Origin: Thermoproteota archaeon
GTDB lineage: Archaea; Korarchaeota; Korarchaeia; B14-G2
Assembly (NCBI GenBank): GCA_037917675.1
Contig: JAVCBW010000059.1
Span: forward strand, 1 to 12,846
Direction of reading: 5' to 3'
DNA: 12,846 nucleotides
Position numbers and translations under genes: made by a program. This document shows positions 1 through 12,846 of the stretch, piece by piece (the first letter of the stretch is position 1; each line of letters opens with the position of its first letter). The notes below the pieces were generated by a model. The model was not told the origin of the DNA. It worked only from the letters and a program-made list of their open reading frames with translations, and searched no databases.

Positions 1-2
1 AT

Positions 3-305
3 GAGGAGAGTGTTGTCTATGGTTTTCTAAGGGATTCCTCTGGTAAGCTGCTAGATATAGGTGCAGGCTATGGGAGGATGTTGCCAGTCTATAGGAAGCT
101 TAAGCTTGATGTAGTGGCTGTTGAGAAGAGTGTTGGTGCTGAGAGCATTCTTCTGGAGAAGGGTGTGAGCTTAGTTGAGGGTGAAGCTAGCTGTCTGCCT
201 TTTCCAGATGGGAGCTTCGACGTAGCTGTTTTACTATTTGTAGTCCATGAAGTCCCACTCTGTGAGTTTATCGGTGTCTTCATCGAGGCCATAGGCTGTC
301 AGTAA
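3..305 (+). pseudogene. Class I SAM-dependent methyltransferase, 5'-partial at the window edge and apparently C-terminally truncated
   Basis: The frame of ORF 78..305 is open back to base 3: EESVVYGFLRDSSGKLLDIGAGYGRML. It contains motif I (LDIGAGYG), VVAVEKS, and LPFPDGSFDVAV...VHEV. It stops before the usual 'E..RVLKPGG' and final strands. Confidence 0.7.
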
Positions 306-385
306 GCTTACAGTAGTTTCATTGATCCTGGTTTGAATGTTAGAGGCGAATAGCTATGTTTTTATATGCTTTTGCCAGTGTTTGT

Positions 386-862
386 ATGGTGTCTTTATTG
401 GGTTATTCTCATGTTGCCTGGGGGGTTTTAGCAGGTGTTTCAGCAGGCCTCCTGTACTATGGGCTTTCTGGTGGTGCAGTTAGTGCAACAGCTATGGTGG
501 CAGCTGTTGCAACGATGGCGACAGCAACTTTAACCAAGCTGATTGAGAGGTCTTGGGAGGGTGGAAAGGCTAGGGCGGAGGAGATTAAGGCTAGGGCGGA
601 GGAGATTAAGGCTAAGGCAGAGGAGGTTAAGGCTAGGGCGGAAGAAGTTAAGGCTAGAGCGGAAGAAGTTAAGGCTAGAGCGGAGGAGATTAAGGCTAGA
701 GCGGAAGAAGTTAAGGCTAAGGCAGAGGAGGTTAAGGCTAGGGCTGCTGTATTTGAGGCTAGGAGCAGGTTCCTGATAGCTCTATTGGGTTATTTACCTG
801 AGGAAGATAGGAGGGAGATAGCTAAGTCTGCTGTCAGGGGGCTGCTGGAGACTTTGGAGTAG
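386..862 (+). CDS. Membrane-anchored coiled-coil protein with heptad repeats (hypothetical)
   Basis: Two hydrophobic Gly/Ala-rich N-terminal segments are followed by 8 x KA(R/K)AEE(I/V). The start is moved from 356 to the in-frame ATG 386 because a TTTATAT box lies at 361-367. Confidence 0.7.
   Translation: MVSLLGYSHVAWGVLAGVSAGLLYYGLSGGAVSATAMVAAVATMATATLTKLIERSWEGGKARAEEIKARAEEIKAKAEEVKARAEEVKARAEEVKARAEEIKARAEEVKAKAEEVKARAAVFEARSRFLIALLGYLPEEDRREIAKSAVRGLLETLE
566..745 (+). repeat. Coding tandem repeat, 8 full 21-bp units plus a partial ninth
   Basis: Units of AAGGCTA(G/A)(G/A)GC(G/A)GA(G/A)GA(G/A)(A/G)TT start at 566, 587, 608, 629, 650, 671, 692 and 713, with a partial unit at 734. Confidence 0.95.
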
Positions 863-1078
863 CAGGTGCTTGCTCAGGTTGCTGTCTGCTCGAGTCCATT
901 AGCTTTGATCAGAGGCTGGGGACTTTAGCTGCTTATATTCTGGCATTATTTCATCCGTTATGCTCGATGTCCTCTTGGCGGTGCTTTTAGCGAGCTTTTT
1001 GAGAGAGGCTTCAACTTAGAGCTGGTGCTGCATGCTTTATCAGAGCTTTAGTTTGGATTATGGCAGCTTGACCGCAAG

Positions 1079-1090
1079 CTTTTTATTTTT
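1079..1090 (+). promoter_or_regulatory. Putative archaeal TATA box for the MFS gene
   Basis: CTTTTTATTTTT lies about 25 nt upstream of the in-frame ATG at 1111, consistent with a leaderless transcript. Confidence 0.45.
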
Positions 1091-1101
1091 TTGGGTTTTG
1101 G

Positions 1102-2397
1102 ATGCCATGTATGAGGTTGGCTGAGGTTATTGAGGGGGTTCCTCTTTCTAGGATTCACTATATGCTTCTAGCTGTTTCCTCTCTTTCCTACATGTTTGCT
1201 GCTATGAACTGTGTTCTCATCGCTCCTGCTCTTGACTTGGTTGCTAGGGAGTTTGCTTTAGATGCTCGTCTCATTGGGATAGTGGTGGGTGTGACGTATG
1301 GTGGTATGCTGATTGGAGCTGTTACATTTGGGGCTTTATCTGATGTTTTGGGGAGGAGGCTCGCGATCATAGTGGCTACTGTCATACATGCTGTATTTAC
1401 AGCTTTGTTTGCATTTGTATGGAGCTTCAGCTCAATTTTAGCTCTACGCTTTCTTGCAGGCTATGGTTTAGGCGGCCTCTTACCGCTTCCAGGAGTCTAT
1501 GTGTCAGAGTTTGTCCCAGCGAGGTATAGGGGGCGCTTCCTAGGTATAGTTGAGACAAGCTGGGTTTTCGGTGCGCTGCTTGCAGCTGGCTTCGGGCTAG
1601 CTATAATTCCTAGTTTTGGCTGGCGTACACTGTTCTATACAGGCCTGCTGCCGCTCGCTACCCTCCCTCTTCTAGCTGCAATCCCAGAGTCTATTCGATA
1701 TTTGGAGAAGAGGGGTAGGTTGGAGGAGGCTGCTAGAGTTCTTAAGCGCTTTGGTGTAAGTGCTAGCTTTGCGAGGCATGAGGAAGCTGAGAAGGTTAGC
1801 TTAGGAGAGCTGCTTTCTAAGAGCTATAGGGCTAGGTCTGTATTGCTATGGACGCTGTGGTTTGTTCTCGTCTACACTTATCATGGCATTTTCATCTGGC
1901 TGAAAGCGTTTTTCGCTGAGACAGGCTTTATACCAAACCCCCTATTCTTCTACTTTGTAGTTACCTTCGCCCAGATCCCAGGCTACTTGTCAGCTACATT
2001 CTTGCTTGATAAGATTGGTAGGAAGCTTGTGTTAGAGCTCTATCTGTGTTTAGCTGGGTTAGGCTGCTTAATGTTCGCCTTGGCTCAGAGCTCAACTTCT
2101 GTGCTGCTTGCTAGCTGCTTCATAGGGTTTTTCAACTTGGGGAGCTGGGCTGGCCTCTACGCTTATACCCCAGAGCTCTACCCAACGAGGATAAGAGGTA
2201 CTGGCTCTGGTGTGGCTGCCTCGTTTGGCCGCGTAGGAGGGCTTCTACAAGGCCCGCTAACCGGGCTGGCTCTAGCGACGTTTGGCTTGACTGGGACATT
2301 TGGCAAATTCGCTATTCTACACTGGGTAGCAGCCTTGGCTACGCTATTGTTTGGGGTAGAAACGAAAGGTAAGACCTTGGAGGAAATATCTGAGTAG
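1102..2397 (+). CDS. MFS transporter, NiaP/YceI/SV2-like (aromatic acid, niacin or sugar-porter-related); start probably 1111
   Basis: About 12 hydrophobic segments. Motif A GALSDVLGRR, LRFLAGYGLGG, YVSEFVPARYRG, IPESIRY, LDKIGRK, YTPELYPTRIRGTG and C-terminal ETKGKTLEEI are all present. Confidence 0.92.
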   Translation: MPCMRLAEVIEGVPLSRIHYMLLAVSSLSYMFAAMNCVLIAPALDLVAREFALDARLIGIVVGVTYGGMLIGAVTFGALSDVLGRRLAIIVATVIHAVFTALFAFVWSFSSILALRFLAGYGLGGLLPLPGVYVSEFVPARYRGRFLGIVETSWVFGALLAAGFGLAIIPSFGWRTLFYTGLLPLATLPLLAAIPESIRYLEKRGRLEEAARVLKRFGVSASFARHEEAEKVSLGELLSKSYRARSVLLWTLWFVLVYTYHGIFIWLKAFFAETGFIPNPLFFYFVVTFAQIPGYLSATFLLDKIGRKLVLELYLCLAGLGCLMFALAQSSTSVLLASCFIGFFNLGSWAGLYAYTPELYPTRIRGTGSGVAASFGRVGGLLQGPLTGLALATFGLTGTFGKFAILHWVAALATLLFGVETKGKTLEEISE

Positions 2398-2398
2398 A

Positions 2399-2660
2399 GC
2401 CTCAGCTCTTTCAGCTAGCTTCTCCGCTAGGAGCTTGGCTACCATTTTTAACCTCTTTTAAGAGGAGAGAGCAGGCTTCCTCGTCTATTGCCTCCACAGT
2501 TTAAAGCAGAGTAAATGTCCTCAACTTCCTGTACGTGGTACTATCATGTCGTATGCCTCACATATGAGCGAGGTTGGTGCTTTGACTTTTGAGAAATGGT
2601 TTTAGTAGGTTTATGTTGTCTGGGTGGCATGGTGGTGCTATAGCAACTACAGGCTCATGT
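2399..2660 (-). pseudogene. Possible decayed alpha/beta-hydrolase C-terminal remnant
   Basis: Minus-strand frameshifted fragments read PVVAIAPPCH, then KVKAPTSLICEAYDMIVP (about 2589-2536). This resembles the hydrolase 'ikaPtLlihGe.D.ivp' motif. No intact nucleophile motif is visible. Confidence 0.3.
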
Positions 2661-2882
2661 GAGACATGTTTACAACATAGGATAGCTCTGGTGAACCCCT
2701 GAGGAACTGGGTGATATAAGAGTTGTAGCTATGATAAATGGGAGAAGAGATGTCTATATGATGTATGTGTTATGCTATTTAGCGTATTTGGTTGGCGAGT
2801 TTCAAATGTGGTGCTTTGTCTCTTGCTTAATCTGCGGCAACAGCTATTATTTATGCAGCTCTCACCTTTAGAAGTTTAGGTG

Positions 2883-3704
2883 CTATGCTTGATGCAGGCT
2901 GATTTCCCTTTGCTTGTTCATTTTTAATTTCTTATATCTAGATTTTGCTGCTGAGACTGCTTTTAGACATTTTACAGCTTCCGTTCTCAGGTCTAGCTTC
3001 ACGGTTTTGTGAAGAAATTTTATGAGGTATACTAGGCTTCTTGCACGTGCCTCTATCTCTTTCATTTCAGTCTTCATTTTCTCAAGGTCGTATTGTGGTT
3101 CGCAGCTTAGCTTGGAGGAAAGCCTCTTGGCTTTAAGTGTGACCTCCGAGCTTTCCTCGATCAGCCGCTGTCTAAGCCTTTTTACAACCTCTGCTTCAGT
3201 CCTATAGCTTTTTGCTACTAGCTTGGGGAAGCAGAGGGCTCTCCCTCCCATTAGCCTAACTAGTCTTGAGAGTTCAGTTGGGCTTACAACTTTCCCTTGA
3301 AACTCTAGGTACTTGGAATCTCTTACTTGTGGGAAGGCATATACGTTATTGCTGATCTTTATGCAGGGTGATTTTCTGAGAGCGCGGCTTACTGCCTTCC
3401 TAGCTTTTGCAGAGTTCTGGAGCCCCTTGTAGACTATGATGACTAGGCTACCAACGCTGGTTTCGCTAGGATCTTCAGCTATTTTCCACTGCTTTATGTC
3501 GCGGGACCTCTTGAAGAGGAAGTATTCTAAGCCCTCTACAGTGAGGAGTACCTGCTTTAAGCTAGACTTAGGTATGCTCCAAAAAGCTTTACTTATCATT
3601 GTACAGCCTAAGCTCTCCAGCTTCCTATGAAGGAGGGGGGGGATGTTGCTTGTAAAAGCTATGTAGTAGTGTTTTTTGAGGCTTGCTTCGCTGCTTGACT
3701 CCAT
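2883..3704 (-). CDS. Basic hypothetical protein with two tandem ferredoxin-like (Cas2/PaaX-central/ChrB-N-like) domains and a helical C-terminus
   Basis: Internal repeat: YYIAF..LHRKLESLGCTMISKAFWSIP versus VIIVY..ARKAVSRALRKSPCIKISNNVYAFP...LVRLMGGRAL. The pattern matches ChrB-N/PaaX 'hhhhY...R..hhR.L...G...h..svy.hP'. It starts 25 nt after the RtcB-like stop. Confidence 0.6.
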   Translation of the reverse strand: MESSSEASLKKHYYIAFTSNIPPLLHRKLESLGCTMISKAFWSIPKSSLKQVLLTVEGLEYFLFKRSRDIKQWKIAEDPSETSVGSLVIIVYKGLQNSAKARKAVSRALRKSPCIKISNNVYAFPQVRDSKYLEFQGKVVSPTELSRLVRLMGGRALCFPKLVAKSYRTEAEVVKRLRQRLIEESSEVTLKAKRLSSKLSCEPQYDLEKMKTEMKEIEARARSLVYLIKFLHKTVKLDLRTEAVKCLKAVSAAKSRYKKLKMNKQREISLHQA

Positions 3705-3729
3705 TGTAGAACCTGCTTTTTGTGGTAGG

Positions 3730-4938
3730 CTAGGCTTTTAAAACATATACTGGGATTAGGCGTGCTATTATCTTAGCCATCCCAAGCTCTATTGTCTTAA
3801 CAAGAACCTCTCTGCCTCTGTATGTAAATTCTAGGCCGTCTACATCAGAGACAATCTTCAACCCTATTCCATTGCTCATTTCTATGACAAAAAACCTGCT
3901 GGATCCAGTTTCTATCACGTCGATTACGCTAAGCATGTCTGGGAACGTATAGCCTCCGCCATGTGGTAGTATGTTTGCATTCTCGAGTCTATGGAGGACA
4001 CCTAGCCTCTCAGCTCTCTTAGCAAAGCCTAGGTTCTCGAGAGCATCAGCTGTGAAGTTCGGCTTTCCTGAAAGTAAGTATGCTGGTAGGTCTCCTCTCA
4101 GAGCTATTGGGTAGATCTCCCCGCTTTTCTGAGGGTTGATGTGGTGGCAGCCTAGGCAGGCTTCGTTGTAGTTTACTAAGCCTTGATGCGTCACATTCGC
4201 TAGCTCCTTGTAGCTCCCGAAGATTCCTCTTGCTATAAGGCTCCTCTTCCTTTTGGCAAAGCTTTCAGCATACCTGTAGTGTTCGTAGTATTCTTTCGCG
4301 TCATTTTCCGTTAGAACATATGAGGGGCCGAAGGGTGTCTCTACTCTATCAGCCATGTCTCTCAGAGACCTGCTGCTGTGCACGTAGAGACCTGGACCCT
4401 TCTCGTTCTCTTTCTTAAGCTCTGGAGCGGAGCTGTGGATTATAAAGGCATAGTTTGGAAGCTCCACATCAGCTGCTTTAACTACTCTATACACGTTTAT
4501 GAAGTGGTTACCCTTATCGAAATCCCATTGCAGCCTTATGTTGTCTAGTACTTTCTCATCCTCTTTTATGCTTGCTAAAGCATCAATAAGCTCAGATGGC
4601 TTAGGGAAGTCGTCTAAGCCTCCAACGAGGAGGCCGCAAGCATTTGGCATGACATCTAGTATAATGACCTTCTCCTCACCTTCTCCCCATGAAATCTTAC
4701 CTCCATATCCTACTCCAAAGTTCCACCTAACCCTGTTTCTCGTGATAGTTTCATCAGGCGTTGATATGAATGTAGCATTTGAGGGAATTCCATACTTCTC
4801 TTGAACATAGTGGAACTTTGCTAGCCCATAGCTCATGTTCCACCTACAAAGGCTGGAGGCAGCATCACCGACTCCTGTTGAGAATATGTGTAATTTAGCC
4901 TTATCGAGCGCCTGCTTCCGGCTCAATTTCCCTCCCAT
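3730..4938 (-). CDS. Divergent RtcB-superfamily (GTP/Mn-dependent 3'-phosphate RNA ligase-like) protein; start possibly TTG at 4926
   Basis: RtcB motifs occur in the right order: PD62, C101G, GN144H145F, IIH168S, Y..AESFAKRKR (for A..NR), TH251Q, YLLSG, PH326GGG, TYRG, and C-terminal ARLIPVYVLK401A (cf. ARLRP..V.KG). Confidence 0.8.
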   Translation of the reverse strand: MGGKLSRKQALDKAKLHIFSTGVGDAASSLCRWNMSYGLAKFHYVQEKYGIPSNATFISTPDETITRNRVRWNFGVGYGGKISWGEGEEKVIILDVMPNACGLLVGGLDDFPKPSELIDALASIKEDEKVLDNIRLQWDFDKGNHFINVYRVVKAADVELPNYAFIIHSSAPELKKENEKGPGLYVHSSRSLRDMADRVETPFGPSYVLTENDAKEYYEHYRYAESFAKRKRSLIARGIFGSYKELANVTHQGLVNYNEACLGCHHINPQKSGEIYPIALRGDLPAYLLSGKPNFTADALENLGFAKRAERLGVLHRLENANILPHGGGYTFPDMLSVIDVIETGSSRFFVIEMSNGIGLKIVSDVDGLEFTYRGREVLVKTIELGMAKIIARLIPVYVLKA

Positions 4939-4949
4939 GAAAGCTTGGC

Positions 4950-4960
4950 TAAAAAGAAAA
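4950..4960 (-). promoter_or_regulatory. T-tract acting as putative TATA box for the RtcB-like gene and/or oligo-U terminator of the upstream peptide
   Basis: Minus strand reads TTTTCTTTTTA. The TTTTTA part ends 23 nt before the in-frame TTG at 4926. Confidence 0.4.
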
Positions 4961-5018
4961 GTGAGGTCGGCTTCCTGATCACAGAAGTACTCCCCCTATC
5001 CCTTACTGGCGGTCAAAG

Positions 5019-5087
5019 CTACTTTTCCTTCTTTTTCCCTTTTCTCCTCTCCCTCTTCTTCTTTTCCTTTTTCTTCTCCTCAGCCAT
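5019..5087 (-). CDS. 22-aa Lys/Arg/Glu-rich small peptide MAEEKKKEKKKRERRKGKKKEK
   Basis: ATG at 5087 has GGAGAGGT (SD-like) about 6 nt upstream, a TTTTTATC box at 5144-5137, and TAG at 5021-5019. It is below the ORF-track size cutoff. Confidence 0.5.
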   Translation of the reverse strand: MAEEKKKEKKKRERRKGKKKEK

Positions 5088-5136
5088 GATATTACCTCTC
5101 CTCCTTCCTCAGGGAGGAGGATGGAGCTGAGACATT

Positions 5137-5144
5137 GATAAAAA
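5137..5144 (-). promoter_or_regulatory. Putative TATA box for the small peptide / RtcB-like unit
   Basis: TTTTTATC on the minus strand lies about 50 nt upstream of the SD-led ATG 5087. Confidence 0.4.
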
Positions 5145-5536
5145 GATTACTTAGCTTAGATTTTCGTCTACTCTGCTCTTATTGCGCACCAATATGGCTT
5201 TTTCAGGAGCTTTCTGTACTCTATTAAATTTTCCAGCCTATATGCTTGAATCGCCTTTCTTAGAGCGCTCCTATACTTCCTTCAAGAAGACATCTAGCCC
5301 TGCATGGTAGTCACAAACTTTCAAGACTCTAGTGATCCATATGCTCCCTGAGGATAGTCCAGATGAGCCTATGCCTCCTCTAGGTAGTCTAACGCTTTAG
5401 TTTGGAGCCAAGACATCCAAAGCTTTTTATTAAGCTTGGTGCTCCACTGGGCTCTGTGAAGAGGATTCCTCTGGTTCCTCTTGTTGACCTGCTTACTTGA
5501 AGCCGCATACAGCTAGAAATAGCAGATATACTTTCA

Positions 5537-5753
5537 CTACCCTGATTCTTCAAGCTCGCCACGCTCGACCTTTCTCATGTTTTCAAGGGCATACTCAAGT
5601 GTCTCTCTCACGGTTTCCACAGGTATCTTGAGTTCTCAGCTGCTCTTGGTAGCTCCATCAGCTGGTGGCTCCAGGATGCCATTTTACACTGACACACGCT
5701 CCCTTTGACAGCCTACCACATTTCTAGATGCTATCCCCTTTGATGTCTATCAC
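5537..5753 (-). pseudogene. DUF433-family antitoxin remnant
   Basis: Minus strand reads VIDIKG..*KCGRLSKGACVSV, then after a frameshift ILEPPADGATKSS*ELKIPVETVRETLEYALENMRK. This matches DUF433 'cgGkPvIkGtRipV..ILe.la.G.t.eei..el.l..e.vreAleYA' with two stops and one frameshift. Confidence 0.6.
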
Positions 5754-6242
5754 ATTCTGCTAGCTCATATGCTAGCAAGCATAATGTGTGTCTAGCTTCT
5801 GGGAAGTTTGAGGGAGGGCCATGGCTTACTCCATACCATAAACTGGATCACTTAGCTGAGCATAAAAAGAGGTGTGAGGTTCCAGTTCTTATAACAGGAG
5901 TAGGTAAGATATGTTGAAGGGATGCTGAGAGTAGAGGAGCCAGCAAGAGGCAAGTATGCTGGCGGTAAACTAGTGGATGCTTTGTCAAAGAAAGCAAGTA
6001 GGTGTGATATTCACGCATGAGCTAAAGGAAATGGTAGCAGGTTCTAAATGGTAAGAAGCAGAGAAATCACGTGCTGGATGGAATGCGCCTCATAGCTGGC
6101 GAGCTTCAAGCCAGCCTACTGGCATCAGGCTTCCTAATGAGCTGAGCTTAGGATGCTGTCTCAGTCATGTTTAGGTCTGCTATATGTCGGTGTGAGCTCA
6201 AAGCTTATTAGCTACCTAGCCTCTAGTCTGGTGGTGGAGCTA

Positions 6243-6914
6243 TTGGCGTTAACAGCAGAGCTTTATGAGCTTATAGTTAAGGTTGTAGAGGAGAAGATAA
6301 AGGATCTAAGAGTTCAGAGAGAGGAGTTTGAAAGCCTGACGAAAGCGATCAGTAAGCTAGCAGAGGCACAAGGGAAAACCGAGGAGAGAGTCGGGGAGCT
6401 TGCTGAGGCTCAGAAGAAGACTGAGGAGAGGGTCAGGGAGCTAGCTAAGAGGGTTGAGGAGCTTGCTGAGGCTCAGAAGAAGACTGAGGAGAGGGTCAGG
6501 GAGCTAGCTGAGGCTATTGATGCTCTTAGGGTTGAGGTTGGTAGGCTCTCTGAGGTGGTTGGCTTTGGGCTGGAGGATGTTGCTAGAGTTATGCTGCCAG
6601 GCTGGCTTTATAGGCATCTTGGTATTGAGGTGGAGCTTGAGAGGAGGTTTGTTGAAGTAGATGGTATGGGGGTAGAAGTTAACTTGTATGGTGAGGGGGT
6701 GAGAGAGGGTAGAAGAGTGATTGTGGTGGGGGAGTGTAAGTCTAGGATATATGGTGGGGATGTGGAGAGCTTTTATAGGAGGGTGTATAGGCCGATAGCT
6801 GAGAGGACTAAGGTGGAGGTTGTGGGGGTCTTGTTTGGCTACCTGATACATCCGACAGCACAGCAGGCAGCTAGGAAGCTGGGGCTATATACGGTGGCAT
6901 CGTACATGAGGTAG
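6243..6914 (+). CDS. Archaeal coiled-coil protein with C-terminal PD-(D/E)XK restriction-endonuclease-like domain (DUF3782-like family)
   Basis: Probable TTG start at 6243 (MALTAELYELIVKVVEEK) with GGTGG/GGAG SD and TTATTA at 6205-6210. It has LAEAQKKTEER repeats, VGFGLED, and EVNLYG...VVGECKSRI. Confidence 0.8.
   Translation: MALTAELYELIVKVVEEKIKDLRVQREEFESLTKAISKLAEAQGKTEERVGELAEAQKKTEERVRELAKRVEELAEAQKKTEERVRELAEAIDALRVEVGRLSEVVGFGLEDVARVMLPGWLYRHLGIEVELERRFVEVDGMGVEVNLYGEGVREGRRVIVVGECKSRIYGGDVESFYRRVYRPIAERTKVEVVGVLFGYLIHPTAQQAARKLGLYTVASYMR
6395..6509 (+). repeat. Perfect 52-bp direct repeat (6395-6446, 6458-6509), 63-bp period, in the coiled-coil region
   Basis: GGAGCTTGCTGAGGCTCAGAAGAAGACTGAGGAGAGGGTCAGGGAGCTAGCT occurs twice. 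A diverged third protein unit (KLAEAQGKTEERV) precedes it. Confidence 0.95.
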
Positions 6915-6916
6915 CC

Positions 6917-7299
6917 GGTGTGTCCTATAAGACTGTAGAGGAGTATGTTGAGGTGCTTAGGAGGCTCCTCCTACTGGAGTAGCATACCACAGGGGGGAGA
7001 GGGTATCCTGGAGGAAGGAGAAGAAGTTCTTCTTCCTAGACCCTTTCATAGCGAATACTCTTGTAGAGTGGACAGGTGGAGAGTACCTGGAGAGCTCGAT
7101 ATACGAGTGGGTAGTCCAAGCTCACCTGTATAGGAAGTAGGAGAGTATACTACTATAGGGATAGCTATGAGATAGACTGCATGCTGGAGGGCTCAGGATA
7201 GAGGTGAAGGCAGGGAAGCCTCATAGGAGATACCCAAAGAACACGATCATGCTTGGGAAAGAGGACATACCTCTCTTCCTATGTGCGCTAAGCGTGTAG
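6917..7299 (+). pseudogene. 3' remnant of an archaeal AAA+ ATPase with wHTH and DUF4143 (PD-(D/E)XK-like) C-terminal domain
   Basis: Frameshifted pieces read GVSYKTVEEYVEVLRRL / RVSWRKEKKFFFLDPFIA / IYEWVVQAHLYRK* / YYRDSYEIDC / GGLRIEVKAGKPHRRYPK...EDIPLFL, ending in TAG at 7297-7299. Confidence 0.8.
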
Positions 7300-7492
7300 C
7301 AGCCTTGAAGCCTTGTCTTAAGACTGTCAGGCTGAGGGCAATAGGAACACTGCTCATAGCCCTATGCTCCTGGAGCTAGCTCTGATAGTGAGAGGAAATG
7401 TAGAGGGGAGCAGTAGTGTGTAGCTGTGGTATTAGCTTCATCACATGTCAGCATCCTTTTAAGCCTTGGGCATGTAGTAAGCTAGGGTATGC

Positions 7493-7792
7493 ATGCTCAT
7501 ATTAGACTTGACCTCAGAGTGGGGTATTAGCCTGGAGCTGCTGGCTGAGAAGCTTAAAGCTAGGCTTAGAGGCAAGCTGGCTTATATAGCTGCCTCACCG
7601 AGCCCAGATACCTTGGCTTATGATAGCAATGTGCTTGTGGTCTTGAAGGATCTTTCACCAGGTGATGTGAGAGCTGTCATGGAGGCTAAGAGGGAGGTTG
7701 AGGCTGAGCTAGGTGAGAGAGTTCTGATAAGCCCCCTGGTAACTGAGCTAGGAGACAAGCTAGCTGAAAGGTTCCCAGGTAGATGGGTTTGA
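7493..7792 (+). CDS. Minimal nucleotidyltransferase (MNT)-fold protein, atypical; putative antitoxin
   Basis: About 100 aa, overlaps the HEPN gene. LAEKLKARLRGKL...YDSNVLVVL...ISPLV topology matches MNT, but the GS and DxD motifs are not canonical. TTTTAA box at 7457-7462. Confidence 0.65.
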   Translation: MLILDLTSEWGISLELLAEKLKARLRGKLAYIAASPSPDTLAYDSNVLVVLKDLSPGDVRAVMEAKREVEAELGERVLISPLVTELGDKLAERFPGRWV

Positions 7793-8127
7793 GCATGGAG
7801 AAGGCCAGGTCGCTGCTGAGGGAGGCTGAGCTAGACCTCAAGGCTAGATGCTACAATAAGGCTGCTAGCGCAGCCTACTTCGCAGCTAGGATGGCAGCTG
7901 ACTGCCTCCTAGAGGCTAGAAGGCTACATGTACCTAGGAGAGATGACAAGCTAGCGAACCTGATAGAGCACCTAGGCTTAAGAGAGGCAGCAAGCCTACT
8001 GAGAGAGCTCTACAACACTAGGAAGAGGGCAGACTACTCCTCTCTAAAGGTGGCTGGAGAGGAAGCTGCTGAGGCAGTAGAGAAGGCTAAGAGGGCAATA
8101 GAGCTGCTGAGAGAGCTCAGGCCATGA
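7783..8127 (+). CDS. HEPN-domain protein (UPF0332-like), partner of the MNT
   Basis: EKARSLLREAELDL...YNKAASAAYFAA...LYNTRKRADY...EEAAEAVEKAKRAI matches the family; the gene overlaps the MNT stop. Confidence 0.85.
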   Translation: MGLSMEKARSLLREAELDLKARCYNKAASAAYFAARMAADCLLEARRLHVPRRDDKLANLIEHLGLREAASLLRELYNTRKRADYSSLKVAGEEAAEAVEKAKRAIELLRELRP

Positions 8128-8225
8128 AGAGCTCTAGAAGCCACATGCAGCCTGCGAGGTAGGGTGCTTAGAGAGGAGGCTAGGTGGCTGCTGTGATGCT
8201 GAGCTTTAGGCTGCTCTCTAGGCAC

Positions 8226-9323
8226 CTACCTGCTACAGTGTATTCTGATTGCTTTCTCAAGGTGGTGTGCTAGATCCCTTACCTGATCTAGGGTTATAGC
8301 TCCCATTAAGCCTACTCTCACAGCTTTCTCTCTCAGCTCTCCCATCCCAGATGCTATCAGATACCCTGCCTTCTTGACTTCCTCTATGACTTCCCTTGCT
8401 CTCGGAGCTTTAAGCTGTATTGCTGCTACTGTAGCTGACTGGTATCCTGGCGGTGGGATCGGCTTAGCCTCAGCTCTAGCTGCAGCCTCATAGACTTCTC
8501 TAGCCTTCTCCAGCTGAGACCTCCACCTGGCTTCTACACCCTCTCCTAGGAGGATCTCCAGAGCCTCTCTGAGAGCATATAGGAGTGTTACTGGCGGAGT
8601 GAAAGGCGTCTCACTTCTCCTAGAGTACTCTACTGAGAGCTTTAGGTCTAAGGATGGTGGCGGGCTTCTCCTCCTCTCCTGGAGCTTCTCTAGAGCCCTC
8701 TCCCCTAGGTAGACGAATGATATGCCTGGTGGAGCTGCAATGCACTTGTGTGAAGCTGAGGCTACAGCATCTAGCATCCAGCTATCTGCCTTCAGAGGCT
8801 CTCCTCCTAGCCCTGAGACTGAGTCTACTAGGACTAGGGCTCCAGCTTCCCTTGCCCTGGCAGCTATCTGCTTGAGGTTCCTAGCTGCATAGCCTGTGCT
8901 CGTCTCGTTGTGGACTGCTAGGATAGCAGATGGCGTGAGCTCCTCTAATGCCTCAGATACCTCGCTCACGTCGATCGGCTGGCCTTCAGGCCTCCTTAAG
9001 ACATGCACTTCAGCACCTCTTCTCCTAGCTGAGCTAGCTAGCCTGTCTCCGAACTCCCCATTTGAGAGAGCTAGCACCTTCTCGCCTGGCTCTAGTAGGC
9101 TCCAGACCATGGAGTCTACCGCTGTCGTGCCGCTCCCAGAGACTAGAGCTACAAGCTCATCTCCGACGTATACTTGCCTGAGCATGTCTACGACCTCCAT
9201 GTAGAGCTCTCTGAAGCTCTCTGACCTATGTGAGATCACTGGGCTCGCTTGAGCCTCAAGGACTCTTGGGTGGAGCTCAACTGGGCCAGGGGTCATCAGG
9301 ATCAGTCTAGCCACCTCTATCAC
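8226..9323 (-). CDS. Class V PLP-dependent aminotransferase (serine-pyruvate/alanine-glyoxylate family); likely phosphoserine aminotransferase role
   Basis: MTPGPV, ISHRS..F, GSGT.A, NGEFG.R, VHNETSTG, VDSVS, ASHKCIAAPPG (PLP Lys), TPFTPPV and VRVGLMG. It overlaps the serA-like stop. GTG 9314 is an alternative start. Confidence 0.9.
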   Translation of the reverse strand: MIEVARLILMTPGPVELHPRVLEAQASPVISHRSESFRELYMEVVDMLRQVYVGDELVALVSGSGTTAVDSMVWSLLEPGEKVLALSNGEFGDRLASSARRRGAEVHVLRRPEGQPIDVSEVSEALEELTPSAILAVHNETSTGYAARNLKQIAARAREAGALVLVDSVSGLGGEPLKADSWMLDAVASASHKCIAAPPGISFVYLGERALEKLQERRRSPPPSLDLKLSVEYSRRSETPFTPPVTLLYALREALEILLGEGVEARWRSQLEKAREVYEAAARAEAKPIPPPGYQSATVAAIQLKAPRAREVIEEVKKAGYLIASGMGELREKAVRVGLMGAITLDQVRDLAHHLEKAIRIHCSR

Positions 9324-10245
9324 CTAGCTCGTGTGCTATGGCCTCAGCTAGCTCAGCTGCAATCCTCCTCTTCGCCTCAGCTGTCTCAGCACCTATGTGT
9401 GGTGTAGCTATCACATGAGGGTGAGCTATGAGCTCCTTCTCCCAGCTCTCTCTAGGCGGCTCATGCTCGAGGACATCTATTGCTGCAGCAGCCAGCTTAC
9501 CTGAGTTTAAGGCTGATAGGAGAGCCCTCCCGTCTACTATAGCTCCTCTACTCGTGTTGATGAGGACTGCACCATCCCTCATAGACTCAAGCTCTCTCCA
9601 GCCTATCATCCTATAGGTTTCCTTGGTGAGTGGGACATGTAAGGTGACTGCATGGCTCTCTGACAGAAGGCTGCTGAAGCCTGAAGGCTCAGCTCCAGCC
9701 TCTCTAGCTTCAAATGCTATGTCCCTCCTATCATATGCTAGTACACGCATCCCTAGAGCTCTAGCTAGCTTGGCTACCCTCGAGCCTACCCTACCGAGCC
9801 CTATGACGCCCAGGGTTTTTCCAGCTAGCTCTCTGCCAGAATACATTCCTTTAGGCCACTTACCTAGCTTAACTAGCCTGTCGTATAGGGGTATCATCCT
9901 GAAGGCTGCTATCAGGAGGCCTATGGTGAGCTCTGCTACAGACTGAGATGCTCCAGCTGAGTAGATGACCTTGACTCCAAGCCTCCTAGCAGCCTCGAGA
10001 TCTATGTTATCTAAGCCTACTCCAGCTCTAGCCACGAGCTTAAGCCTGGTAGCTGCCTTAAGGAGCTCAAGGTCTACTCTAGTCCTGCTCCTGACGACAA
10101 GCACATCAAACCTGCTAGCCTCCTCAATGAGCTCCTCCCTGCTCACATTAGGCCTATACTCGACCTTGAAGCCTCTCTCAGAGAGCAGCTTCAGCAGGAG
10201 GCTGTCAACAGGGTCTGCTATGAGGACAGTGAGAGGCCCAAACAC
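9307..10245 (-). CDS. serA: D-3-phosphoglycerate dehydrogenase-like D-2-hydroxyacid dehydrogenase, short form without ACT domain
   Basis: VVRSRT, RAGVGLDNID, VAELTIGL, GLGRVG, LHVPLT, NTSRG, DVLEHEP and TPHIGAET. The start is moved to GTG 10245 because of a GGGGTG SD and a TTTAAAAA box at 10294-10287. Confidence 0.85.
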   Translation of the reverse strand: MFGPLTVLIADPVDSLLLKLLSERGFKVEYRPNVSREELIEEASRFDVLVVRSRTRVDLELLKAATRLKLVARAGVGLDNIDLEAARRLGVKVIYSAGASQSVAELTIGLLIAAFRMIPLYDRLVKLGKWPKGMYSGRELAGKTLGVIGLGRVGSRVAKLARALGMRVLAYDRRDIAFEAREAGAEPSGFSSLLSESHAVTLHVPLTKETYRMIGWRELESMRDGAVLINTSRGAIVDGRALLSALNSGKLAAAAIDVLEHEPPRESWEKELIAHPHVIATPHIGAETAEAKRRIAAELAEAIAHELGDRGG

Positions 10246-10834
10246 GACACCCCATACAAGACCCCCTACCCTCAAGACACCTACAGTTTTTAAAGCTACT
10301 AGAGGCAAGTGAGGAGCCTATAGCATAAGCTGATATCCTACAGTACCTTGATAAGACCATGGCTATAGCTGAAGCTGATGTGAAGCCTAGGACCATGCTG
10401 AAAGCCGAGGTCAGGAGCAGCTTTCAGGTAAGCAAGGCGATAGCCTGCTTGCAGTAGCTAGAGATGAGCTCTCAGCTAAGAAGCTCACCTAAGCTCCTGA
10501 TCCCCATGCGACATCTCTACAAGAAACATCTATGGAGCTAAATGCGGTATGAAAGAGCATAGGTGACGACATGTACAGGCCTCTGAAGATGTTGAGAAGC
10601 TAGATAAGCTAGCAGCTAAGAGAGCAAGAGCTACAAGCTGAAGCCCAGTAGTGACAGGAGCAGATAGTGGTAGAGCAGCCTCTTGTGTCCGCTAGCTCGG
10701 AGCCCTCACATCTATCACCATCGTAGTCTATTAAAGACTACATCAGCTATACTCCTAAGATACGAAGCATATGGCTAATGGAGCAGTCTTCTACAATCCA
10801 ACACTGATAAGGGGGTCACCTGATGGATGGAGGC

Positions 10835-12013
10835 TTATTCATTCTCTTCCACTCTCTGCTGTGGCTTTGTCTTGATTAGCAGAAGCAAGCCTACCGTGTT
10901 CACTATGGAGCCTAGAGTGAAGGGAACCCAGTGCCCTAGGTTCCAGGTGTAGCCTGCCAGAAAGCTTCCTAGGGAGCTTGAGAAGAACGTTATGGAGTCT
11001 AGGGACCCTATAGCTGTCGCTACTTCCCTCTCTGAGATCGTGACCAGTAGATGCCTTCTTGCAGGGAGATCCATTGCCGCTATGATGCCTTGAGCGATCA
11101 TCAGAGCATATACTAGGAGCTTGCTTCTCAAGAGTGGGTAAATCCACCAGACAGCTGAGGAAGCTGCTAGATGATAGACCAACATCTCTCTACCACCCAT
11201 CTTATCTGTGGCCTTCCCAAGCGGAACCGTCGCCACCAGATTTCCTAAGCTCAGAAGAGACAATGCAAAGCCTATTTCAGGCTCACCCATCCTCTGGTCG
11301 AGCTTAGCTACCAGTGGTATAAATGTGTAGGATAGCGCAAAACCAATCCCATGAAGTGCCAGAGATATAGCTAGGCATCCTAGATACCTGTTCCTAGCTA
11401 GTATGCTAACTCCCCTAGTGAAGTCTCTTAGGAGGCTGATTCTAGCCTCACCTCTCTTTTCTCCTCTGAACCAGATCCAGGTTAGAGCTGCTGAAGTAGA
11501 GGCTAGCATGCTGCCTGCTATGAAGGCTAGAGGATAGCCTCCTAGCTTAACCATGGAGCCTGAGAGAGACTGGCCTACTATCTGCCCTACCATGACGATG
11601 AGGTAGTACCAGCTATAGGATGAGGCTGAGCCCTCAGATAAGTCTGATACTAGGGCGAGGGCTGCTGGGCTATAAAGTGAGTAGCTCACCCAAGCCACTA
11701 TCAGGAGGATAGCTGCGAGAAGCCTAGTTTTGAGGATAGAGAAGAGTAGCATGGAGGCTGCCCCCATTAGGAAGCCTACCATCATCGGGTAACATCTTCC
11801 TATCCTATCTGCCATGGCTCCAGAGAACATGGAGGCTAAGCCATAGGAGAGCCTCGCTAAGGTTATCACCACTCCAATTAAGAGCTCTGACATACCTAGC
11901 TCACTGAAGTAGAGCACTATCAAGGCAGTAGCCAGGTAGAATCCAGCATCAAAGAGAGAAGCTACCAGCGAGAGCCTTACAACCCCCCTCAAGCCCCTAC
12001 ACCCCATTCTCAC
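10835..12013 (-). CDS. MFS transporter (MFS_1, substrate unknown)
   Basis: About 12 TM segments with duplicated motif A: GAMADRIGR and GKATDKMGGR. Confidence 0.9.
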   Translation of the reverse strand: MRMGCRGLRGVVRLSLVASLFDAGFYLATALIVLYFSELGMSELLIGVVITLARLSYGLASMFSGAMADRIGRCYPMMVGFLMGAASMLLFSILKTRLLAAILLIVAWVSYSLYSPAALALVSDLSEGSASSYSWYYLIVMVGQIVGQSLSGSMVKLGGYPLAFIAGSMLASTSAALTWIWFRGEKRGEARISLLRDFTRGVSILARNRYLGCLAISLALHGIGFALSYTFIPLVAKLDQRMGEPEIGFALSLLSLGNLVATVPLGKATDKMGGREMLVYHLAASSAVWWIYPLLRSKLLVYALMIAQGIIAAMDLPARRHLLVTISEREVATAIGSLDSITFFSSSLGSFLAGYTWNLGHWVPFTLGSIVNTVGLLLLIKTKPQQRVEENE

Positions 12014-12248
12014 ATGCGTATAAGGCTTAGACTACCTCCCATAGAATGCCTGAATCATTGTGAGCTCATAACCCCCCTCCTCTTCACATAAAGAGCTGAT
12101 GATAGCATATGGCTCAATGAAGGTGAGGGGGTGAGGTAGACTTAAGTAGGTATTGGTGTAGTCTAAGCTTCTACATGCTATCCCTAGCCTATGAAGCTCG
12201 AAATATGAGCCATAGCCTTATAATCCTGCCTTCAAGCCTCTAAGAGAT

Positions 12249-12437
12249 GTGAGCTTGACTGAAGGTATTGCTAAGAAGACAGCGAAGTACAGGTGTACAG
12301 TCTGTGGCTGGATCTATGACCCTGAGAAAGGGGATGGAGTGGGAATCCCACCAGGAGTCCTATTTGAAGAGCTTCCAGACGACTGGAAGTGCCCTATGTG
12401 TGGAGCAGGAAAGGAACTCTTTGAGAAAGTAGACTAG
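12249..12437 (+). CDS. Rubredoxin
   Basis: [14 protein letters not shown]...[29 protein letters not shown] box at 12218-12223 lies 25 nt before the GTG start. Confidence 0.96.
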
Positions 12438-12846
12438 AGCTACATGTTAGCTAGAGGAGCCAGGACGACTGAAGCCTGTAACCGTAGCAGCTAAGCTACC
12501 ACCCTTACTCCTCTTGTTGAGCCTTATCCCATAGGAGCTATCAAGTAAGGCTTCTCTGGCTAGTGGGCTGCCTATAGAGAACTTGGAGTTCATAGCTGGT
12601 ATGCTTTCATGGATGTATGTGGTTTTGTCTATGGCTGCTTCCTCATCGTTGGGCTTATGCCTCTAGTAGGGCTTTCGAGGTAGCCTAGAGCCCAAAGTCT
12701 AGAGGCTTAGATCTGATAGCTACTAGGTGGCCTGACAAGGCTCCCATCAGCAAGCATCACAGGGAAACTAAAGCCTCCACTAATCAAACCACCTACCCTC
12801 TGTATCTCTATGAAAACAGAAGCTGCAGCCGAAGGCTATGCCAAAG

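Follow-up and report, generated by a model that had tools for sequence, protein, structure and literature searches.

A 402-amino-acid (aa) protein encoded on the minus strand, at positions 3730–4938, of a 12,846-nucleotide (nt) stretch of Thermoproteota DNA (the window) belongs, as far as its predicted structure can be relied on, to an unannotated RtcB-superfamily branch that is strongly conserved. The cassette built around this new branch is real and recurrent, but facultative; a function in sealing or modifying nucleic-acid ends is the one that we infer for it. Our preferred reading of the whole, to which we give a probability of about 0.5, is that an RtcB-like enzyme is carried in a transferred cassette together with a separable accessory pair, consisting of a Cas2-like protein and a micro-ORF.

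RtcB, the universal 3′-phosphate RNA ligase, serves in tRNA splicing, in stress signalling and in RNA repair; in a reaction dependent on GTP and Mn2+, it seals 3′-phosphate or 2′,3′-cyclic-phosphate ends to 5′-OH ends. Archease, its activator, is among its typical partners, along with RtcA, Ro60/Y RNA, PrfH and RtcR. The window contains none of these textbook partners, just as the original prediction held; the canonical RtcB of the same genome (574 bits to PF01139) is encoded with archease on another contig (C1), and the 402-aa protein is present in addition to it. Were the new branch active, it would represent a second class of 3′-phosphate end-joining or end-modifying enzyme, with testable accessory factors, and were the micro-ORFs translated, they would add to archaea a family of tiny, basic proteins tied to RNA metabolism.

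Results

A divergent protein with a predicted RtcB fold

The AF2 model of the 402-aa protein (pLDDT 92.7) has its overall fold in common with canonical RtcB (PF01139; P. horikoshii PH1602, T. thermophilus TTHA1785, human RTCB). A Foldseek search with the model returned RtcB chains at each of ranks 1–10 (E 1.9e-8 to 1.1e-7, probability 1.00, TM 0.41–0.49), and VIA aligned 301 residues of the model (residues 9–402) with 2epg_B, the Thermus RtcB homologue TTHA1785, at Z 22.2 and rmsd 3.4, the next entry reaching Z 5.5. At the level of the modelled fold, which extends over most of its length, the protein is a member of the RtcB superfamily, and the label ‘RtcB-like’ originally given to it is appropriate. 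It is about 80 residues shorter than the 480-aa canonical protein, with which it shares 13–16% identity in structural alignments, and it falls below every Pfam and NCBIfam threshold: no Pfam model, PF01139 included, matched at E≤1, and NCBIfam models TIGR03073 (the PrfH-linked RtcB model) and NF007153 scored 12.8 bits (cut-off 271.8) and 12.5 bits (cut-off 407), respectively. A profile of the family met the RtcB chains of the PDB at E 0.49–0.53, which is no significant sequence match, and sequence searches of the PDB with this protein and with its 273-aa neighbour gave nothing useful.

Residues characteristic of RtcB chemistry seem to have been retained. In PMC8668186, the two-metal site of PhRtcB consists of Asp95, Cys98, His203, His234 and His329, His404 of an H-G-x-G motif is the nucleotide-accepting (GMP) histidine, and roles are assigned to a guanine-contacting Glu and to the C-terminal Lys. 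With RtcB numbering transferred by alignment to 1uc2, hhalign placed N144-H145 of the 402-aa protein on N202-H203, H168 on H234, K401 on K480 and, with low alignment confidence, H326 in PHGGGY on H404 in HGAGR; an alternative alignment placed D95 and C101 on D95 and C98. In these alignments, a Cys/His/Asp set, the PHGGG histidine and the C-terminal lysine fall on metal ligands, the GMP histidine and the guanine-contacting lysine of canonical RtcB, respectively. Because the local hhalign comparison of the family with RtcB reached an E-value of only 0.013–0.05 and a probability of at most 3%, these equivalences rest on motif agreement together with the shared fold. C101, H145, H168, H251, H326 and K401 were invariant in 30/30 family sequences, and D95 was conserved in at least 90% of them. 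H251 is invariant, yet was not aligned with His329 by hhalign, and the window protein has N at position 148, which aligns with the guanine-contacting Glu and at which at least 90% of the family keeps D.

Judging by these residues and by the model, the protein is most likely an RtcB-like, metal-dependent enzyme in which H326 would be charged with a nucleotide, and the charged histidine would then serve to seal, or otherwise modify, a nucleic-acid end that bears a phosphate. In the cassette it would be the effector, as a putative nucleotidyl-transferase/ligase. The substrate would probably be RNA, and the protein would be a second, specialised enzyme acting beside the housekeeping RtcB and archease.

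Breadth and genomic neighbours of the RtcB-like family

The family is large and, at the sequence level, unusually uniform: at least 971 relatives were found at E≤1e-3 among 6452 candidates, all annotated solely as hypothetical, and archaeal and bacterial members share at least 47% identity. Among the archaea, carriers include Bathyarchaeia, Asgard, DPANN and methanogen-related groups; among the bacteria, many anaerobic phyla. No Pfam or NCBIfam model recognises the family, and counts of RtcB made with PF01139 in genome surveys leave this branch out; a survey searching in this way, such as that of PMC12918454, would miss it. No description of the family or of the gene combination was found in the literature searched, outside subscription journals and supplements.

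Its neighbours were compared in 80 loci. An HD-domain protein, the usual partner across the family, adjoined the RtcB-like gene in the same orientation in 35 of these, archease was nearby in 6/80 and a canonical RtcB in 5/80, and genes for a SPOUT methyltransferase, diphthamide synthesis and Glu-tRNA synthetase were also found. Some bacterial loci were metabolic, with ETF and acyl-CoA-dehydrogenase-like neighbours, and in many loci the gene was solitary, flanked by genes in divergent or convergent orientation (L001, L003, L004, L006, L007 and L037 among them). An HD-domain partner sought in the source genome gave generic HD matches only, the best of 80.6 bits over the HD core. The partners are unlike all described partners of RtcB: in most lineages the partner is an HD-domain phosphohydrolase, and in the clade of the window protein the partners are lysine-rich (K-rich) micro-ORFs and a tandem Cas2-like protein. 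The bacterial operons RtcB2-PrfH and RtcBA-RtcR are RtcB paralogue systems for the repair of damaged translation RNAs, according to PMC9223846, PMC13166195 and PMC7790460. In those operons the RtcB paralogue is linked to an accessory or regulatory gene, a trait that the cassette would share; the window lacks PrfH, RtcA and RtcR, and its accessory genes come from other families.

Organisation of the locus

Three ORFs lie on the minus strand in the order 22 aa (5019–5087), 402 aa and 273 aa (2883–3704), separated by gaps of 80 nt (4939–5018) and 25 nt (3705–3729), exactly as first described. Both large ORFs are real genes, for relatives of each were found by sequence searches. The 25-nt spacer is free of any T-run and is compatible with co-transcription of the RtcB-like and Cas2-like genes. 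The 80-nt spacer contains a T-rich box, CTTTTCTTTTTAG, 12–24 nt before the ATG of the RtcB-like gene, which could be a terminator, a TATA-like box or neither. Sigma-70 promoters and intrinsic terminators were not detected above the level of shuffled sequence, in a scan poorly suited to archaea.

The flanks (2398–2882 and 5088–6152) had been described as non-coding or decayed. The former term fits, as ORFs of ≥70 aa and Rfam matches at gathering score are absent from them (the single match at E≤1 was to an animal microRNA family) and they have no detectable translated similarity to the compared loci or to the remaining genome; the latter term was not borne out. A HEPN-domain gene is situated 3 kb from the cassette.

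The tandem Cas2-like protein

The 273-aa protein (AF2 model pLDDT 95.1) comprises, by secondary structure, two ferredoxin-like beta-alpha-beta-beta-alpha-beta units at about residues 12–66 and 86–164, followed in the model by a C-terminal three-helix bundle (residues 167–272). The proposed description ‘tandem Cas2/ChrB-like’ suits it: it has two ferredoxin/Cas2-like domains and faint Pfam matches to ChrB_N (PF20229; E 0.0046, 17.3 bits, below the cut-off of 23) and PaaX_M (PF20803; E 0.078, 13.5 bits, below the cut-off of 24), and PaaX_M was detected in 9/38 members of its family (best E 5.5e-8) and ChrB_N in 4/38. Foldseek matched the model to designed tandem ferredoxin folds (E 2e-4) and to PaaX 8a39 (E 6e-3). 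Matches to the whole model in VIA spanned the helical bundle only (spectrin-like, Z about 11), which dominated this search. The N-terminal domain had weak profile matches to 3exc_X (E 0.049), 2i8e_A (E 0.2) and 2ivy_A (E 0.47), small S. solfataricus chains that are labelled hypothetical or uncharacterised and that we take to be Cas2 proteins.

Cas2 and VapD are ribonucleases with a ferredoxin-like fold, their hallmarks being a catalytic acidic residue after strand 1 and a CRISPR-cas context. The 273-aa protein is like them in fold, but it is far longer, possesses the helical bundle and has neither hallmark: there is no conserved D or E in the family alignment, where G85 alone is invariant and R68 and Y122 are conserved at ≥90%, and the window contains no cas genes or CRISPR array. 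PaaX and the N-terminal region of ChrB likewise have a ferredoxin/Cas2-like domain followed by a helical domain; the 273-aa protein differs from both in having two Cas2-like domains in tandem, and neither a winged-helix DNA-binding nor a rhodanese-like domain was detected in it, no HTH family matching in Pfam at E≤1 and the model opening with the first beta-strand of the first ferredoxin-like domain. By analogy with the N-terminal domains of PaaX and ChrB, it may be a non-catalytic sensor, regulator or adaptor rather than a nuclease, forming with the micro-ORF an accessory pair that would be separable from, and facultatively attached to, this ligase clade. It could contribute to substrate recognition or regulation, as originally suggested, and the cassette could have some role in conflict or repair; its three parts may be linked physically or by regulation. 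A predicted complex of the two large proteins scored 0.00, which is no answer and speaks neither for nor against binding.

The Cas2-like family is small and fast-evolving. A full phmmer scan of 1.84 billion representatives recovered 50 relatives at E≤1e-3, and was required because a word-indexed search found only the query itself; a pattern derived from a five-sequence Cas2-like alignment had nine matches in metagenome contigs, none of them a relative. What lies next to the Cas2-like gene differs between loci (GIY-YIG, a cytidylate-kinase-like protein, a 177–207-aa protein without a Pfam match), and the MFS genes beside the window Cas2-like gene and beside the RtcB-like gene of L001 are not orthologous. 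On these grounds, regulation of the neighbouring MFS transporter by the Cas2-like protein, on the model of ChrB and ChrA, was discarded as an idea.

K-rich micro-ORFs

The putative micro-ORF (22 codons, rich in K, E and R; MAEEKKKEKKKRERRKGKKKEK) is preceded by a GGAGG-type purine run and lies within a 64-nt purine-rich tract, the longest purine run (≤2 mismatches) upstream of the RtcB-like gene among 80 upstream regions (median 17). It is one of five ATG micro-ORFs (12–45 aa, K+R≥0.5) in the 1.78-Mb genome, and the tract is one of two polypurine/polypyrimidine tracts of ≥50 nt. By itself a 22-codon ORF is within chance expectation, as there are 38 ORFs of ≥20 aa between positions 2500 and 5600, and purine-only codons encode K, E, R or G exclusively. 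Its shortness and low complexity put the peptide beyond the reach of homology tests, and no tblastn similarity to other micro-ORFs was detectable.

Analogous co-oriented K-rich micro-ORFs lie upstream of the RtcB-like genes in a set of Bathyarchaeia loci typified by L002. Across 133 loci, K-rich micro-ORFs within 700 nt of an RtcB-like gene were on the same strand in 39 cases and on the opposite strand in 3, compared with 8 and 7, respectively, at distances above 1.5 kb. A same-strand K-rich micro-ORF was also found downstream of the Cas2-like gene in 8/32 loci that had no RtcB-like neighbour, against one in three control positions combined. The L002-type micro-ORFs keep their ATG, stop and GGAGGTGAT-type upstream run while varying by in-frame substitutions and length changes; they include pyrimidine-bearing codons (QSR, RAR, HAK), and a second peptide ends in a conserved EEW.

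Recurrence of the cassette

The two large genes adjoin elsewhere, as the original prediction required, although the pairing is restricted and the families mostly do not co-occur. The full trio is met again in archaea from sediments. A full-length Cas2-like gene lay within 1.2 kb of an RtcB-like gene in L002 and L005 among the 80 genome loci and in 18/53 metagenome loci, together with K-rich micro-ORFs; where the metagenome loci had at least 2.2 kb of upstream flank, the trio was present in 15/25 and the Cas2-like gene was missing in 10/25, within the L002-type lineage. These counts overstate the number of independent events, as most positive loci come from one closely related lineage, across most loci of which a 61-aa neighbour is 87–100% identical. 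In the RtcB-like tree, the full-length pairing is limited to a single clade. In the RtcB-like clade of the window, 5/7 genomes have the Cas2-like family, compared with 33/401 (8%) of sampled Bathyarchaeia. Nine of those 401 genomes have the RtcB-like family and two have both, so that RtcB-like is missing from 31/33 Cas2-like carriers and Cas2-like from 7/9 RtcB-like carriers; in one genome with both (G050), they are not adjacent.

Gene order differs between lineages. L002-type loci have Cas2-like, K-rich micro-ORF(s), 61-aa protein, RtcB-like; the window, with micro-ORF, RtcB-like, Cas2-like, is circularly permuted relative to them. The window Cas2-like protein and those of L002-type loci fall into separate subfamilies (23% identity), which leaves common descent of the gene pair unproven. 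In another clade (L008 and L010), a single-domain Cas2-like relative of 75 aa is encoded 19 nt upstream of the RtcB-like gene.

Alternative explanations

Two alternatives concern the micro-ORF and the adjacency of the genes. The micro-ORF may be no gene at all: the purine tract would then act in cis, as a spacer or leader (serving as a binding site, for instance, or contributing to a ribosome-binding region), and its composition would account for the K/E/R reading; this is quite possible, if not what we expect, for the ORF lies entirely inside the 64-nt purine run and resembles no other micro-ORF by tblastn. It is opposed by the L002-type micro-ORFs, which keep their signals while differing by in-frame changes, contain pyrimidine-bearing codons and, in a second peptide, have the conserved EEW end, and by the strand-specific enrichment (39 against 3). 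Somewhat less probable is that the genes are neighbours without shared function: the Cas2-like gene and micro-ORF would be a unit of their own, the RtcB-like gene would stand alone, and one transferred fragment and lineage-specific synteny would account for the adjacency. Co-occurrence in merely 2/401 Bathyarchaeia genomes suits this account, as do the Cas2-like genes with downstream micro-ORFs but no RtcB-like gene (8/32 loci), the varying Cas2-like neighbours and the many solitary RtcB-like genes. Set against these are adjacency in each of two gene orders and for Cas2-like proteins of two distant subfamilies, the single-domain relative encoded right beside the RtcB-like gene in another clade, the frequency of 5/7 in the window clade against a background of 8%, and a window gap of just 25 nt without a T-run.

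Other alternatives concern what the enzyme does, and all are improbable. An RtcB-fold enzyme with a changed substrate, joining no RNA but nucleotidylating or ligating, for instance, a small molecule or the lysine-rich peptides encoded beside it, would be in keeping with the 13–16% identity to canonical RtcB, the tight archaeal–bacterial conservation, the flanking same-strand K-rich micro-ORFs and the metabolic bacterial contexts; however, the residues of RtcB chemistry appear to be kept, archease and canonical RtcB are each near the gene in 5–6/80 loci, the HD-domain, SPOUT methyltransferase, diphthamide-synthesis and Glu-tRNA synthetase neighbours suggest RNA and translation, and nothing found favours a peptide substrate. 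More speculative still is a translation-coupled cassette for RNA-damage sensing and repair that moves between archaeal phyla, in which the micro-ORFs, as stalling sensors or as basic RNA-chaperone peptides, would activate or aid the ligase, and the Cas2-like protein would read out the signal; Lys, Glu and Arg codons are read by the tRNAs that anticodon nucleases typically cut. Least probable, and very much so, is a toxin–antidote or anti-virus pair, with the Cas2-like protein a VapD/Cas2-type RNase, and the RtcB-like protein reversing its cuts or repairing damage done by an invader. The variability of the segment within the genus, the HEPN-domain gene nearby and the ribonuclease activity of Cas2 and VapD proteins of the same fold would accord with such a pair. 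Against it, neither large protein matched the defence models of PADLOC-DB 2.0 (0 families at E≤0.01) or the phage-family models of PHROGs, acidic residues are not conserved in the Cas2-like family, cas genes and CRISPR arrays are absent from the window, and most Cas2-like carriers have no RtcB-like ‘antidote’.

Acquisition by the source genome

Both large genes probably reached the source genome by acquisition, since each is restricted to it among the relatives compared: within the class, the RtcB-like family occurs in 1/40 genomes and so does the Cas2-like family, which in the phylum occurs in 1/43, the source genome being the sole carrier each time. On our preferred reading, a small cassette would have been transferred horizontally from a Bathyarchaeia-like source. 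Window positions 8223–10299 have a counterpart of 85% DNA identity in a genome of the same genus, in which both genes are missing; a mis-binned contig was rejected for the right half of the window on the strength of this match. The segment carrying the cassette is variable between genomes of the genus. A mobile element with att repeats, an idea that arose from the permuted gene order, found no support: no flanking direct repeats, tRNA or integrase were detected. The MFS gene at 1102–2397 has relatives of 40–50% identity in 19/39 other genomes of the class.

A divergent branch of the RtcB superfamily

The three co-oriented ORFs of the original prediction are all present in the ORF listing, on the minus strand and separated by gaps of 80 and 25 nt: a K/E/R-rich micro-ORF (5019–5087; 22 aa), an RtcB-like gene (3730–4938; 402 aa) and a Cas2-like gene (2883–3704; 273 aa). 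Searches with the 402-aa protein returned nothing in Pfam at E≤1, only faint RtcB matches in NCBIfam (12.8 and 12.5 bits; cut-offs 271.8 and 407), uninformative PDB sequence matches and, in an Atlas look-up, unnamed clusters plus one with PF01139 in 13% of its members. At E≤1e-3 it has 971 relatives, with full-length identities of 48–64% for the top 120; they are ‘hypothetical protein’ wherever named and none has a Pfam domain. Carriers include Bathyarchaeia, Odin-, Loki- and Thor-type Asgard archaea, Methanocellales, Nano- and Woesearchaeota and, among bacteria, Spirochaetota, Clostridia, Desulfobacterota, Atribacterota, Anaerolineae, Planctomycetota, Armatimonadota and Actinomycetota.

The AF2 model (30-sequence alignment; pLDDT 92.7, pTM 0.92) placed RtcB chains at ranks 1–10 of a Foldseek search against the PDB (E 1.9e-8 to 1.1e-7, probability 1.00). 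An independent all-against-representatives structure search matched it to the Thermus RtcB homologue 2epg_B (Z 22.2, rmsd 3.4, 301 residues), the runner-up entry reaching only Z 5.5. In the 30-sequence alignment C101, H145, H168, H251, H326 and K401 are invariant and D95 is at least 90% conserved. An hhalign comparison with a profile of five canonical RtcBs, numbered through the genome's own RtcB against 1uc2, laid GNHF(I) on the GNHF(L) of RtcB (N202/H203), IIHS on the H234 motif, PHGGGY on HGAGR (H404, the GMP-accepting histidine; roles of the aligned residues as described in the available text of PMC8668186) and the C-terminal LK on VK (K480); an alternative local alignment paired D95 and C101 with RtcB D95 and C98. 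Because the hhalign statistics were weak (E 0.013–0.05), the mapping is one that we infer leaning on the shared fold; the invariant H251 is not aligned with RtcB H329. Most safely put, this is a gene of a new and widespread RtcB-superfamily branch in which the hallmarks of RtcB chemistry appear to be kept. At residue 148, aligned with the Glu through which RtcB contacts guanine, the window's protein has N where at least 90% of the 30 relatives have D (GNHFIN versus GNHFID).

The literature searched describes neither this family nor the gene combination. In a 2026 survey of rRNA circularisation in archaea, judging from its available text, RtcB was identified by PF01139 only (PMC12918454), a criterion that would miss the family.

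Genomic context of the RtcB-like family

When neighbouring ORFs within 4 kb were clustered across 80 genome loci of the family, the most frequent was a protein of about 215 aa with an HD domain (PF01966, E 1e-13 to 1e-15), co-oriented with and abutting the RtcB-like gene in 35/80 loci, upstream or downstream (among loci L012–L079; for example L022:6258–6890 and L026:4318–4980). This HD phosphohydrolase and RtcB-fold enzyme look like an undescribed heal-and-seal pair. Archease lay nearby in 6/80 loci and canonical RtcB in 5/80; DPANN loci repeatedly include a SPOUT methyltransferase and a gene for diphthamide synthesis, and in Methanocellales the RtcB-like gene and a Glu/Gln-tRNA synthetase-type gene are divergently oriented. 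One canonical RtcB adjoining an RtcB-like gene (L055:6223–9177) is 984 aa long; a large insertion, possibly an intein, follows its active-site Cys region.

The window's own genome has canonical RtcB (574 bits) and archease on another contig, C1, while its only matches to the HD partner are generic HD-domain ones, the best at 80.6 bits; the window gene is therefore an extra RtcB-superfamily enzyme without its usual partner. A quick maximum-likelihood tree placed it in a seven-row clade (SH-aLRT 83) with L001, L037, L009, L002, L003 and L005, no member of which has the HD partner.

The Cas2-like protein

Below threshold, Pfam matched the 273-aa protein to ChrB_N (E 0.0046) and PaaX_M (E 0.078). 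A word-indexed search recovered only the protein itself, and phmmer, run in full over 1.84 billion representatives, recovered 50 relatives of about 250 aa (E≤1e-3, 20–33% identity). Of 38 aligned members, nine matched PaaX_M (best 5.5e-8) and four ChrB_N, and the family profile weakly matched three small Sulfolobus chains, which we take to be Cas2. The model (38-sequence alignment, pLDDT 95.1) consists of beta-alpha-beta-beta-alpha-beta units at residues 12–66 and 86–164 followed by a three-helix bundle (167–272); Foldseek returned designed tandem ferredoxin folds (E 2e-4) and PaaX (E 6e-3). G85 is the sole invariant residue, with R68 and Y122 nearly so. Unlike the Cas2/VapD nucleases, the family has no conserved acidic residue in the 38-sequence alignment, which makes a nuclease site of that type unlikely.

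At 9/32 Bathyarchaeia Cas2-like loci (L098–L116, one lineage), a GIY-YIG protein is encoded upstream and a protein of 177–207 aa, with an HELLH motif and no Pfam match, downstream.

Linkage of the two genes is facultative

With the window added to the 80, the set comprised 81 loci, of which the Cas2-like profile matched only five. Full-length copies were confined to the window, L002 and L005; L008 and L010, which fall in another clade of the RtcB-like tree, have a 75-aa single-domain form 19 nt upstream of the RtcB-like gene, beside an archease gene. Within the window's clade, 5/7 genomes carry the Cas2-like family somewhere, and a scan of metagenome contigs added 53 loci, 18 with a Cas2-like gene upstream of the RtcB-like gene (15 of the 25 whose upstream flank reaches 2.2 kb or more). 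Homologues of the two genes neighbour each other at L002, L005 and these 18 loci, but most pair-positive loci are close kin, and across 401 sampled Bathyarchaeia genomes Cas2-like genes occurred in 33, RtcB-like genes in 9 and both in 2, adjacent in one (G040) and apart in the other (G050). It is safest to call the link, in this one clade, facultative. G050 also carries a Cas2-like pseudogene with seven in-frame stops (G050:C11:170661–171407), 88 kb from its RtcB-like gene, and an intact copy on another contig.

The order in the L002-type Bathyarchaeia lineage is Cas2-like gene, one or two K-rich micro-ORFs, a conserved 61-aa protein and RtcB-like gene, often with a third micro-ORF after; circularly permuting this order yields that of the window (micro-ORF, RtcB-like, Cas2-like), whose Cas2-like protein belongs to another subfamily (23% identity to the L002-type ones). 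The 61-aa protein, directly upstream of the RtcB-like gene at L002:4766–4948 and at least 25 further L002-type loci (L141–L192), is 87–100% identical in most pair-positive loci, has no match in Pfam, PADLOC or PHROGs and is missing from the window; in L005, L093 and L162 it appears frame-shifted, as it matches only in pieces.

At roughly even odds (about 0.5) for the reading as a whole, the RtcB-like enzyme would carry out nucleotidyl transfer and end joining on RNA by an RtcB-like mechanism, with the Cas2-like protein as its non-catalytic accessory. That the genes are instead hitch-hiking neighbours without shared function is the main rival, and rather unlikely. The proposed conflict response found no direct support, since no defence model of PADLOC and no phage model of PHROGs matches either of the two proteins.

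K-rich micro-ORFs

A separate question, compatible with either reading of the pair, is whether the micro-ORF is a gene or a cis-acting purine tract. The window's copy does lie inside a 64-nt purine run, but several observations make a mere tract doubtful. In 80 upstream regions (the window and 79 genome loci), a K/R/E-rich ORF occurred at only three loci (the window, L002 and L005), precisely those whose Cas2-like gene is full-length, and the window's whole genome has just five such micro-ORFs and two such tracts. L002-type micro-ORFs (for example MAGKGKKKQSRKKKKEGE and a form with an EEW end) keep their start, stop and upstream GGAGG-type run, varying by in-frame changes. Over 133 loci, K-rich micro-ORFs less than 700 nt from the RtcB-like gene numbered 39 on the same strand versus 3 on the opposite one, compared with 8 versus 7 beyond 1.5 kb. 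Of the Bathyarchaeia loci, 8/32 chosen by their Cas2-like gene (two being the L002 and L005 loci, with an RtcB-like neighbour) had a same-strand K-rich micro-ORF 240–1100 nt downstream of it, versus 1 at three control positions combined. Relatedness inflates all these counts, although the bias in strand and position serves as a control within the data.

Two Pirellulales loci (L047:5972–6046 and L073:6380–6445) have a basic AKK-repeat micro-ORF of 21–24 aa on the same strand, 180–250 nt downstream of the RtcB-like gene.

Probable acquisition and surroundings of the cassette

The window is contig C7 (12,846 bp) of a 1.78-Mb archaeal genome (62 contigs, 92.7% complete). Neither family was found in any of the 39 other genomes of the class, nor the Cas2-like family in any of the 42 others of the phylum; a same-genus genome (91% complete) lacks both genes, yet shares window 8223–10299 at 85% DNA identity, and the MFS gene at 1102–2397 has relatives in 19/39 other genomes of the class. 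Together these points suggest that the cassette segment was acquired; its RtcB-like protein has its nearest relatives among Bathyarchaeia (L001, 62% identity). On the most cautious reading, the RtcB-like gene, Cas2-like gene and micro-ORF entered this genome together. No repeats, tRNA or integrase marking a mobile element were found. The flanks of the cassette (2398–2882 and 5088–6152) have no ORF of at least 70 aa and no translated similarity to any of the loci compared or the rest of the genome.

The remaining window genes are ordinary: a methyltransferase fragment, two MFS transporters, an aminotransferase, a 2-hydroxyacid dehydrogenase, two coiled-coil proteins and a HEPN-domain gene; the window has no tRNAs and no Rfam family at gathering score. 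The coiled-coil ORFs, whose database matches are coiled-coil noise, contain nine in-register 21-nt repeats (524–783, within ORF 356–862) and 63-nt repeats (6343–6510, within ORF 6153–6914). At 7493–8127 (+), a 99-aa ORF lies ahead of the 114-aa HEPN-domain gene (PF05168, E 4.7e-8), overlapping it by 10 nt; the two resemble a nucleotidyltransferase-HEPN pair, and related copies occur at two places in the same-genus genome. Window 6966–7291, which has no convincing ORF, shares 74% and 67% DNA identity with two contigs of that genome and may be a small repeated element or RNA.

What the first reader, a model, noticed from the sequence alone, without database searches (positions are those of the whole stretch)
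3730..4938. Highly divergent RtcB-superfamily enzyme with a rewired active site
Seen: the 402-aa ORF has every RtcB landmark in order (PD62, C101, N144-H145, H168, H251, H326 in PHGGG, terminal K401). Established: in P. horikoshii RtcB, C98/H203/H234/H329/D95 bind Mn, H404 is guanylylated and K480 contacts GTP. Seen differences: the metal-ligand Asp of DIxCG is replaced (PNACG), HN becomes HQ, HRKGA becomes CLGCHH, PGSMG becomes ALRGD, HGAGR becomes HGGGY, and the segment between the Cys and GNH is short. Inference: a distinct RtcB paralog that may still form a His-NMP intermediate but may use a different nucleotide or substrate (RNA or DNA ends, capping, or a non-nucleic-acid acceptor) rather than being the tRNA-splicing ligase.
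Basis: partly seen in the sequence, partly recalled or inferred. Interest (0 to 1): 0.85.

Follow-up and report, generated by a model that had tools for sequence, protein, structure and literature searches.

The report
Second family of RtcB-fold enzymes
This archaeal gene encodes a well-conserved but unstudied cousin of the RNA-joining enzyme RtcB that keeps RtcB's metal-binding and nucleotide-carrying residues, sits beside the normal RtcB in the same genome, and probably modifies or repairs broken nucleic-acid ends in a way not yet tested.

Summary
The 402-aa ORF is real but lies on the minus strand (3730-4938).

**Family.** It belongs to an unnamed family of about 400-aa proteins.
- 971 clusters were found at E<=1e-3, from archaea and anaerobic bacteria.
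- None has a Pfam or NCBIfam model.

**Conservation.**
- H145, H168, H251 and H326 are invariant in 93 of 93 diverse members.
- C101 is kept in 88, N144 in 90 and D62 in 86 of 93.

**Relation to RtcB.**
- An AlphaFold2 model (pLDDT 93.6) matches only RtcB structures (Z 19.7-23.1; next fold 5.4).
- Profile-profile comparison with 13 canonical RtcBs gives E 2e-7.

**Missing relative to RtcB (by alignment).**
- The Mn2 aspartate.
- The arginine of HGAGR.
- R238.
- The roughly 60-residue insert that carries the 5'-OH-strand contacts.

**Genome context.**
- The genome has a separate canonical rtcB and archease, so this is not the tRNA-splicing ligase.
- An HD phosphohydrolase gene is adjacent in 34 of 81 loci.
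- Archease, canonical RtcB, EndoQ and a metallophosphoesterase recur in 5-6 of 81 loci each.
- The window's own neighbour is instead a lineage-specific 273-aa protein.

**Reading.** The most likely function is a metal- and NTP-dependent His-NMP enzyme acting on phosphate-terminated nucleic-acid ends. That chemistry is inferred, not shown. I rate it a new variant of a known kind, interest 0.7.

The parts
3730..4938 (-). 402-aa gene for a member of an unnamed RtcB-fold family (P0001).
   Evidence: ORF and translation. 971 homologues. AF2 model with pLDDT 93.6. RtcB-only structural matches at Z about 22. hhalign against canonical RtcB at E 2.2e-7.
4753..4758 (-). Codons for P61-D62 (STPDET), proposed counterpart of the RtcB PDGH motif (D65).
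   Evidence: Codons checked. D62 is kept in 86 of 93 members. The best ungapped register falls on VIVLPDGHEG, which is weak evidence.
4636..4644 (-). Codons for N99-A100-C101 (PNACG). C101 is the counterpart of the metal-bridging Cys98.
   Evidence: Codons checked. C101 is kept in 88 of 93 members. PNACGLL scores best on DINCGVR.
4504..4509 (-). Codons for N144-H145 (GNHF), counterparts of N202/H203 (Mn2 ligand and 5'-OH/phosphate contact).
   Evidence: hhalign aligns GNHF to GNHF at positions 201-204. H145 is kept in 93 of 93 and N144 in 90 of 93 members.
4435..4437 (-). Codon for H168, counterpart of the Mn1 ligand H234.
   Evidence: hhalign. Kept in 93 of 93 members.
4183..4188 (-). Codons for H251-Q252, probable counterparts of H329/N330.
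   Evidence: H251 is kept in 93 of 93 members. The alignment register is only marginally supported.
3949..3963 (-). Codons for H326-G-G-G-Y330. H326 is the counterpart of the nucleotidylated His404, and Y330 replaces R408.
   Evidence: hhalign. Segment score of 14.3. H326 is kept in 93 of 93 members.
3736..3738 (-). Codon for K401, counterpart of K480 (guanine O6 contact).
   Evidence: hhalign aligns K401 to the own-genome K479. Invariant in A1. K in 50 and R in 15 of 93 broader members.
2883..3704 (-). 273-aa downstream gene, 25 nt after the stop and probably co-transcribed. It is a lineage-specific protein with two ferredoxin-like domains and a helical tail.
   Evidence: ORF. Relatives sit next to the RtcB-like gene only in L004 and L005, with 75-aa N-domain versions in L013 and L014. 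Model pLDDT is 72.7 and there is no significant PDB match.

Best explanation
SHOWN. The minus-strand ORF 3730-4938 encodes a member of a widespread, strongly conserved, unnamed protein family. The family is a distant homologue of RNA ligase RtcB and has the same fold.
- It keeps the counterparts of RtcB's metal-bridging Cys (C101), of the metal histidines (H145, H168 and very probably H251), and of the histidine that carries GMP (H326, in PHGGG).
- It also keeps N144 and the C-terminal Lys (K401).
- By alignment it lacks the Mn2 aspartate (a Pro stands there), the Arg of HGAGR (Tyr), R238 (Pro), and about 60 residues between the Cys and GNH. In P. horikoshii RtcB that stretch holds the 5'-OH-strand contacts R190 and Q194.
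- The same genome has its own canonical RtcB and archease, so this gene is an addition, not the tRNA-splicing ligase.

INFERRED.
- The enzyme binds a transition metal through Cys/His.
- It reacts with an NTP to form H326-NMP and passes the NMP to a phosphate-terminated nucleic-acid end. This would be activation or capping of a 3'-phosphate (or similar) end, possibly followed by sealing.
- It does this in an end-repair pathway that runs beside canonical RtcB.
- In many lineages it works together with an adjacent HD phosphohydrolase, which may prepare the end or remove the cap.
- The acceptor-side rewiring suggests a different second substrate or no sealing step. The variable residue at the E206 position (N148 here) leaves the nucleotide open.
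For: Homology and fold.
- Foldseek's listed hits at E<=1e-3 are all RtcB chains.
- VIA-align gives Z 19.7-23.1, rmsd 3.3-3.4 A and 305-319 aligned residues spanning model 6-402. The next fold scores Z 5.4.
- hhalign of 93 family members against 13 canonical RtcBs gives Prob 93.5, E 2.2e-7.

Catalytic set.
- H145, H168, H251 and H326 are kept in 93 of 93 members; C101 in 88, N144 in 90, R232 in 90.
- Roles of the counterparts come from passages in two papers. PMC8051266 gives Mn1 = C98/H234/H329, Mn2 = D95/C98/H203, His404-GMP, and N202, R238, R190, Q194 on the 5'-OH strand. PMC9745838 gives K480 to O6, E206 to N1/N2, and N330 to the gamma-phosphate.

Not the housekeeping ligase.
- PF01139 gives no hit.
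- The own genome has a canonical RtcB and an archease.
- 8 of 10 other carriers have PF01139.

Nucleic-acid context in 81 loci.
- HD gene on the same strand next to it: 34 of 81.
- Archease: 6 of 81.
- Canonical RtcB: 5 of 81, in three separate clades of the tree.
- EndoQ homologue: 5 of 81 (PfuEndoQ, E 1e-63).
- Metallophosphoesterase: 6 of 81.
- The HD partner is closest to YpgQ/YedJ-type HD hydrolases (5dqv, E 7e-25). YpgQ is an NTP/dNTP pyrophosphohydrolase (PMC8177086, passages).

Conservation. Identity across archaea and bacteria is about 50%, similar to canonical RtcB (47-59%). That suggests a conserved substrate.
Against: - No activity data exist.
- 3D clustering of the five residues could not be checked, because no coordinates are available.
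- The H251 = H329 register is weak.
- The Mn2 Asp is absent, and the nearby D95 is kept in only 41 of 93 members. A two-metal NTP site like RtcB's is therefore not assured.
- R408, R238 and the R190/Q194 insert are missing, so strand joining may be impossible.
- The family is less basic than RtcB. Median pI is 6.66 over 119 members and 7.18 for this protein, whereas 11 of 13 canonical RtcBs are above 8.0. This fits a polynucleotide substrate less well.
- Neighbourhoods are heterogeneous. In the window's own clade 0 of 11 loci have the HD neighbour.
- The window's neighbour has no known function.
- Within the window's phylum the gene is patchy: 2 of 43 genomes carry it and the same-genus genome lacks it. 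It is therefore dispensable.
Confidence: 0.5

Rival explanations
1. It forms a His-NMP intermediate like RtcB, but the acceptor is not a nucleic acid. The acceptor would be a protein side chain or a phosphorylated small molecule, and the adjacent HD hydrolase would act as the eraser or recycler.
For: - The 5'-OH-strand contacts (R238 and the R190/Q194 insert) and R408 are lost.
- pI is near neutral.
- The HD partner resembles nucleotide pyrophosphohydrolases, with weaker resemblance to GlnD-type HD domains.
- One fused form carries an APH/thiamine-kinase-like small-molecule kinase domain (P0138).
- Pyruvate kinase lies upstream in 5 DPANN loci.
Against: - Archease, canonical RtcB, EndoQ and a metallophosphoesterase recur next to the gene.
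- N144, the counterpart of the residue that contacts the 5'-OH nucleophile, is kept in 90 of 93 members.
- The kinase fusion is a single cluster.
Confidence: 0.17
2. It is a metal-dependent phosphoesterase only, for example a 2',3'-cyclic phosphodiesterase or end-trimming hydrolase built on the RtcB scaffold, with no nucleotidyl transfer.
For: - Canonical RtcB has an intrinsic cyclic phosphodiesterase step (abstract of PMC8051266).
- Loss of the Mn2 Asp and R408 could disable NTP chemistry while leaving a Cys/His metal site.
Against: - The nucleophile His in PHG-G is kept in 93 of 93 members.
- The C-terminal Lys and the PD motif, which are counterparts of nucleotide-binding residues, are also largely kept.
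- A hydrolase alone would not need these.
Confidence: 0.15
3. It is simply this organism's tRNA-splicing or RNA-repair ligase RtcB, only fast-evolving.
For: Same fold and the same order of motifs.
Against: - PF01139 gives no hit at E<=1, and the NCBIfam RtcB models score 12-13 bits against cut-offs of 272-407.
- A 480-aa canonical RtcB, which matches P. horikoshii RtcB at E 7e-191, is in the same genome together with archease.
- The family is itself slowly evolving.
Confidence: 0.03
4. It is a catalytically dead RtcB-fold protein with a structural or regulatory role.
For: Several canonical catalytic residues are missing (D95, R408, R238).
Against: Four His are invariant in 93 of 93 members, and Cys, Asn and Arg are near-invariant across archaea and bacteria. 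That is the signature of an active site.
Confidence: 0.03

Closest known systems
Canonical RtcB 3'-phosphate/5'-OH RNA ligase (Pfam PF01139; P. horikoshii, E. coli, human RTCB).
   Same: - Same fold: Z 19.7-23.1 over about 310 residues.
- Same order of motifs.
- Counterparts of C98, H203, H234, (H329), H404, N202 and K480 are kept.
   Different: - About 13-16% identity; not found by PF01139.
- About 80 residues shorter; the Cys-to-GNH stretch is 44 residues against 105.
- P98 stands in place of the Mn2 ligand D95, Y330 in place of R408, and P172 in place of R238.
- The E206 position is N here and variable in the family.
- Less basic.
- Coexists with canonical RtcB.
End-capping activities of RtcB enzymes: E. 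coli RtcB DNA3'pp5'G capping, and the 5'-phosphate capping of Myxococcus xanthus RtcB3 (as cited in review PMC10630183, passages seen).
   Same: These are the precedent that an RtcB active site can stop at NMP transfer to a phosphate end without sealing. That is what the loss of acceptor-strand contacts here suggests.
   Different: Those enzymes are ordinary PF01139 members. No capping has been tested for this family.
RtcB2-PrfH ribosome-repair type (NCBIfam TIGR03073, release_rtcB).
   Same: It is the only curated model giving any signal with the single sequence: E 0.04 over residues 184-245.
   Different: The score is 12.8 bits against a cut-off of 271.8. No release-factor gene is seen beside the gene in the window.
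YpgQ/YedJ-type HD phosphohydrolases. This is the family's frequent neighbour, not the protein itself.
   Same: The neighbour matches 5dqv (YpgQ) at E 7e-25 and 3gw7 (YedJ) at E 1e-21.
   Different: The neighbour's invariant residues are H35, H70-D71, H83, H115 and D135. They fit the six-residue H..HD..H..H..D pattern that PMC8177086 (passage) ties to dinuclear sites, whereas YpgQ is mononuclear. In the window's genome the two nearest HD homologues lie on other contigs.

Membership tests
RtcB family (Pfam PF01139, canonical 3'-P RNA ligase) | Scores above the PF01139 gathering cut-off (27 bits). | tested here: not met
   There are 0 Pfam families at E<=1. The genome's canonical copy scores 574 bits.
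RtcB family (Pfam PF01139, canonical 3'-P RNA ligase) | RtcB fold. | tested here: met
   Model pLDDT is 93.6. Foldseek gives E about 3e-8 with only RtcB chains. VIA-align gives Z 19.7-23.1 against 5.4 for the next fold.
RtcB family (Pfam PF01139, canonical 3'-P RNA ligase) | Metal-bridging Cys98 in (D)xNCG. | tested here: met
   C101 in PNACG. It is kept in 88 of 93 members, and the best segment register falls on DINCG.
RtcB family (Pfam PF01139, canonical 3'-P RNA ligase) | Mn2 ligand Asp95, three residues before the Cys. | tested here: not met
   P98 occupies that position. The upstream D95 is kept in only 41 of 93 members.
RtcB family (Pfam PF01139, canonical 3'-P RNA ligase) | His203 (in GNH) and His234 as metal ligands. 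| tested here: met
   hhalign aligns H145 and H168 to them. Both are kept in 93 of 93 members.
RtcB family (Pfam PF01139, canonical 3'-P RNA ligase) | His329-Asn330 (Mn1 ligand and gamma-phosphate contact). | tested here: inconclusive
   H251-Q252 is invariant or near-invariant. The register is supported only marginally (3.8 against 3.6), and hhalign's low-confidence path differs.
RtcB family (Pfam PF01139, canonical 3'-P RNA ligase) | Nucleotidylated His404 in HGAGR, with Arg408. | tested here: inconclusive
   The His is met: H326 is kept in 93 of 93 members and is aligned. The Arg is not met: Y330 stands there (Y in 67 of 93 members).
RtcB family (Pfam PF01139, canonical 3'-P RNA ligase) | Guanine contacts Lys480 and Glu206. 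| tested here: inconclusive
   K401 aligns to K480. The E206 position is N148 here and varies in the family: N 25, D 15, E 13, G 13 of 93.
RtcB family (Pfam PF01139, canonical 3'-P RNA ligase) | 5'-OH-strand contacts Arg238, Arg190 and Gln194. | tested here: not met
   R238 aligns to P172. The stretch holding R190 and Q194 is absent: 44 residues against 105. These are alignment-based statements.
RtcB family (Pfam PF01139, canonical 3'-P RNA ligase) | Mn- and GTP-dependent joining of 3'-P or 2',3'-cyclic-P ends to 5'-OH ends. | not testable with these tools
   This needs enzymology.
RtcB superfamily (homology at fold and profile level) | Significant structural and profile-profile similarity to RtcB over most of the chain. 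| tested here: met
   Prob 93.5, E 2.2e-7, with columns 139-401 aligned to 197-479.
RtcB2-PrfH type (TIGR03073) | Scores above the curated cut-off (271.8 bits). | tested here: not met
   The score is 12.8 bits.

The most novel reading that the evidence does not exclude
This is a second, ancient branch of the RtcB superfamily with its own chemistry. It would be a Cys/His-metal, His-NMP enzyme that has given up strand sealing. Together with a dinuclear HD phosphohydrolase it would form a write-and-erase system that caps and uncaps phosphate-terminated RNA or DNA ends (or nucleotidylates another phosphorylated acceptor) in anaerobic archaea and bacteria. Subtypes would be rewired to other partners, such as the 273-aa protein in this window.
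Probability: 0.3. Interest if true: 0.85.

Novelty: new variant of a known kind. Interest (0 to 1): 0.7.

Why it matters
RtcB has so far stood as one sequence family with a unique fold and a unique 3'-phosphate-activating chemistry.

This gene belongs to a second family with the same fold:
- It is about as conserved as RtcB itself.
- It is present in at least 317 loci among about 185,000 species-level genomes, in Asgard, Bathyarchaeia, DPANN, methanogens and many anaerobic bacteria.
- It has no curated model or name.

That would widen the known repertoire of nucleic-acid end-modifying enzymes. It also gives enzymologists a defined target with clear control mutants (H326A, C101A).

Its active site keeps the donor side and loses the acceptor side of RtcB. 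It is therefore a natural experiment on which RtcB residues serve which step.

Its links to archease, RtcB, EndoQ and HD hydrolases point to unexplored repair pathways in uncultured anaerobes.

Tried and rejected
**Single-sequence and shallow-profile searches** gave nothing usable.
- phmmer against PDB found only a Fur-family chance hit at E 0.97.
- The 40-sequence profile against PDB put RtcB at E 0.31, behind [NiFeSe] hydrogenase noise at E 0.09.
- hhalign of A1 against 5 canonical RtcBs gave Prob 4.8, E 0.008. Significance came only after widening both alignments.

**Complex prediction** of an RtcB-like protein with its overlapping HD neighbour (L033 pair, each as an alignment) returned no answer, with scores 0.00 and 0.00. 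This is not evidence either way.

**The look-up of sequencing runs** listed no RNA holder, only two DNA runs that may be the source.

**Other blanks.**
- PADLOC gave no hit for the protein, its 273-aa neighbour or the HD partner.
- Rfam gave nothing in the window.
- The bacterial-type promoter and terminator scan found no more sites than in shuffles, and archaeal promoters are not covered.
- The search for longer fused forms (705-2010 aa) found none at E<=1e-10.
- The 565-aa form P0163 has an Arg-rich, low-complexity tail and looks like a frameshift artefact.

**The 273-aa neighbour.**
- The word-index search found only the protein itself.
- Pfam gave ChrB_N at 17.3 bits, below the cut-off of 23.
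- The Foldseek PDB search of its model gave 0 hits at E<=1e-3, only weak ferredoxin-like, ACT, Cas2 and PaaX resemblances.
- Its function is left open.

**Synteny with the same-genus genome G004** was not informative. Only 8223-10299 matches at 85% identity, on a 4.8-kb contig. An insertion could therefore not be shown.

**The ORF-free stretch 4939-6152.** tblastn of 861 neighbour proteins against it gave only one chance-level hit (E 0.008, 24 bits) and no pseudogene trace.

**Tools and papers not available.**
- The 2016 NAR survey of RNA repair systems by Burroughs and Aravind, which I recall and which might mention such a family, is not held. Supplements of papers were not consulted.

**The claim that the family is not described in print** rests on four full-text searches. 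It also rests on all 120 listed homologues being unnamed or 'hypothetical protein' with no Pfam domain.

**The tree** is the quick tree. The careful search did not finish.
Full report
**1. The observation**

The ORF listing shows one long ORF at 3730-4938, but on the minus strand (402 aa, ATG start). The plus-strand reading of the same coordinates is full of stops. The minus-strand translation is P0001.

- P61-D62 in STPDET
- C101 in PNACG
- N144-H145 in GNHF
- H168 in IIHSS
- H251-Q252 in VTHQ
- H326 in LPHGGGY
- K401 in the final VLKA

The small plus-strand ORF 4499-4804 that overlaps the gene is antisense to a strongly conserved gene. I treat it as spurious.

**2. It is a member of a large, unnamed family**

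Pfam gives no hit at E<=1. NCBIfam gives only two sub-threshold RtcB hits, at 12.8 and 12.5 bits against cut-offs of 271.8 and 407, over residues 183-245.

The search for homologous proteins found 971 proteins at E<=1e-3 among 6452 candidates. For the 120 listed:
- identity is 48-64% (apart from the window's own copy) over 91-100% of the query
- lengths are 366-442 aa
- none has a precomputed Pfam domain
- every name given by a source is 'hypothetical' or 'uncharacterized'

Sources named include:
- Archaea: Bathyarchaeia, Odin-, Loki- and Helarchaeota, Woese- and Nanoarchaeota, Methanocellales.
- Bacteria: Desulfobacterota, Spirochaetota, Atribacterota, Planctomycetota, Clostridia, Anaerolineae, Armatimonadota and others.

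The exhaustive HMM search of 1.84 billion 50%-identity representatives found 350 clusters at E<=1e-3, 264 at <=1e-10 and 158 at <=1e-30. Canonical RtcBs were not pulled in. In the species-level genome collection, 317 of 333 pattern matches encode a relative.

Conservation:
- In a wider alignment of 93 sequences (P0001 plus 92 full-length representatives of 340-470 aa, out of the 150 listed), H145, H168, H251, H326 and G263 are kept in 93 of 93.
- C101 is kept in 88, G102 in 89, N144 in 90, F146 in 91, R232 in 90, P325 in 92, G329 in 91 and D62 in 86.

**3. It has the RtcB fold and is a distant RtcB homologue**

AlphaFold2 on A1 gave pLDDT 93.6 and pTM 0.92.

- Foldseek against the PDB returned 13 matches at E<=1e-3. 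All the listed ones are RtcB chains (P. horikoshii, human, zebrafish; E 3e-8 to 1e-6, TM 0.41-0.51). The next hit is spermine synthase at E 0.033.
- VIA-align on Foldseek's candidates gave Z 19.7-23.1, rmsd 3.3-3.4 A and 305-319 aligned residues. The alignment covers model residues 6-402 and chain residues 14-505, for 10 RtcB entries. The next entry has Z 5.4.

By sequence the link is invisible to single profiles. It becomes significant when both sides are widened. The 93-sequence family alignment against 13 canonical RtcBs gives hhalign Prob 93.5, E 2.2e-7 over 139-401 against 197-479. The 13 are the own genome's copy, four from neighbourhoods and eight fetched from other carrier genomes.

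**4. Residue correspondences**

The genome's own canonical RtcB aligns to P. horikoshii RtcB at E 7e-191 with numbering within one residue. hhalign gives:
- G143-N144-H145-F146 = GNHF 201-204
- H168 = own H235 (Pho H234)
- R232 = own R297
- H326-GGG-Y330 = own H403-GAG-R407 (Pho H404...R408)
- K401 = own K479 (Pho K480)
- P172 opposite own R239 (Pho R238)

Ungapped profile-segment scoring puts:
- PNACGLL best on DINCGVR (8.5 against 4.6)
- FISTPDETIT best on VIVLPDGHEG (3.2 against -1.3)
- NILPHGGGYTF best on ASTAHGAGRLM (14.3 against -0.1)
- LANVTHQGL best on VYDVCHNIG, but only just (3.8 against 3.6)

hhalign's own path in that last stretch is low-confidence and places Y257-N258 on H-N instead. 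I take H251 as the H329 counterpart because it is invariant in 93 of 93 members and Y257 is not. This step is inference.

Roles of the canonical residues come from passages I read.
- PMC8051266: Mn1 is held by C98/H234/H329. Mn2 is held by D95/C98/H203. His404 carries GMP. N202 contacts the 5'-OH nucleophile. R238, R190 and Q194 contact the 5'-OH strand.
- PMC9745838: K480 contacts guanine O6. E206 contacts N1/N2. N202 contacts the alpha-beta bridging oxygen. N330 contacts the gamma-phosphate.

The donor (metal/NTP/His) side is therefore largely kept. Four features are not:
- The Mn2 Asp. P98 stands there, and the upstream D95 is kept in only 41 of 93 members.
- R408, replaced by Y330.
- R238, replaced by P172.
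- The whole stretch bearing R190 and Q194. C101 to H145 is 44 residues, against 105 in the canonical enzyme.

The E206 position is N148 in this protein. It is D in at least 90% of A1 and variable in the wider set, so the base specificity is open.

**5. It is not the housekeeping ligase**

- The window's genome (1.78 Mb, 62 contigs, 92.7% complete) has one canonical RtcB (C1:67297-68601, 574 bits).
- It has one archease (C1:16905-17315, 158 bits).
- It has one copy of the new family.
- Of 10 other carrier genomes sampled, 5 bacterial and 5 archaeal, 8 have a PF01139 gene. The two misses may be incomplete bins.

Within the window's phylum only 2 of 43 genomes carry the family, and the same-genus genome (91% complete) does not.

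In a quick maximum-likelihood tree of 81 members:
- The window's protein sits among Bathyarchaeia sequences (SH-aLRT 88-90, not at the 95 mark).
- The 35 bacterial rows form one clade (99).
- The 18 DPANN-type rows form another (100).

The gene and its neighbour have GC of 0.46 and 0.445, against 0.487 for the window. Together this suggests, but does not prove, acquisition from a Bathyarchaeia-like source.

Some MAGs hold two copies from different clades: L004/L014, L005/L006 and L060/L078.

**6. Neighbourhoods**

I called ORFs on the 80 fetched loci plus the window and clustered the 861 products.

The one frequent neighbour is a roughly 217-aa HD-domain protein (Pfam HD, E 7e-13).
- It lies on the same strand in 34 of 81 loci, upstream or downstream, often overlapping by 4 nt. 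In L049 and L061 one gene lies between.
- By clade: 13 of 18 DPANN-type rows, 17 of 35 bacterial rows, 4 of the remaining 28, and 0 of 11 in the window's own clade.
- Its profile matches YpgQ (5dqv, E 7e-25), Lin1889, YedJ (3gw7) and other HD hydrolases.
- YpgQ is a Mn-dependent NTP/dNTP pyrophosphohydrolase (PMC8177086, passages).
- The neighbour's invariant H35, H70-D71, H83, H115 and D135 fit the six-residue pattern that the review ties to dinuclear sites.

Less frequent but telling neighbours:
- Archease in 6 of 81 loci and canonical RtcB in 5 of 81. They occur in three separate clades and three arrangements: archease-HD-(YdjM)-RtcB-like-RtcB in L044, L049 and L061; RtcB-like-HD with archease and RtcB on the opposite strand in L046; and L013/L014.
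- A 450-553-aa metallophosphoesterase in 6 of 81 loci.
- An EndoQ homologue in 5 of 81 loci (PfuEndoQ, E 1e-63). There it is followed by nusA, infB or proS.
- Pyruvate kinase upstream of the HD gene in 5 DPANN loci.

Many loci are truncated, so these counts are lower bounds. Related loci are not independent.

**7. The window's own context**

Twenty-five nucleotides downstream on the same strand lies a 273-aa ORF (2883-3704).
- Its only relatives among the loci are next to RtcB-like genes in Bathyarchaeia: L004 and L005 at 23% identity, E 8e-19 and 2e-12. A 75-aa version of its N-terminal domain lies directly upstream in L013 and L014.
- Its model (pLDDT 72.7) shows two beta-alpha-beta-beta-alpha-beta domains and a three-helix tail, with no significant PDB match.
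- The genome's closest relatives of the HD partner are on other contigs: C4:482-862, E 1e-24, and C19:5571-6071, E 2e-21.

Upstream of the gene, 4939-6152 has no ORF of 64 codons or more and no Rfam hit.

**8. Mechanism**

What is shown:
- an RtcB-fold protein
- an invariant Cys + 4 His constellation that maps, for four of the five with good support, onto RtcB's metal ligands and nucleotidyl-histidine
- coexistence with canonical RtcB
- recurrent linkage to HD hydrolases and, in several lineages, to archease, RtcB, EndoQ or a metallophosphoesterase

What I infer (confidence about 0.5):
- A metal- and NTP-dependent enzyme forms H326-NMP and transfers it to a phosphate-terminated nucleic-acid end.
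- The loss of the acceptor-strand contacts and of R408 argues that the second half-reaction differs from RtcB's sealing. It could be capping only, or a different nucleophile.
- The precedent is capping by E. coli RtcB and M. xanthus RtcB3 (review PMC10630183, passages).

Evidence that pulls the other way:
- near-neutral pI: median 6.66 over 119 members, against 11 of 13 canonical RtcBs above 8.0
- the missing Mn2 Asp
- heterogeneous neighbourhoods
- one APH/thiamine-kinase-like fusion (P0138)

These keep alive a non-nucleic-acid acceptor (0.17) or a hydrolase-only role (0.15).

**9. Novelty**

No curated model, no solved structure and no name exists for the family. Four full-text searches found no description of it. 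One relevant survey could not be read.

It is a new variant of a known kind: a second sequence family within the RtcB superfamily with a partly rewired active site. I set interest at 0.7. It is not a new fold or a proven new chemistry. It is a widespread, testable target that would surprise and interest people who work on RNA and DNA end repair.

Noticed in passing
window 4939-6152: About 1.2 kb directly upstream of the RtcB-like gene has no ORF of 64 codons or more in any frame, no Rfam match, and only one chance-level tblastn hit (E 0.008) to any neighbour protein of the 80 related loci. That is unusual for a compact 1.78-Mb archaeal genome. It also holds a pyrimidine-rich run around 5020-5090.
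   Followed up: partly
window 7493-7792 and 7783-8127 (+): Two small overlapping genes. The second is a HEPN-domain protein (Pfam E 5e-8), so this is probably a HEPN toxin-antitoxin-like pair. DNA similar to 6966-7291 and 7790-7962 recurs on several contigs of the same-genus genome G004, so these are repeated, possibly mobile, modules.
   Followed up: partly
window 356-862 (+) and 6153-6914 (+): Two proteins with tandem charged heptad-like repeats (KARAEE(I/V) repeated many times, and AEAQKKTEERVRELA repeated). They give only coiled-coil noise in Pfam and PADLOC. Function unknown.
   Followed up: no
P0138 (743 aa, from the representative library): A single cluster in which an APH/thiamine-kinase-like phosphotransferase domain (Pfam APH, E 3e-20) is fused in front of the RtcB-like domain. 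It could hint at a phosphorylated small-molecule or protein substrate.
   Followed up: partly
L004/L014, L005/L006, L060/L078: Three MAGs each carry two copies of the family on different contigs. In the L004/L014 pair the copies fall in different clades with different neighbours: the 249-aa relative of the window's neighbour in one, archease and RtcB in the other. This suggests sub-functionalised subtypes.
   Followed up: partly
L061:6999-9953: The canonical RtcB next to the RtcB-like gene is 984 aa, about twice the normal length. It possibly contains an intein. I did not examine it.
   Followed up: no
L028, L030, L056, L058, L080: In Clostridia- and Aerophobetes-labelled MAGs the HD / RtcB-like pair is followed by an EndoQ homologue and, in the longer loci, by nusA, infB or proS. 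It is preceded by electron-transfer flavoprotein genes. A DNA-repair nuclease therefore sits in a housekeeping operon next to the pair.
   Followed up: partly
window 8226-10308 (-): The class-V aminotransferase and D-2-hydroxyacid dehydrogenase genes are the only part of the window with a clear DNA match (85%) in the same-genus genome G004.
   Followed up: no
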